Counted from the first letter of the stretch, positions 1 through 64,000 are shown. The stretch: DNA of 64,000 bases from Phormidesmis sp. (GCA_965248535.1 CBDFJR010000005.1:1248001-1312000); one strand, 5' to 3'. Notes: generated from the letters alone by a model not told the origin. Made by a program: numbers and translations.

Positions 1-1869
1 ATCCTAATCGCCGGATCAATACCCGAACTTCTTCTCTGTTAAACGTCTTGCGTCGCTTCGGAGGATAGAACCCCTCTTGACGAAGACACTGAACAATCTC
101 GTCAGTGGGGATACCTGCTTGAACGAGTTGTTCAAGGCGTTGGCACAATTGAGGATAGTTGCTGAGTTGAGTCCATGTTGCAACGGGACGAATCAGGTTC
201 AGGTTACTGATTGCTCCACCTGTCCATTCAAGTTTAATCTTAACCTGTTCACTATTTCCTTCAACGTTGATGATCACCTTTTTAACGACTTATCGAATAA
301 TTTCTTTTCGCTGTGTTTGAGTTGTTGTTTTAGCATTCCATAGTATCGGAATATCTTCTGCTAGTTTATGGATCATCTGGCGTTCTTCATTCGTGAGTAA
401 TCTCGATTGTTGATGCATGAACCGTTGGTAATCCTCTTGCAGTTGTTGTTGAATGTTCAGTTTCGTTTCCCATTCTCGTGCTAATTGTCGTGCCACTAAG
501 TGGTTTTCAGGTTCGACCAACCGATAGTGCCGCGCGGTTCGCTCTGCCTCAAACGCGGCTCGCTCTAACCGTTGCTGCCAAAGTTGATCTAGCTCGGTGC
601 GCTCTTGTTCTAAATGGGAAGCGGCAGCAAGCGATAACTCCAGTGCCGCAGGTTCTAATGCGTTTAACACCTGCTCCACAACCAACTCATCTAAACAGGC
701 TCCAGCGATCTGCTGGCAGACTTTACCGCCATAATCGCATAGCTCGCGCATACAGATGTAGCGATGATTTTGTTGTCGATGGTACTGCACGCTCATCCGA
801 CACCCACAACGTCCGCATGTGACTAATCCAGACAGCAAAGAGATGCCCGGACGGGTACTCCCTAACTCATCGGCACGAGTTCGATTCGATTTCAACTGAG
901 CTAGATTCTGTTCGTACTGCTGCCAGGAAATGTAAGCTGGATGGTGGTCGTGAATCAAGACTTGCCATTCCGCTCGTGGGGTGACGACACAGCCTTGGTA
1001 GGGTCGTCCTGCTTTCCGTCCTGCCTGCTGTTTGCTCAGGTCGGTGTGACTTCGACCGTAAGCATAGGCACCTCCATACGCCGGATTCTTTAACAGGTTT
1101 TGCAGCGTGGCACGATTGGGACGGTGCCATTCGAGATCTCCCTGATTCGCACCGGACAAAACGCGCACTCCTACTTGGATCTGATGACCTACTAAGTAGC
1201 GCAGCACCGCACCGCATTCAAGGTGCCTAGCTCCTCAAACTTCCGGAAGATCAGCTTCACCACTTGTTGCACTTGCTCATCAGGGTCGAAGCAAATCTCC
1301 CCAGACAAACGACGCACATAGCCAATCGGCAGATGAAACCCTAACTCTCCCCGTTGCGCTTTATTTAACTTGCCTTGCAGCATTCGTTGTTTCAGAATAT
1401 GCAACTCGGCTTCACTCATGGTGCCTTTCAACCCCAACAGTAAGCGGTCGTTGTACTGACTCGGATCATAGATGCCATCCACATCCGCAATCAGGGTGCG
1501 GAACAGGGCACACACTTCTAACAAGTGATGCCAATCTTTGGAAGAGCGTGCCAACCGTGACATCTCAATTCCTAGAATTAATCCGACATGGTTCAGACTG
1601 ACTTCGGTGACGAGGCGCTGAAAGCCGCTACGACCTTCTGCACTACTGCCCGACTTGCCTAAATCCTCATCAATGGTCAGAATTCGCTCTGGACTCCACC
1701 CTAACGCTTCTGCCCGATGCACCAGTCCATACTGAAGTCGAGTGGATTCTTGATGATCCAGAACTTGTTGTAATGTGGACTGTCGGACGTACACGACCGC
1801 GAGGCGATCTAGATGGTGCGGCAACAGCTTTTCTGACACGAAGCCTTGGACGGGCAGATTAGGAGTCAT
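1..1869 (-). pseudogene. Large serine recombinase (resolvase + recombinase + Zn-ribbon), frameshifted with in-frame stop; runs off window start
   Basis: VVYVRQST catalytic motif, DLGKSG, EMSRLAR in ORF 1192..1899; CGRCG ribbon and coiled coil in 290..1207; 5-bp duplication at 1204-1213 breaks LNAVLRYL; in-frame TAA at 290-292 after which the frame continues (VVKKVIINVEG...). Confidence 0.9.
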
Positions 1870-2068
1870 GCGCCTGACCCTCCACCGAGGGAGCCACAAC
1901 CTGGTTCTCCAGCATTTGGCTCAACACCCAGATCAGGCGTTTGCGGTTGGCAGTCGGGAGTTGATCCCACACATTCTGAGTCAGACTGGCAGGCGGGGGG
2001 GAGGGGTTCTCTCTGGCATACAGTACCTTCTGGGTGAGACGTGAGGGTGATAGCTTGAATGTTTGCAA
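1859..2068 (-). CDS. Small hypothetical protein overlapping the recombinase start
   Basis: 69-aa ORF (VWDQLPTANRKRLIWVLSQML) whose 3' end overlaps the recombinase ATG. Confidence 0.5.
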   Translation of the reverse strand: MQTFKLSPSRLTQKVLYARENPSPPPASLTQNVWDQLPTANRKRLIWVLSQMLENQVVAPSVEGQAHDS

Positions 2069-2125
2069 GCGTATTCACGAGGCGAAGTAAACCTTCGATT
2101 CCTAGTTTAGGCGATTGAGTCGATT

Positions 2126-2478
2126 TTGGATTTATCGGGGTGTTGTGGCTGCCAGATTGAATTTCTCTTCCGGGATGCCAAGCAGTTTACGGGACTGGGG
2201 GATTGTCAAGCCCGCGATGTCTTGAAGCTGGACTTTCACTTCAATGCCAGTTTTACCGCTCTCAATTTGGCAAAGTTCGACGCGCATCAACAGCACCAGG
2301 GTCAAGACCCGTTGGTGTTCTCGATGGCAAGTGTCAAACGTCGTGCCTTCAATCAACACCTACTTGAACGATTTATTGCCACCTTAGACTTGGAGCCAAG
2401 CTTGATTAAATCCCATCCCAACTACTCAACCCTTTGCAATTACGGCACTATCGCCGCCTAAAACTGTCCGAAGTATTG
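2126..2478 (+). mobile_element. 3' remnant of a DDE transposase (IS4-like superfamily) with probable right end
   Basis: QIEFLFRDAKQFTGLGDCQAR...LDFHFNAS motif; N-terminus missing; AAACTGTCCGAAGTATTG after stop is a likely terminal repeat. Confidence 0.75.
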
Positions 2479-2539
2479 AATCTGCTAACGGTAGGATAAT
2501 CATTGCAAACTTGAACAGCCTTGCAAAGGAACTTTCAGC

Positions 2540-3062
2540 ATGATTCACGCTTACGGAGTCGAAAAAAAGGGCGGTGAACTTAACCCCTTTGAATATGAGC
2601 CTAGAACTTGGGAGGTGAAGAAGTCGAGATTAAGGTCGAATATTGTGGAATCTGCCACAGCGACTTGAGCATGATCAACTAGTAGCAGGGCATGAAGTGG
2701 TTGGCACGATCGCCCAAGTTGGCAATGAAGTCAAAACTCTCAAACCCGGTCAGCGAGTCGGGCTGGGCTGGGACTCTCGATCGTGCATGACCTGTGAATG
2801 GTGTATGTCAGGCAATCACAATCTGTGCTTGGGGGCAGAAGGCACGATCGTGGGTCGCTATAGTGGGTTTGCCGATGCGGTTCGTGCTCACGAGGCGTGG
2901 GTGATTCCGTTACCTGGAGCGATCGGCATTGGGGGCTTGGGTCACATGGGGCTGCGGTTTCTTCACGCTTGGGGCTGCGATGTGACGGCTTTTTCGACCT
3001 GCCCTGATAAAGAGCCTGAAGCTAGAGAACTGGGAGCCAATCACTTCATCAATTCTCGCGAT
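2540..3062 (+). pseudogene. Zn-dependent NAD(P) alcohol dehydrogenase remnant with frameshifts and internal deletions
   Basis: MIHAYG..., YCGICHSD, GHEVVG, CxxCxxCxxxxxxxC, GIGGLG motifs spread over frames with intervening segments missing; truncated after FINSRD. Confidence 0.85.
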
Positions 3063-3294
3063 GAAAAGGTGGTGCAGGGTGGAAGTGTGGGGCTGCTAGA
3101 TCTTCCGCGTCGAAGGTAAACTTTGGCAGTTTCGGGCAATTACAAAAGATGTCTGGCCCGTAGAGGCGAGGGAAAGGCTTACCCAACAGAAGCGATGGTG
3201 GAGGATGCTGGTAGATATTGGCTCAAAGCTTAATGATGTGAACGATTGCTAAACCAACCGATCGCCCCAACTATCCCGTTATGGCAACTCCTAG

Positions 3295-3591
3295 TTAGGA
3301 GGCCCGGTTGTCAACGAGCGTAGCTACATCAGCAAATTGTATGGTAGGTCGGATGCCATATAGCTCAGTTACTTGTTCGATTAGTTGCGGCGAAAAAAAT
3401 GCCTTCGCTGCCTCCTCAGAATCCCAAACATAGAAATTAAGCGCCTCTTGGTTGACTGAATCAACCGTGAATGTCTTTGAACGGAGCCCAGGCATGCCTT
3501 CAAACTTTGCTCGTGCTCCGTCTGCGATCTGCCGCACGTATGCCTCATTGAATTCGCTTTCATAGCGAAAACGGATAAAAACTGCGATCAT
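3295..3591 (-). CDS. YdhR-like putative monooxygenase (dimeric alpha/beta barrel)
   Basis: 98 aa; PGLRSKTF...NFYVWDSEEAAKAF pattern. Confidence 0.7.
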   Translation of the reverse strand: MIAVFIRFRYESEFNEAYVRQIADGARAKFEGMPGLRSKTFTVDSVNQEALNFYVWDSEEAAKAFFSPQLIEQVTELYGIRPTIQFADVATLVDNRAS

Positions 3592-4740
3592 GGTAGGCTC
3601 CTTGTCTGTTTTCGTCGTGGGTAATGTTTAGTTCAACTCCTACAACCACAGGAATGAAACATACTATAGGTTGCGAAAACTTTTCTAATTTCCGTAACCT
3701 AAATCTATCACTTGTTTGCCTGCTTGAACTCATTGGAGCTAAAAGTTGCCACCAGGGAAGCTCATGACCAATTGTTGAATAATTCACGCAATTGATGAAT
3801 CATTCAACGTGAGTGCCTCTCGAAACTCTTGCCTTTTCTCGGCTTTTGAAAGGGCCCAGATAATAAATTTGGTGGGGAAAAGAAGTGTAGACTTCTACCC
3901 ACCAAAATAGTGTAGATTGACGCGAAGATAACGAGTTCATCAGAGACACCTGTAGTTTCTAAGCCTGGCTCAAAGCGGTCAAATTTAAAAGACTTCGGCT
4001 GCAAATCAAGCGTGAACTAATAGATATTGAGCATTGCCTAACACCTTGCCCGCACCACTCCTAAAATGCTGCATACACAGAAGCAAATACAGTCTCCAGA
4101 TTCGCCGGAACTTGCTATAGCTCATGCCATAGTCTAGTCTTTGAAGCTGGGTTTGGTGATCGTCAAAGTTTTTGAGCCACACTCTTAGCGTCTGGGCGTA
4201 GCTGTTGCCATTGATATACCACTGGCTAACGGTTTTGATGTCTTGATTGATCTGTGGCATCACGTCACAATTCCACACCCGCATATTGGGAAAGATATAT
4301 TGATTGATAAACGGATGGGTGATGTTGCTGGGCAGTTGAGTGCTAATGATGTGAATGAATACTTTCCCATGAGGGTTGAGATAAGTTGCCAGTTTATGGC
4401 AGGATCTCGTCAAGTTGCCAATATGCTCAAATAGCCCGATCGCGATGATTTTGTCGAATCTTGTCACAAACTGCACGTCGTTAAAATCTGCCTCATAGAG
4501 CCTGAAACGATCAGAACTCAGGTGGCTTTCAGGGAGTTGCATTTTCTGGCGAATATAGTCACATTGCGGGTGGCTGAGATTGACAGCAGTGACTCTAGCG
4601 TGAGGAAATCGAGCCAAGATATAGTTTGAGGCAGCACCCCAACCACAGCCCAAGTCTAATATCTCGTCACCATCGTTGATGCCGAGTTTTTCGATCACAT
4701 CATCTAGCATATGCCGTTGAGCTTGCTCTAGATGGGTGGC

Positions 4741-5045
4741 TCCTTTGTCCCACAGGGCCATGGTGTATTTGGGGTATATCAGTGCCCCTTCGCCCACGCT
4801 AGGACATTTGCTTGCCCTGCACGTCACGCCTGCGAACGAGCAAGACCGAGCGCAGGTCGCAGAACTGATGCACCAAGTGCAGCAGATGACGGGGGAATCC
4901 GTTGAGGTCGCCATCGCGGTTTCGGCGATTAGCGCGAGATTACGAGCGGCTCACAGAAACCCTAATTGGCTTTCACCTGATTGCGTTTGTAATAGTGAGT
5001 ATCATCCTTTGTCCCACAGGGCCATGGTGTATTTGGGGTATATCA
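4741..5045. repeat. 41-bp perfect direct repeat (4741-4781 and 5005-5045)
   Basis: tcctttgtcccacagggccatggtgtatttggggtatatca occurs twice. Confidence 0.95.
4796..5004 (+). mobile_element. Internally deleted IS5-family transposase fragment
   Basis: [21 protein letters not shown]...ESVEVA joined directly to C-terminal [24 protein letters not shown]. Confidence 0.8.
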
Positions 5046-5393
5046 TGTTGAAAGAGAGTCTTGGGCAAATCGTACTGAATCTGCATTAAGTGTTGCGGGT
5101 CTTCAGCGAGATGCTTGCTTTCTTGCGATAGCCATTCATAGGGCACCAATAGCTCAGAAAAGTGTTTGTAGTTGGTCTGTGCGGAGACATTGAGCAATGA
5201 CTTTAGGGCCGCGTCAGGAATCTCTAAACCGTTGATGTAGGCTTCTGTGCCTGCGGTGGCGAGGATGCTGTTTAGAGCGATCGCCGTGCGAGCAAAAATG
5301 GAATGAGTTGAGGGTGAGGTCGATCCATTTTTCTCTAAAAGCGTCTGCATGGGGGCAGCTTGTGGATTACTCGCAGAACTCATGGGTACACTC

Positions 5394-5591
5394 CTAATGG
5401 GTTAGGGTTGGGACAGCGATCGAGCTTAAACGACTTCTGTTAGGCATGGGAGACAAGAGAGGGCTTGTCAATTGGCTATTTTTTAGTTCAAAAACGGGCA
5501 TTTCTTGCCAGCAAGTTCGGCAAAACCAGTAGGTAGATCTCCCTTTGATGTGGCGAAGAAGGGTATCGGAGCAACAAAGACAATTTTGCAT
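5394..5591 (-). CDS. Small cyanobacterial Cys-rich (Zn-ribbon-like) protein
   Basis: CLCCSDTLLRH...YWFCRTCWQEMP. Confidence 0.7.
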   Translation of the reverse strand: MQNCLCCSDTLLRHIKGRSTYWFCRTCWQEMPVFELKNSQLTSPLLSPMPNRSRLSSIAVPTLTH

Positions 5592-6046
5592 AAGCTCCAA
5601 CTCTGGCTAATTAAATTAATTGATTAAAGTCAGCCGATTAAGGAGTAGGACTGCTGATCGCTAGGGCATAGGGCAGTTGTTGACCCCGATCGCCCACGGT
5701 GATTTTCACTATTTATAAACTGACTAAAAACGTAAAGAATGATGAGTGAATCTATAAACCAGGGAGTAAATCTTAGATTTAAGACTTGGCTGATCTCTGC
5801 TCTGAGACTTGACGCTGTATCGATCGCGAGTGAAGTCGCAGAGAGACACCTGTTCACTCACCTATATTGGCATAGCTGACGCGGTTGAAAAATCTATCGA
5901 CTGATAGAGATAAAATTAAAACATCTTCATAATCTAATTCAAATTAGAAATGAATAAAGATTTAAATCGACTAATCGGCTAAAAATGCAAAAATAGTACC
6001 TTCCACTCTCATTTCAAAACATAAAATGAGACTCTAAAAAAAGAGA

Positions 6047-6451
6047 TCAGCAAAACAATTTTGACCAATCTGCATTCATTAAGGCAATGGTCGGGTCGCG
6101 CTGAATTGCCTGATAATAGCGTTGCTCAGAAGCGCTGCCTGTTGCAGCAGGCTGAAGTAACGTGCGGGCTTGGCTCAAAAACTCAGTGGCTTGGGTGCTA
6201 TTGATCGGCTCTTTGGCCGCCAATGCTTCGTCAACTTGAACGATAAACTGCGAGACGGGACGCAGCCAGCTAAACCATTCATCATCTAAAACGAGCCGAA
6301 ACAACTCGCCCTGCGATCGGATCGGCCCATGAGTCTGCTCATAGGCTTCGCGTTCAGAGTCAAGCAAGGCTTTGTGGAGACGCAGCAGCGATAGACGCAC
6401 GGCTTTGAGGTGTTGCAGCGTAGCGTCAAGAGAGGGATCGATCGCAGACAT
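6047..6451 (-). CDS. Conserved hypothetical helical protein
   Basis: 134-aa ORF with LLRLHKALLD...WFSWLRPVSQFIVQVDE pattern, GAGG-like context absent but protein-like composition. Confidence 0.7.
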   Translation of the reverse strand: MSAIDPSLDATLQHLKAVRLSLLRLHKALLDSEREAYEQTHGPIRSQGELFRLVLDDEWFSWLRPVSQFIVQVDEALAAKEPINSTQATEFLSQARTLLQPAATGSASEQRYYQAIQRDPTIALMNADWSKLFC

Positions 6452-6514
6452 GAGGCAAAACTCGCAGTAAACACTTCCTCTATCCTGTCACATTCTGCGA
6501 GGCCTAAAAACCCC

Positions 6515-7370
6515 TCATCTTAGCGTTTGAATGTCTTCAACGCTTAAGCCAGTGGTCTGACTGATGGTTTCGATATCTAAAACATCTAATAGCTGCCGGG
6601 CGATGGCGATCGCGCTTTGTTTGGCCCCGATCGCTTCACCTTCTAGCCTGCCTTCTTGTCGGGCTTTGAGAATCGCGTTGCGGCTGTCGTGAATAAAAAT
6701 TTCTCGCTTTTCTAAAACTTCTAACTCTTTGCGCGTTAACTTGCTTTGTTTAGCGACACTAAAGGCGTGATTGATCTCAGGAATCGACTCTAGGCTAGAG
6801 GGCACCGCTTCAAGCTGGTTGGCGCATTTGAGGAAATACAGCCACTTATCACTAATCGATTCCAGTTCTCTGAGCGGTTTGTCAAATTTGGGTAACTCAA
6901 CAAACACAAGCTCGATATCGTCACTGTAATCAGTCAGTTCATCTTGTTCTTTAAGTCTGTATCGAGAAATGACTTTAGGGCTTTCAGAAAACATTTCAAA
7001 ATCTGTGATCGTGAGCGCAATCACAGGATTTAACAAGGTGTAATCGTCTCCTACGTTTAGCTGAATCGAAAATGCCTTTGCAGCGTTGTAAAGAACTCGC
7101 TTCTCAAATCCTAAAACGTTGAGCACCTGCATTTCGATAATCACCGTTTTGTGACCCACGATCGTGGCCTTGACATCCAAGATAAGAGTCTTTAATGCCC
7201 TTAATTCGCGGCGCTTGATAGGGATCGAGAATCTCTAGATCTTCAATAATCGGCCGAGATTGATACAAAATCGCGTTGAGAAAACTGATCAAGATATCTT
7301 TGCTCTGCTTTGAGCCAAAGATCTTCTTAAACGCAAAATCTGTTTTGGGATTGATGTAAACGCCCGACAT
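6515..7370 (-). pseudogene. Rpn-family PD-(D/E)XK nuclease/putative transposase, +1 frameshift near 7178
   Basis: INPKTDFAFKKIFG; DSYL/DVKA...IIEMQ; FVELPKF; one extra base in TATCTTGGATGTC splits ORFs 7104..7370 and 6515..7180. Confidence 0.85.
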
Positions 7371-7632
7371 CGCGATCGCTCACAAAGACTGTCTCTATCC
7401 TACCAATCAGACGGGAAACCCATCTCTTTTGACGGGTTCTCTCCCAAAGCGGCGATCGCGCTCTCATCCCCCATCGGTAACTCCCACTCTTTCGTTACGG
7501 TTTGCCTCAGTGCCCTAATCTACTGCACATCTTAAATTAGATTCATGCAGGTGAGAGCGGTCAAGTTAAACCCTTCCCTCGCTCCAATTCCCTCTCTGTC
7601 AAAAGCTACTCTCTCTCAAAAGGTAACGTCTT

Positions 7633-8154
7633 ATGATGACTCTCGTTAATTGGCAACCCTGGCAAGAAATGGAAGCGATGCGTCGTCAGTTCGATCGCGT
7701 CTTTGAAGACCTAGCAACGGTCAAGCGTGTTGAACCCACCTGGCAACCCGCCGTCGAACTTCAGAGCAGCGATGCCGAATTTGTGCTCCGAGTCCAGCTT
7801 CCTGGCATCGAAGCTAAGGATCTGGCGGTAAAAATCGGTCGCAACGGTGTGGCGCTCTCTGGTGAGCACAAGGCTGAAACCAACACCGAAGAAAATGGCT
7901 TCTTCCGCTCTGAGTTTCGCTATGGCAAGTTTCAGCGCGCGATCTCGCTGCCCTCCCCGGTGGAAAACGATCGGGTCACTGCTGACTTTAAAGATGGCAT
8001 TCTGACCTTGACGCTGCCCAAAGTGCAGGCTGTTCGCCCCTCAGTGGTGACGCTGAATCTGACCGGGCCGAATGAAGCTGATCAAGCTGAAACGGCTACG
8101 ATCGCCTCCTCCACAGACCCGTCTGAAACGGGCGATGCCTGGGCCCAAAGCTAG
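7633..8154 (+). CDS. Hsp20/alpha-crystallin small heat-shock protein
   Basis: WQPWQEM, LPGI, RSEFRYGKFQR, ADFKDGILTLTLPK. Confidence 0.95.
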   Translation: MMTLVNWQPWQEMEAMRRQFDRVFEDLATVKRVEPTWQPAVELQSSDAEFVLRVQLPGIEAKDLAVKIGRNGVALSGEHKAETNTEENGFFRSEFRYGKFQRAISLPSPVENDRVTADFKDGILTLTLPKVQAVRPSVVTLNLTGPNEADQAETATIASSTDPSETGDAWAQS

Positions 8155-8488
8155 AAAAAGCTGAGTTTTGCGGGCTGAATTGGATTGATTTGGCCCGCAA
8201 AATTCTCTCAACCGCCCTCCTTCAGGTTCGGTAAATACGCCTTCATGGATTGACGGAACCTGAACACTATATAAGGAGGGGATCGAATGCCGCTCAGTTG
8301 GCATTGAGTGTATTACTCTCTCACGACCTGACTTGGAGGACGAATTTCGCTGGGCAAGCACCACTCATGCAAAGGGTTTTAAAGCCCGTTTGAGTCCTGG
8401 CTGCCCTCCTTTGCCGATTCTGGCTGACAACGCCAGTCCCCTCATAACCCCTAAAAATCGCATTTATTGTTGGAGCCAAAGCACTCAT

Positions 8489-10402
8489 ATGGCAAAAGTT
8501 GTTGGAATTGACTTAGGTACTACAAACTCCTGTGTCGCCGTGATGGAAGGCGGCAAACCGACCGTAATCGCTAACGCTGAAGGGGCGAGAACCACGCCCT
8601 CAATCGTAGCTTTCGTAAAAAATGGCGATCGCCTCGTCGGTCAAATCGCCAAGCGTCAAGCTGTGATGAACTCCGAAAATACCTTCTATTCAGTGAAACG
8701 GTTTATCGGTCGGCGATTTGATGAGATCACCCATGAAGCCACCGAAGTTTCTTATAAAGTCCTCAATGTAGGTGGCAACGTTAAGCTCGATTGCCCCGCT
8801 GCTGGCAAGCAATTTGCCCCCGAAGAAATCTCTGCCCAAGTGCTTCGCAAACTGATCGAAGATGCCAGCAAATATCTCGGCGAAACGGTGACTCAAGCCG
8901 TGATCACGGTTCCGGCTTATTTTAACGACTCGCAGCGCCAAGCGACCAAAGACGCTGGAAAAATCGCGGGTGTAGAAGTCTTGCGGATTGTCAACGAGCC
9001 GACCGCAGCCTCCTTGGCCTATGGCTTAGAGAAGAAAAGCAACGAAACGATTATCGTCTTTGACCTAGGTGGCGGTACGTTTGACGTATCGATCCTAGAA
9101 GTTGGCGATGGCGTGTTTGAGGTGTTAGCCACGTCTGGTGACACTCACTTGGGCGGAGACGACTTTGACAAGAAGATCGTCGATTATCTCGCGGGTGAGT
9201 TTCAGCGATCGGAAGGCATCGACCTCCGCAAAGATAAGCAAGCCTTGCAGCGTCTGACTGAGGCGGCTGAAAAAGCGAAGATTGACCTGTCTAACCTGAC
9301 TCAGGCTGACATCAACCTGCCCTTTATCACCGCGACTCAAGACGGCCCCAAGCACCTTGACACCACGTTGACTCGCCAGAAATTTGAAGAACTGTGCGCC
9401 GATCTAATCGATCGCTGCCGCATTCCGGTTGAGGCAGCGCTGCGCGATTCTAAGCTCGACAAGAGCAAGATCGATGAAGTTGTCTTAGTTGGCGGTTCGA
9501 CTCGCATTCCTGCTGTGCAGGCGGTTGTCAAGCGCGTCTTGGGCAAAGACCCTAACCAGACCGTTAACCCTGATGAAGTGGTCGCCATGGGTGCCGCGAT
9601 TCAGGCGGGCATTCTCTCTGGTGAAGCAGGAGCCGAAGGGCTGTTGCTGCTAGATGTCACCCCGCTATCTCTCGGTGTTGAAACCTTGGGCGGCGTGATG
9701 ACCAAGATTATTCCTCGCAACACCACGATCCCCACTAAGAAGTTTGAGGTTTTCTCAACGGCGGTGGATGGACAAAGCAACGTGGAAATTCACGTTTTGC
9801 AGGGTGAGCGCGAAATGTCGAACGACAACAAGAGTCTCGGAACCTTCCGGTTAGACGGCATTCCTCCGGCTCCTCGTGGCGTTCCTCAAATCGAAGTCAC
9901 CTTTGACATTGACGCAAACGGCATTTTGACCGTGGGCGCAAAAGATAAGGGCACGGGCAAAGAGCAGTCAATCAGCATCACGGGCGCTTCGACGTTGCCT
10001 AAAGATGACGTTGAGCGGATGGTGCGCGATGCCGAACAAAACGCCTCGACTGACAAAGAGCGGCGTGAGCGCATCGACCTCAAGAATCAAGCCGATTCTC
10101 TGGCTTATCAAGCTGAAAAGCAGATGAGCGAGTTGGGTGATAAAGTTCCGGCGGATGACAAGACGAAAGTGGATGGGTTGGTCAAAGATCTGAGAGCGGC
10201 GATCGCTGCCGAAGATTTTGACAAGATCAAAACGATGACGACTGATCTCCAACAAGCTCTCTATGGCATCACGACCAACTTATATCAGCAGTCGGGTGGC
10301 GGTGCGGCTCCTGAAGATGGCACTCCTCCTCCGGGAGCGGGTGGCACGACTTCGGGCGGTGGCGATGATGTGATCGATGCTGACTTTACCGAGTCGAAGT
10401 AA
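8489..10402 (+). CDS. dnaK: Chaperone DnaK (Hsp70)
   Basis: [22 protein letters not shown], acidic DDVIDADF tail; start at ATG 8489 after GGAG. Confidence 0.98.
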
Positions 10403-10446
10403 CTGGGATGGGTAATGAGACTTCTCATTACTAAACGCTAAAAAAT

Positions 10447-10488
10447 AAAGCTGGTAGTCATTCTAAGTTAGAAGCTACCAGCTTTTTT
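10447..10488. terminator. Bidirectional intrinsic terminator between dnaK and Uma2 gene
   Basis: aaagctggtag...ctaccagcttt stem, A-tract before, T-tract after. Confidence 0.8.
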
Positions 10489-10489
10489 G

Positions 10490-11155
10490 TTAGGGAAGAT
10501 CATCAGGATTAACACCGATCGCTCGTAAGTAGTCTTCTAGCTGCTGCGATCGCTGGCGTTCTTGCTCTAACAAAGACTCTGCTTGCTGAATCCGTTGATC
10601 CATCTCGATCGAGGTCAAAAATCGCTGACCATCAGGACGGTAGATCACTAACTCTCCTTGACCTGTCTCAAAGCGAATGCCTAAACGAGGACTAACTTGT
10701 CCATCTAATTGCCACAGCTTTGTGAGATGCCCATCTTGCCGATGCCAGCCATCTAATCGGAACGTGTCGGGATCGTATAAATAATATTCTTCAATCCCAT
10801 AGGTGTCATAAAATTCCAGCTTGCGCTCCATCTCGTCGGCGTTATTGCTAGGAGACAGAATCTCAAAAACCACCTGCGGAGGAATGTTTTCTTCTCGCCA
10901 TTGACGGTAAGAACTGCGCTTGCCTTTGGGTCTGCCGAACACAACCATCACATCGGGAGCTACAGGAGCGATAATGCGAGTCGGAACGGGATACCACAGC
11001 AGATCTCCGGCGATGAAAACGGTTTCGTCATTCGCAAACAGCACTTCTAAGTTCTCTTTGATCGTGACAATCCAACGGAACTGCTCGGTATTGTCCGCCA
11101 TTGGTTTGCCGTCACTATCGGGGAGGTTGAGATTGGTTTGTGAGAAGAGGGTCAT
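10490..11155 (-). CDS. Uma2-family (DUF820) endonuclease-fold protein
   Basis: PDSDGKPMADNT, APDVMV, VFEILSPSN, EEYYLYDP. Confidence 0.93.
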   Translation of the reverse strand: MTLFSQTNLNLPDSDGKPMADNTEQFRWIVTIKENLEVLFANDETVFIAGDLLWYPVPTRIIAPVAPDVMVVFGRPKGKRSSYRQWREENIPPQVVFEILSPSNNADEMERKLEFYDTYGIEEYYLYDPDTFRLDGWHRQDGHLTKLWQLDGQVSPRLGIRFETGQGELVIYRPDGQRFLTSIEMDQRIQQAESLLEQERQRSQQLEDYLRAIGVNPDDLP

Positions 11156-11303
11156 GGGGTAAGCTCGGCTTCTCGGCTTCTCAATTCTAAATCAACCTGG
11201 GGAAGGGCACGATCGCCATTTGCTGCAATCGATGCGGGATGGAAAATCAACCGCCGAGTCAGTCAGGTACAATGGTCTCCTATCCTGCGTCTGCGTTTGC
11301 GCT

Positions 11304-12815
11304 ATGCACCCCAACTATCTCGAAAAAATTCTGACGGCTCGCGTCTATGATGTTGCCCAAGAGACCGCGCTAGAGGTTGCGCCTAATCTCTCGGCCCGCC
11401 TCGATAACAAAGTGCTGCTCAAGCGCGAAGATATGCAGTCTGTGTTTTCGTTTAAGCTGCGGGGTGCTTATAACAAAATGGCGCAACTGCCGCCCGATGT
11501 TCTCGCGCTGGGTGTGATTGCTGCGTCTGCTGGAAACCACGCTCAAGGTGTTGCCCTCGGTGCTCGTCACCTAGGAACGACGGCGATCGTGGTGATGCCG
11601 ATGACGACTCCGCAGGTGAAAATTGACGCGGTGAAAGCTCGTGGCGGTGAAGTGATTTTGCATGGTGACACCTATGATGAGGCCTATGCTTATGCGCGGC
11701 AGCTAGAAGTCGAGAAAGGATTGACGTTTATCCATCCGTTTGATGACCCGGATGTGATTGCGGGGCAGGGCACGATCGCGATGGAGATTTTGCGTCAGCA
11801 TCAACAGCCGATCCATGCAATTTTTGTGGCCATTGGCGGTGGCGGATTGATTTCTGGAATTGCCGCTTATGTGAAACGATTGCGTCCTGAAATCAAGATC
11901 ATTGGCGTTGAACCTGTCGATGCCGATGCGATGTCTCAGTCGTTAAAAGCGGGATATCGCATTAAGTTGCCCCGCGTTGGATTGTTTGCCGATGGCGTTG
12001 CCGTGAGTGAAGTCGGAGTCGAAACCTTTCGGCTGTGTCAAGAGTATGTCGATGAAGTGCTGTTAGTCGATACTGACCATATTTGTGCAGCGATTAAAGA
12101 TGTGTTTGAAGACACGCGATCGATTCTTGAACCTGCGGGAGCTTTGGCGATCGCTGGCGCAAAAGCTTATGTCGAGCGCGAACAGATTCAAGGACAAACC
12201 CTCGTCGCCATTGCCTGCGGTGCGAATATGAACTTCGATCGGCTGCGATTTGTGGCAGAACGAGCAGAATTTGGCGAACGTCGAGAAGCCATTTTTGCGG
12301 TGACGATTCCTGAAAAAAATGGCAGCTTAAAGAAGTTTTGTGAGTGCCTAGGCAAACGCAGTTTGACCGAGTTTAGCTACCGAATCGCTGATGACAAAGT
12401 AGCGCATATTTTCGTCGGCATTCAGATTCAAAATCGAGCAGATGCGGCTCAGATTGCAGCCACTTTTGAGGCAAATGGATTCAACACGATCGACTTAACC
12501 GACGACGAACTCACAAAACTGCATCTCAGACACATGGTTGGCGGACGATCGCCGCTGGCTCATAATGAATTGCTCTATCGTTTTGAGTTTCCTGAGCGTC
12601 CGGGTGCGCTGATCAAGTTTCTCGCCTGCATGAGTCCCGATTGGAATATCAGTCTCTTTCACTATCGCAATCACGGAGCCGACTATGGTCGCATTGTGGT
12701 TGGAATGCAGGTTCCGCCCCACGAGATGAACGACTGGCAGGCGTTTCTCGATACGCTCGGCTATCGCTATTGGGATGAGAGTCAAAACACCGCCTACAAA
12801 CTGTTTTTGGGGTGA
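11304..12815 (+). CDS. ilvA: Biosynthetic threonine dehydratase
   Basis: FSFKLRGAYN, SAGNHAQG, two C-terminal ACT-like domains (FPERPGAL). Confidence 0.97.
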   Translation: MHPNYLEKILTARVYDVAQETALEVAPNLSARLDNKVLLKREDMQSVFSFKLRGAYNKMAQLPPDVLALGVIAASAGNHAQGVALGARHLGTTAIVVMPMTTPQVKIDAVKARGGEVILHGDTYDEAYAYARQLEVEKGLTFIHPFDDPDVIAGQGTIAMEILRQHQQPIHAIFVAIGGGGLISGIAAYVKRLRPEIKIIGVEPVDADAMSQSLKAGYRIKLPRVGLFADGVAVSEVGVETFRLCQEYVDEVLLVDTDHICAAIKDVFEDTRSILEPAGALAIAGAKAYVEREQIQGQTLVAIACGANMNFDRLRFVAERAEFGERREAIFAVTIPEKNGSLKKFCECLGKRSLTEFSYRIADDKVAHIFVGIQIQNRADAAQIAATFEANGFNTIDLTDDELTKLHLRHMVGGRSPLAHNELLYRFEFPERPGALIKFLACMSPDWNISLFHYRNHGADYGRIVVGMQVPPHEMNDWQAFLDTLGYRYWDESQNTAYKLFLG

Positions 12816-12876
12816 ATATTATTGCAATACTTTGAACAAAGCTTGAGTAAGTTTTCGAGTCGGTTACAATTCGGGC

Positions 12877-13155
12877 ATGGATTATGAATGGGACTCGACT
12901 AAAGCAGCCATCAATCTCAAAAAGCATGGTGTGAGCTTTGAGGAAGCTAAAACAGTCTTCAACAACCCGCTTGCTCTAATTTTTGAGGATGAACTACATT
13001 CAGTAGAGGAGCGTCGGGAAATTATTATCGGGCATTCCCAACAAAGTCGAATGCTGCTGGTTAGCTTTACAGAACGTCCCAACGCGATTCGCATTATCAG
13101 TGCCCGTATCGTGACTCCAAGAGAACGTGAAGATTATGAGAACAACACCTTTTGA
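12877..13155 (+). CDS. BrnT-family toxin
   Basis: EWDSTKAAINLKKHGVSFEEA...IRIISAR. Confidence 0.92.
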   Translation: MDYEWDSTKAAINLKKHGVSFEEAKTVFNNPLALIFEDELHSVEERREIIIGHSQQSRMLLVSFTERPNAIRIISARIVTPREREDYENNTF

Positions 13156-13354
13156 TGAATCTCCGCAGAATGACGATGATTTGGCGGCAGAATATGTCTT
13201 CGATTATGGCAAAGCAAAGCCTAACCGATTTGCAGCACAAGATCAAGAACGAAAAATGACCATTGTTGTTCTTGATGAAGATGTTTCTCAGGTCTTCTCC
13301 ACGTCAGAAGCCGTTAACAAAGTTTTAAGGGCCTTGATTGAAGCAATGCCTTGA
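13136..13354 (+). CDS. Cognate BrnA-like antitoxin
   Basis: Overlaps toxin 3' end; EYVFDYGKAKPNRFA...LDEDVSQVF...AVNKVLRALI. Confidence 0.8.
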   Translation: MRTTPFDESPQNDDDLAAEYVFDYGKAKPNRFAAQDQERKMTIVVLDEDVSQVFSTSEAVNKVLRALIEAMP

Positions 13355-13429
13355 GTTGTAGTTGAACGGGGACTTAAATTACTTTGAAACTGGTCAGCGA
13401 TCGCTCCGTCTAAGCCGCGACATCGCCTT
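13351..13429 (-). pseudogene. Deleted duplicate remnant of the ridA 3' half
   Basis: 13351-13383 matches 14771-14803; 13382-13429 matches 14997-15044 (GDVAA*TERSLTSFK vs [15 protein letters not shown]). Confidence 0.8.
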
Positions 13430-13435
13430 GTCGAA

Positions 13436-13587
13436 TAGACTTCTTGCAAAAGTCACGAAGCTACCTCAGAGTAGGGTGGTTCTTGAGCGCTAATTCCTTC
13501 AGGTTTGAGGTCTTGGACTTGTTCGTAGCTCATTAGCCCCTCCTTGACCTACTTATACTGATTTTTCAGACTTTTGCAAGAAGTCTA
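13436..13587 (-). mobile_element. 152-bp MITE / internally deleted IS5-family (ISL2/IS702-like) element
   Basis: 19-bp perfect TIR TAGACTTCTTGCAAAAGTC; interior retains GGAGG RBS and MSYEQVQDLKPE transposase-like start. Confidence 0.8.
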
Positions 13588-13590
13588 ATC

Positions 13591-13630
13591 AAAAGCTAGG
13601 CGATAATCTGGACAGATTACCGCCTAGCTT
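13591..13630 (-). terminator. Intrinsic terminator downstream of the PTPA-CTERM gene
   Basis: aagctaggcg...cgcctagctt stem ending in a T-run on the minus strand; second hairpin near 13647-13689. Confidence 0.65.
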
Positions 13631-13708
13631 GAGTTAATTAGCAGTAAGGGTGATCTGCCATCATCAGCAAGATAATTGCAGATCACCCTCGCGATTTAAA
13701 GCCTTTGA

Positions 13709-14527
13709 TTAGCTGGTTGCTCTTCCCACGGCTACTTCTACCCCAGCACCTTTACGCTTGCGCCAAGCACTCAATCCTAGACCAATCAGTCCAGGAAGCA
13801 GAGCAGGAGTTGGAATGGCAGTTCCCCCAGGTTGAACAACTGGACCAGTACCAACGTTGATCAAGCTTGAATTGATTCCTTGAGTAAAATCGTAAAAGTT
13901 ATCGCCCGGATCTTTGTCTAAGACCTGATACACCGCGTTATTTGTGCTGACTAACGAAGTGTAGAAAGCATTCAACAAGGTTGTGTTAGTGCTGTAGAAC
14001 CACCCTGTATCTAGCAACTCGTTGCGGAAGCCACCCCCACTGAAACCTGCACCCGCTCCAACACCAACGGAGTTTGTGTTTTGAGTATTGACACTGCTCC
14101 AGTTGCCAAAATCTAACCCATTAACCAGTAGATTGTTGTCGTTGAAATCGAAATCGCCATTCGCGGTATCGCCATCGAAAAGGGTAAAGCGAATTCCAGC
14201 TTTCTGAATGCCCCCACCTAAGGCACTGAGAACTGATGACGTGAAGCCAGTTTGAGTCCCGATCGTGCCAGTTCCGGGCACTGGAGTCGAGTTGTAAAAA
14301 CCTTGAAATAACTGGCTAGCAGCTAACTGGCTGGTTACGCGAGTTCCGTTTGTGCCTGTTAAATCTAATACAATGCCGCCGACAGTGCTAATTCCGGTAG
14401 GAATGACACCACCTGACGGGGAAGTATCGGTGAAAGTAGATGCTCCCGCTACGCCAGCAGACCCCACGATTGCTAACGCAGCCCCGGACAGAGCGATAAC
14501 CAAGTTTTTTGCGATAAACAAAGACAT
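13709..14527 (-). CDS. PTPA-CTERM (PEP-CTERM-like) sorting-domain surface protein
   Basis: Signal peptide; C-terminal IPTPALLPGLIGLGLSAWRKRK. Confidence 0.9.
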   Translation of the reverse strand: MSLFIAKNLVIALSGAALAIVGSAGVAGASTFTDTSPSGGVIPTGISTVGGIVLDLTGTNGTRVTSQLAASQLFQGFYNSTPVPGTGTIGTQTGFTSSVLSALGGGIQKAGIRFTLFDGDTANGDFDFNDNNLLVNGLDFGNWSSVNTQNTNSVGVGAGAGFSGGGFRNELLDTGWFYSTNTTLLNAFYTSLVSTNNAVYQVLDKDPGDNFYDFTQGINSSLINVGTGPVVQPGGTAIPTPALLPGLIGLGLSAWRKRKGAGVEVAVGRATS

Positions 14528-14701
14528 TACTTAATACTCCTGAAGATGAAGGATTGGGTGGCAGGAGTACCCTGAAGCTCATACTCAGCTTTAGAGTTAG
14601 AACACGCGTGTTAATTGACTCATCGCTTGAGCGAACTGCTTAGTAATGTATCAGCATTTGTAACCGAATCTAGTGTTTACACTGAGGTTTACGTAAACTT
14701 C

Positions 14702-14743
14702 AGATTACTCTTAAAAAATCACCTTTATGTAAAGTTTCTTACA
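14702..14743 (-). promoter_or_regulatory. Candidate NtcA-activated promoter
   Basis: TGTA-N8-TACA at 14728-14743; TAATCT (TAN3T) 21 nt downstream of the GTA-N8-TAC core on the minus strand. Confidence 0.5.
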
Positions 14744-14793
14744 ATGAAGGTCAACGAATTTATTGAGGACTTGAGTTGTGGCTGAATGGGGAC

Positions 14794-15184
14794 TTAAATT
14801 ACTGCAATGCAGTCAATCTCGACGCGCACATCTTTAGGCAACCGCGCCACCTCGACACAGGCACGAGCGGGAGCCGTCGCTTCATCAAAATATTGGGCAT
14901 AGACCGCGTTCATGGCAGCAAAATCATTCATGTCTGCCAAGAAAACCGTGGTCTTCACGACATCTTGCAGGGTTGCCCCGCCCGCTTCGAGAATGGCTTT
15001 GAGACTGGTTAACGATCGCTCTGTTTGAGCCGCTACATCGCCTTCACCCACGATCGCCCCCGTTGTCGGATCGAGGGCAATCTGTCCGGCCACAAAGATC
15101 ATCTGACCCGACGCTAAAATCGCCTGGTTATAAGGCCCCAACCGGAGCCGGAGCCGCATCGGTTTGAATAATGGTTCGAGTCAT
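14794..15184 (-). CDS. RidA/YjgF-family deaminase; apparent +1 frameshift at 15136-15139
   Basis: [22 protein letters not shown]...[21 protein letters not shown]; one extra G in a GGGG run. Confidence 0.9.
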
Positions 15185-15796
15185 AAAAACTATTTCTTTT
15201 TGAGCAGTGGGTGGAACGAGTTCGATATTGACTTCGTTAACGGCGCGACGTTTGAGCGTAGTGGACTCCGATCGGGGCAGCAGGTCAAACACGGTGCGAA
15301 ACACATCATCGACTTGCTCATAGGCAACGTTGCCTTTGCCGTCAAACACTACCTTACCGGATTGGTCAAACAACACGGTCTGGGGCACAAACCCTTTGTA
15401 GTAATATCCCGGCTCTGTCGGCTCAAAGGTTTGTTTGACGGGTAGTGAGTCAACGCGAATCGGCAAGAAGTCAGCCGCCCGACCATAAAACGCCTGAAGC
15501 TGAGACACCACCGCCGAAAACTGTTTAGAGTCGCTGCTATCGTCGGTGTAAAACACCATCAGAGCGGGTTTGTGCTTGTCAAACGAGTCTGCTAGCTTGA
15601 CTTTTGGCGGCACCAGTGAGCCGTTGCCCGCATAGAGCGCAAAGATCTCGCCATCATAGCGATCGTCGGTTAAACCCGCCAGTGCAGGATTGCTAAAGCT
15701 CAAGGCTGCGATCGTGATCACCAGCGATAAGACCAGCCCTGAGACGTTGCGCCACCAAGCAGACTGAGAAAAAAAGTGTGAGCGAACAAAAGACAT
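15128..15796 (-). CDS. Thioredoxin-like thylakoid photosystem I accumulation factor
   Basis: [31 protein letters not shown]; true stop probably TAG at 15190-15192 if one A in a run is spurious. Confidence 0.8.
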
Positions 15797-15868
15797 AAGG
15801 ATAAGGTTCAAGATGACCGATTCAAAACATCGCTGCTTCTATTGTCGGTCTTGTTGACACTCCCCGGT

Positions 15869-17155
15869 CTAAAGACGCGGAGATTCTTGAAGAGTCCAGA
15901 ATCTGAACTTCAAAGGCGCTGTCAAATCGCCTCTACTGATTCCGCTAAGGTCAAGCCCTAGCATCATCGCTACTTTGCTGAGAATGTTTGCAGCGCCATT
16001 GCAGTCTGCATTAATCCTGAAGCCGTTACTCGCTTTGTACAAACCACGTTTGACGCGATTACCTGAGGCTTTCCACCCTTCGGGTTTTTCACCGTATTTA
16101 GGCAGAGCGTCAGAGTCTAAAAAACTCGCCTTAGACGTATACGCTTCTTCGGTTTCGACAAAGTGAATCCCGTGCTGTTCGCACATCTGTTTGATCCGCT
16201 CTTTTAGTCTGGCAGTGGGAATCTGCACAAACTTCTGATTCGTTTTTTTGCCCATGTTGGCACCGTTTTTCTGACCACGATTCCAACCAAATACCAGCGT
16301 ACCAATACGATTATCTAGGCAGTGGTTGATCACCAATCGAGCGGTCTTATTCACAGCGTCTCGCATCTGACGATTGCGCTTCTCTGTCAGGTTAGCCAGC
16401 CGCTTAGACCAAAATCCGTTATCCTTGCCTTCCATCAGTTTTGCAACTGATTTGTTGTACCACTGGTTAACGGACTTAAGGTGCTTACCGTCAATCACAA
16501 AGCTAGTGCCAACATTGCTCACGCCCGTTAGCCAGTTATTGATCCCGTGATCTAAACCCAAGCATTTAGCGGGGTCTAAATCGACTTTGACGACCGATAC
16601 GGGGTAGACAAACTCAGCATAGAAACAACCATTTCTAGGCAGAATCCGAACCTCTCGCAAAGCTTTGAAGTCTAGGTTTGACGGCATTGGTAGAAAGAAT
16701 TCTTTCAGACCGAACCACGCTTTAACTTGCAGCCCCAACGGAAAGCGGATCATTCCGTCAATCAGCTTTAAGCAAACTTTAGGGAATGCAGCTAATTGAT
16801 AACCTGGCTTGCGATAGTTTGGGAATCTAGGCTTTTGCTCTAACTCTCCCTTGCGAGACTTTTTAAGTAGTTCTGAGAACGATTTAATCGACTCACCTAC
16901 AGAGATACAAGCTTGCTCTGCAACGTAAGAAGGTAGTGCTGAAAACTTAGAGTTTCCAGATTTACGCATCTCGTTTACCAGATCAAAACCAGTCACAAAA
17001 GTTTTAGTCTTAAACCACATTTGACGAGCATAGTAGACCGCGCAATTGTGTAGCTTATTCGACTCAGAACAAATGTACGCTAAGACCGCCTGAGTCTCTT
17101 TGTCAGTGCTGATTAGGTTTTGTTGAACCCCCCTTAGCTTTTTAGGTTTAGCCAT
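15869..17155 (-). CDS. tnpB: TnpB RNA-guided endonuclease
   Basis: KPRFPNYRK, GLDHGINN (RuvC-I), TEEAYTSK, INADCNGAANI (RuvC-III), terminal ESPRL. Confidence 0.95.
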   Translation of the reverse strand: MAKPKKLRGVQQNLISTDKETQAVLAYICSESNKLHNCAVYYARQMWFKTKTFVTGFDLVNEMRKSGNSKFSALPSYVAEQACISVGESIKSFSELLKKSRKGELEQKPRFPNYRKPGYQLAAFPKVCLKLIDGMIRFPLGLQVKAWFGLKEFFLPMPSNLDFKALREVRILPRNGCFYAEFVYPVSVVKVDLDPAKCLGLDHGINNWLTGVSNVGTSFVIDGKHLKSVNQWYNKSVAKLMEGKDNGFWSKRLANLTEKRNRQMRDAVNKTARLVINHCLDNRIGTLVFGWNRGQKNGANMGKKTNQKFVQIPTARLKERIKQMCEQHGIHFVETEEAYTSKASFLDSDALPKYGEKPEGWKASGNRVKRGLYKASNGFRINADCNGAANILSKVAMMLGLDLSGISRGDLTAPLKFRFWTLQESPRL

Positions 17156-17241
17156 CGTTTTGACCTGCGATGTGTTTGTTGTTTGCTCTTATCTAATGAT
17201 ACACTAAATTTGTAGATTATTCTGAAAAAACAACAAAGCGA

Positions 17242-17649
17242 ATGAGAAGTAATTCTTACGAATATCGGCATTACAACCACTCATTGGGTTTGGCTGTTGT
17301 TCATCTGGTTTGGATTCCTAAGCGTCGCAAACCTGTGCTAATTGGGGAGGTTAGGGACAGGCTCTTTCAAGTCGTTAGCGAAGTAGCCAAGGATCACGAC
17401 TGGAATGTTAGAGCCTTAGAGATAGCGCCTGACCATGTTCACCTGTTTGTAGAGATTCATCCCACAGACGCTATCAATCAGGTTGTGAAGGCGTTTAAGG
17501 GGCGTTCAGCCTATTTGCTCAGAAAGGAGTTTTCACACCTGACAAAACTCCCTTCACTTTGGACAAATAGCTATTTCTTCTCTACGGCTGGGAATGTTTC
17601 GGCAGATACAATTGAGCGATATATCAATGACCCACACCATAAGAGTTAG
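17242..17649 (+). CDS. tnpA: IS200/IS605 Y1 (HUH) transposase
   Basis: HLVWIPKRRK, PDHVHLF, LWTNSYF, IERYI. Confidence 0.96.
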   Translation: MRSNSYEYRHYNHSLGLAVVHLVWIPKRRKPVLIGEVRDRLFQVVSEVAKDHDWNVRALEIAPDHVHLFVEIHPTDAINQVVKAFKGRSAYLLRKEFSHLTKLPSLWTNSYFFSTAGNVSADTIERYINDPHHKS

Positions 17650-17822
17650 GCGGTTGAAGCCGCTCGCGTGGGCTTTCCCCTTCGGGCTGAAGCCGCGAAG
17701 TTCCTAACCCTACCGCAATTTTCTGATGGGAAGATGCTCAACTTAACTTTAAGATTTGCGCGGTTAGGGAGTCGCCAAAATGGAAGATATCCGGCAATCG
17801 ACGGCTCCCTAACGCCCAAGTT

Positions 17823-18194
17823 TTAGAGTTGAATCGTCGTTTTGTTGTGCAACTCCTCTACGTGAATCAGTGAACCGTCACCCAAGACGATATTGAATTT
17901 GATGAGAGAACGCTCAACTTGATAGCCGGGCAAGACTCGCACAATTTGATATTCTGTGGTCAAATCACTGGTGCCATCCCACTTCAGAAAGGCCAGTTGA
18001 TTAGACGCGATTTCACTCAGTTCTGAGACAAACTCTTCAATGCGATCGCTAACATTCACGAGAATGCCAGACGGCACAAAGAGATAACGCTCTTGCAAAT
18101 CTAATGTCACACTGACTCGATAACGCTTTTCGATTGAGCATCGCAACTCAACGGTGAACGAAATCGAGCTAGGAACGATCGTCCTAACTGCCAT
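17823..18194 (-). CDS. Hypothetical protein
   Basis: 123-aa ORF with AGAGGA RBS; no recognised family. Confidence 0.55.
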   Translation of the reverse strand: MAVRTIVPSSISFTVELRCSIEKRYRVSVTLDLQERYLFVPSGILVNVSDRIEEFVSELSEIASNQLAFLKWDGTSDLTTEYQIVRVLPGYQVERSLIKFNIVLGDGSLIHVEELHNKTTIQL

Positions 18195-18211
18195 GGTTTT
18201 TGTCCTCTCGA

Positions 18212-18331
18212 TTAATTCAAAGAGGACAAAAACACGGATCTCTCAGACAGTCTGTTGGGGTGAAACCTGTATGCAGGATCTTGATTCCAGCCTTTCAAGA
18301 TCCCATAGCAAAGCTGACGGTGTACAATCAT
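18212..18331 (-). CDS. Candidate 39-aa leader peptide (uORF)
   Basis: GGAGG RBS then MIVHRQLCYGILKGWNQDPAYRFHPNRLSERSVFLSSLN*; stop lies in the loop of a 13-bp hairpin. Confidence 0.4.
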   Translation of the reverse strand: MIVHRQLCYGILKGWNQDPAYRFHPNRLSERSVFLSSLN

Positions 18332-18525
18332 GAACGCCTCCTGAGTTATTCTCGGTAACTAGGGATGGAAGTCCTCGGAGTCTGATTGCCTAGATCAGAT
18401 TTCCGGGGCACAACTCCATCACTGCGAAGTATTCTACAAGAGTTTCTTGTTTTTTGGAAGGCTGAATTTCTACACACCTGATCAAGTAAACGCCTAAAAA
18501 ACAGCGATCGTTTCAACTGAGAGAA

Positions 18526-18598
18526 TGGAGAATAGGGGAATCGAACCCCTGACCTCTGCGGTGCGATCGCAGCGCTCTACCAACTGAGCTAACTCCCC
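18526..18598 (-). tRNA. tRNA-Ala(CGC)
   Basis: GGGGAGTTAGCTCAGTTGGTAGAGCG...GGTTCGATTCCCCTATTCTCCA; G3:U70; anticodon loop ATCGCAC. Confidence 0.96.
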
Positions 18599-18625
18599 TC
18601 ATAGGGCTATTCTACCATTTCAAAA

Positions 18626-19348
18626 CTATTCTGTTTTTGATTGGGCGGGTTCTCTAGAAAAAACCTGTTGAATGCGATCGAGTTCTAGATCTGAGAGATA
18701 GTCTACTGTCCAGTTTGCACAGCGTTGCAGCATGTGAAACGGATAGGTGTTGGCAACCCCAACCACAGGAATGCCTGCTCGTTTGGCGGCGGCAATGCCT
18801 GCAAAGGTGTCTTCGATCGCTAAACATTCATCAGGGCGCAGCTTGAGATCGGGGAAGGCTTGATTTAAGCGATCGATGGCCAGCAGATAGCCATCGGGTT
18901 CGGGTTTGCTCACCGTTAGGTCATCGCTTGACACGATCGTGGTGAAATATTTTTGCAGTTGGCACCGCTCTAAGACTAGCTCGATTTCGCTGAGGCTGGC
19001 ACCACTAACGATCGCGAGTTTGCACTGAGTGGGGCGAAGGTTAAAGATTAAGTCGTCTAGACCCAGATAAGTCGGGAGGGTTTCTAGGGCTGAGAGTTGT
19101 TGCACATAGGCTTTGGCTTTGCGATCGATGAGGTCGTCGAGATAGCGATCGCTGACCTGTCGGCCGCGACTTTCGAGCAGATCTGAGAGACAGGCGCGAT
19201 CGCTGCGACCCAGACATATCTCCCGAAATTCTCCTGGCTTAGAGCGAAGATTTTCTTCGATCAGAAGTTGCTCGATCAGCTTTTCGTGAAGCGGTTCGTC
19301 GTTGATGATCACGCCGTTAAAATCGAAAAGAACTGCTTTGAGCGCCAT
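18626..19348 (-). CDS. HAD-family phosphatase
   Basis: LFDFNGV, KPEPDGY, IEDT motifs. Confidence 0.92.
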   Translation of the reverse strand: MALKAVLFDFNGVIINDEPLHEKLIEQLLIEENLRSKPGEFREICLGRSDRACLSDLLESRGRQVSDRYLDDLIDRKAKAYVQQLSALETLPTYLGLDDLIFNLRPTQCKLAIVSGASLSEIELVLERCQLQKYFTTIVSSDDLTVSKPEPDGYLLAIDRLNQAFPDLKLRPDECLAIEDTFAGIAAAKRAGIPVVGVANTYPFHMLQRCANWTVDYLSDLELDRIQQVFSREPAQSKTE

Positions 19349-19593
19349 GAAAAAATGAAAAAGACCACTCTCACTTTACCAGCAGGAGAGAAGCGATCGG
19401 GTTTAACTCTTGATGTCTTGCCCTACCGTAGGCTCGCAAATCGTCGATCGCTCCGTTTCAGTGGGCTGAAAGAACCAAAACGCAGCGATAAAGACTTGTG
19501 TACCTAGTCTCTCGCATCAGTCTCTAGAAAAGCTACCGGATTTGTTTTTATTTTTCTATACTGGTTGCGTAAACCCACTTAGCCCTCTCTCCT

Positions 19594-21677
<2,084 letters not shown>

Positions 21678-21710
21678 GCAAATTTTTGTCGAGCGATCGA
21701 GGTTCTAAAA

Positions 21711-22373
21711 ATGACCACTCAAATCGTCACGCCCGTCACCGTCCCCATCAAAGACATCGTGCTCGAACCCGGCAGCGTCTTGACCATCACAGACATCACC
21801 TGGGAAAAATTTGAAGCCATCTTAGAAGAACTGGGCGAAAAGCGCAGTGCCCGCATCGCCTACAGCAATGGAGTGCTAGAAATTGTATCCCCTTTACCCG
21901 CCCACGAACGTCCCAACCGCATTATTGGAGATATCGTCAAAATCCTGCTGGATGCCCGAAACTTGGATTGGGAAGACTTTGGCTCGACGACCTTTCGACG
22001 CAAAAAAAAGCAAGCCGGATTGGAACCCGACACCTGTTTTTACATCGGAGAGAATGCAACGCGAGTGCGATCGTGCATGATGTCAATGAATTTAGACCTG
22101 TATCCGCCGCCCGACTTAGCCATCGAAGCCGATGTCACCTCAAAAACCACCCTAGAAGCCTACGCCGGAATCCAAGTGCCAGAAGTCTGGATCTACAACA
22201 AAGGCACGCTAAAAATCAATCTGCTCACCAATGGCGACTACCAGGAATCACCCACCAGTCTTGTGTTTCCCGATTTGCCGATCGCCCAACTGATCCCCGA
22301 TCGGGTGCAGCAAGCCATGCAAGCAGGCACCAGTCAAGTTTTGCGGCAACTGCGCCAAGAATTTTCCTCCTAA
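21711..22373 (+). CDS. Uma2-family endonuclease-fold protein
   Basis: LEPDTCFYI, PPPDLAIEAD, VPEVWIY. Confidence 0.93.
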   Translation: MTTQIVTPVTVPIKDIVLEPGSVLTITDITWEKFEAILEELGEKRSARIAYSNGVLEIVSPLPAHERPNRIIGDIVKILLDARNLDWEDFGSTTFRRKKKQAGLEPDTCFYIGENATRVRSCMMSMNLDLYPPPDLAIEADVTSKTTLEAYAGIQVPEVWIYNKGTLKINLLTNGDYQESPTSLVFPDLPIAQLIPDRVQQAMQAGTSQVLRQLRQEFSS

Positions 22374-22386
22374 CGGCAAGATGGCT

Positions 22387-23253
22387 CTAACCGATCGCGG
22401 CCGCCCATTGTCCCTCGCTGTCTTGAGTCAACGGCTTAGGTCTGACTCGCTGACCCGGCAATGGTTTCACCCCACGGGTCACCTGATGAATCCACCAAAA
22501 CTCCTGGGTCTGAACTGCGCCAAACCCGGCGGCTCCCATCCAGGCATCTAAATTGCCAGCCGCATAGTCTTGAATATAGGGTTCTTCAAAGATTTGAGTC
22601 AGCCACTCAGTCTGTCTGAGAGTTTTTTGATTGCCATCTAGAATCAAAACTTCGCCCCCAACGCTCAGAAGTCGATAGCTTTCTTGCAAAATGGTTGCGG
22701 CGATCGCGGGTGGCGTTTCGTGAAACAACAGCGATGCCGTCACCAAATCAAACGACGCATCAGGAAAGCGAGTGTGTTCAGCATTGCCCTGCTGCCATGT
22801 GATCTTTAACCCGGCTTGAGTGGCTTTATGATCAGCAACCACGAGCATATAAGGCGATAAATCGATGCCAATCACGTCTGCATCAGGAAACGCTTGTTTA
22901 AGCAACAGCGTTGTAGAACCTGTGCCACAGCCCAAATCGAGAATGCGACGGGGCTTGGTTTGAATCGAATCAATCAAACTCTGACGCACCCACGTCTCGT
23001 TAGGCGGCAGCGCATATTGCGTAATCGGATCGTAAGAAACCGCAGCACTAATATTTAGATAGCCGTTTTCAATGCTGTGAAAGTGTTGACTGCTGTAGTA
23101 CTCAGGATAGGTGAGTTGCGGATCTCGAAAGCGATCGCTCTCGGTTTGCCAGTCAATGCTTTCATAAAACCGTCGCAGAGCAGGTTCGTCGATCAACAGA
23201 CGAGCGATCGGGGCCAAATATTGTTCAAAAATCGTGTCTTTACGAACTGCCAT
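22387..23253 (-). CDS. Class I SAM-dependent methyltransferase
   Basis: ILDLGCGTG, GIDLSPYML, FDLVTASLLFHE. Confidence 0.92.
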   Translation of the reverse strand: MAVRKDTIFEQYLAPIARLLIDEPALRRFYESIDWQTESDRFRDPQLTYPEYYSSQHFHSIENGYLNISAAVSYDPITQYALPPNETWVRQSLIDSIQTKPRRILDLGCGTGSTTLLLKQAFPDADVIGIDLSPYMLVVADHKATQAGLKITWQQGNAEHTRFPDASFDLVTASLLFHETPPAIAATILQESYRLLSVGGEVLILDGNQKTLRQTEWLTQIFEEPYIQDYAAGNLDAWMGAAGFGAVQTQEFWWIHQVTRGVKPLPGQRVRPKPLTQDSEGQWAAAIG

Positions 23254-23324
23254 AAGCGTTAGATAAAGTGATTGCGACTTGTTTTAGTTTAGTGAATTCT
23301 AGTCATCGGTGCGCTGATTCAGAA

Positions 23325-24023
23325 TCATTTTCGGAGGTGACTCATGCCGCTGCGATACCAGCGAGCAATGCGATCGGGCGACACCCCTAAAAAATAGGTC
23401 AAAATCACGAGTTGATTGATCAAAGTGGTTCTGACTATGCCCAAAGTTTGCCAGCGCCGCCCAGAGGTGATCACGGCGGGAGATACGATCGCGATTCTTC
23501 CGTGCCGTTTGAGTTGCCTCACTAGCTCAAAATCCTCCATGATCGGCAAAGCAGGAAACCCTCCCAGAGCCTGAAATGTCGTGGTTTTGAGAAAAATAGC
23601 CTGGTCACCATAGGGCATTTGCAAATAGCGCGATCGGGCATTTACGCCCCATTCAATCACTCGCAATTTCCACGAAGGCGCATCAATGGCTAGCCGAAAC
23701 GCTCCCGCGATCACGTTAGGCTGACAAAGCGCATCACGAATCGCCGCGTCAAAGTCTTTGGGCAGTTGTGTATCAGCATGAAGAAATAGCACAATGTTGC
23801 CCGTTGCCTGGGCTGCCCCTGCATTCATTTGATGGGCCCGCCCGATCGCAGATTGAATCACCACAACGCCTAGGGAATGGGCGATCGCTTGCGTCTGATC
23901 TTGACTGCCGCCATCAACCACAATGACTTCTATATCAGCCGCTTGTTTGAGAATGGACAGAGTTTTAGAAAGCTGACGAGCTTCGTTGAGAACGGGAATG
24001 ATAATGGAGATGCTTTCAGTCAC
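23325..24023 (-). CDS. GT2 glycosyltransferase (TIGR04283-like)
   Basis: SIIIPVLNE, VDGGS, FLHADT, PYGDQ, MEDFE. Confidence 0.9.
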   Translation of the reverse strand: MTESISIIIPVLNEARQLSKTLSILKQAADIEVIVVDGGSQDQTQAIAHSLGVVVIQSAIGRAHQMNAGAAQATGNIVLFLHADTQLPKDFDAAIRDALCQPNVIAGAFRLAIDAPSWKLRVIEWGVNARSRYLQMPYGDQAIFLKTTTFQALGGFPALPIMEDFELVRQLKRHGRIAIVSPAVITSGRRWQTLGIVRTTLINQLVILTYFLGVSPDRIARWYRSGMSHLRK

Positions 24024-24637
24024 AAGAACGATAACTTCTCCAAATCTTCAGGACGATCAACATCACTGAGCACAGGTAGAGTCACAATGGATAACTGTAG
24101 TGTTTCTGCAATCGTCATTGTCTGCTGATAGACCACAGAAGTGCTCCAATTAATCTCTCGAAATAGATCAGGAATCATAGAGCGCAACCCAATGAGATAA
24201 TAACCACCATCGCTAGCAGAACCGATCACTAAATCATGATCGGCTAGCTTTTGGAATGCTGACGTTAACAGAGACGCATCGAGATCGGGGCAATCAGTCC
24301 CGATCGTGACTACAAATTTTGCGCCGTCATCGAATGCTGATTCAAACGCCTGAGTGATGCGATCGCCCAAATCTCCATCACGCTGAGGGTGATAGTGCAA
24401 ATCAGCCCCTAACCAAGCTTGCATTTGATCCCGATCGCCGTCTGCAAACCACACATCTAGGTCTATGTGCTCGGTTATCAGTCTTGCCTGTGACACCGTG
24501 CGTTCTGCCATTTGGCGATGGAGGGCGGCGGCTCCCGTTGCGCCCAAGGCCGGAATCAGCCGAGTTTTTGCCTTCCCTGGCTCTGGATAGCGCGTGAAAA
24601 TAATAAGGCGGTTCACAGCAGATCCCTGATCGGTCAT
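24020..24637 (-). CDS. TIGR04282/DUF2064-like glycosyltransferase
   Basis: FTRYPEPGKAKTRL, IGTDCP, DGGYYLIG, DVDRPED. Confidence 0.9.
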   Translation of the reverse strand: MTDQGSAVNRLIIFTRYPEPGKAKTRLIPALGATGAAALHRQMAERTVSQARLITEHIDLDVWFADGDRDQMQAWLGADLHYHPQRDGDLGDRITQAFESAFDDGAKFVVTIGTDCPDLDASLLTSAFQKLADHDLVIGSASDGGYYLIGLRSMIPDLFREINWSTSVVYQQTMTIAETLQLSIVTLPVLSDVDRPEDLEKLSFL

Positions 24638-24771
24638 CAGACTCTCATCTTTAGACAGCTTTTCTACTCTAGAGGAAGATGTTGGCTATCTGACAAAAAC
24701 GGGCAACCACCAGCGATCGCCCGTTTATCCGACACGCCGCATCCCTGCCAACGGTGAGATTTCAACCCTCT

Positions 24772-26091
24772 CTACAGGGTTTCCATCACTGATTTTGCGG
24801 CAGCGATCGTGCGATCGATATCCGCCTCGGTGTGAGCCAACGACATAAAGCCCGCTTCAAACTGAGACGGCGCAAGATAAACCCCTTGCTCTAACATGCC
24901 GCGATGGAAGCGCCCAAACTTAGCTAGGTCGCACTGCTTTGCATCTTCATAATTGCGAACCGGGCCTTCAGTGAAGAAGAAGCCAAACATGCCGCTGATT
25001 GAGCCACCGCAGGCCGCATGGCCCGTGTCTTTAGCCCCTTGCAAAAGTCCGGTGACTAGCCGAGTGGTGACCCGATCGAGCAACTCATAGGTTCCCGGTT
25101 GGTGCAACAGTTCCAGGGTCTTGATCCCCGCGGCCATCGCCAGCGGGTTACCAGACAGCGTTCCTGCCTGATACATCGGGCCGGCCGGAGCAACCATCGC
25201 CATGATGTCTCTGCGACCGCCATAGGCCCCCACAGGCAACCCGCCGCCAATCACTTTCCCCAGCGTCGTCAAGTCTGGAGTGATGCCAAACTTCTCTTGC
25301 GCGCCACCGTAGGCAATGCGAAACCCGGTCATCACTTCGTCAAACACCAGCAGAGCGCCATGCTCACGAGTCAACTCTCGCAAGCCTGCCAAAAAGCCTC
25401 GATCGGGCGGAATGAAGCCCGCGTTGCCAACCACAGGTTCTAAAATCACGCCAGCAATCTCACCGGGATGGGCCTTAAACACTGCCTTCACCGCTTCTAG
25501 ATCGTTAAAAGGCGCTGTCAGCGTGTTGTCTGTCGTCGATTTAGGAACACCTGGAGAGTCGGGTAAGCCTAAAGTCGCTACTCCAGATCCCGCTTTCACC
25601 AAAAACATGTCAGCGTGACCGTGATAACAGCCTTCAAACTTGATGATTTTTTCTCGCCCCGTAAAGGCCCGCATCAAGCGCAACACCGACATACACGCCT
25701 CAGTGCCAGAATTGACAAACCGCACCATTTCGACGCTAGGAACGGCATCAATCACCATTTCAGCTAAGACGTTTTCTAACGCATTGGGAGCGCCAAAACT
25801 CGTCCCTTTCTCTAACGTTTCGTGAAGGGCTTTTAAGACTTCGGGGTGGGCGTGACCGCAAATTGCAGGGCCCCAAGAGCCGATATAGTCGATATATTGG
25901 TTGCCATCGACATCCCACGCATAGGCACCTTTGACATGATCGAACACGATCGGCTGTCCGCCTACCGACTTAAACGCTCGCACCGGGGAACTCACCCCAC
26001 CCGGCATGAGTGCTTGGGCGGCAGCAAAGATTTCTTCTGATTTTGTCGTTCTCAACGTGCTTGTGATCAAAGTTTTCTCCTTAGAATCCAT
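24772..26091 (-). CDS. hemL: Glutamate-1-semialdehyde 2,1-aminomutase
   Basis: [35 protein letters not shown]. Confidence 0.97.
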
Positions 26092-26199
26092 TGCGCTGCC
26101 CCCTGAGTTTGATCTCTAAAGATATTCCTCAAGGTAGGCAGATTTCTAGTTAGAGCCAGCCATACTGATCAATTATCTCACTTACCGGAGGCGGCCAAG

Positions 26200-26421
26200 A
26201 TGTCGTATCAAAACAATCAGGAGTTACCTGCGAGCATTCGCAATCAGCTTTCTGAAACGGCTCAACACTTCTACAGAGTAGCGTTTAACTCTGCTCTCCA
26301 GTGGTATGGCGAAGAGGCAAAGGCTCATCAAATCGCATGGAGCGCGGTTAGAAATCAAGCAGTGAGCTTGAATAGTGGAATCTCCCAAGATGCTCGTCTT
26401 GCAAATGTCAAAGCTGCCTAA
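26200..26421 (+). CDS. ChaB-family protein
   Basis: YQNNQELP...AFNSA...AHQIAWSAV; GGAGG RBS. Confidence 0.85.
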   Translation: MSYQNNQELPASIRNQLSETAQHFYRVAFNSALQWYGEEAKAHQIAWSAVRNQAVSLNSGISQDARLANVKAA

Positions 26422-26714
26422 TTTCTTGATTTTTTGAGTTCAATTTTTAGATTGTGAATTTTTGAGGCGGGTGCCTCGCCCTTGGTTGAGGAGAAATTTC
26501 AAATTAGTTGAAGCAAAAATTTATGGGAGTGCGATTTTGCCAAAAGCGGTTGCTTGGCGATAGGCGTGCTCCCATTTTGCGTTGATGAGGTGCTAAATTT
26601 TCCTAGGCGCGATCGCTGGGCAGTCTAACCGTGGCGCTCTGGCGATGGGGAGATTAGCATCTAGCAGCGATCGCGCAAATGATATCGTGAACAGGTGACT
26701 TATCCACCCGTGCC

Positions 26715-27362
26715 ATGTCAGCCTCTAAATCTCTTTCCATAACATCCATTCCGGTTGAGACTATTCAGTATGACGATCGGGGGTTGGTTCCGGCGATCGT
26801 GCAAGATTATCTTGATGGCACCGTTTTGATGATGGCGTGGATGAATCAAGCATCGCTGCAAAAGACTTTAGAGACAGGCGAAACCTGGTTTTGGAGTCGA
26901 TCGCGTCAAGCATTTTGGAACAAAGGCGCAACGTCAGGACACATCCAAAACGTCAAAGCCATCCGCTATGACTGCGACAGCGATGCGCTGCTGGTCACGG
27001 TTGAGCAGATCGGTGATGTCGCGTGCCACACGGGTGAGCGCAGTTGCTTTCATCAGGTCGATGGTGGCGTGACTCCTCCCCCGGCAGATACGCTGTCGCA
27101 AGTGTTTGGGGTGATCTGCGATCGCCGTGACAACCCCAGCGAAGGCTCCTACACCCGCAGCCTTTTAGAGGGTGGCGATAACAAGATTCTCAAAAAAATT
27201 GGCGAAGAAGCAGCAGAAGTAGTGATGGCCTGCAAAGACGATGATGCAGATGCGATCGCCGGAGAAGCGGCCGACTTGCTTTATCACACGCTGGTGGCGA
27301 TCGCTTACCATCATGTAGACATTAAAGCCGTCTACCGTAAGCTACAGGAGCGGCGGCGCTAG
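26715..27362 (+). CDS. hisIE: Bifunctional PR-AMP cyclohydrolase / PR-ATP pyrophosphatase
   Basis: [28 protein letters not shown]. Confidence 0.97.
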
Positions 27363-27366
27363 AGGT

Positions 27367-27558
27367 ATGGAACCCACGACTGATCAGGCTCAGGGACTTT
27401 ACAGACTTTGTTATCGACTAACGAATGTGATCTACCCTGGCTGGCAATTTAGAGCCGTTGAACTGATTAGAATCGATCAACGGACTGGAAACCTCTAGGT
27501 ACTCGCTGGAGATAGCCTTGACTTTGAGATTAAACCAACCGGAGGGTATGAGCCATGA
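27367..27558 (+). pseudogene. Small DUF6888-like gene with internal TAG (27496-27498)
   Basis: MEPTTDQAQGLYRLCYRLTN...IRIDQRTGNL*VLAGDSLDFEIKPTGG; GAGG RBS; ATGA overlap with next gene. Confidence 0.65.
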
Positions 27559-27767
27559 CGTTAGCCAATGATGATGCAATGAATCTTGATCAGCTACGTG
27601 AGTATGTTCTCACCCATCGAGAAGACATCACTGCTTTTCAAAAGTACGTCGATCGCTCCAAAGCAGCAGGACGCATGATCACCATTCAAACTAACGATCC
27701 CCACTGGGAAGAAAGCCTGGAAAAGAGAATTCAGCAAGCCGCCTCTGGAGATAGGGAGTCAAATTAG
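27555..27767 (+). CDS. Small DUF6887-like protein (putative TA partner)
   Basis: MNLDQLREYVLTHREDITAF pattern; coupled to upstream gene. Confidence 0.7.
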   Translation: MTLANDDAMNLDQLREYVLTHREDITAFQKYVDRSKAAGRMITIQTNDPHWEESLEKRIQQAASGDRESN

Positions 27768-27798
27768 GTTGCCTAAGCGACTTTCTGCGCTTGGTTTT

Positions 27799-27864
27799 GC
27801 GATCGCCTACCACGATGTAGACATCAAAGCCATCTATCGCAAATTGCAGGAGCGAAGGAGATAG
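27799..27864 (+). repeat. Diverged duplicate of the last 66 bp of hisIE
   Basis: [21 protein letters not shown] vs [21 protein letters not shown] at 27297-27362. Confidence 0.92.
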
Positions 27865-27876
27865 AAGCTGCGGTGG

Positions 27877-28743
27877 TTATCGCCTGCCTGCTAACTTCAG
27901 TTTTTGCTTGACGACCAGCCATAAGAATGGTAGGTCATCGATGAGATAGCGTCGCCAGAGGCGATTAGGTTCACACCCTAGACGATAGAGCCACTCTAGA
28001 CCTAGTTGGCTCATCCAGTCTGGCGATCGGGGTTTGTTTCCGGCTTCAAAGTCGATTGAGGCACCCACCGCCATAAAAATATCAATTTTGGGAAGCTGAT
28101 CTTTATAGTTAGAAATCCAGATCTCTTGTTTGGGTGCGCCGACCCCAATCACTAAAACCGTTGCCGGGGAGTGATTGATCATCTGCACGATCGCTTGACA
28201 CTCCCCTTCGTCTTTCTCAAACCCAAAAGAGGGAGAATGGGCCGCCACAATAATGTCTCGTCCGGTTTTGCAGTTGATGCGATCGCGAGCGCGATCGGCA
28301 ATGCCCTCAGCCCCCCCTAACAAAAAGATTTTGATTTTATCGTTAGTTTTATGATGATCACAAAAAACTGGAAAAAGCTCAGAGCCAGAAATCTTGGCTT
28401 GGAGAGGAGACCCCAAAAACTTAGAGGCATAGAGAACAATTTGGCTATCGCAAATCTTATAGTCTGCCATTTCATAAGCCTGGCGGAAGGTTGGGTCATG
28501 CCGCAGCTTCATCAAATGATCGACGTTTGGGGTAAAGACTACCCCTTTGGTGAGTCGCTCTAGAAGCTCAGTTCTCGATAGGTTATCGATTTGAACGTCT
28601 AAGACTTCGACTTTCTCACGGAGTGATGTGCGATTTTCACGAGTGATTTCGTTAGCCGTCGAAGCAAGAACGGCTTTTCTAAAATCTCGATAAAGCCGTT
28701 GCACCTCTTCTTTTTTGACAACCCTTGGAATTTCTTGCGCCAT
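27877..28743 (-). CDS. WecB/TagA/CpsF glycosyltransferase
   Basis: TPNVDH, GVGAPKQE, GLEWLYRL, RLWRRY. Confidence 0.92.
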   Translation of the reverse strand: MAQEIPRVVKKEEVQRLYRDFRKAVLASTANEITRENRTSLREKVEVLDVQIDNLSRTELLERLTKGVVFTPNVDHLMKLRHDPTFRQAYEMADYKICDSQIVLYASKFLGSPLQAKISGSELFPVFCDHHKTNDKIKIFLLGGAEGIADRARDRINCKTGRDIIVAAHSPSFGFEKDEGECQAIVQMINHSPATVLVIGVGAPKQEIWISNYKDQLPKIDIFMAVGASIDFEAGNKPRSPDWMSQLGLEWLYRLGCEPNRLWRRYLIDDLPFLWLVVKQKLKLAGRR

Positions 28744-28945
28744 GATAATTCAGCTTGCAAATGACTAGATGCGCCCTATCTCGACTAAAAGGCACGATCG
28801 CATCCCTACAACATAGGGTATGTTAGCAAGCCAGACTCGCGCCATACACCTCTAGTCATAGAGTGCCCAATGTGACTCAGATCTCAGTATTATGATGAAA
28901 TCATCGGAAAGTTTCAGCAACCTTGAATGATTATAAGGGGCTGAC

Positions 28946-29878
28946 TCACAAAACCTTTGCTCTTAACCATGCGATCGGTAGCGCCACGATCTTTTTAGGC
29001 TTTGATACATAGGCCCGTTGGCGAAAATTATCGTAATCGTTGCGCTCAATCACCTCTAAAATCTGACTGTAGAGCATGAGGGCAGACCAGACTGGCCACC
29101 GAGCATCTTGGCTCAGGGCCCCGATGCCACTTTCTGCTAGAGCATAAAACTTGCGCGCTCGTTGAATCTGAAACGCCATCAACGCTCGCCAGCGATCGTC
29201 AACCACGCCCTTGAGCAACTCGGCCTCAGTGTAGTTAAACAGGGCTAAATCTTCGAGCGGCAGATAGATGCGCCCCCGACTAGCATCTTCACCGACATCG
29301 CGCAGAATGTTCGTGAGTTGGTTGGCAATGCCGAGAGCGATCGCTTCATCGATCGGGTGGCTGGTTTTGGGCTGATCCCACGGCGCAGTGGATAGAGTCT
29401 CATCGCGACCCATCACGGTTGTAGACATCAACCCAACGGTGCCTGCGACGCGATAGCAATAGAGTCTTAGCTCATCAAAGGTCTGATAGCGACTGCGATA
29501 CAGATCCATGCGCTGCCCCGCAATCATGTCTTTGAATGGCTCAATATCAAGCGGAAAGCGCTCTAGGGTGTCTACTAGCGCCACATCGTAGTGATCGTGG
29601 GGGTGACCCGCAAAAATGGCTTCGAGTCGTCGCTCCCACTGATCGAGGGTCTCGTTAGTCGTCAAGTTGGCGTTGGGGCCATCGACCAGTTCATCGGTGC
29701 GACGGCACCAGACATAGATTGCCCAGATTGCCCGACGTTTTTCCGCCGACATCAAGAGCGTTCCTAGATAGAACGTTTTGGAATACGTTGCCGTGATTTT
29801 GCGGCAGTGCTCGTAGGCTTCTTCTACAGAAGCCAGGGTTCTCATACAGGAGGTAGTTGGTTCGGGCAATTGCAGCAT
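28946..29878 (-). CDS. crtB: Phytoene synthase
   Basis: [30 protein letters not shown]. Confidence 0.97.
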
Positions 29879-29915
29879 TCTGTTGCAGTCTGGAGGGTTG
29901 ACAAAGCGCTACTTG

Positions 29916-31394
<1,479 letters not shown>

Positions 31395-31933
31395 TTACAT
31401 TTGCCGTCTTTGACCAGGATTGCTGTCTGCAACCAAAATAAGGAGTTAGGGACGACGCTAGATCCAGCCCTTCACAATTCTTTATATTTTTTGCCCCCGG
31501 CAAAGTCGTTGAGGGCGATCGCGATTCGTGAAGAGAGAGTCTGGGCGAACCTGTTGAGTCTATCGAGGTTTGAGGGTTCGTCGATCAATAGTTTCTGTGA
31601 AGAGCATTTTAGCGAGTTGAGGGAGATCTGCGATCGTCCTTTAGCCATCTCTCGTTTAATGTTGTCAACAGTGTGACAAGCGGGTACTATTTAGCCAAAC
31701 TTGACGCTGTGTTCCGGTCTTCACCAAAATTGCCTGTTCGCGTCAATCAATCTGTGTTCTTTAGACGGTTTGCAACGCCTTGCTCTTTACTCCGATCGCG
31801 ACTACCCAGATTGCAAAGCTCTATCAGCTAACGTTTAGTCGCTGCTTGCAAACCCTCAGTCACCCATTCTGAGAGCCTACCTACCTAAAACTCGGCTAAA
31901 GGCACTTCTCAGTTCTCAGAGGAAAAAATCATC

Positions 31934-34021
31934 GTGTTAGACTCCAATCCTGTCACCCAAGCATCTGCTGGGGGTGTAAATCTCGCTGCGCCTATCTCGC
32001 AGACCTCTACCGGAATCACTCAATCTAGCAGTTCAATCTTTCCAAACTTAACGTCTAGCTCGACCGCACCTTCGACCCAGGGAACGGGATTATCCGCTCA
32101 ATATTTCAATAGTCAAGACTTTAAGAATCCGGTTTTGACTCGCACAGATGCCACCATAAATTTTGATTGGAGGCAGGGTTCACCCGATGGAGCGATCGCG
32201 TCTGACCATTTTTCAGGGCGCTGGACTGGGCAGATCTTGCCGACTCAATCAGAAGCCTACACGTTCTACACCCGCTCAGATGATGGAGTCAGACTGTGGA
32301 TCAATGGACAACTGCTGATCGATCACTGGACTCCGCACGCGGTTGCTGAAGACAGCGGTGTGATCAATCTGATTGCTGGACAGAAGGTGAGTGTTCAGCT
32401 TGACTATTATGAGCAGGGCGGCGATGCCATGACTCAACTGCTGTGGTCTAGCCCCAGCCGAGTCAAAGAAGTGATTCCTCAAAGTCAGCTTTTCCCAAGC
32501 GATCTGGCTGCTCGCAGTCAAGCGGTTAATTTCAGCAATGCTCTAGACTGGGGCACCTTGGGCACCAAAGAGGGGAGAGATAGCGTCAGTTCTACCAATC
32601 GCAGCGATTATTATCGCTTTAGTGTAGACACCGCCAGTCACTTAAACTTGAATCTAAGTGGGCTAACGGCTAACGCTAATCTCAATGTGTTAGATAGCCA
32701 GGGCAACGTGCTCAATGCTTCAGCCAATGATGGAACTATGTTAGAGACGATCGATGCACTGCTCAATGCAGGCACCTATTATCTTCAGGTGTATACGACC
32801 GGAGATGTTCAGACTAATTATCTGCTGTCGGCGATCGGGCGATCGTTGACTGAGCAAGCCAAGAGCGCTGACTCATTTATAGACTCGATGGGCATTGTGA
32901 CTCATTTGCGCTATACCGACACGAGCTATGGGCGCTATAGCGATGTGGTCGAACCCAGACTACGGGAGCTAGGCATTCGTCATGTTAGAGACGGGGGCAA
33001 CAATGATGGGATGTTTGAGAAACTCAATCGGCTGGCGAGTTTTGGGATTCGATCGACCCTCGTGATGGACCCTCGCGACGGCATTACTCCCGATAATGCG
33101 GTGGAGTTGCTCAAAAAAGTGTTGCCGTCGGTGACCGCGATCGAAGGCCCTAACGAGTGGGATGTCAACTCGACCTTGACCTATAAAGGCAAGTCGTTTC
33201 CTGATGGGGTAATTGATTATCAAACAGACTTATATAAGGCGGTGAAAGGCAACCCGGCGACGGCGTTTGTGTCGGTCTTGGCTCCTTCGCTGGCGTTTTC
33301 TGAAAACGGGTCTCGTCTGACCTCTTTAGAATCGGTGATCGATGGGGGCAATATGCACAGCTATGCGGGAGGCAACCAACCCGATCAGGATTTAGATACC
33401 AAGTGGATTCCCAACACGCAAAAAGTTTCGGGAACTCGCCCGATCGTGGCGACTGAGACCGGGTGGCACAATGCGGTCAACGACTCAAATGCTAGCCAAA
33501 AGGGAGTCTCAGAGGGCGTTTCTGCAAAATATGTGCCTCGACTGTTTTTAGACTATTTCAATCGCGGCGTGAAACGCACCTTTTTGTATGAACTAATGGA
33601 TGAACGAGCCAAGTCTGACATGGAGAACAACTTTGGGTTAATTAGAGCCGATGGCACTCCTAAGCCTGCATTTTATTCGCTAAAAAACCTGATTGGTTTG
33701 CTGCAAGATTCCCAGGGTGCGGCGGTTTCGGGTTCTCTCAGCTATTATTTGACGGGCAACACACAAAACCTGCGGCACACGCTGCTGCAAAAGAGCAACG
33801 GCGATCGTTACTTAGTGATGTGGCTAGAGGTCACTAGCACAGACGCGCCTGTCAGCCAAAAAGTCACCCTAAATTTGATCAGCCCGACTCAACAAGCGAC
33901 GACTTATTTGACCAATCGCTCGATCGATCCGGTGGGTCAATACACCGCCCCAACCCAAATTGCGTTAGAGGTTCCCGATTCGCCGTTAGTCATAAAATTG
34001 ACTCCAAAAGCGACGAGTTAG
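31934..34021 (+). CDS. PA14 + PPC domain protein with C-terminal clan-A-like glycoside hydrolase
   Basis: GLSAQYF/SDDGVRLWING (PA14); DYYRF/GTYYLQV (PPC); EGPNEWD and ATETGW catalytic-like motifs. Confidence 0.8.
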   Translation: MLDSNPVTQASAGGVNLAAPISQTSTGITQSSSSIFPNLTSSSTAPSTQGTGLSAQYFNSQDFKNPVLTRTDATINFDWRQGSPDGAIASDHFSGRWTGQILPTQSEAYTFYTRSDDGVRLWINGQLLIDHWTPHAVAEDSGVINLIAGQKVSVQLDYYEQGGDAMTQLLWSSPSRVKEVIPQSQLFPSDLAARSQAVNFSNALDWGTLGTKEGRDSVSSTNRSDYYRFSVDTASHLNLNLSGLTANANLNVLDSQGNVLNASANDGTMLETIDALLNAGTYYLQVYTTGDVQTNYLLSAIGRSLTEQAKSADSFIDSMGIVTHLRYTDTSYGRYSDVVEPRLRELGIRHVRDGGNNDGMFEKLNRLASFGIRSTLVMDPRDGITPDNAVELLKKVLPSVTAIEGPNEWDVNSTLTYKGKSFPDGVIDYQTDLYKAVKGNPATAFVSVLAPSLAFSENGSRLTSLESVIDGGNMHSYAGGNQPDQDLDTKWIPNTQKVSGTRPIVATETGWHNAVNDSNASQKGVSEGVSAKYVPRLFLDYFNRGVKRTFLYELMDERAKSDMENNFGLIRADGTPKPAFYSLKNLIGLLQDSQGAAVSGSLSYYLTGNTQNLRHTLLQKSNGDRYLVMWLEVTSTDAPVSQKVTLNLISPTQQATTYLTNRSIDPVGQYTAPTQIALEVPDSPLVIKLTPKATS

Positions 34022-34051
34022 AATCCAAGATTCAAGTTCACGCGAAACGTA

Positions 34052-34085
34052 AGATCTCCGATTTCTCCTGAGAAGTCGGGGATCT
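34052..34085. repeat. Intergenic palindromic hairpin
   Basis: agatctccgatttct-cctg-agaagtcggggatct. Confidence 0.6.
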
Positions 34086-34115
34086 GAGTGAATCCCTCGA
34101 TAGATAAATTCTATA

Positions 34116-35189
34116 ATGACATTTCAACAAATTTTTAATGCTGCGCCTAACGTTGAAGCGAGTGCTCCCGGACGGGTTAATCTCTTGGGCGAACACACAG
34201 ACTATAACGATGGGTTTGTGCTGCCGACTGCGATTCCTCAAACGACGATCGTGCATCTCGGTTTTAGCCCCAACCATCAGCATCATTTTTATTCTCACGA
34301 GCTTGAAGAATTGGTCAGTTCAACGACGGCTGACCCGATTCCGTCAGGCTTTGGGAGCTATGCGATCGGGTGTCTTCGAGTTTTAGAGCAAGCTGGATAT
34401 TCGATTCCGCCGCTGAATGTTTATGTGAATTCTACAGTTCCGATCGGGTCTGGTTTGTCGAGCAGTGCCGCGCTAGAAGTGGCGTTTTTGAGAGGGATAC
34501 GATCGCTGCTCTCCCTCGATTTTGACGACATCCGCATCGCCCAACTGGCTCAACAAGCCGAAATTGACTATGCAGGGGTGCAGTGCGGCATTATGGATCA
34601 GATGGCCGCTAGTCTCGCAAATACTCAGCAATTGTTGTTTTTAGACACGCGGTTGCTCGATCGTGAGTTGCTGCCCTTTCCCGCAGGTGCAGAAGTGCTG
34701 GTGATTGACAGCGGCATTCCACGAACCCTGGCAGGAAGTGGCTATAATCAACGCCGCGCAGAATGCGAAGAAGCTGCCAGACGATTGGGAGTTAAAGCGC
34801 TGCGAGACATTAATAACACAACACAACTGGAAACGCTGCCTGAACTGCTAAAAAAACGAGCGCGACATGTCATCACTGAAAATAATCGCGTCTTAGAAGC
34901 TAAACAAGGCATCACAGCCGCCAGATTTGGAGACTTAATGAACGCCTCTCATGCAAGTCTGCGAGATGATTATCAAGTCTCGATCGCAGGTCTCGATCAA
35001 TTGGTCTCCATTCTGCAAGCAACGCCTGATGTGTTTGGAGCGCGACTCACTGGGGCGGGCTTTGGCGGGGCATGTGTGGCGCTGGTGACGCAAGGGACGG
35101 CAGGTACGATCGCGCAAACCGTGCTAGAGTCCTACCGTAAAGCAGGGTTCACAGGGCGGCTTCTCGTTCCCGAAACTCACAACATTTAG
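34116..35189 (+). CDS. galK: Galactokinase
   Basis: APGRVNLLGEHTDYN, GSGLSSSAA, GARLTGAGFGG. Confidence 0.96.
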   Translation: MTFQQIFNAAPNVEASAPGRVNLLGEHTDYNDGFVLPTAIPQTTIVHLGFSPNHQHHFYSHELEELVSSTTADPIPSGFGSYAIGCLRVLEQAGYSIPPLNVYVNSTVPIGSGLSSSAALEVAFLRGIRSLLSLDFDDIRIAQLAQQAEIDYAGVQCGIMDQMAASLANTQQLLFLDTRLLDRELLPFPAGAEVLVIDSGIPRTLAGSGYNQRRAECEEAARRLGVKALRDINNTTQLETLPELLKKRARHVITENNRVLEAKQGITAARFGDLMNASHASLRDDYQVSIAGLDQLVSILQATPDVFGARLTGAGFGGACVALVTQGTAGTIAQTVLESYRKAGFTGRLLVPETHNI

Positions 35190-35197
35190 AGGACACT

Positions 35198-35878
35198 ATG
35201 CGACTTGAGAAAGTAGTCCCGTGGGGACGATCGCTCTCGGAATATTGTCAAATGTTTGATCTCACGGCTGCTGATTTGGAGTCTAAAATTCTTGACTGTG
35301 GTGGCGGCCCGGCTAGCTTTAATGCTGAGATGACTCAGTTAAATAAGTCAGTAGTTTCGTGTGATCCGCTTTATCAGTTTTCGGTTGATGAGATTTCTCA
35401 ACGCATTGATCAAACTTATCCAATTGTGATTAAAACGACTGAAGTCAACCGTGATAACTTTGTGTGGACGACCATTCAATCTCCTGAGCAACTTGGACAG
35501 ATTCGCATGGCATCAATGCAACGTTTTTTAGAAGATTTCCCATTCGGACTACAACAACGACGTTATCTTTCAGCATCACTACCTACATTACCCTTCGATT
35601 CTCGCCAGTTTGATTTAGCGTTGTGCTCTCATTTCTTATTTTTATATTCTGATCAGTTATCGTTAGCGTTTCATCTCGCGTCGATCGTAGAAATGTGTCG
35701 AGTTGCTCCAGTTGTGAAAATCTTCCCGTTGCTCGTCAACATGACGGGAGAAACATCCCCCTTTTTAGAGCCTGTTATGCAGGAATTAACGGCACAAGGC
35801 TACTCGTTGAAGATCAAACAGGTGCCTTACGAATTTCAAAAAGGTGGCAATCAACTTTTGCAAGTCAGCGCAGAATGA
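35198..35878 (+). CDS. SAM-dependent methyltransferase
   Basis: ILDCGGGPASF, FDLALCSHFLFLY. Confidence 0.85.
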   Translation: MRLEKVVPWGRSLSEYCQMFDLTAADLESKILDCGGGPASFNAEMTQLNKSVVSCDPLYQFSVDEISQRIDQTYPIVIKTTEVNRDNFVWTTIQSPEQLGQIRMASMQRFLEDFPFGLQQRRYLSASLPTLPFDSRQFDLALCSHFLFLYSDQLSLAFHLASIVEMCRVAPVVKIFPLLVNMTGETSPFLEPVMQELTAQGYSLKIKQVPYEFQKGGNQLLQVSAE

Positions 35879-36786
35879 ATCATGGCTGGACGTATCGCGA
35901 ACGAATCGATAAACTAACGGAAAACTGCACAGTTTTAGATTACTACGCTCAACGCTATCTGCATTCCAGTCGTGCAGATTGGCAAACCCGAATTGCAACG
36001 GGTGAGATTTTATTAAATGGATTAACGACAACAGACGATAGAATTCTGAAACGCGGCGATCGCTTGAGCTATCACCGTCCGCCTTGGCAAGAGCCAGACG
36101 TGCCGCTCACCTTTCAAGTGATGATTGAAGACGCTGAGATTCTAGTGGTGTCTAAACCATCAGGCTTACCCGTTTTGCCCGGCGGCGGATTTTTAGAACA
36201 CACACTATTAGGACAACTTCAACAACGCTATCCCCACGAGACTCCGGTGCCGATTCACCGCTTAGGTCGGGGTACATCAGGGTTAGTGTTGTTAGCCCGA
36301 TCGCGCCATGCCCGTGCCTCTCTCAGTCAACAACTGCGATCGCAGCAGATGCAAAAAATCTATCGTACGCTGGTTAATGGAACTTTGATGCCCGATCGCT
36401 TTAGGGTGACGACCCCGATCGGCAAAATTCCCCATCCCGTTTTGGGCTATATTTACGCCGCCCACCCAGACGGATTGGTTGCCCAAAGTGACTGTCAAGT
36501 TCTGCGGCGGAATGCAGACACTACCCTGTTAGAGGTGAATATTCTTACAGGGCGACCGCATCAAATTCGGATTCATTTGGCAGCAGCAGGGTATCCATTA
36601 GTGGGCGACCCGCTGTATACGATCGGGGGCATTCCCAAAACATTCACGCCATCGGCAACGGGCGAGTTGCCTGTCCCAGGTGACTGTGGTTATCATCTGC
36701 ACGCGATGCAGTTGACTTTTAGCCATCCGATTACCCACGACTTAATGCAAGTCACATCGCCTCCACCAGACGGTCTTGATGGGTAA
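35875..36786 (+). CDS. RluA-family pseudouridine synthase
   Basis: KPSGL, HRLGRGTSG, TGRPHQIRIH, GDPLY; ATGA overlap at 35875. Confidence 0.9.
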   Translation: MNHGWTYRERIDKLTENCTVLDYYAQRYLHSSRADWQTRIATGEILLNGLTTTDDRILKRGDRLSYHRPPWQEPDVPLTFQVMIEDAEILVVSKPSGLPVLPGGGFLEHTLLGQLQQRYPHETPVPIHRLGRGTSGLVLLARSRHARASLSQQLRSQQMQKIYRTLVNGTLMPDRFRVTTPIGKIPHPVLGYIYAAHPDGLVAQSDCQVLRRNADTTLLEVNILTGRPHQIRIHLAAAGYPLVGDPLYTIGGIPKTFTPSATGELPVPGDCGYHLHAMQLTFSHPITHDLMQVTSPPPDGLDG

Positions 36787-36793
36787 TTTTCTA

Positions 36794-36920
36794 GGGGACT
36801 TTGAAAAGACTCGCGGTTTCAAAGTCCCCCAGCATGGGGGATTTAGGGGGCACAAGCAGACCCAACCGCAGCGAGTCTGAGAGTAGCTCATATCTAGAAT
36901 TTATTCATACAGGAGGTCTA
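36794..36920 (+). mobile_element. Left-truncated MITE, same family as 37291-37468
   Basis: GGGGACTTTGA...GGGGGATTTAGGGGGCACAAGC core and right end ATTCATACAGGAGGTCTA. Confidence 0.7.
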
Positions 36921-36995
36921 ATTCTGTAGGCTGAGTTGAACCTTTGTGAAACCCAATGGGTTTTAAATTACACGATCCACTGAATTTAATGAGCG

Positions 36996-37151
36996 AAAAG
37001 ACAATTTGCTTTCTCATTTTGGCAATTTGCTGGCTCATTTCAGTAGTTTCTGCAAGCAAATGGACAATTTGCTTTCTCATTTTGTCCATTTGCATTCTCA
37101 TTTCAGTAGTTTCTGCAAGCAAAAAGACAATTTGCTTTCTCATTTCAGTAG
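36996..37151. repeat. 63-bp tandem repeat (about 2.4 copies) with 21-bp sub-period
   Basis: GACAATTTGCTTTCTCATTT at 37000, 37063 and 37126. Confidence 0.9.
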
Positions 37152-37290
37152 ATCGCGCACTTGTAATAACCATTGCTGTAGGGCAAACGTGAGAAGTTGC
37201 CCCTCGATCGGGCAAGCGCAGAATGGAATTTTCTTGAGCAACCGATTTCATCAGATCTCCACCAGCAGGTTGAAACCAGGGAGCGAGCAC

Positions 37291-37468
37291 TAGACCTCCT
37301 GCACGAATCTAGGAACGCCCCCTATATCCCCCATGGCTGGGGGACTTTGAAATCAGAACTTGGCTCAAAATCCCCCGTTCTGGGGGATTTAGGGGGCACA
37401 AGCCGAACTCAACACAGCGCGAGATCAGAGCACTTTATCTCTAGAATTCTATTCATGCAGGAAGTCCA
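37291..37468 (+). mobile_element. 178-bp MITE
   Basis: Imperfect TIRs TAGACCTCCTGCACGAAT / ATTCATGCAGGAAGTCCA (15/18); C/G-run hairpin core. Confidence 0.8.
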
Positions 37469-37524
37469 TTCTCTTAAAAGTAGTATATTGCTAGTAAACT
37501 GCTTAGTTTACATTGAGGGGAACC

Positions 37525-38226
37525 ATGCCACCAAACATGCAGATTGGCTTACTTGTCTTGGGAGGAGTGCTAGTTTTGATGCACCAAGTGGCATTGCTGG
37601 AGGCAACATTAAGATTTTTGGGGCTGAGGCAGCAGAAAAAGTTTCCAATCCTTTTTTACGATTCATCGCGCATTGCTGGAGGCAACATTAAGATTTTTGG
37701 GGCTGAGGCAGCAGAAAAAGTTTCCAATCCTTTTTTACGATTCATCGCGTTTGCTTTTGGGGCTGGTTTAATTTTTGTATCAGTTCATCCGCAGAACCCC
37801 ACTCCTGAAAACAAGATTTTTGTTGATCCTGGCTTGTCTTCACCTAACCCGATTCCAGGAGTTTCCATCAAAAAAAATAACTCGATTGAGGTGATTCCTG
37901 CAAGGGATTTTCAGTGGGCTTGTAAGGGAAATGCAACCATCAATGCCTATACCTGGGTGGGCCCGGGTGGCGACAGCAGTTTTAGAAGTGATGAAAGAAA
38001 CATGCTGCCGAGTGCTCCTTTTTGCTCACTGATTGGTCGCGTTGGCACAGGTGCCTGGCACTATCTTGGGGATAACAATACGTTTACTGCTGATAGTTCA
38101 GGAAGTCTTTATTTAACAGCTAACGATGTGACACCAGGAAATTGTCCGCTACCAAACAAACAAGAATGCTACTCGGATAATAAAGGAACTGCAAGCGCAA
38201 CCGTAACAGTCAACGTCAGGAATTAG
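37525..38226 (+). CDS. Membrane-anchored protein with LecA/PA-IL-like C-terminal domain; contains a 79-bp tandem duplication
   Basis: GAGGGG RBS; hydrophobic N-terminus; PSAPFCSLIGRVG...GSLYLTAND...YSDNKG. Confidence 0.6.
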   Translation: MPPNMQIGLLVLGGVLVLMHQVALLEATLRFLGLRQQKKFPILFYDSSRIAGGNIKIFGAEAAEKVSNPFLRFIAFAFGAGLIFVSVHPQNPTPENKIFVDPGLSSPNPIPGVSIKKNNSIEVIPARDFQWACKGNATINAYTWVGPGGDSSFRSDERNMLPSAPFCSLIGRVGTGAWHYLGDNNTFTADSSGSLYLTANDVTPGNCPLPNKQECYSDNKGTASATVTVNVRN

Positions 38227-38481
38227 TTAATTGTTACGGTGGGTATTGTGGGTATAGCTCAATAGCTTTGTTGGAGCAGACAACAGAGTTCATTGACGAT
38301 CGTTCAACAGCAACGTCAGTCTGCTTGTTGTCCTCAAGCTTTAAGAATCTTAAGTTTGAAGATTTACTTCAAAAGTGAACTTTGTATTGTCTTTGGGTAG
38401 AAAATTCTAGCAATAAGTCATGAGCGATTAATTCTCATTATTTATTGTTGAGGATGAATCTATCTTTTATGGTGAGGCCCT

Positions 38482-39252
38482 ATGAAACAAACTTCAAAAC
38501 AGCAAAAATTTTCGAGAAGGAGCCTCCTTCAGTTTGGTGCAGGAGTGGTTGGTACAGGTTCTCTCACAGCTTGGTTAGGAACGGGTGCCTTGGCTCAAAC
38601 AGTCAGATATCGGGCATCTCGCACCAGTCCAGACCAGCTAATCGCGGTTGATCCAGCCAGTGCTCGTGCTGAAAGTGGGTTGACTCCTGATCAAGCATTG
38701 GCAAAACTGATAGAAGGAAACCAGCGATTTGTTGCCAGAAAACGGCTCAATCCCCATCAAGATAGTGCCCGTATAACTGAAGTTGCCGCCGGACAAGCCC
38801 CCTTTGCTGCCATTTTAAGTTGTGCAGACTCACGAGTTGTGCCAGAAATTGCCTTTGACCAAGGGATTGGCGATCTCTTTGTAGTCCGGGTGGCGGGCAA
38901 CATTGCTATCACCGAAGACATTGCTAGTGAAGAGTATGCGGTGGGTGTATTAAAAGCCCCTCTGCTCGTGGTTTTAGGACATGAGCGATGTGGGGCAGTG
39001 GCTGCGGCGTTGAAGGGAGGCGAGTTGCCAGGTGTTATTGAGTCGCTTGTGTTTGCGATTCAACCAGCCATTAAAGCTTCAGAGGGAGAAGCGGGCGATC
39101 GCCTCACTAATGCAGTCAAAGCCAATGTGCGCTTACAAGTACAGCGACTACAAAAGTCTTCTGTTATTGCTTCAGCTTTACAACAAGGCAAGCTTAAGAT
39201 TGTTGGGGCCTATTATGATCTCGATACAGGTGCAATCAGTTTAGTCAGTTAG
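38482..39252 (+). CDS. Beta-class carbonic anhydrase with Tat signal
   Basis: SRRSLL twin-arginine; CADSR, VRVAGN, GHERCGA. Confidence 0.94.
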   Translation: MKQTSKQQKFSRRSLLQFGAGVVGTGSLTAWLGTGALAQTVRYRASRTSPDQLIAVDPASARAESGLTPDQALAKLIEGNQRFVARKRLNPHQDSARITEVAAGQAPFAAILSCADSRVVPEIAFDQGIGDLFVVRVAGNIAITEDIASEEYAVGVLKAPLLVVLGHERCGAVAAALKGGELPGVIESLVFAIQPAIKASEGEAGDRLTNAVKANVRLQVQRLQKSSVIASALQQGKLKIVGAYYDLDTGAISLVS

Positions 39253-39522
39253 CACTCCATTGCTATAAAAAACCTTGCTAATAAGTAGGGTTGTGAGCTA
39301 ATCATGCCCATCTACTTGATCGGTTGGAGATCTATTGTTCACTTTAGATGATCTGCGGCGGGTGATGGGCAAGCTCAAGGTGAATAGCAAGTAATTGTTG
39401 GCAACAAAGATTTGGGAATAACTTTCTCAAGTCGGCTTAGAGGATGTTTGAAAAGATGTGGTGAAGCCGACTGTTTGAGTCTCTTCGCTGAATTCTGACC
39501 TAAGCCAGTAGTTAGAATTTGT

Positions 39523-42500
39523 TTATACCGCGATCGCGACTCCCTCGATCGCTTCATCTGCCGTCTCATATAAATCACGCAACTGCGCCAACTTTTCTGG
39601 TTCGGGTTGCCAAAAGCCGCGACCGTTTGCTTCTAACATCCTACTAACGATGTTGCGGAAGGCTTCAGGGTTTGCCGATCGCAGTTTGTTCGCCATTTCT
39701 GAATCCAGTGCGTAAGTTTCGGCGGCTTGGTCATAAACCCAGGATTCTTGAAAATCGACGGTGCCGCCCCAGCCGATTAAAGCAGTCATGCGCTGAGAAA
39801 TCTCGTAAGCCCCACCAGAACCCTGATCTGCCATGGCTTCTGCCCATTTGGGGTTCAGCAGTTTTGTGCGATATTCTAGCCGCAGCAAATCGTCTAAATC
39901 GCGAGGGGTCGTGTCTTTTGAGAAACTTTCGACAAAACTCGCCTGCACTTTTTTGCCCTGCTGCTTTTCGGCGGCTCGTTTTAATCCGCCCGTGTTGGCA
40001 TAATATTCCTGAATGTCCGTCAAGCCGTATTCGACCGAATCGATTTCTTGAATGATCCGATCGGTGGTGTTTAGCAGCGATTCTAAGATCAGCGATCGGT
40101 CTTGTCCTTTATCGGTTCTGCCATAGCTAAATCCGTTGCGACTTTGCCAGGTTTGTGCCAACTCATCGCCCGATTCCCAGTTGCCAGCAACGACCCGATC
40201 GTTAACGAGAGAACCGTAGTCTCCAGATGGATTTGAGAATAGACGTGCTGAAGGATTTTCAACGCCTTGAGCAATGAGTGGTTTAACGTGTTTGCGAACA
40301 AAATTCTGATCGTCTGGTTCGTCAGCATCGGCAGCGCGCTGAAACAAATCGTCTAATAGCTCAATGATATTGACAAAGCTATCTCTAAAAATGCCTGAGA
40401 GATTGGCTAATACATCAATTCGGGGATGCCCAACTTCTGCTAGCGGTCTTAACTCATAGCGAACAATTCGCCCAGTGCCTTCTTTAACGGGTTCTGCACC
40501 GACTAGCTCTAACAAAATGCCGAGCGATTCGCCTTTGGTTTTAATCGCGTCTAAGCCCCACAGCATCACTGCCACAGTTTCGGGATAGGTGCCGTGCTGC
40601 TGCAAATGTTGCGTGAGAATTTGTTGGGCGATCGCTCTCCCTCGTTCATAGGCCGCAGGCGACGGCATCCGATAAGGGTCGAGGGCATGAATGTTTCGTC
40701 CGGTGGGCAAAACTTCTGCCCCGTCGCGCAGCAAATCGCCACCGGGAGCGGGCGGAATATACTCGCCATTCAGTCCTCGCAGTAAGTTAGTGAGTTCGTC
40801 GGTATTTTGAGCCAGCAGATCGCGAATTTTTGATGCTTCTTCAGTCTCCGCCGCGCCGTCGAAATAGGCGTTGAGATAACTGTCTAATTCTTCAGGGTTG
40901 GGCGGTTCACCAAGGACGTGTAACCCTGATGAAAATAGACGATTTTCGAGAATTTGCAGATAGTCGTAGAGAGTGATTAAGTAGCGATTAAATGCCTCGT
41001 TACTAAAAAGTTTAACGGTCTCGATCGTAACCCCCATGCCCATTTTTTGAGCGTCTATAAACGGACAATCTGCATCAAGTCCGGTGTCGCTAATCTTCTT
41101 GCAAATCACCTCTTTAAGAGCGTAATTTTTATCAGAATCTTCGCGATATTCAGCAATTAAATCGCGCAGGGTAACGAGTTCTTTATACAATCCCGCTCGA
41201 CCGTAGGGCGGAACATTGTGCGAGATCAAAACCCCATAGCCGCGCCGCTTGGCCAGAATTGATTCAGAGGGATTGTTGGCTGCATAAATGTAGAGATTGG
41301 GCAAATTTCCGAGCAAGACATCTGACCACGAATACCCCGTGTTGCCTAATGGAGAACCAGGGAGCCATTCAACCGTGCCGTGCATCCCAAAGTGAACGAT
41401 CGCGCTAGCCTGAAAGTCTTTTTGTAACCACTGATAAAAGGCCGCATATTGGGGATGAGGGGTGAGATCGCGATCGAACATTAATCGCATTGGGTCGCCC
41501 GAAATGCCCAACGGTGGCTGCACTCCAATCCACACGTTGCCAAACTGAACTCCGCCCCAAGTTAGGGCTTCACCCATTGTTTTGATGCCGCTTCCCGATA
41601 GCGATTTCCACTGTTTTTCAATGCGTGAAGTGAGGAGATAACCTAACCATTTTTCTAGAGTCCGAACGTTAATCGACTGGTGTGTAGAATCATCCGTTTG
41701 GAATTCACCGATCCATTCATCGGCTTGTTTCACTTGACGGATAATTTCTTCGCCATCTTGGGGCAACTCTCCGATCGTGTAGCCCTGATCTTTAAGCGCT
41801 TGCAGAAGTTTAAGCAGCGACTTTGGCACATTCAACAAAGCGGCAGTGCCGACGGCTCCATAGCCCGGTGGAAAGCCATATAAGATAATCGCGAGTTTAC
41901 GATCGCTGACCGATTTGCGCCGCAGATCGATCCATTTTTGCAGCCGTCCGGTGAGCCGTTTGACCCGTTCGGGAATCAGGTAAATCTTCTCTCCGACCAA
42001 ACCGCCTAGAGGAATGGTATCGATCGCACCATCTAACTCCGGTAGCGCATAAAGCACCACGCTTTGCAAACCGCCAATTCCCTGCCGCGTCCAAGAGTGA
42101 ATGTCTTGAATCAACAGTGGTGCCGCCACTAAATAAGGAATATTTTTAGCGCTGAGAATGCGTTTTGCCACTTCGGTTTGACGACCCGCTTCCATTGAGC
42201 CAGCCGGCCCCCCGACTAGTGGAAAGCCAATCGTAGAGACGATCGCATCCACCTTTGCCGCTTCACTAGACAGTGATTTTGTCTCTATAATGCCTTGCTG
42301 ACGTTGTGCTTGTTCATAGTCAGTCGTCATCAAATCGCGCACTGCTACATGACCCTCAACCCCGTTGATAAAAATCGGTAGCGGAATCAAATTTGCCTGC
42401 TCAAACTGTCGAATTAGTTGGGCAATATAAGGCTGTTTTGTAATAACGTGCTTTCGATAAAGCAAAATTCCTACTACGGGAAGATTTTTGGATTGACGAG

Positions 42501-43170
42501 TTTTATACCAACTCAAATATTGTTTAGGAGACTCAAAATAGCCCAAATAATCTGGGTGCAGCAATCCGATATTAGGAGTCTCGATCGGAGGCGCAATGTC
42601 TCCAACATCTAACCCTAAATACTTCTCTGCCAAAACCCAAAACAGAGCCGCTACATTTTCTGATCCTCCTGCATTCCAATAGCCATAAATAATCAGCCAG
42701 TTCCGCAGATCTTGCACCTTTTGACCGGGCAGAAATTTCAGTAATTTTGGACCAATTTTGAGAAAGCTAATATAGCCCGCCAGTTTATCTTCTTCTCGCC
42801 CATTGCCAAACTTATCGAGAATGAATTTAACAGGTTTTGGCATCCCCTTAGGCTTGTCTCCAATGGCAAACTTGCCGAGTTGGGTGAGGCTCATCAACTC
42901 TAACGCCGACTCAAACACTAACCGCATGGGGATTTGCTGCACTCGCTGCCGCAGCCACATCACCTGATCATAGTCAAACAGCAAACTTCCAAAAAACGCA
43001 TCCGCCCCTTGCAGCGCCGATTCAACTTGGGTGGGCTGAAGAGTGAGATCACGATCGCTAAACACCAAAATCTCTAAGTCTGGGCATCGCATCTGAGCTA
43101 CTTGAGCCGCCTGACGGTAAAGATCCGCATTAAAAGACTCAAACCCAGCGATTAAAACAATCCGTTTCAT
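39523..43170 (-). CDS. bchH: Magnesium chelatase subunit H (BchH-type paralog)
   Basis: 1215 aa; HFGMHGTVEWLPG, LPTGRNIHALDP, RTKLLNPKW. Confidence 0.92.
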   Translation of the reverse strand: MKRIVLIAGFESFNADLYRQAAQVAQMRCPDLEILVFSDRDLTLQPTQVESALQGADAFFGSLLFDYDQVMWLRQRVQQIPMRLVFESALELMSLTQLGKFAIGDKPKGMPKPVKFILDKFGNGREEDKLAGYISFLKIGPKLLKFLPGQKVQDLRNWLIIYGYWNAGGSENVAALFWVLAEKYLGLDVGDIAPPIETPNIGLLHPDYLGYFESPKQYLSWYKTRQSKNLPVVGILLYRKHVITKQPYIAQLIRQFEQANLIPLPIFINGVEGHVAVRDLMTTDYEQAQRQQGIIETKSLSSEAAKVDAIVSTIGFPLVGGPAGSMEAGRQTEVAKRILSAKNIPYLVAAPLLIQDIHSWTRQGIGGLQSVVLYALPELDGAIDTIPLGGLVGEKIYLIPERVKRLTGRLQKWIDLRRKSVSDRKLAIILYGFPPGYGAVGTAALLNVPKSLLKLLQALKDQGYTIGELPQDGEEIIRQVKQADEWIGEFQTDDSTHQSINVRTLEKWLGYLLTSRIEKQWKSLSGSGIKTMGEALTWGGVQFGNVWIGVQPPLGISGDPMRLMFDRDLTPHPQYAAFYQWLQKDFQASAIVHFGMHGTVEWLPGSPLGNTGYSWSDVLLGNLPNLYIYAANNPSESILAKRRGYGVLISHNVPPYGRAGLYKELVTLRDLIAEYREDSDKNYALKEVICKKISDTGLDADCPFIDAQKMGMGVTIETVKLFSNEAFNRYLITLYDYLQILENRLFSSGLHVLGEPPNPEELDSYLNAYFDGAAETEEASKIRDLLAQNTDELTNLLRGLNGEYIPPAPGGDLLRDGAEVLPTGRNIHALDPYRMPSPAAYERGRAIAQQILTQHLQQHGTYPETVAVMLWGLDAIKTKGESLGILLELVGAEPVKEGTGRIVRYELRPLAEVGHPRIDVLANLSGIFRDSFVNIIELLDDLFQRAADADEPDDQNFVRKHVKPLIAQGVENPSARLFSNPSGDYGSLVNDRVVAGNWESGDELAQTWQSRNGFSYGRTDKGQDRSLILESLLNTTDRIIQEIDSVEYGLTDIQEYYANTGGLKRAAEKQQGKKVQASFVESFSKDTTPRDLDDLLRLEYRTKLLNPKWAEAMADQGSGGAYEISQRMTALIGWGGTVDFQESWVYDQAAETYALDSEMANKLRSANPEAFRNIVSRMLEANGRGFWQPEPEKLAQLRDLYETADEAIEGVAIAV

Positions 43171-43278
43171 GCCCTAAGTGTCAAAAAGATCTGATGTCTC
43201 AATCTTAAAGCAGTCTCCCCTCAGAAAGGCACCTCTCATCAGCAGGAGGAGATCCAGACTTTGATCGGATCGAATTGA

Positions 43279-43318
43279 TTGACAGTTCATCTTAATTCTT
43301 TTATAGTACCTGTGTACT
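43279..43318 (+). promoter_or_regulatory. Sigma70-type promoter overlapped by a LexA box
   Basis: TTGACA 43279-43284, 17 nt, TATAGT 43302-43307; AGTAC-CTG-TGTACT 43305-43318 fits RGTAC-N3-DGTWCB. Confidence 0.8.
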
Positions 43319-43391
43319 AACTGGGCAAATCTGAAGGCAATCGGGGACATATGATCGCAGCCCTTTCCGCATCAGTATAAAGGAGAAACCA

Positions 43392-44462
43392 ATGACCAGT
43401 GTAGAAACCAGACAGGCAAAGGCCAAAAAAGAAATGACGATCGCCACGCCAGATCTTCCTGCAATAGAATCGCCCGTTCGCTCTGCGCCAACCCGATCGC
43501 TGGCTCTCGATGGGGGAAACTATGATCTCAAGTTTTGGGATGGCACCGGAATTCCTAAAGCGATTCGCTCGATTCGATTTCAGGTTCCCCAGGGTCGTGA
43601 TCCCGTCCGTTATTCCGATAGTTCTCCGCTCGTAGAGTTGCCTGACGGCACGCGCTATCACTTTGGCACCCAGGCTTATAAATATCGCAGACAGCAGCAA
43701 ACCGTGGTCGAAAATAAGGTTGACCTGGCCCGGCTGCATCTCTATGCCTGTTTAGAAGCAGACCGATCGGTTGAAGATCTCTGCCAGTTTCATCTTCAGC
43801 TTCACGTCTCAACCCCCGAACCTGCTAAAAGTCAGGAGTCGTTGAGGTCACAACTGATGGGCGTGCATGAGTTTAAGCGCAACGGCATTCCGTTTAGGGT
43901 GACGGTCGATCAGGTTGAGGTTGAGCGAGAAGGGTTGGGTTCCTATCGCTACGCGCAGCGGCTAGGGCTGATCGCCGAAAGTGGCTATACGATCGTGGTC
44001 GATATTGGCGGCGGCACCTGGATCACTCGCTTAATGGATGCCGAAGGAGACGTGATTGACGAAAACGTGATGGATCGCGGCGGCGCTTATGAACTAGCAA
44101 CAGCCATCAGTTTTGATAAGCGCTTGACCAATGTGTTATCCACCACTGCCGACCCCGCGATCGTCATGGATGGGTTTAAAACAGGACACAACTACGCCGA
44201 TACAGGGCTATCGTGGTCGCTCTGGCTTGACGACTATCTTGACCCCTGGTTTAAAGGCATCTTTCAGACGATCAAAGCGCAATACACCCCTTATATGGCC
44301 AGGGTGACGCGGTTTTTGGTAACTGGCGGAAGCTCTCATCTGATCGCCGAACGGCTGGCGGGGCGCAAGTTATTTGCGGTCATGCCCGAACCTCAGTTTG
44401 CCAACGTTCGCGGTCTATTTCCCATTAACGAAGGATTGCAGCTATGTATGACAACAAAGTGA
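43392..44462 (+). CDS. ParM/StbA-like actin-fold ATPase
   Basis: ALDGGNYDLK (phosphate 1), EREGLGS, VVDIGGGT (phosphate 2), LVTGGSS, PQFANVRG; AAGGAG RBS. Confidence 0.9.
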   Translation: MTSVETRQAKAKKEMTIATPDLPAIESPVRSAPTRSLALDGGNYDLKFWDGTGIPKAIRSIRFQVPQGRDPVRYSDSSPLVELPDGTRYHFGTQAYKYRRQQQTVVENKVDLARLHLYACLEADRSVEDLCQFHLQLHVSTPEPAKSQESLRSQLMGVHEFKRNGIPFRVTVDQVEVEREGLGSYRYAQRLGLIAESGYTIVVDIGGGTWITRLMDAEGDVIDENVMDRGGAYELATAISFDKRLTNVLSTTADPAIVMDGFKTGHNYADTGLSWSLWLDDYLDPWFKGIFQTIKAQYTPYMARVTRFLVTGGSSHLIAERLAGRKLFAVMPEPQFANVRGLFPINEGLQLCMTTK

Positions 44463-44686
44463 GACTCAGCGAAGATGTGCTAGAAAAGGCAGAAATGATT
44501 GCCTCAGAATGGGGTTTGAAGAATGCACGAGCCGCGATCGAGGCCGTTTTTCGCAAATATGCCGACGATTATTTGTATGGACGAACCCAGTTTGGTGGTG
44601 GAGATACGATCGTGCCCTTTAGACAGGTGAATTCGTCTAGCGATTGTGATGCATTAGACGAGTTAGACGAGTTGTTAGGGCTTTAA
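44444..44686 (+). CDS. Small ParR-like partner (predicted RHH N-terminus, acidic tail)
   Basis: Overlaps actin 3' end; KVRLSEDVLEKAEMIA...ARAAIEAVFRKY; tail DALDELDELLGL. Confidence 0.7.
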   Translation: MYDNKVRLSEDVLEKAEMIASEWGLKNARAAIEAVFRKYADDYLYGRTQFGGGDTIVPFRQVNSSSDCDALDELDELLGL

Positions 44687-44801
44687 CCTCGTGGATTAAA
44701 TCAGATCACTGGCACAGGCAATGGGCATGGCATGGCTCTGCCCTAGCGCGGAGGGTTCCTGCCATCGCCCCTGTTTCTTGATTTGTTTGCTGAAGATGAG
44801 G

Positions 44802-45533
44802 TTATGTGTCTTGAGATAGCTCATCCCACAGAGAAGTGGTTTGGCGCAAGCTGAGGTGATTTCCGTTGCCCAAAATTAGGTGATCTAAAAGCGGAATGTC
44901 TAAAAACTTTGCTCCTGTTAGCAGTTGGCGAGTCAGGGCAAGGTCTTCAGGGCTGGGTTCGACATTGCCAGAGGGGTGATTGTGGGCGATGATCACGCGA
45001 GTTGCTCCCTGACGGAGCACTTCTCTAAAAATGTCGCGGGGATGGGCAAGGGTTTCTGTCGCCGTGCCGATCGTGATAATTTGCGTCCCGATCAGACGGT
45101 GTTTTGTGTCGAGCAGCAGCACGGCAAATCGCTCCTGGTTTTGCCACATGAGATCATTACTCAACGCTGCCGCCGCCACTGCGGGGTCATCAATCACCGT
45201 TTTTTCGGGCGGTCGAGATTGATAGACGCGCTTGCCAAGCTCGATCGCTGCCAAAATCGTAGTGGCCTTTGCCGGGCCAACCCCCGAAATCTTGATCAAT
45301 TGTTGAATGCTGACCTCTCGCAAAACGCCGAGGGGATCGCGCTGATGCTGGCTCAATTCTTGCAGCATGAATTGCCCTAACCCAACGGCCGAAAGCTTTC
45401 CGGCTCCCTGCCCGGTGCCCAGTAAGATCGCAATTAACTCTGCTGTAGAGAGAATCTTGGCACCCTGGGCCATCAACCGTTCGCGGGGTCGCTCGCTCAT
45501 CGGCAAATCGGCGATTCTCAGGCTGTAGGTCAT
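44802..45533 (-). CDS. radC: RadC (JAB domain) protein
   Basis: ERPRERL, GVGPAKA, HNHPSG...D, LLDHLI. Confidence 0.96.
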
Positions 45534-45821
45534 GATTAGACTCAGAAACTATTTCGTTAGGAATAGATTGAGTAATCCCTGAGGGGAGGGTGAGAGCGAC
45601 ACAAACTGTTAGCGGAGCGAGCGTAAAGACCCGATCGCTCAAGTTTGGGACATGAGCGATCGGCACTTGAGTTTAGCGCCCAAACCCCTAGAGCCAAGCA
45701 CCGAGAGTATTTCAGTGATTCGTATTTGAAAACTGCAAGCAAGGAATGCTCTCCAAGAAAAGAGTTCCACAACCCCATATCGCAGAGAGAAGAATCGCCG
45801 ATCCGTTAGAAGTAGGAATTG

Positions 45822-46445
45822 TTAAAGCGTGCCATAGCCTCGCCAAACGCCCACCAAAACGCCCTGCACATCTACTTGGGCCGCCGCAACTTCGGTGACA
45901 GGGTAGAGGTCTCGATTGGAGTTTCCGGGTTGCAAGATCACCTTGCTGCCTTTTCTTTGAAAATATTTCAGCGTCGTTTTTCCTTCGACTCGTGCGGCAA
46001 CGATCGCGTTGTTTTTCAAAATCTTGGGGTCGGGCACTGGCTGCATGATCACGACATCGCCGTCATCGATCAGCGCATCGATCATGCTGTGCCCCCGTAC
46101 TTTTAAGGCAAAATGCTGGGGCTTGAGCAGCAGGCTAGAGAGATCGAGGTGCTCAACTTCAGTGTCAGAAAAGTTTTCTACGAGGCTGGTTGCGGCGATC
46201 GCGCCTAAAATTGGCACTCCTTTGGGTTCGGGGTGCAGCAGTCGAATGGTGCGGGCCTGCCCTTCTGTCCAGATGATATAGCCTTTATTTCGCAGGTGTT
46301 CTAAGCGGCTCTGCACGGGGGCGGGAGACTTAAGATTCATCGCGGCCATCATCTGCCGAATCGAGGGAGAATGCTGATGTTGATGAATATAGTCGGCTAA
46401 CCAGTCATAGAGTTGTCGCTGCGGGTCGGTGAGAGATTCCAGCAT
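45822..46445 (-). CDS. lexA: Transcriptional repressor LexA
   Basis: SPSIRQMM...KSPAPVQSRLEHL wHTH; VRGHSM (Ser) and TTLK (Lys). Confidence 0.96.
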   Translation of the reverse strand: MLESLTDPQRQLYDWLADYIHQHQHSPSIRQMMAAMNLKSPAPVQSRLEHLRNKGYIIWTEGQARTIRLLHPEPKGVPILGAIAATSLVENFSDTEVEHLDLSSLLLKPQHFALKVRGHSMIDALIDDGDVVIMQPVPDPKILKNNAIVAARVEGKTTLKYFQRKGSKVILQPGNSNRDLYPVTEVAAAQVDVQGVLVGVWRGYGTL

Positions 46446-46471
46446 AAGTAGTACAAATGAGAAAAGATTTT

Positions 46472-46543
46472 AGAACATTTGTATCACGTATTAGTACAAT
46501 CGTCTAGGGGTTTAAACAAAAGATTTTTTAGAACAGTTGTATC
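46472..46543 (-). promoter_or_regulatory. Two near-consensus LexA boxes upstream of lexA
   Basis: AGAACATTTGTATC (46472-46485) and AGAACAGTTGTATC (46530-46543), each one mismatch from RGTAC-N3-DGTWCB on the minus strand. Confidence 0.7.
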
Positions 46544-46654
46544 GTTCACTTTAACGGTTAGGTAGCAATCTAAATCAAGATTGCGATCGTTCTTAATGCA
46601 GTTCGTTTGCGATAATGGGTGGGTTGATAAACCGCTGTTTTGATTCGGTGACTT

Positions 46655-47575
46655 ATGACTGCTGCTGCAACCACCCCTCGTCTCGCCTCTCGCGTTGTAA
46701 ATCGCATTCTGGCGATCAAGCCTTTGTTTAATCTGGCAAAATATCAGGCGCGTCAGATGATGATTAAGCGGGCAGCGTCGATCGGGGTGCAGTGGGTTCA
46801 AGAAGCTGAGAGGCTACGATCGCGCGATTGGACAGCCGGATTTAATCAAGTCAACAATCCCAATTTGGTCTATCCCGATTATTATTTGCGTCCCTTTCAC
46901 GCCTACAACGAGGGCAACTTGGGCTGGCAGCCTGCTAGCGAAGTTGAAGTGGCTGCTTACTCAGTTCATGCCAGAATCTGGAAAGATGCCGGAGCCGAAG
47001 GCGATGCCCGACTGCGCCAGAGCTATCACGATCATTTAAAAGGTCAACTGCCCAGCCTACCTAACGACATTGTGGACTTAGGCTGTAGCGTTGGCATGAG
47101 CACCTTTGCGCTCCAAAAGACGTTTCCTAATGCCAAGATGACGGGAGTCGATTTATCGCCTTATTTTCTGGCGGTGGCCGACTATCAAACTCAACGTTTA
47201 CACTCACAGAATCCGCCGACTTGGGTTCATGCTGCTGCCGAATCAACAGGTTTACCCTCCGCCGCGTTTGACTTAGTGTCTGCTTGTTTGATGTTTCATG
47301 AACTGCCTCGAACGGCGGCGATCGCGATCTTGCAAGAAGCCAAACGACTGCTGCGACCCGGCGGGCACTTAGCGATTATGGATATGAATCCTAAGTCAGA
47401 AATCTATGCCAAGATGCCGCCCTATATTCTGACGCTGCTCAAAAGCACTGAGCCGTATATAGATGATTACTTCTCGTTTGATCTTGAGGGCGCGATCGCC
47501 CAGTCAGGCTTTACTCACCCTACCGTGACCTGCAACACGCCACGCCACCGCACGATCGTGGCTCAGGTTAAATAG
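46655..47575 (+). CDS. Class I SAM-dependent methyltransferase
   Basis: YPDYYLRPFHAY, VDLGCSVG, FDLVSACLMFHE; same family as 22387..23253. Confidence 0.92.
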   Translation: MTAAATTPRLASRVVNRILAIKPLFNLAKYQARQMMIKRAASIGVQWVQEAERLRSRDWTAGFNQVNNPNLVYPDYYLRPFHAYNEGNLGWQPASEVEVAAYSVHARIWKDAGAEGDARLRQSYHDHLKGQLPSLPNDIVDLGCSVGMSTFALQKTFPNAKMTGVDLSPYFLAVADYQTQRLHSQNPPTWVHAAAESTGLPSAAFDLVSACLMFHELPRTAAIAILQEAKRLLRPGGHLAIMDMNPKSEIYAKMPPYILTLLKSTEPYIDDYFSFDLEGAIAQSGFTHPTVTCNTPRHRTIVAQVK

Positions 47576-47724
47576 CCGATCGCCCAATCTATTTCGCATT
47601 AACAGGGGTCTCGATCGCGCCCAAACTCAGAGTCTTAATCTAATCTTCCAAGCTAGATTCAGGGGATCAAGCTATTTTGGGGGTAATCATAGCCCCAGCG
47701 AATATAGAGTTGGCAGAGAATCTT

Positions 47725-49236
47725 ATGGCACAAAGTTTTGGCGTAATTGGTCTTGCGGTGATGGGCGAAAACCTAGCGCTGAACGTTGAGCGGAATGGTT
47801 TCCCCGTTTCTGTCTATAACCGCTCCCGTGAAAAGACTGACGCATTTATGGAGCAACGAGCACAAGGCAAAAATGTCGTTGCAACCTATACGATCGAAGA
47901 GTTTGTCGCGTCTTTAGAACGTCCGCGTAAAATTTTGATCATGGTCAAAGCGGGTGCCCCAGTGGATGCCGTGATCGACCAACTCACCCCCCTCCTTGAT
48001 GAAGGCGACATCATGATCGATGGTGGCAACTCGCTGTTTAGCGACACCGCCCGCCGCGCTCACGCCCTTGAAGCCGCAAAGTTCACATTCATTGGCATGG
48101 GGGTGAGTGGCGGCGAAGAAGGCGCGCTCAACGGCCCCAGCTTGATGCCCGGAGGCACTAAACAGGCTTATGACTATCTAGAGCCGATTTTGACTAAAAT
48201 CGCGGCTCAGGTCGACGATGGCGCTTGTGTGACCTATATCGGCCCAGGTGGGGCAGGTCATTATGTCAAGATGGTGCACAACGGCATTGAATATGGCGAT
48301 ATGCAGTTGATTGCCGAAGCCTATGATCTGCTTAAAAGCGTCATTGGATTGAACCACGAAGAGTTACACGAGGTCTTTACCCAGTGGAACACGACGGACG
48401 AACTCAATTCTTATCTGATTGAGATCACGGCTGATATCTTTAAGCGGATTGATCCTGACACGGGGCTGCCGATCGTCGAGCTAATCTTAGATGCCGCCGG
48501 GCAAAAAGGCACCGGACGCTGGACGGTGGTTGACTCGCTCGAACAGGGCGTTGCGATTCCGACGATCATTGCTGCGATCACGGCTCGCATTATGTCTTCT
48601 TATAAGACCGAGCGAACGGAAGCGTCTCATGTGTTAACGGGGCCGAGCGCTCAGTTTAGCGGCGACAAGAAAGCCTTTATTGACATGGTGCGCGATGCTC
48701 TCTATTGCTCCAAAATGTGCTCTTATGCTCAGGGCATGGCGCTGTTGAGCGCGGCTTCTAAGACCTATAGCTATGACCTAAACTTGAGTGAGTGTTCTCG
48801 CATCTGGAAGGGTGGCTGCATCATTCGGGCTAGGTTTTTAGACAAAATCAAGAAGGCCTTCAACGAAAACCCCAATCTGCCCAACCTGCTGTTAGCACCT
48901 GAGTTTAAGCAGACGATTCTCGACAAACAAGAAGCTTGGCGAGAGGTGATCGCCCAAGCCGCTAAGATGGGCATTGCTGTTCCGGCGTTTAGTGCCTCAC
49001 TGGATTATTTTGACAGCTATCGGCGCGATCGCTTGCCTCAAAATCTCACCCAGGCCCAGCGCGACTATTTCGGTGCTCACACCTATCTGCGAACCGACAA
49101 AGAAGGCGTTTTTCACACTGACTGGAGTGATATCTCGTCAGCCAATGTGTCTACTCCTCGCAAGTTGACGGCAGATGAGCCAGCCGCTAAGGTCGAAGAT
49201 GTGCAAATCAAAGAAGTGAAGTCTAAAGCGAGTTGA
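47725..49236 (+). CDS. gnd: 6-phosphogluconate dehydrogenase (decarboxylating)
   Basis: [29 protein letters not shown]. Confidence 0.98.
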
Positions 49237-49263
49237 GCTTTGGGCTTAACAACTTCATAGCCA

Positions 49264-49437
49264 AACGTGAATTCGACGAGTTTTTTCGCTTCGTTCTCAG
49301 CAACTTCTGTCCCCCAAGTCCCCCACGAGTGAGGGACTTTGAGCCAAGACTTCTACGTCAAAGTTCCCCAAAATGGGGGATTCAGGGGGCTTTCGAGATT
49401 CATAATCGGAGCGAGCTACCTCTGTCGAACTGAGGTT
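49264..49437. mobile_element. MITE-like element sharing the C/G-run core but with different ends
   Basis: Imperfect TIRs AACGTGAATTCGAC / GTCGAACTGAGGTT (11/14); core GGGACTTTGA...GGGGGATTCAGGGGGC. Confidence 0.6.
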
Positions 49438-49460
49438 AACCAAACATTTCTCACAAGACT

Positions 49461-49487
49461 AGGGCGCTGTAAATCGCGCCCTTTTTT
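49461..49487 (+). terminator. Intrinsic terminator downstream of gnd
   Basis: agggcgc...gcgccct followed by T-run. Confidence 0.7.
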
Positions 49488-49539
49488 GTCGCTTTTTGGC
49501 TAAATTTGCCCTCATCTTCAGCAATGCCGCTTTTTGTTG

Positions 49540-50310
49540 CTACACAGAATGGTGACTTCGAGTTTTGAGGGCAGAGCGCTGAAGCGCGATCGGGGTGGCG
49601 ATCGCCTGCCCCTGACCTTCAGGAAGGCTACGAACTTGATCGAGCGCCTGTAAACCTTCAAGAACGGCATCTCGGACGATCGTGTCTTCTTCTCGACTCA
49701 GCATCACGCGCAGATAATCTGTCAACTGGCGTTTTTGAACGCGATCGCGCTGTTGCTCAATCATCTCAGTCATTCGCCGCACCGCAATCAGTCGCTTGAG
49801 CGGATCGCCATCGGTCAGGTCAGCTAAAACCTGGTCAAAGCGATGAGCAGGGCGATTTTCTGAGCGGTTGGCAGCTTGCCAGATCAAAAGCCCCAAGGCG
49901 GCGATCGTGGCCGCCTGCTGTAAAATCATTCCGGTTGCAATCCAAGGGCTGCCGACTTCAGCCCACAGAGCGGCCGCTAGATAAATGCCAAACGTGGCCG
50001 CGCTGCCACTGGCAACGGCTAACAAAAAGGGCTGATTCCAGCCTTGCAAACCTTTGTGTAGGTCTGACCAAGGCGCTTTCCAGTGGCCGTCTTGCATCAG
50101 GTAAACCAGCATCATCACCGCCACTCCAGCCCCCGTTGCCAGCACGAGACGACCATTCCAAAACAGCAGCCCGATCGTGCCTCCGGTCACTAACAGCCAT
50201 CCGCCAGGGACTGACCACCGACGCAAATTGAAGGGACGATCGCGATCGACAAGGGGCGAGTTTTGCACGAGATTGACCAGATTTCGCCACTGAGATGAAG
50301 TCTGTGCCAC
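49540..50310 (-). CDS. Membrane protein with C-terminal HEAT-like helices
   Basis: Several hydrophobic segments; LTDGDPLKRLIAVRR...IVRDAVLEGL. Confidence 0.75.
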   Translation of the reverse strand: MAQTSSQWRNLVNLVQNSPLVDRDRPFNLRRWSVPGGWLLVTGGTIGLLFWNGRLVLATGAGVAVMMLVYLMQDGHWKAPWSDLHKGLQGWNQPFLLAVASGSAATFGIYLAAALWAEVGSPWIATGMILQQAATIAALGLLIWQAANRSENRPAHRFDQVLADLTDGDPLKRLIAVRRMTEMIEQQRDRVQKRQLTDYLRVMLSREEDTIVRDAVLEGLQALDQVRSLPEGQGQAIATPIALQRSALKTRSHHSV

Positions 50311-50385
50311 GGTTCTAACCTGTTGACTTAAAAGGCTCCGCTAACACAATAGCTGGTTAACTCGTGAAAGAATTAGCAATTTTAA

Positions 50386-51663
50386 TTAAGTTGGGTCATA
50401 AATCGAACCCATAAACAAAATTTCACCCGTTTTGTTATCTCGAATCGCACAGAAAAAGGGACGATCGACAATCATCACAAACGGCGCGACTTCCTGCTGA
50501 ATAGACGTAGCGCGAATGCCCACCGAGGTCACGGCGGCGGCTTCGGTGCCTTCTTCATTCACATCGATAAAGGTTTTGTGTTTGACTGCATCAATGCGCG
50601 TCGAAGTCGTGCTCAGGTCAGAAAAATCTGCCTTTGATGGGTCGAAAGCCACGCCCATTCCCAAGCCTGAAAGGGAATTTTTAAGGTCAATTTCATAATC
50701 CATCTTGAAGCGGGGCAGTTGAATCGAGCCTTCGCGCTTGCTGAAGGTTTTCATCCAGGTTTGCCAATTTTCGGCCGTCAGCGTCTTTTGAAACTCTGCA
50801 AGACTGGAGGTTGACTTGGGCAAGAAGACATACAGACTGGTGCGCCCCTTACCGTAAGGGAGGCTGACCGCTTGAAACTGCGGAGTTTCGGCATAGCGAT
50901 AGTCGCCTTTTTGAGCCATCATCGGGTGCTGTTTTTGACGACCGTTTGCCAGAGTAAAGGTTTGATCGGTGGTTTGGCTCTTGTCAAATTCAGTCATCCA
51001 CTTGCCTTTGAAATAGATGGCGTTGATCAAAACCATGACTTGACTGGCATCCAGACGATCGACGATTTCGCGAATTTTGCCCTGAGTATTTTTCTTTACC
51101 CAGTCGTTGATCTGCCCCGGTGCTGTGGGGTCGGCAAAATCGAGAGACGTGACCTCGGCCGCATAAAATTTTTGATTGCGCTGGATAAATTCGGGCTTAA
51201 AGTCTACGCCCTTTCTAGCCCAAAGCGAGTTAGCGATCGTCAACTTCACGTTTGGGTCATTGCTTTCGAGCAGAGTTTTGAGCGTGGCATTAGCCTGATT
51301 GATCTCTAAAAGGCTCATGCCCTGCATTTCTAAAGCTCTAGCCATCGCTTGCTGAGTGTCGCCCCCCGCCCCGTTGTAGGTCATGGAGAGCGCGATCGCG
51401 ACGCTCATAGGCGACACAAACACGTTCTTTTTGCCATCTTGCTTGAGAATTTCGGAAAACAGCTTGAAGCTAAAGCGCGTGTTGGCCTCGATCAGTTTGG
51501 GATTGACCACTAGTTTAGAGTGAGCCGCGATCGGGCTTGAGGATGAGTTAATCGGTCTGGGAGTGCGGTTTGAGCCTGCCGCCGTTGAGCAACTGACCGA
51601 GGTGAGGGTGACGATCGCGGCCAAAACAGCGACTCCGATTCGGGTCATTAAAAGGTTGCTCAT
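50386..51663 (-). CDS. Serpin, probable lipoprotein
   Basis: NVFVSPMS, NAIYFKGKW, EEGTEAAA hinge, VDRPFF; signal ending LTSVSC. Confidence 0.95.
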   Translation of the reverse strand: MSNLLMTRIGVAVLAAIVTLTSVSCSTAAGSNRTPRPINSSSSPIAAHSKLVVNPKLIEANTRFSFKLFSEILKQDGKKNVFVSPMSVAIALSMTYNGAGGDTQQAMARALEMQGMSLLEINQANATLKTLLESNDPNVKLTIANSLWARKGVDFKPEFIQRNQKFYAAEVTSLDFADPTAPGQINDWVKKNTQGKIREIVDRLDASQVMVLINAIYFKGKWMTEFDKSQTTDQTFTLANGRQKQHPMMAQKGDYRYAETPQFQAVSLPYGKGRTSLYVFLPKSTSSLAEFQKTLTAENWQTWMKTFSKREGSIQLPRFKMDYEIDLKNSLSGLGMGVAFDPSKADFSDLSTTSTRIDAVKHKTFIDVNEEGTEAAAVTSVGIRATSIQQEVAPFVMIVDRPFFCAIRDNKTGEILFMGSIYDPT

Positions 51664-51735
51664 CGGGATTTTGTGGTTACAAGTTGTCTCTACCTTTCGC
51701 TACGGTAGTGGATGAATGATTTCCGGGCAGGCTGG

Positions 51736-53421
51736 TTACAATTTTGGCGACGCGGGCACCGTCCACCAAGCCAACGCATAGGGCTGAGTCGGCTGATTGA
51801 CGCGCTGACGAAACACAACCCGAATTTTATAGCGTCCGGTAACCGGAATCGGCTGAAAAATGTGTTCAACGCTGTCTAAGTTGCTGATCGACGAGGCAAC
51901 ACTCTGACGAATGTCTTGATCTTCGGCGTGCATCAGGTAAAGGTCGAGATTATTTAGCCCCCGATCGCTAAATCCTTCTCCTAAGTCAAACTGACGGTTT
52001 TGATTGCGATCGTTCAACTCCACCAGTCGATCCCACGCCAGGGTTAGCGCGACATAGCTGCCCTGCTGCAACGGGTTTGCCAACACATAATCCTGAAATG
52101 AGGCTTTTCCTAAATCGAGGGTTTCATAATTCCACCCGATCGCGGGCACGGGGTTTTCGGGCTTCCACTCGCCAGGGCTAAACTGCTGATAAGCCCGAAA
52201 CGCATTTAACTGACCTGCCCCCATTTGAATGTTGAGCGGCACTTGCGGATTTTTGTAAGCATCTGACTCTAGCCAGGTTTGATTATTTTTTTCTAATATC
52301 GTGCGCGTCATGCCCAAAAATTGACCGTTGCCGCTGTCTTTAATTTTGTCGGCGGAATTGATCATTACGGCTTTCATCACCTCGTGGTGGCGGGCATCTA
52401 ACCCCCACGGCAGTTTGCAGCCTGCGCCGCGTTTGCAGCTAGCCCGCAGTTGACGATCGCCAAACTCTTGCAACAGAGCGACTGTTGCAGTGACGTGAGG
52501 GGCAGCAAAACTGGTGCCGATCGAGGTCGTTAACTTGCCTTCTAAATTGGCGACCGAGACTTTATTGCCGGGTGCCACGAGGGAGATGCCGCGCCGTCCT
52601 CCGAGATTTGTTTCAACGCCATCGTTGCGTTTGAGAATGCGAGGAGACACGTCACCGATATTAGAAAAATCAACTTTGGCATAAACGCCCTTTAATCGTG
52701 TGGTGAATGCAATATTCATGCCGTTGTAATTGTCAGTCGGAATGGGAATGCCGCCTTTACCCTGATTGCCTGCCACTACATAGACGACATCATGCACCCG
52801 CGCCGACCAGTCGATACACAGCGTCAGCAGCGCGTTGCCGTCTAGTTTGGCTCCCGATCGTGGGTCTTGCTGAAGGGCTTCACCAAAGCTGAAGTTAATC
52901 GCTCGCACATCGCCGCCATTTTGCATTGCCAAATATTCAGCAGCCAGACACTCTTCGGGCTGCCCACCCTGATGAGGAATGGCCGCCGCCGAAGCATAGA
53001 GTCGGGCATTGGGGGCAACGCCTTTAATTGCTTTGCTGTTGCCGATGAGAATGCTGGCCACTTGAGCCGCGTGAGTATCCAGATGGGTGTTGCCCTTGGC
53101 AGGTTGATCGCGAAAAAATGCGCGCCCGATCGTCACCACTTGATTCCGGTTTGCCACCTTATCTAAACCGCTTTGGGGAGGTCGCCCGATCTCGACTTGC
53201 CCGATCGCGATCTTGCGTCCCGTCAAGTTATAGGGTGGCCTTTGTAGTTTTAGAGCATCAATGCCATCTTGGGCGATCGAAGACTCTTCTAGAGATGCGC
53301 CTTTTACGCCTCCGGCTAGGGTTGCCCAAGCCAAAACTCCACAGACCAACCACCGTTTATGAATCCGCCGCACTGCAATCTGCTCCCGATTGGCCACGTT
53401 TATCTTCGCTTGACCCTTCAA
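51736..53421 (-). CDS. Secreted S8 (subtilisin-like) peptidase
   Basis: THAAQVA (His), VAGN, GTSFAAPHV (Ser); N-terminal hydrophobic signal. Confidence 0.9.
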   Translation of the reverse strand: MKGQAKINVANREQIAVRRIHKRWLVCGVLAWATLAGGVKGASLEESSIAQDGIDALKLQRPPYNLTGRKIAIGQVEIGRPPQSGLDKVANRNQVVTIGRAFFRDQPAKGNTHLDTHAAQVASILIGNSKAIKGVAPNARLYASAAAIPHQGGQPEECLAAEYLAMQNGGDVRAINFSFGEALQQDPRSGAKLDGNALLTLCIDWSARVHDVVYVVAGNQGKGGIPIPTDNYNGMNIAFTTRLKGVYAKVDFSNIGDVSPRILKRNDGVETNLGGRRGISLVAPGNKVSVANLEGKLTTSIGTSFAAPHVTATVALLQEFGDRQLRASCKRGAGCKLPWGLDARHHEVMKAVMINSADKIKDSGNGQFLGMTRTILEKNNQTWLESDAYKNPQVPLNIQMGAGQLNAFRAYQQFSPGEWKPENPVPAIGWNYETLDLGKASFQDYVLANPLQQGSYVALTLAWDRLVELNDRNQNRQFDLGEGFSDRGLNNLDLYLMHAEDQDIRQSVASSISNLDSVEHIFQPIPVTGRYKIRVVFRQRVNQPTQPYALAWWTVPASPKL

Positions 53422-53538
53422 AAAGCTCAGAATTTATCATCAAAGCTTTACAAAGTTTCCTTGAGGAGATGAGAGAAAATATTCACAATTTGTTAAACTG
53501 GACACAAATTTAAGCATTCTCAACGAGTAGAAGCCACT

Positions 53539-54243
53539 ATGACAACGCCATCCCAGAAGTCGATCGTCATTGCTCCATCAATTTTGTCTGCTGACTTTAG
53601 CCGCCTCGGAGACGAAATTCGGGCTGTCGATGCAGCCGGGGCTGACTGGATTCACATTGACGTGATGGATGGTCGCTTTGTCCCTAATATTACGATCGGG
53701 CCTTTGATTGTCGAAGCAATTCGCCCCGTCACCACCAAGCCTCTAGATGTCCACCTGATGATCGTGGAGCCAGAGAAATATGTTGAAGATTTTGCCAAAG
53801 CGGGCGCTGATCACATCTACGTTCACGCTGAATATAGTGCGTCTGCTCATGTGCACCGCACCTTGGGGCAGATCAAAGAGTTGGGCAAAAAAGCGGGCGT
53901 GGTGTTGAATCCTGGTAGCCCTTTAGAGTTAATTGAGTATGCGCTCGACCTGTGCGACTTGGTGCTAATCATGAGCGTCAACCCTGGTTTTGGCGGTCAG
54001 AGTTTCATTCCTGGCGTGTTGCCAAAAATTCGCAAGCTGCGCCAGATGTGCGATGAGCGCGGTCTTGACCCCTGGATCGAGGTGGATGGTGGCTTAAAGG
54101 CAAACAACACCTGGCAGGTGATCGAGGCGGGTGCGAATGCGATCGTGGCTGGGTCTGCGGTTTTTAATGCTCCCGACTATGCGAAAGCGATCGCAGATAT
54201 CCGCAACAGCAAGCGCCCATCTCCTGAGCTTGCAGCCGTCTAA
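53539..54243 (+). CDS. rpe: Ribulose-phosphate 3-epimerase
   Basis: [32 protein letters not shown]. Confidence 0.98.
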
Positions 54244-54262
54244 TTTCTAGTCACTCAAAGAG

Positions 54263-54302
54263 AAAGGGGAGACGATCGGGCTACGATCGTCTCCCCTTTT
54301 TT
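54263..54302. terminator. Bidirectional intrinsic terminator
   Basis: aaaggggagacgatcg...cgatcgtctccccttt perfect stem. Confidence 0.85.
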
Positions 54303-54332
54303 GATCAATACACCAAAGCGGTAGGTAAAAAA

Positions 54333-54689
54333 CTAGTCTTCGATCACTTCGCGGATGCGGCGCTCTAAACGATCGAGATCCAGTCCACCCTCATCACGAG
54401 AAAACCGCCGAACCGATTTATTCACCTGCTGCAAATCATTAAACAAGTCGCGCAAAATCTCCTGCTGCTGCCGTGATTGAGTCACCTCACGCGGCTCTTG
54501 AACCAGATCGCGCACGATCGAGTCTTCTGCCCGTGACGCAATAATCGGATCGGGCTGCCCCTCTAACTGCACAAACGTGCGACGACCTGGGCCGCGATCT
54601 TCCTCGATCGGCACAACAGCCGTCACCTGGTCAGAGCGCACATACTTCCCAAACCCCAGATGCACCAACACTGACGATTGAATTCTCAT
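54333..54689 (-). CDS. Conserved hypothetical protein, N-terminus resembling RemA/DUF370
   Basis: LVHLGFGKYVRSDQVTAVVP. Confidence 0.65.
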   Translation of the reverse strand: MRIQSSVLVHLGFGKYVRSDQVTAVVPIEEDRGPGRRTFVQLEGQPDPIIASRAEDSIVRDLVQEPREVTQSRQQQEILRDLFNDLQQVNKSVRRFSRDEGGLDLDRLERRIREVIED

Positions 54690-54802
54690 TGGCTCTTCCT
54701 TGACTCTTATATCCCCATTATCGCGGGTTTAATAGTAGCTGTGAGCCAGTTCCTGAGCGGTTTTCACGACATTTTTAGGACGGATTTCTTTTGCCCCTTT
54801 GG

Positions 54803-55714
54803 CTACCCGGCCGATCGTCGAGCAGGTGTTTTCAACAGCTTATTTACCATTGCTGGAATGTCAGATGGGCGATCGGCCACCGGAATCTTAGCGCGCCTAA
54901 ACGCATCAACCTTGCTCGTTGCAGTGCCGACATCTGAACCAAAATCAGCAATCTGTGAATCGATAATCGCGCCTGCGTGACCCATGCGTCTGCCTTTGGG
55001 AGCGCTGCGCCCAGCAATGTAGGCAATCACAGGCTTATCGATCGCCTCAGCAATATAGTGGGCGGCCGCCTCTTCACTGTCTCCCCCAATCTCACCCACC
55101 AGCACAATCACCTCCGTGCGATCGTCCTCATCTAGAATTTGTAGCCACTGCGGAAACGAAGACCCCACGATCGTGTCGCCGCCAATACTGACCCCGATCG
55201 ATTGACCCAGACCCGCTTGAGTCAACGTCCACGCCACCTCATAGGTTAGGGTGCCACTGCGACTAATCAGCCCCACCGAGCCAGGCATATAGAGATCAGG
55301 TGGGTGAATGCCCATCAAAATCTGACTCGGCACAATAATTCCAGGACTGTTTGGCCCGACAATCAACGTCTCGGTCGCCTCAGCCTTGCGAATCAGATGC
55401 ACCATGTCGAGGGGAGGAATGCCCTGACTGACCAAAATCACCTGCCGAATGCCTGCGGCGATCGCTTCTAGCGCAGCGTCTAGAGCCGCGTAGGGCGGAG
55501 TGCAGATCACGGCTGCATCAACCGGGCCCACGACGGGGATCGCCTGCTCTAACATATCAAAAACGGCGATGCCCTTGAGAGCTTGCCCCCCAAAACCAGG
55601 GCTGATGCCAGCCACGACGTGCGTTCCATAGGTTTTCATCAACGGCGCACAGGTTTTCCCCAAAGGCTCCATGATGCCTTGCACGATGACTTTGCTAGCT
55701 GGGGTAAAAATCAT
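54803..55714 (-). CDS. sucD: Succinyl-CoA synthetase alpha subunit
   Basis: GPNSPG, SRSGTLTYE, GEIGG, RMGHAGA. Confidence 0.93.
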   Translation of the reverse strand: MIFTPASKVIVQGIMEPLGKTCAPLMKTYGTHVVAGISPGFGGQALKGIAVFDMLEQAIPVVGPVDAAVICTPPYAALDAALEAIAAGIRQVILVSQGIPPLDMVHLIRKAEATETLIVGPNSPGIIVPSQILMGIHPPDLYMPGSVGLISRSGTLTYEVAWTLTQAGLGQSIGVSIGGDTIVGSSFPQWLQILDEDDRTEVIVLVGEIGGDSEEAAAHYIAEAIDKPVIAYIAGRSAPKGRRMGHAGAIIDSQIADFGSDVGTATSKVDAFRRAKIPVADRPSDIPAMVNKLLKTPARRSAG

Positions 55715-56075
55715 AGGATTTAGAGGTAGTTGCTCAAAGAGAAACCCGATCGAGAATAAAGCAGGGAAAACAGGTGGGGCGACCTGAAAGGACTATAAAC
55801 GTTCTGTCTAGGAGTCGCAAGACGGTCAGATCTGAGCGCTTGAGGCTGAAGTGTCAGAGTTTCTAAGGGTTTGCGTAGAAGAATTTTCACCCCTTGCCGA
55901 ACTGTCAGAGGACTTGATAGTGATTGGTAGCATACACGATACAGAATTATAGTTCTGCTGAGTTAGCTACAATAGGGGGTGTCTCACCAGATCCCTTATT
56001 CACCACTTCAAATTAGAGAATAAGTTCCGTGGAAACACGGGTGAAACTGTAAGTTAACAAACCATTAAGTTTTAG

Positions 56076-57317
56076 TTAAGTCAGCTTCTTAGTCTGCTTG
56101 GTGAGGCTGACAACCTTTGAAACGGCTAGATCTAAGTCATCGATCACAAGGGCTTGCGTGGTTGCCAACCGCTCTTTGGCTTCAGTCAATCGAGAGCCGA
56201 CTAATCTAACCACTAGTTGAGGCGTGCGGGCGACTCGACTCACCATCACTTCTTCTCTGGCTTCGCTAATGCTGCGGACGTTGCGGCTCTGACGTTGAAA
56301 AAACTGCGCGATCGAGTCTGCAATCTGATCGCAGGGCACCGTCCCCGTGACTAGATTAATCAGCACTCCTCTAACTTGCCGACTTTGGGCGATCGCTTCT
56401 AATCCATCTTCTAACCGCTCACACATAGTTTCAGGGAGCCAATCGTAGTGAGTCTCGCTACCAATGTTTAAAAAATTGGCAGGTTTGCCGCCTGCTTGAG
56501 TGACGAGATCCATCGTTGCCATCGTCAACCCAGCGCCGTTGCAGAGAATGCCAATTTGCCCATCGGGGTCGAGGGTCGAGGTGAGTTCGGGGGGACGGTC
56601 AGAGGTCGATTGTCGCCCAGCCTCATCAAGAGCACGCAGCGGATCGCGGGGCAGTGTAGCTTTGGGGTCGAGGGCCGCCAGAGCAGGGTGCCGAGCCAGC
56701 GCATCATCATTGACCGTGATTTTGCCATCTAGGGCCATGACTTCTCCGGTGGGGCTAACACCGAGGGGGTTGATCTCCACTAGGTCTAAGTCGTTGTCAA
56801 GGAATAGTCGATACATTTTTTCAACGATCGCGCTGACTGAATTGATCAGCGACCCTTCTAGCCCCATCTTCACCATTAATCGACGGGCATAAAACGGTGA
56901 AAATTCTTGATCGACCGTGACGTGCTTCATTTCGGCGATCGCCGCTTGCACATCAATTCCACCTTTGAGAGACCCCAACAGCACCGGGCGACGAATGGAT
57001 CGGTTCAAAATCACCGCCAAATAGAGTTCTTGCTGAACGTCGTATTTTGCTTCTGCCAGCAGCGCCTTGGGATATTCTCCGACGATGGGTAAATTAAAGA
57101 TGGTTTGTGCCGCCGCCACCGCATCGATCGTGTTTTCGACAAATCTAATGCCGCCTGCCCGTCCTCGCCCGCCCATATAGACTTGAGACTTGAGCACGAT
57201 CGGGTAAGGCAACTCTAACCCCTTAAGATCTCTAGGGCGATCGATGCGCTGCGACGGCAGCACCGGAATGCCCATTTCCCGAAAAAGCTCTTTAGCTTGA
57301 TATTCCAGTAAGTCCAT
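56076..57317 (-). CDS. sucC: Succinyl-CoA synthetase beta subunit
   Basis: MDLLEYQAKELF, GGRGRAGG, EINPL, NGAGLTMATMD. Confidence 0.93.
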   Translation of the reverse strand: MDLLEYQAKELFREMGIPVLPSQRIDRPRDLKGLELPYPIVLKSQVYMGGRGRAGGIRFVENTIDAVAAAQTIFNLPIVGEYPKALLAEAKYDVQQELYLAVILNRSIRRPVLLGSLKGGIDVQAAIAEMKHVTVDQEFSPFYARRLMVKMGLEGSLINSVSAIVEKMYRLFLDNDLDLVEINPLGVSPTGEVMALDGKITVNDDALARHPALAALDPKATLPRDPLRALDEAGRQSTSDRPPELTSTLDPDGQIGILCNGAGLTMATMDLVTQAGGKPANFLNIGSETHYDWLPETMCERLEDGLEAIAQSRQVRGVLINLVTGTVPCDQIADSIAQFFQRQSRNVRSISEAREEVMVSRVARTPQLVVRLVGSRLTEAKERLATTQALVIDDLDLAVSKVVSLTKQTKKLT

Positions 57318-57337
57318 CACGATGTTTAAAAAGGGGG

Positions 57338-58285
57338 TCAGGGGTCAAGTTTCTCACTCTTTTTTCGGCTTTGCCAGTCTTTGGCGACTAAATCAATGCC
57401 ATAAAATCGCTGCCAAAACTGATCTACCAGACGGGTGGGCAAAACTTTGGTCATCATGAACAGCAAAAAGTCACCACTGGTGGCTGCGACATAGCGAGGG
57501 CGTGGGTGGCGGGCAGTCATGGCTTTGAGAATGACGATCGCCACTTGTTCAGAAGTCCAAGCGCGGCGGCTGGTGAGCGCTTCTAAATCTTCTAGCTTTT
57601 TAAAGGCGACTCGATAGGGGGAATGGTCGGGATCAGCGATCGTGCGTTCAACCTCTCGATCGACGACCTCAAAAAACTCGGTGCTGACGGGCCCCGGCTC
57701 AATCACACTGACGCGAATGTTAAACGGAGCCAACTCTCGCCGCAGAGAATCGCTGACCGCTTCGAGCGCAAACTTAGAGGCGCTATAGAGACCCCCAAAC
57801 GGGAAGGCAATTTTGCCCGCGAGGGAACTGACGTTGATAATTTTGCCGCCGCCCTGATCGCGCATGGCTGGAATCAGGGCTTGAATCAACGCGATCGCCC
57901 CTAGCACATTTACCTGCATCTGCCGCTGAACGGCATCGGGGGGAATTAGCTCGATCGGGCCCATCTGCCCATAGCCTGCGTTGTTGACTAAAATATCGAC
58001 TCGCCCAAAGCGATCGAGGGCCGTTTTTGCCAGAGCTTGCACCTGCTCAATCTGGGTCAGGTCAGTAGGCACGGCGATCACCTCTGCGCCTGCTTTGCTG
58101 CACTGTTCGGCGATGCGAGTCAGTTTTTCGACACTGCGGGCCGCCAACACTAACCCAATGCCAGGGTAACGCTGGGCTAAAACCTGGGCTAGACCTGCTC
58201 CGATGCCAGCAGAGGCTCCTGTGATTAAAACAACTTGCTCGGCTAGAGGAGAGGATTGCGGCATAGCTCCAATTTCGATCGGCAT
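57338..58285 (-). CDS. SDR-family oxidoreductase
   Basis: TGASAGIG, NNAG, YSASK. Confidence 0.93.
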   Translation of the reverse strand: MPIEIGAMPQSSPLAEQVVLITGASAGIGAGLAQVLAQRYPGIGLVLAARSVEKLTRIAEQCSKAGAEVIAVPTDLTQIEQVQALAKTALDRFGRVDILVNNAGYGQMGPIELIPPDAVQRQMQVNVLGAIALIQALIPAMRDQGGGKIINVSSLAGKIAFPFGGLYSASKFALEAVSDSLRRELAPFNIRVSVIEPGPVSTEFFEVVDREVERTIADPDHSPYRVAFKKLEDLEALTSRRAWTSEQVAIVILKAMTARHPRPRYVAATSGDFLLFMMTKVLPTRLVDQFWQRFYGIDLVAKDWQSRKKSEKLDP

Positions 58286-58360
58286 CTCTCAGCTAATTAT
58301 CCCATTAATGACAGATCTCGATCGCCAATCACAAACCCCGACCGATTCAAGAGTTTGAAG

Positions 58361-58389
58361 TGAACCCTTTTGATCGCTACCCAGTCTAA
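58361..58389 (+). promoter_or_regulatory. Candidate ECF-type promoter upstream of the ECF sigma gene
   Basis: TGAACC-N17-GTCTAA. Confidence 0.4.
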
Positions 58390-58430
58390 GAAGCTATAAC
58401 GTATCAATCCAGTGAAGGAATGATTCACAG

Positions 58431-59024
58431 GTGTTAGTGGCCCCGATCGATGTGATAGCAAATGGCTCGTTGAATAGTCAGTTTGAAGAGTCGGATCAAG
58501 ATCTCGTGCGACGATGCCTCAAGGGAGACTCCCCCAGCTTTCGTCGGCTTTATCAACGGCATCAGAGTCGCGTCAGAGCCATTCTCTACCAACTCTGTGA
58601 TCCCACGGCTCTCGATGATTTAGTGCAGGAGGTGTTTCTACGAGCGTGGAAAGGGTTACCCAAATTTCGGCAAACTGCCCAATTTTCGACCTGGCTCTAT
58701 CGCATTGCCTGGAACGTTGCCTCCGATCAGCGGCAGATTGCAGCTAAGGGGCGCACTCGTCTTGAAGCCTTGACTCACCAGGCTCCGACTCAGCAAGACG
58801 CACCTGATCTGATGCAGTTACACTATCAAGACTTGGTGCAGCGAGGGCTTAAACATTTAAGCTTTGACCACCGCAGCATTCTCGTGCTGCACGATTTAGA
58901 AAGTGTTCCTCAAAAGGAAATTGCTGAAATTTTAGAGATTCCGGTGGGCACGGTGAAATCTCGTTTGTTCCACGCCCGTGCCGCAATGCGACAATTTCTC
59001 TATCAAGAGGGAGTCCAGCTATGA
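58431..59024 (+). CDS. ECF sigma factor
   Basis: DLVQEVFLRAW, FSTWLYRIA, EIAEILEIPVGTVKSRL. Confidence 0.95.
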   Translation: MLVAPIDVIANGSLNSQFEESDQDLVRRCLKGDSPSFRRLYQRHQSRVRAILYQLCDPTALDDLVQEVFLRAWKGLPKFRQTAQFSTWLYRIAWNVASDQRQIAAKGRTRLEALTHQAPTQQDAPDLMQLHYQDLVQRGLKHLSFDHRSILVLHDLESVPQKEIAEILEIPVGTVKSRLFHARAAMRQFLYQEGVQL

Positions 59025-59347
59025 GTTTATTACCTGACGACGATCGGGATTTAGTCGATTTTTTGCGACAGCACCGATCGCCCGTGCCACCACCCGCCAT
59101 CGGACTCGATCGCGAGATTATGCGCCAGATTTCAGCCCCCATCGATCGAGATCGCTGGAAAAATTGGCTGGCTGCCCCGGCTCTGGCGGCCAGTTTAGTG
59201 ACGGCAGTTCTCAGCTATCGAGCGTGGGTGCCGCCTCAGCCCAGCGCCGCAGAAACGGCAACCCTAGAAGCCTTTATTGAGAGCAATTGGCACAGCACCA
59301 CCTACGACAATTCCGACCTTGAATGGGTCTCCACCAATGATGAATAA
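59021..59347 (+). CDS. Putative single-TM anti-sigma factor
   Basis: ATGA overlap with sigma; LVDFLRQHRSPVPP plus one hydrophobic segment. Confidence 0.7.
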   Translation: MSLLPDDDRDLVDFLRQHRSPVPPPAIGLDREIMRQISAPIDRDRWKNWLAAPALAASLVTAVLSYRAWVPPQPSAAETATLEAFIESNWHSTTYDNSDLEWVSTNDE

Positions 59348-59864
59348 TCATCCTGCTCACGCTTTGCTTAGATTGTTGACCCGTCGGCGAGTCGGGGCGA
59401 TCGTGGCCCTGCTCATTGTTCTAGGGGGCGCGATCGCTCTTCGGGGAAGCTATCAGGCAGAGGCGACCCTAGAGCCGTCTTTGGTGGCGACCGATCCCGT
59501 CGCTCAAGAGTCTTCACTCCCGTCAAAGCGCGGACTGGGTTGGCTGAGAGATCTCAATCTCAAGCCCGATCAGATGCGAAAAATTCAGGCGATTCGTCGT
59601 CAGTCTAGAGATCAGATTAACCGTCAGCGCCAAGAGATTCAGCAGTCTCAGCAAGATCTGCGATCGCTGCTAGCGAGTGATGCCTCGGCTGATCAGGTTC
59701 GAGAAAAATATCGTCAAGTGCAGCGCGGGCGTGACCAGTTAGCCGACGCGCAGTTCAATAGCCTTTTAGAAATGCGGCAGGTGTTAAACCCCACCCAACG
59801 CCGAACCTTTGCAGATCGAATGCAGCCCCGCAAAGAGGTTAATGGTAGAACGCCGCGATCGTAA
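59337..59864 (+). CDS. Spy/CpxP-family periplasmic chaperone
   Basis: Signal/TM; LNLKPDQ and VLNPTQR (LTxxQ-like) motifs. Confidence 0.85.
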   Translation: MMNNHPAHALLRLLTRRRVGAIVALLIVLGGAIALRGSYQAEATLEPSLVATDPVAQESSLPSKRGLGWLRDLNLKPDQMRKIQAIRRQSRDQINRQRQEIQQSQQDLRSLLASDASADQVREKYRQVQRGRDQLADAQFNSLLEMRQVLNPTQRRTFADRMQPRKEVNGRTPRS

Positions 59865-60030
59865 GCGCCGCAATCATGGGGATCACGATCGGAATGGCTA
59901 CCAACAGCGCCCGTCCGTCTAATCGCATCGGTTGACCGTCAGATCTCAGCAGAAAGATCAAGGCTCCAACGCCCATCGCTACCCAGATGCCGCCAAAAAT
60001 AAAGAAGACTGTGTAGGCTGCACTACCCAT
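59839..60030 (-). CDS. Small two-TM membrane protein
   Basis: 63 aa with two hydrophobic segments. Confidence 0.6.
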   Translation of the reverse strand: MGSAAYTVFFIFGGIWVAMGVGALIFLLRSDGQPMRLDGRALLVAIPIVIPMIAALTIAAFYH

Positions 60031-60090
60031 TTTTGATGCCTGGTTAATGATTAAATCATGCGATGCAGTGCGGGAGGATTTTCTCAACCG

Positions 60091-60723
60091 ATGACGGTCT
60101 ACATTTATCTACACGGTTTTGCATCAAGTCCACGATCGCGCAAAGCTCAAGAATTGCACGATCGCTTCGCTGCCCTCAATCTAACGCTCCACACCCCCGA
60201 TCTGAATCAAGATGACTTTACTCATCTGACGCTGACTCGCCAGATTCAACAAGTTGGCGCAGGATTTGGGCCGGGTCAGCCTGTCGTGCTCATTGGCTCA
60301 AGTCTCGGCGGGCTAACGGCTGCCTGGGTTGCAGAACAGTGTCTTCAAGTCGAGCGGATAGTTTTGCTAGCGCCTGCCTTTGAGTTTCTCACCCACTGGT
60401 TGCCTAAACTCGGCAATCAACGGTTACGAGCATGGCAGTCTGGAGACCCGCTAATGGTCTATCACTATGGAGCAGAGCGGTTATTGCCTCTAAGTTATGA
60501 GTTTGTAAGGGACTGCGATCGCTACCGTTCATCAACGCTTTTGCAACGACCGATTCCGACTCTGATCCTGCACGGCATTTATGATGACGTGATCCCTGTT
60601 CAGGCAAGTCGCAATTATGCTCAGTCGCGACCCTGGGTAGAGTTAGTTGAGCTGGATAGCGATCACGCTTTGGCAGACGTGAGTTCGGCAATTTGGGGAT
60701 CAATTACTCAGTTTTTATTTTGA
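60091..60723 (+). CDS. YqiA/YcfP-family alpha/beta hydrolase
   Basis: YLHGFASSP, GSSLGG, HGIYDDVIP, SDH. Confidence 0.92.
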   Translation: MTVYIYLHGFASSPRSRKAQELHDRFAALNLTLHTPDLNQDDFTHLTLTRQIQQVGAGFGPGQPVVLIGSSLGGLTAAWVAEQCLQVERIVLLAPAFEFLTHWLPKLGNQRLRAWQSGDPLMVYHYGAERLLPLSYEFVRDCDRYRSSTLLQRPIPTLILHGIYDDVIPVQASRNYAQSRPWVELVELDSDHALADVSSAIWGSITQFLF

Positions 60724-61122
60724 CCGAAATGCTCAAACAATTTGGGGGCACGCCGCCCCAGATGGGTATAAACGACTCTCGCAAACGCAAATTTTTATGA
60801 ATAATTACCTGCTTTCGTCTGATTTTCTCAGGTTCAAGCTATTACAGAAGGGTCACCGATGACTTTAGAAGAATCAAACTTGCGCTCAAAAAAATATTTG
60901 CTAATATCTTAACCACTACCTTGACCTAGACATCTTCTAAAAGCATGGTTTGTTGAGATTAAGCAGTCGCATAATCATCTATCTTGCAAGTGATTAGTTC
61001 AGAGCTTAAGTCAAGTATGTTTGAGCTAACAAGAAATTCACCGTTAGCGTCTGTTCTGAATCCGATCGCTGGTTGATCAAACCAGTTTCCCCGCCCCGAC
61101 TATCGTTCCCAAGGAATTTATT

Positions 61123-61578
61123 ATGGTAGAGCCTGAATTAAAACAAGTGGAATACGCCACCAGTGACGCATCTAGCCTCCTGGTTGAGCCGACCAGCCCC
61201 AACCTTTCGATCGATCAAGCAGGCACTTTGGCTCCGATGGCGACCAGCAGCGAAGGCAGCGAGCAATGGCGAGAAATCGGTGAAAAAGCCTACGCCTTTT
61301 TAGCCCTGCTGCCCGAATATTTAGGCCGGTTTTTCTCTGAATATCGCAAGCCACTCGTGACACTAGGCTTGATTTTTGGCTCGATCGTGTCAGTAAAACT
61401 CACCCTGGCTCTGTTGGGTGCGATCAACGATGTGCCCCTGCTCCAGCCCACGTTTGAGCTAGTGGGGCTGATCTACACCATTTGGTTTGTCTATCGCTAT
61501 TTGCTCAAGGCTTCTAACCGCCAAGAGTTAGGTCAAGAGGTCAACAAGCTCAAGTCTCAAGTGGTTGGCAAACCATAA
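61123..61578 (+). CDS. CAAD-domain (CurT-like) thylakoid protein
   Basis: AINDVPLLQPTFELVGLIYTIWFVYRYLL. Confidence 0.92.
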   Translation: MVEPELKQVEYATSDASSLLVEPTSPNLSIDQAGTLAPMATSSEGSEQWREIGEKAYAFLALLPEYLGRFFSEYRKPLVTLGLIFGSIVSVKLTLALLGAINDVPLLQPTFELVGLIYTIWFVYRYLLKASNRQELGQEVNKLKSQVVGKP

Positions 61579-61810
61579 GATTGGTTGGTTTAGCCACACT
61601 GCCCAAGGGGGTTTAGATAACCGCTTGGGCAGTCTTTTTAACGGATATTATGTTGCCTGAGATACATAAACCTTGAGCGTTTCTATAGTTCCCATTAAAG
61701 GAAACCCGGTTCTTGAAATGCCTTCCTAAGATAGAAGCAAGGGCACTTAGACCTTCGTACTCTACATACAGGTCTAAGGGAGACCTTAAAACCAGGGAGG
61801 AATCAGACGA

Positions 61811-62872
61811 ATGGTCGAAGCTTATCAACCCCTTGAGCGCGATTACGCTCTCGATCGTGACTGCAAAACTCTCTCCCGTCATGTTTTAGAGCAGCTACAT
61901 AGCTTTTCTGCCGATGCCCAAGACCTGAGCGCGCTGATGAATCGCATCGGTCTAGCTGGAAAGCTGATCGCTCGGCGATTGAGTCGGGCCGGCTTGATGG
62001 AAGGGGTCTTGGGGTTCACAGGTGAGGTGAATGTGCAGGGCGAGTCGGTCAAAAAGATGGATATCTACGCCAATGAGGTGTTTATCTCTGTGTTTAAGCA
62101 AAGCGGCTTGGTTTGCCGTCTAGCCTCCGAAGAGATGGAAGACCCTTACTACATTCCTGAAAACTGCCCCTCTGGGCGCTATACCTTGCTCTATGACCCG
62201 ATCGATGGGTCGTCTAATGTCGATATCAACATCAACGTTGGCTCTATTTTCTCAATTCGTCAGCAAGAAGGCGATGATAGCGACGGCACAGCGCAGGATT
62301 TGTTGCAAGATGGACACAAACAAATCGCCGCAGGCTATATTCTCTACGGGCCGAGCACCATGCTGGTCTATTCGATCGGGCGCGGCGTTCATGCGTTTAC
62401 CCTTGATCCCAGCTTAGGCGAATTTATTCTCTCCAACGAAAACATTCAAACACCAACCCACGGGCCGGTCTATAGCGTCAACGAGGGCAACTTCTGGCAA
62501 TGGGATGAGCCGCTGCGAGACTATATTCGCTATGTGCATCGTCATGAAGGCTACACCGCCCGCTATGGGGGCGCTATGGTGGGTGACTTTCATCGAATTT
62601 TGTTTCAGGGAGGCGTGTTTCTCTATCCCGGCACGGTCAAAAAGCCCGAAGGAAAGCTGCGATTGCTCTATGAGTCAGCGCCCATGGCGTTTTTGATTGA
62701 GCAAGCTGGCGGACGCGCTAGCACGGGCACCCAAGACATTCTAGATGTGATTCCAGACAAGCTTCACGCTCGCACCCCGCTGGTGATTGGCAGCACCGAA
62801 GATGTGACTCTGGTTGAGTCGTTTATCCAAGAGTGTGCCAGAGAGCGAGAAGAGTTGATGGCCAAGCGCTAG
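61811..62872 (+). CDS. fbp: Class I fructose-1,6-bisphosphatase
   Basis: [20 protein letters not shown]. Confidence 0.97.
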
Positions 62873-62940
62873 AGATGTTAGACGGTTAAGCTGATTTCGC
62901 CTCAAGCCTCAAAATTATTCACGTTAGGAGTACCTCTCAA

Positions 62941-64000
62941 ATGACCACAGCAAATCATCTGTTAGAAATCAAAGACTACGGTCAAAGCATCTGGATGGAT
63001 AATTTGAATCGTGATTTGATTCAGTCGGGCGAACTGAAGCGCATGATCGAGACCGAAGGGCTGCGAGGCATCACCTCAAACCCAGCGATTTTTGAGAAGG
63101 CGATCGTGGGCAACAAAATCTACGACGAAGATATCGAAGCGGGGATCAGAGCCGGAAAATCGCTGATGGATATCTACGAATCCCTAGTGTTTAAGGATAT
63201 CCGCGACGCGTGTGACATCTTTTTGCCCGTCTATGAAGAGTCGGACGGGCTGGATGGCTACATCAGCATTGAGGTGCCGCCGACGATCGCCGACAATACT
63301 GAATCCACCATTTCAGAAGCGCGTCGCTACTACAAAGAGATCGGTCGTCCCAACGTGATGATCAAAATTCCCGGCACGCCCGAAGGGTTGCCTGCGGTTG
63401 AGCAAGTGATCGCAGATGGCATCAACGTTAATGTGACGCTGCTGTTCTCTGTGCAAAGCTATATCAACACGGCCTGGGCCTACGTCCGGGGTCTAGAGGC
63501 GCGAGTCGCCAAGGGCGAAGACATCAGCAAAATTGCCTCGGTCGCCAGTTTCTTCTTGAGCCGGATTGACAGCAACATCGACGATCGCATTGATGCCATT
63601 CTCGCCAAAGGCGTAGATCAGCTCCCCCAAGAAGCCAAGCTGAGAGCCATTAAAGGCAAAGTCGCGATCGCCAATGCCAAAGTTGCCTATCAAGAATATA
63701 AAAAGGTGATTGAGCACGATCGTTGGTTAGCGCTGAAAGAAAAAGGTGCAAACGTGCAGCGACTATTGTGGGCCAGCACAGGCACCAAAAACCCCGACTA
63801 TAGCGATGTCATGTATGTCGATGAATTGGTTGGCCCTGATACAGTCAATACGTTGCCACCTGCTACGATCAAAGCCTGTGAAGACCACTGCAACGCTGCT
63901 AGCCGCATCGAAACGGACGTTGATGAAGCCTATAACTTGATCAACAGCCTCAAAGATCCCGATGTGGATATCAACCTGTCTGAAGTCATGAACGAACTGC
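62941..64000 (+). CDS. tal: Transaldolase, truncated by window end
   Basis: GQSIWMDNL, GITSNPAIF, MIKIPGT, NVTLLFS, RLLWASTGTK; follows fbp. Confidence 0.96.
   Translation, partial: MTTANHLLEIKDYGQSIWMDNLNRDLIQSGELKRMIETEGLRGITSNPAIFEKAIVGNKIYDEDIEAGIRAGKSLMDIYESLVFKDIRDACDIFLPVYEESDGLDGYISIEVPPTIADNTESTISEARRYYKEIGRPNVMIKIPGTPEGLPAVEQVIADGINVNVTLLFSVQSYINTAWAYVRGLEARVAKGEDISKIASVASFFLSRIDSNIDDRIDAILAKGVDQLPQEAKLRAIKGKVAIANAKVAYQEYKKVIEHDRWLALKEKGANVQRLLWASTGTKNPDYSDVMYVDELVGPDTVNTLPPATIKACEDHCNAASRIETDVDEAYNLINSLKDPDVDINLSEVMNEL

Follow-up and report, generated by a model that had tools for sequence, protein, structure and literature searches.

A chromosomal ParM/ParR-derived operon with a probable LexA-type operator in filamentous cyanobacteria of the Leptolyngbya/Phormidesmis-type order

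Introduction

What is an actin-like ATPase with a small overlapping partner doing in a cyanobacterial chromosome, and what holds it in check? To our knowledge, chromosomal ParMR derivatives have been known only since 2025, as CorMR/FcmBC, and only from Nostocales and Oscillatoriales. According to the accessible text of the two descriptions, CorM and CorR come from Anabaena sp. PCC 7120 (bioRxiv 10.1101/2025.06.27.661541; structure PDB 9rmi), and FcmB and FcmC of Nostoc punctiforme are the same system (mSphere 2025, PMC12645912). A sequence-only reading of the window, by which we mean the whole 64-kb stretch of Phormidesmis sp. DNA analysed here, pointed to a pair of this general kind behind a promoter overlapped by a palindrome. 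From the comparisons below, we lean towards the full explanation that this pair is a two-gene filament module that arose from plasmid ParM/ParR and is now a chromosomal operon under a LexA-type operator.

Results

Layout of the locus

The pair, its promoter and its neighbours are arranged as follows (positions in the window).

39523..43170, minus strand: CobN/Mg-chelatase-family gene (ORF call; Pfam/NCBIfam CobN-Mg_chel)
43279..43284, plus strand: -35 hexamer TTGACA; the consensus gggTTGACA is conserved in 64 distinct orthologous promoters
43302..43307, plus strand: -10 hexamer TATAGT, 17 nt after the -35; its last 3 bases are the first 3 of the box
43305..43318, strandless: palindrome AGTAC-CTGT-GTACT, 14 bp, probable LexA operator; fits RGTACNNNDGTWCB
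43319..43391, plus strand: probable 5' leader (predicted); conserved AAnTGGG just past the box, GGAG ribosome-binding site
43392..44462, plus strand: ParM-fold actin-like ATPase, 356 aa (ORF call, Foldseek/AlphaFold2)
44444..44686, plus strand: partner gene, 80 aa (ORF call, alignments, model)
44444..44462, plus strand: overlap of the ATPase and partner genes, 19 nt (ORF call)
44802..45533, minus strand: radC (ORF call; Pfam/NCBIfam RadC)
45822..46445, minus strand: lexA (ORF call; Pfam/NCBIfam LexA), encoding the probable trans-acting repressor

The ORFs agree with the two-gene operon and the overlapping, acidic-tailed 80-aa partner first read from the sequence, and Pfam and NCBIfam recovered CobN-Mg_chel, RadC and LexA where bchH on one side and radC-lexA on the other had been named. 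The 19-nt overlap is kept in 59 of the 68 complete orthologous pairs and implies translational coupling. The predicted leader matched no Rfam family. The stretch from 29.9 to 58.3 kb has 16 ORFs of 120 aa or more; 3 had no family assignment and none matched a rep, integrase or transposase family, which bears out the earlier remark that mobility genes are absent nearby; in this survey the pair is set in a housekeeping gene context. The placement beside radC and lexA, which had been taken as meaningful, did not survive comparison: lexA adjoins the pair in 0 of 72 related loci, the pair lies next to lexA in 0 of 29 other lexA loci, and radC is adjacent in only 11 of the 72. The adjacency of lexA to the actin pair is strain-specific and coincidental.

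Distribution and origin of the pair

Of the 61 genomes sampled from the order, 58 have an ortholog at 65-96% identity (2 partial at contig ends), and we recovered 72 named loci, including some on complete chromosomes of 5.5-7.2 Mb. The partner adjoins the ATPase in 69 of these loci, and the 3 misses are contig ends. The window's own genome has one copy of the pair. Most genomes have a single copy, and some give 2 to 8 matches, with the extras at 22-32% identity. The ATPase is as conserved as LexA, with 92-96% identity within a genus and 65-82% between genera (LexA, 92-97% and 59-79%), and the pair is intact across genera although the flanking genes differ. A strain-specific locus, or a family whose homologs are only plasmid-borne, was ruled out by the chromosomal orthologs.

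The ATPase matched 63 plasmid records, all cyanobacterial and all below 60% identity. Cyanobacterial plasmid ParM/StbA proteins (e.g., pMIC7113.05, NC_019741.1) stand in the same class of relationship, with up to 46.8% identity. This value belongs to the best plasmid match and closest outside relative, which is encoded on a 38-kb Allocoleopsis plasmid. The Allocoleopsis gene lacks both the N-terminal extension described below and the box, its partner carries a similar C-terminal motif, and a 12-bp inverted repeat lies around its -35.

That plasmid ParM proteins are the nearest outside relatives, and that other patchy actin-like genes occur in the same genome, would suit a selfish remnant, without host function, left by plasmid or prophage integration. 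We consider such a remnant extremely unlikely, given the presence of the pair in nearly all sampled genomes, mostly as a single copy, its LexA-like conservation, the lack of mobility genes nearby and its integrity amid varying flanks. The pair is probably a domesticated, chromosomal and vertically inherited ParMR derivative with a probable LexA operator, and the domestication first proposed from the sequence is supported by its breadth, its chromosomal loci and its mode of inheritance.

The promoter and its palindrome

The promoter TTGACA-N17-TATAGT, overlapped at its -10 by the box, was located as the sequence-only reading had described it. It is a near-consensus sigma-70 promoter that scores 11/12, and the region holds 2 promoter-like sites against a shuffle mean of 1.9, i.e., no excess. 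The box, AGTACCTGTGTACT at 43305-43318, is an exact match to RGTACNNNDGTWCB, as had been claimed; both strands fit, and it is the only match in the window. Shuffled windows contain a mean of 0.28 matches, and 2 of 100 shuffles reach 2. In the available text of PMC3091678, this pattern is the LexA box consensus for Nostoc PCC 7120 (Mazon et al., cited there).

The box is conserved in relatives. Every orthologous promoter examined carries AGTAC-N4-GTACT fused to the -10 at 8/10 or better (67/67; 32 at 10/10, 28 at 9/10, and 7 at 8/10), where the 67 promoters share ancestry and do not amount to 67 independent events. As a control, 1525 windows of 300 nt from the same loci gave 1, 10 and 80 sites at 10/10, 9/10 and 8/10, respectively, so that 11 of 1525 reach at least 9/10. 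The spacers vary, with 34 different ones among the 67 promoters. In a conservation profile of the 64 distinct promoters, TATAGTAC is near-invariant, the half-sites approach 2 bits, and the spacer stays at about 0.2-0.4 bits; the conservation of the left half-site may partly be that of the promoter because its AGT belongs to the -10 too. The ATAC half-site occurs in actin boxes of the Stenomitos group. Two other families also have the box (L004 at 9/10, L005 at 8-9/10), and none of 40 other actin loci (5 CorM, 28 plasmid-type, 7 other) has one at 9/10 or better.

RHH proteins bind short palindromes across promoters, and the palindrome could be the partner's own operator, in a ParR-like autoregulation as in plasmid parMRC or CopG; the inverted repeat around the -35 of the plasmid relative and the strict tie of the box to the operon in all 67 promoters would both fit. 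Three genomes (G248, G405 and G437) lack both genes of the pair by a profile search with G413 as positive control, and promoters of the form TATAGTAC-N4-GTACTAAA nevertheless precede other genes in them. This shared promoter design in pair-less genomes argues against the partner as the binder. In the window's own genome the box likewise precedes other genes, and 5 of 5 perfect sites are intergenic compared with 9 of 32 for ten control palindromes. We therefore regard autoregulation as very unlikely.

Some box-gene pairings recur, namely DUF2721 in G000 and G248 and a small operon in G405, G413 and G418. Raw counts of AGTACNNNNGTACT exceed those of the reversed pattern in only one of five genomes (G418, 7 versus 2; the other four, 2/2, 4/7, 2/2, and 3/3), and the argument for an operator is consequently one of position and conservation, not of number. 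The palindrome belongs to a genome-wide motif class independent of the pair.

Relation of the palindrome to LexA

Relaxed boxes in the window's own genome precede lexA, ssb, dnaE, two genes for HerA-like helicases, and sepF, and in G418 one precedes an SbcD-like phosphoesterase gene. No box of at least 8/10 was found at recA of the window's genome. The lexA promoter in the window has two boxes.

46472..46485, minus strand: lexA promoter box 1, GATACAAATGTTCT on the lexA strand; motif conserved in lexA promoters of the order
46530..46543, minus strand: lexA promoter box 2, GATACAACTGTTCT on the lexA strand (lexA promoter comparison)

Across 30 genomes of the order, lexA promoters read G/A-ATAC-N3-TGTTCT. 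They use ATAC/GTTC half-sites, whereas the actin promoters favour GTAC/GTAC; both kinds of promoter have the ATAC variant and a T ahead of the right half-site. The recognition-helix region of LexA, NLKSPAPVQSRLEHLRNKGYI, shows a single V/I difference in two of four Nostocaceae-like LexA proteins, and one further position differs in the other two. The lexA promoter of one Nostocaceae-like genome carries AGTACTAATGTTCT, an exact fit to the consensus, and the other three have near-matches. Hence, the box is probably a LexA-type operator, one of a regulon to which lexA, ssb, dnaE and helicase genes also belong; the LexA-type operator predicted earlier gains weight from this shared motif class and from the Nostocales-like recognition helix.

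The LexA protein itself departs from the classical form. Aligned with E. coli LexA, it has Thr at the Gly85 position, and the cleavage-bond motif is AAT (Ala-Thr for Ala-Gly) in 29 of 30 orthologs of the order; Nostocaceae-like LexA proteins keep AAG. All 30 orthologs have the dyad Ser (G-x-S-M), and a pattern search matched the Lys motif T-L-K-Y-F/L in 22 of 30. Because of the Ala-Thr bond, induction by DNA damage and classical RecA-triggered derepression are doubtful; the box-less recA further weakens the response to DNA damage proposed in the sequence-only reading.

In the accessible part of the regulon study (Li, Xu and Su 2010, PMC3091678), cyanobacterial LexA regulons resemble the present one in the consensus and in the related boxes at lexA and ssb, the predicted regulons also hold non-repair genes, as here, and no ParM, actin or segregation gene is mentioned. 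The present case differs from the known regulon in its box-less recA and in a LexA without the Ala-Gly bond.

Could a regulator other than the adjacent LexA, i.e., a second LexA paralog or an unrelated global factor, bind the palindrome? Genomes of the order have 1 to 4 LexA-like matches, mostly two or more, and a second paralog at G000:C5:1186921-1187574 is 50% identical and has the same SPAPVQS recognition-helix start. This paralog, the difference in half-sites between lexA and actin promoters and the box-less recA would favour such a regulator. It is opposed by the exact fit to the experimentally derived consensus reported in PMC3091678, as far as that text is available, by the features common to actin and lexA boxes and by the recognition helix conserved with Nostocales LexA, and we judge it distinctly unlikely.

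The ATPase belongs to the ParM branch and is separate from CorM

The AlphaFold2 model of the ATPase (pLDDT 72.4, pTM 0.67) has an actin fold, as had been read from the sequence. Its first Foldseek match is pSK41 ParM (3js6; E 1.2e-15), followed by Ta0583, CorM (9rmi), Alp12 and R1 ParM, with C. botulinum ParM also among the top matches; MreB and DnaK rank below the ParM-type proteins. Residues of the phosphate-1 (D40, G42), phosphate-2 (D204, G206-T209) and adenosine (G312, G313) motifs and the catalytic E180 show no variation across 40 sequences. With Pfam ALP_N (PF17989) the window protein reaches 23.6 bits, just under the cut-off of 26.3, and a PF17989 match is precomputed for most orthologs. 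The modelled fold and the nucleotide-binding residues place the ATPase in the ParM/ALP branch of the actin superfamily. Residues 1-36 form an extension specific to the clade, in which a conserved basic peptide precedes a variable, disordered linker (pLDDT below 50 for residues 1-31), and the extension after the peptide measures 20-45 aa among orthologs.

The sequence-only reading had allowed that the pair might simply be a CorMR ortholog. CorM/FcmB orthology was ruled out by pairwise similarity, profile search and tree, all of which separate the clades: BLASTP against CorM gave a nonsignificant E of 0.019, the clade profile found none of the CorM ORFs at E 10, and the ATPase clade and CorM fall on opposite sides of a branch with SH-aLRT 100. 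Structural identity to CorM 9rmi is 18%, no closer than to pSK41 ParM. No CorM ortholog turned up in the window's genome, where the best match to a CorM query (E 5e-11) is a patchy, frameshifted paralog. CorMR-type pairs were recognised by their architectures of 381+162 aa (Nostocaceae-like) and 360+175 aa (Microcoleus-like).

The partner protein

In the model of the partner, an extended N-terminus is followed by helices at 10-23 and 28-46, after which come a disordered linker and a C-terminal helix at 69-78. These parts correspond to an RHH-like N-terminal domain (residues 1-46) and, past a linker that varies, a conserved acidic C-terminal helix of the form C-x-A-L-x-E-L-D-x-L-L-G-L. Resemblance to CopG, an RHH protein, is weak and reaches significance neither by phmmer (E 1.2) nor by Foldseek (rmsd 1.5 A over 36 columns, 39% identity, E 2.6). 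The N-terminus reads M-Y-D-N-K-V-R-L-S, and 32 of 35 aligned orthologs have no N-terminal extension. The ribbon starts at about residue 5 and thus leaves no room for an N-terminal amphipathic helix. Within it K5 is invariant and R7 near-invariant, and K26, N27 and R29 are also kept.

A complex prediction gives weak support for contact between the partner and the ATPase filament. The median score was 0.59 and the best of 3 controls 0.00; of 157 solved complexes, 116 reach the mark of the test, as do 2 of 215 mismatched pairs, and a passing score of 0.60 or less was seen in only 18 of the 157 solved complexes and in both of those mismatches. The runs agree in at least 69% of contacts, with a partner pLDDT of at least 62. 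The pass may reflect likeness only, because ParM-ParR peptide complexes have already been solved. Around the operon, a search for repeats brought up no array to which the partner could bind; the short repeats there are trivial, with two copies each.

Comparison with plasmid and chromosomal filament systems

The pair resembles plasmid ParMRC (R1; pSK41, PDB 3js6) in ATPase fold and gene order, and the partner's modelled layout of an RHH-like domain, linker and C-terminal helix fits that of plasmid ParR, with the nonsignificant RHH likeness to CopG noted above. Unlike plasmid ParMRC, the pair is chromosomal, single-copy and vertically inherited, its ATPase has an added N-terminal extension, and in place of a parC repeat array and ParR site it has a single host-regulon palindrome at the promoter.

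Like CorMR/FcmBC, as far as their accessible descriptions go, the pair is a chromosomal two-gene ParMR derivative of filamentous cyanobacteria without a parC-like repeat array. The ATPase combines a ParM fold with an N-terminal disordered extension, a feature described as special to chromosomal CorM (10.1101/2025.06.27.661541), and the partner, like CorR, is encoded directly downstream, begins with an RHH-like segment and has a short C-terminal helix that may serve ATPase binding. The window clade occurs in other orders than CorMR/FcmBC. The chromosomal location, the filamentous hosts and the disordered extension would be expected of a second domestication yielding a CorMR/FcmBC analogue, a cortical cell-shape cytoskeleton whose partner anchors to membrane or division proteins and whose level is merely set by LexA. 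The missing CorM ortholog and the related box at sepF also fit, as do the native CorMR and FcmBC promoters, which the available texts describe as strong and toxic in E. coli (10.1101/2025.06.27.661541; PMC12645912), in keeping with a need for tight repression. The partner, however, has 80 aa against 162 in CorR, lacks the long H5a helix and, from its sequence, the N-terminal amphipathic helix that is the membrane anchor of CorR, and has kept the basic ribbon; moreover, the LexA-type box is absent from 5 of 5 CorM loci. We consider a cell-shape analogue possible but doubtful.

Discussion

Returning to the explanation that we favour, a plasmid ParM/ParR partition system would have become a single-copy, vertically inherited operon in the Leptolyngbya/Phormidesmis-type order of filamentous cyanobacteria, in a clade separate from the CorMR/FcmBC cell-shape system of Nostocales and Oscillatoriales. 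A LexA dimer on the palindrome would block the -10 and the start site and keep a strong promoter shut, and both proteins would be produced together once LexA is inactivated. The ATPase would then polymerise with ATP, and a partner dimer would grip the filament through its C-terminal acidic helix. The N-terminal ribbon-helix-helix domain would hold DNA rather than membrane, since the partner lacks the CorR amphipathic helix and has kept the basic ribbon residues. The sequence comparisons suggest a cell-internal filament device held off by a stress regulator in an order of thin filamentous cyanobacteria.

Our best guess for its task is DNA or nucleoid handling, or division, in a LexA-governed stress state. 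A role in moving or pairing chromosome copies is speculation. In its strongest form, a LexA-gated chromosome machine, the RHH domain of the partner would bind chromosomal sites and the filament would push or gather genome copies or nucleoids of polyploid cells when repression lifts, within a non-canonical stress programme of the uncleavable Ala-Thr LexA, with ssb, dnaE, HerA-type helicases and SepF among its other targets. We think this rather unlikely; if true, no chromosomal ParMR would have been shown to move host DNA before, nor any bacterial actin placed in a LexA regulon.

A second filamentous cyanobacterial lineage appears to have fixed a different plasmid ParMR in its chromosome, with changes that differ from those of CorMR: a short partner without a membrane helix, a basic ATPase peptide and a host-regulon operator fused to the -10. 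The accessible text of the 2025 CorMR/FcmBC descriptions (10.1101/2025.06.27.661541; PMC12645912) makes no mention of LexA or SOS, and our full-text literature search found no link between a ParM or actin-like protein and LexA in cyanobacteria. If LexA does bind, the operon would tie a stress regulator to a cytoskeletal filament in a way that can be tested, serve as a natural comparison in the repurposing of partition systems and give a handle on what LexA governs in cyanobacteria without the Ala-Gly bond.

A precedent for a bacterial actin linked to DNA damage is AlpC/AlpA of prophage CGP3 in Corynebacterium glutamicum, which according to the available text of PMC4446434 is induced early after mitomycin C and, like the present pair as proposed here, consists of an actin-like protein and a co-transcribed DNA adaptor. 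Unlike the pair, it is prophage-encoded and serves phage DNA replication, with AlpA binding 24 alpS repeats; direct LexA control is stated there for other CGP3 genes, not for alpAC.

A conserved actin-like gene pair on the chromosome

The window (G000:C5:1248001-1312000, where G000 is its 5.03-Mb genome in 5 contigs) carries a ParM-type ATPase gene and a small partner gene in the following arrangement.

TTGACA at 43279, 17 nt, TATAGT at 43307, + strand: promoter, score 11/12
43305-43318: box AGTACCTGTGTACT, the sole match to RGTACNNNDGTWCB in 64 kb (shuffle mean 0.28)
43392-44462, + strand: ATPase ORF, 356 aa
44444-44686, + strand: partner ORF, 80 aa, overlapping the ATPase ORF by 19 nt
Upstream of the pair, opposite strand: CobN/Mg-chelatase-family gene, 1215 aa
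Downstream of the pair, convergent: radC and lexA, with lexA at 45822-46445

The sequence-only reading had described a two-gene operon without mobility genes nearby, and both points held: the two ORFs overlap as proposed, and the 16 flanking ORFs tested were housekeeping genes or belonged to no family, with no mobility gene among them. No terminator was predicted 3' of the partner gene, and an Rfam scan of 43000-47000 gave a single match at chance level. The ATPase is 93-96% identical to the proteins of its closest named relatives, strains of Phormidesmis priestleyi.

A protein search yielded 275 relatives; the top 120 were without exception from Leptolyngbya-like cyanobacteria and had 67-93% identity. 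Within the order (thin filamentous cyanobacteria of the Leptolyngbya/Phormidesmis type), 58 of 61 sampled genomes have an ATPase ortholog with 65-96% identity, mostly as a single copy and with 2 cut by contig ends; the genes of the pair were absent from G248, G405, and G437, also by profile search. Only 4 other genomes in a phylum-wide sample (n=401) had a close ortholog. Complete chromosomes are among the 72 named loci, 69 of which have the partner gene directly 3'; the three misses are contig ends, and the 19-nt overlap is present in 59 of 68 complete pairs. One ortholog, in a MinION-only assembly (L112, JAVYJL010000001.1), is cut to 197 aa next to an intact partner, probably by a sequencing frameshift and not as a pseudogene.

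The flanks of the pair are not conserved. The gene radC is adjacent in 11/72 loci and neither lexA nor the Mg-chelatase gene in any; at 29 other lexA loci the pair is never a neighbour, and five further genomes of the genus carry lexA and the pair at separate places on different contigs. Hence, the adjacency to lexA is an accident of this strain, and the meaningful placement beside radC and lexA suggested earlier was ruled out as a functional clue.

Four metatranscriptome runs of one study of ice contained contig pieces of the ATPase gene and the gene junction (31-144 nt, 90-99% alike), with none in one of the four runs; the pieces are relatives' sequences and show neither a transcription start nor expression in this strain. 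G000 has two further actin-like genes, at C2:2386832-2388400 (L042/L176) and C5:1200139-1200744. The former is split by a frameshift or assembly error into 253- and 144-aa ORFs in different frames, followed by a 146-aa partner with an acidic tail. This further type is patchy (29/61 genomes), multi-copy, and often found on secondary contigs.

Properties of the ATPase and its partner

The ATPase scores 23.6 bits with Pfam ALP_N, just below the threshold of 26.3. A structure model built from 40 orthologs has a ParM-type actin fold (pLDDT 72.4, pTM 0.67) with residues 1-31 disordered. A fold search with this model returned ParM of pSK41 (3js6) with an E value of 1.2e-15, followed by Ta0583, CorM, Alp12, and R1 ParM; CorM from Anabaena (9rmi) ranked 6 with 18% identity, and MreB and DnaK ranked behind all named ParM-type matches. 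Searching the sequences of solved structures with the single ATPase or a profile gave weak matches to Ta0583 (E 5e-4) and then AlfA, CBg-ParM, and Dh-cParM1; CorM was absent from these and found only by fold. The catalytic residues are conserved, those binding the nucleotide being invariant among orthologs, and the N-terminus carries a conserved basic peptide, M-T-x-x-T-R-Q-x-K-x-x-K, ahead of a linker whose length varies.

The partner consists of a strongly conserved N-terminal part of 46 residues, a variable linker, and a C-terminus conserved as C-E-A-L-x-E-L-D-x-L-L-G-L. In the model of the partner, an extended start leads into two helices, a disordered stretch, and a terminal helix, a predicted layout that matches the ribbon-helix-helix and tail of ParR. 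The likeness to CopG was without statistical significance. Pfam returned nothing meaningful for 35 partners (Mltc_N in 11, best E 0.002), Foldseek found no match to the partner model at E 0.001 or better, and a likeness to Lon protease (E 0.05, PDB by profile) was taken as chance. Prediction of the ATPase-partner complex gave a median score of 0.59 versus 0.00 for the best of 3 controls, which is weak support. In the calibration, passes of 0.60 or less were more often wrong than right unless the complex was likely beforehand, and solved ParM-ParR complexes may drive this pass.

Relationship to CorMR/FcmBC and plasmid ParM

Publications of 2025 describe a domesticated chromosomal ParMR in filamentous cyanobacteria, named CorMR (Anabaena) and FcmBC (Nostoc punctiforme). 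According to the CorMR preprint and the FcmBC paper, this ParMR derivative shapes cells in Nostocales and Oscillatoriales, the ATPase CorM/FcmB has a disordered N-terminus of 40 aa, and the 162-aa partner CorR/FcmC attaches to the membrane by an amphipathic helix at its N-terminus and does not bind DNA. Pairs of exactly this build (381+162 aa and 360+175 aa) are present on main contigs of Nostocaceae-like and Microcoleus-like genomes. The window ATPase had no significant similarity to their ATPases (BLASTP E 0.019), and the profile of the window clade matched 28 plasmid-type ParM ORFs and 0/5 CorM ORFs even at E 10. In a maximum-likelihood tree of 86 proteins, picked by similarity to the query and rooted by midpoint only, the window clade (support 99) was nested among diverse ParM/StbA proteins and separated from CorM by a fully supported branch. 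Together, these results rule out orthology, and the pair is not simply another CorMR, an outcome that the sequence-only reading had considered.

The nearest relatives outside the clade are rare cyanobacterial ParM/StbA proteins with 35-47% identity. A plasmid collection gave 63 matches, all on cyanobacterial plasmids, the best (46.8% identity) on a 38-kb Allocoleopsis plasmid. The ParM gene of this plasmid differs from that of the window in having neither the N-terminal extension nor an AGTAC box, and its partner, 109 aa long, has a similar A-L-D-A-L-L motif at its end. At 2380-2425 of the plasmid (L184, pMIC7113.05 from Allocoleopsis franciscana PCC 7113, NC_019741.1), the -35 hexamer of this closest plasmid ParM gene lies between the arms of a perfect 12-bp inverted repeat, a likely ParR operator. 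The simplest reading of these comparisons is a second, independent domestication of a plasmid ParMR.

What is new in the window clade is its occurrence in a different order, together with a short partner, a basic peptide at the ATPase N-terminus, and an operator of the LexA type. The words LexA and SOS do not occur in either 2025 paper, and a full-text search of the literature on ParM or actin-like proteins and LexA found nothing relevant save the precedent of prophage AlpAC. The CorMR/FcmBC surveys may list members of the clade within 'mostly plasmid-encoded' clades or as weak orthologs.

A conserved palindrome overlaps the -10 element

The promoter of the pair is close to consensus, and the box lies over its -10 element. 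For the window and the 66 loci whose sequence reached far enough (n=67), we compared the 300 nt that precede the start codon; these promoters are related by descent, and the counts are not independent events. The best match to AGTAC-N4-GTACT was 10/10 in 32 promoters, 9/10 in 28, and 8/10 in 7, versus 1, 10, and 80, respectively, of 1525 control windows from the same loci. Of the features to be compared in relatives, the box is kept at 8/10 or better in 67/67 promoters, and the radC-lexA synteny is not. In 64/67 promoters the box is fused to the -10 element (TAT-AGTAC) at the same place, 17 nt after TTGACA. Three loci with ambiguous best matches (L072, L085, and L090) were left out of the conservation profile (64 promoters), in which the positions of both half-sites have an information content of ∼2 bits and those of the spacer little, save for a preferred T before the right half. 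The 67 promoters have 34 different spacers, and the half-sites vary to GTTC and ATAC. Fixed half-sites around a free spacer have the look of a protein-binding site. The box is also present in two orthologs from other families, and 5 CorM, 28 plasmid-type, and 7 other actin loci all stayed below 9/10.

Immediately 3' of the box, a stretch at 43319-43335, A-A-(t/c)-n-G-G-G-n-n-A-A, is moderately conserved across the 64 promoters and has no Rfam match; it may represent an initial transcribed sequence, an RNA element, or a second operator. No parC-like repeats were found near the operon, nor a target site of the partner.

LexA is the best candidate for binding the box

The motif occurs independently of the pair. 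G248, G405, and G437, which lack the pair, have TATAGTAC-N4-GTACTAAA promoters before other genes, and at two of these sites (L166, G248:C23:56778, and L170, G405:C15:231525) the box is the same as that of the window, spacer included, and adjoins unrelated genes of no known family. The partner is thus ruled out as the binder because three genomes without it keep the same promoter design. Some combinations of box and gene recur across genera: G000 and G248 share one with a DUF2721 gene, and G405, G413, and G418 one with a small unit of two genes. In G000, 5/5 perfect palindromes were intergenic versus 9/32 sites of ten control palindromes, as judged by crude gene calls covering ∼85% of the genome. 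Enrichment was not seen at the level of counts, the palindrome being no more frequent than its reversed pattern in 4/5 genomes.

The pattern RGTACNNNDGTWCB is the consensus reported for LexA of Nostoc PCC 7120 in PMC3091678. In 30 genomes of the order, the lexA promoter contains one or two copies of G/A-ATAC-N3-TGTTCT, which share with the actin boxes their spacing and the T before the right half; the ATAC half-site is also found in actin boxes of Stenomitos. Relaxed boxes in G000 precede lexA and other genes, including the following at distances of 26-162 nt.

G000:C2:988204-988653: sepF, box directly after a TATACT -10 element, as designed at the actin operon
G000:C5:1322881-1323270: ssb, LexA-type box upstream
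G000:C5:1136103-1139591: dnaE, LexA-type box upstream
G000:C5:884989-886422 and C2:1959380-1961074: genes of HerA-like helicases, LexA-type box upstream of each

A box also precedes the gene of an SbcD-like phosphoesterase in G418, and recA of G000 (C5:1334363) has none. A single conservative residue sets the recognition-helix region of the window LexA apart from that of two Nostocaceae-like LexA proteins (n=4), and the remaining two differ from it at one more position. Of the promoters of these Nostocaceae-like lexA genes, one matches the consensus without deviation (AGTACTAATGTTCT) and the other three nearly so. LexA is the best candidate because of the consensus fit, the boxes in lexA promoters and before genes of DNA metabolism, and the likeness of the recognition helix, and we consider it very probable that one or other LexA paralog binds the box. 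The same evidence points to the adjacent LexA with somewhat less confidence. Counting against LexA are the lack of a box at recA, the frequency of the palindrome relative to its reversed pattern, the perfect GTAC/GTAC form never being used in lexA promoters, and a second paralog encoded in G000 (C5:1186921-1187574, 217 aa, 50% identical to the window LexA) that could be the binder instead. The second gene lies ∼61 kb upstream of the window start, and the small ORF that follows overlaps it. Most genomes of the order had at least two LexA-like matches, within a range of 1 to 4.

LexA control need not mean induction by DNA damage

In an alignment with E. coli LexA, the window LexA has Thr at the position of Gly85 in the scissile Ala84-Gly85 bond and keeps the catalytic Ser and Lys. 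Among 30 LexA orthologs (loci L131-L160), 29 have A-A-T at the cleavage bond, all have the G-x-S-M motif of the Ser, and 22 match the T-L-K-Y-F/L pattern of the Lys. The second paralog also lacks Ala-Gly (A-A-H), and Nostocaceae-like LexA proteins keep A-A-G. According to Li et al. (PMC3091678), Ala-Gly was present in all cyanobacterial LexA proteins analysed except that of Synechocystis, which was deemed uncleavable and not an SOS regulator. Because Ala-Thr replaces the Ala-Gly bond, LexA control of the pair should not be read as induction by DNA damage.

We propose that LexA would repress the pair by occluding the promoter, and that derepression would yield ATPase and partner in coupled amounts. 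The ATPase would polymerise, and a partner dimer might cap or decorate the filaments via its acidic C-terminal helix, leaving the ribbon to bind a second ligand. We favour DNA as this ligand because the partner lacks the N-terminal amphipathic helix found in CorR/FcmC and has basic residues in the ribbon (K5, invariant, and R7, nearly so) and at the start of helix 2 (K26 and R29, with N27). A role in cell shape like that of CorMR, reached by convergent evolution, is nearly as likely as DNA binding.

Other features of the lexA loci and the window

The lexA promoter of the window (46446-46560) contains a composite unit twice, consisting of a GATACAAnTGTTCT box and, ∼25-40 nt further on, a TTGTACTA half-site. 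Members of the genus share this layout, which is partly kept across the order, and a divergent methyltransferase gene is adjacent in 19/30 lexA loci. Elsewhere in the window, the minus strand carries adjoining genes for a serpin (425 aa) and a subtilase (561 aa) at 50386-53421, and the two possibly form a protease-inhibitor pair.
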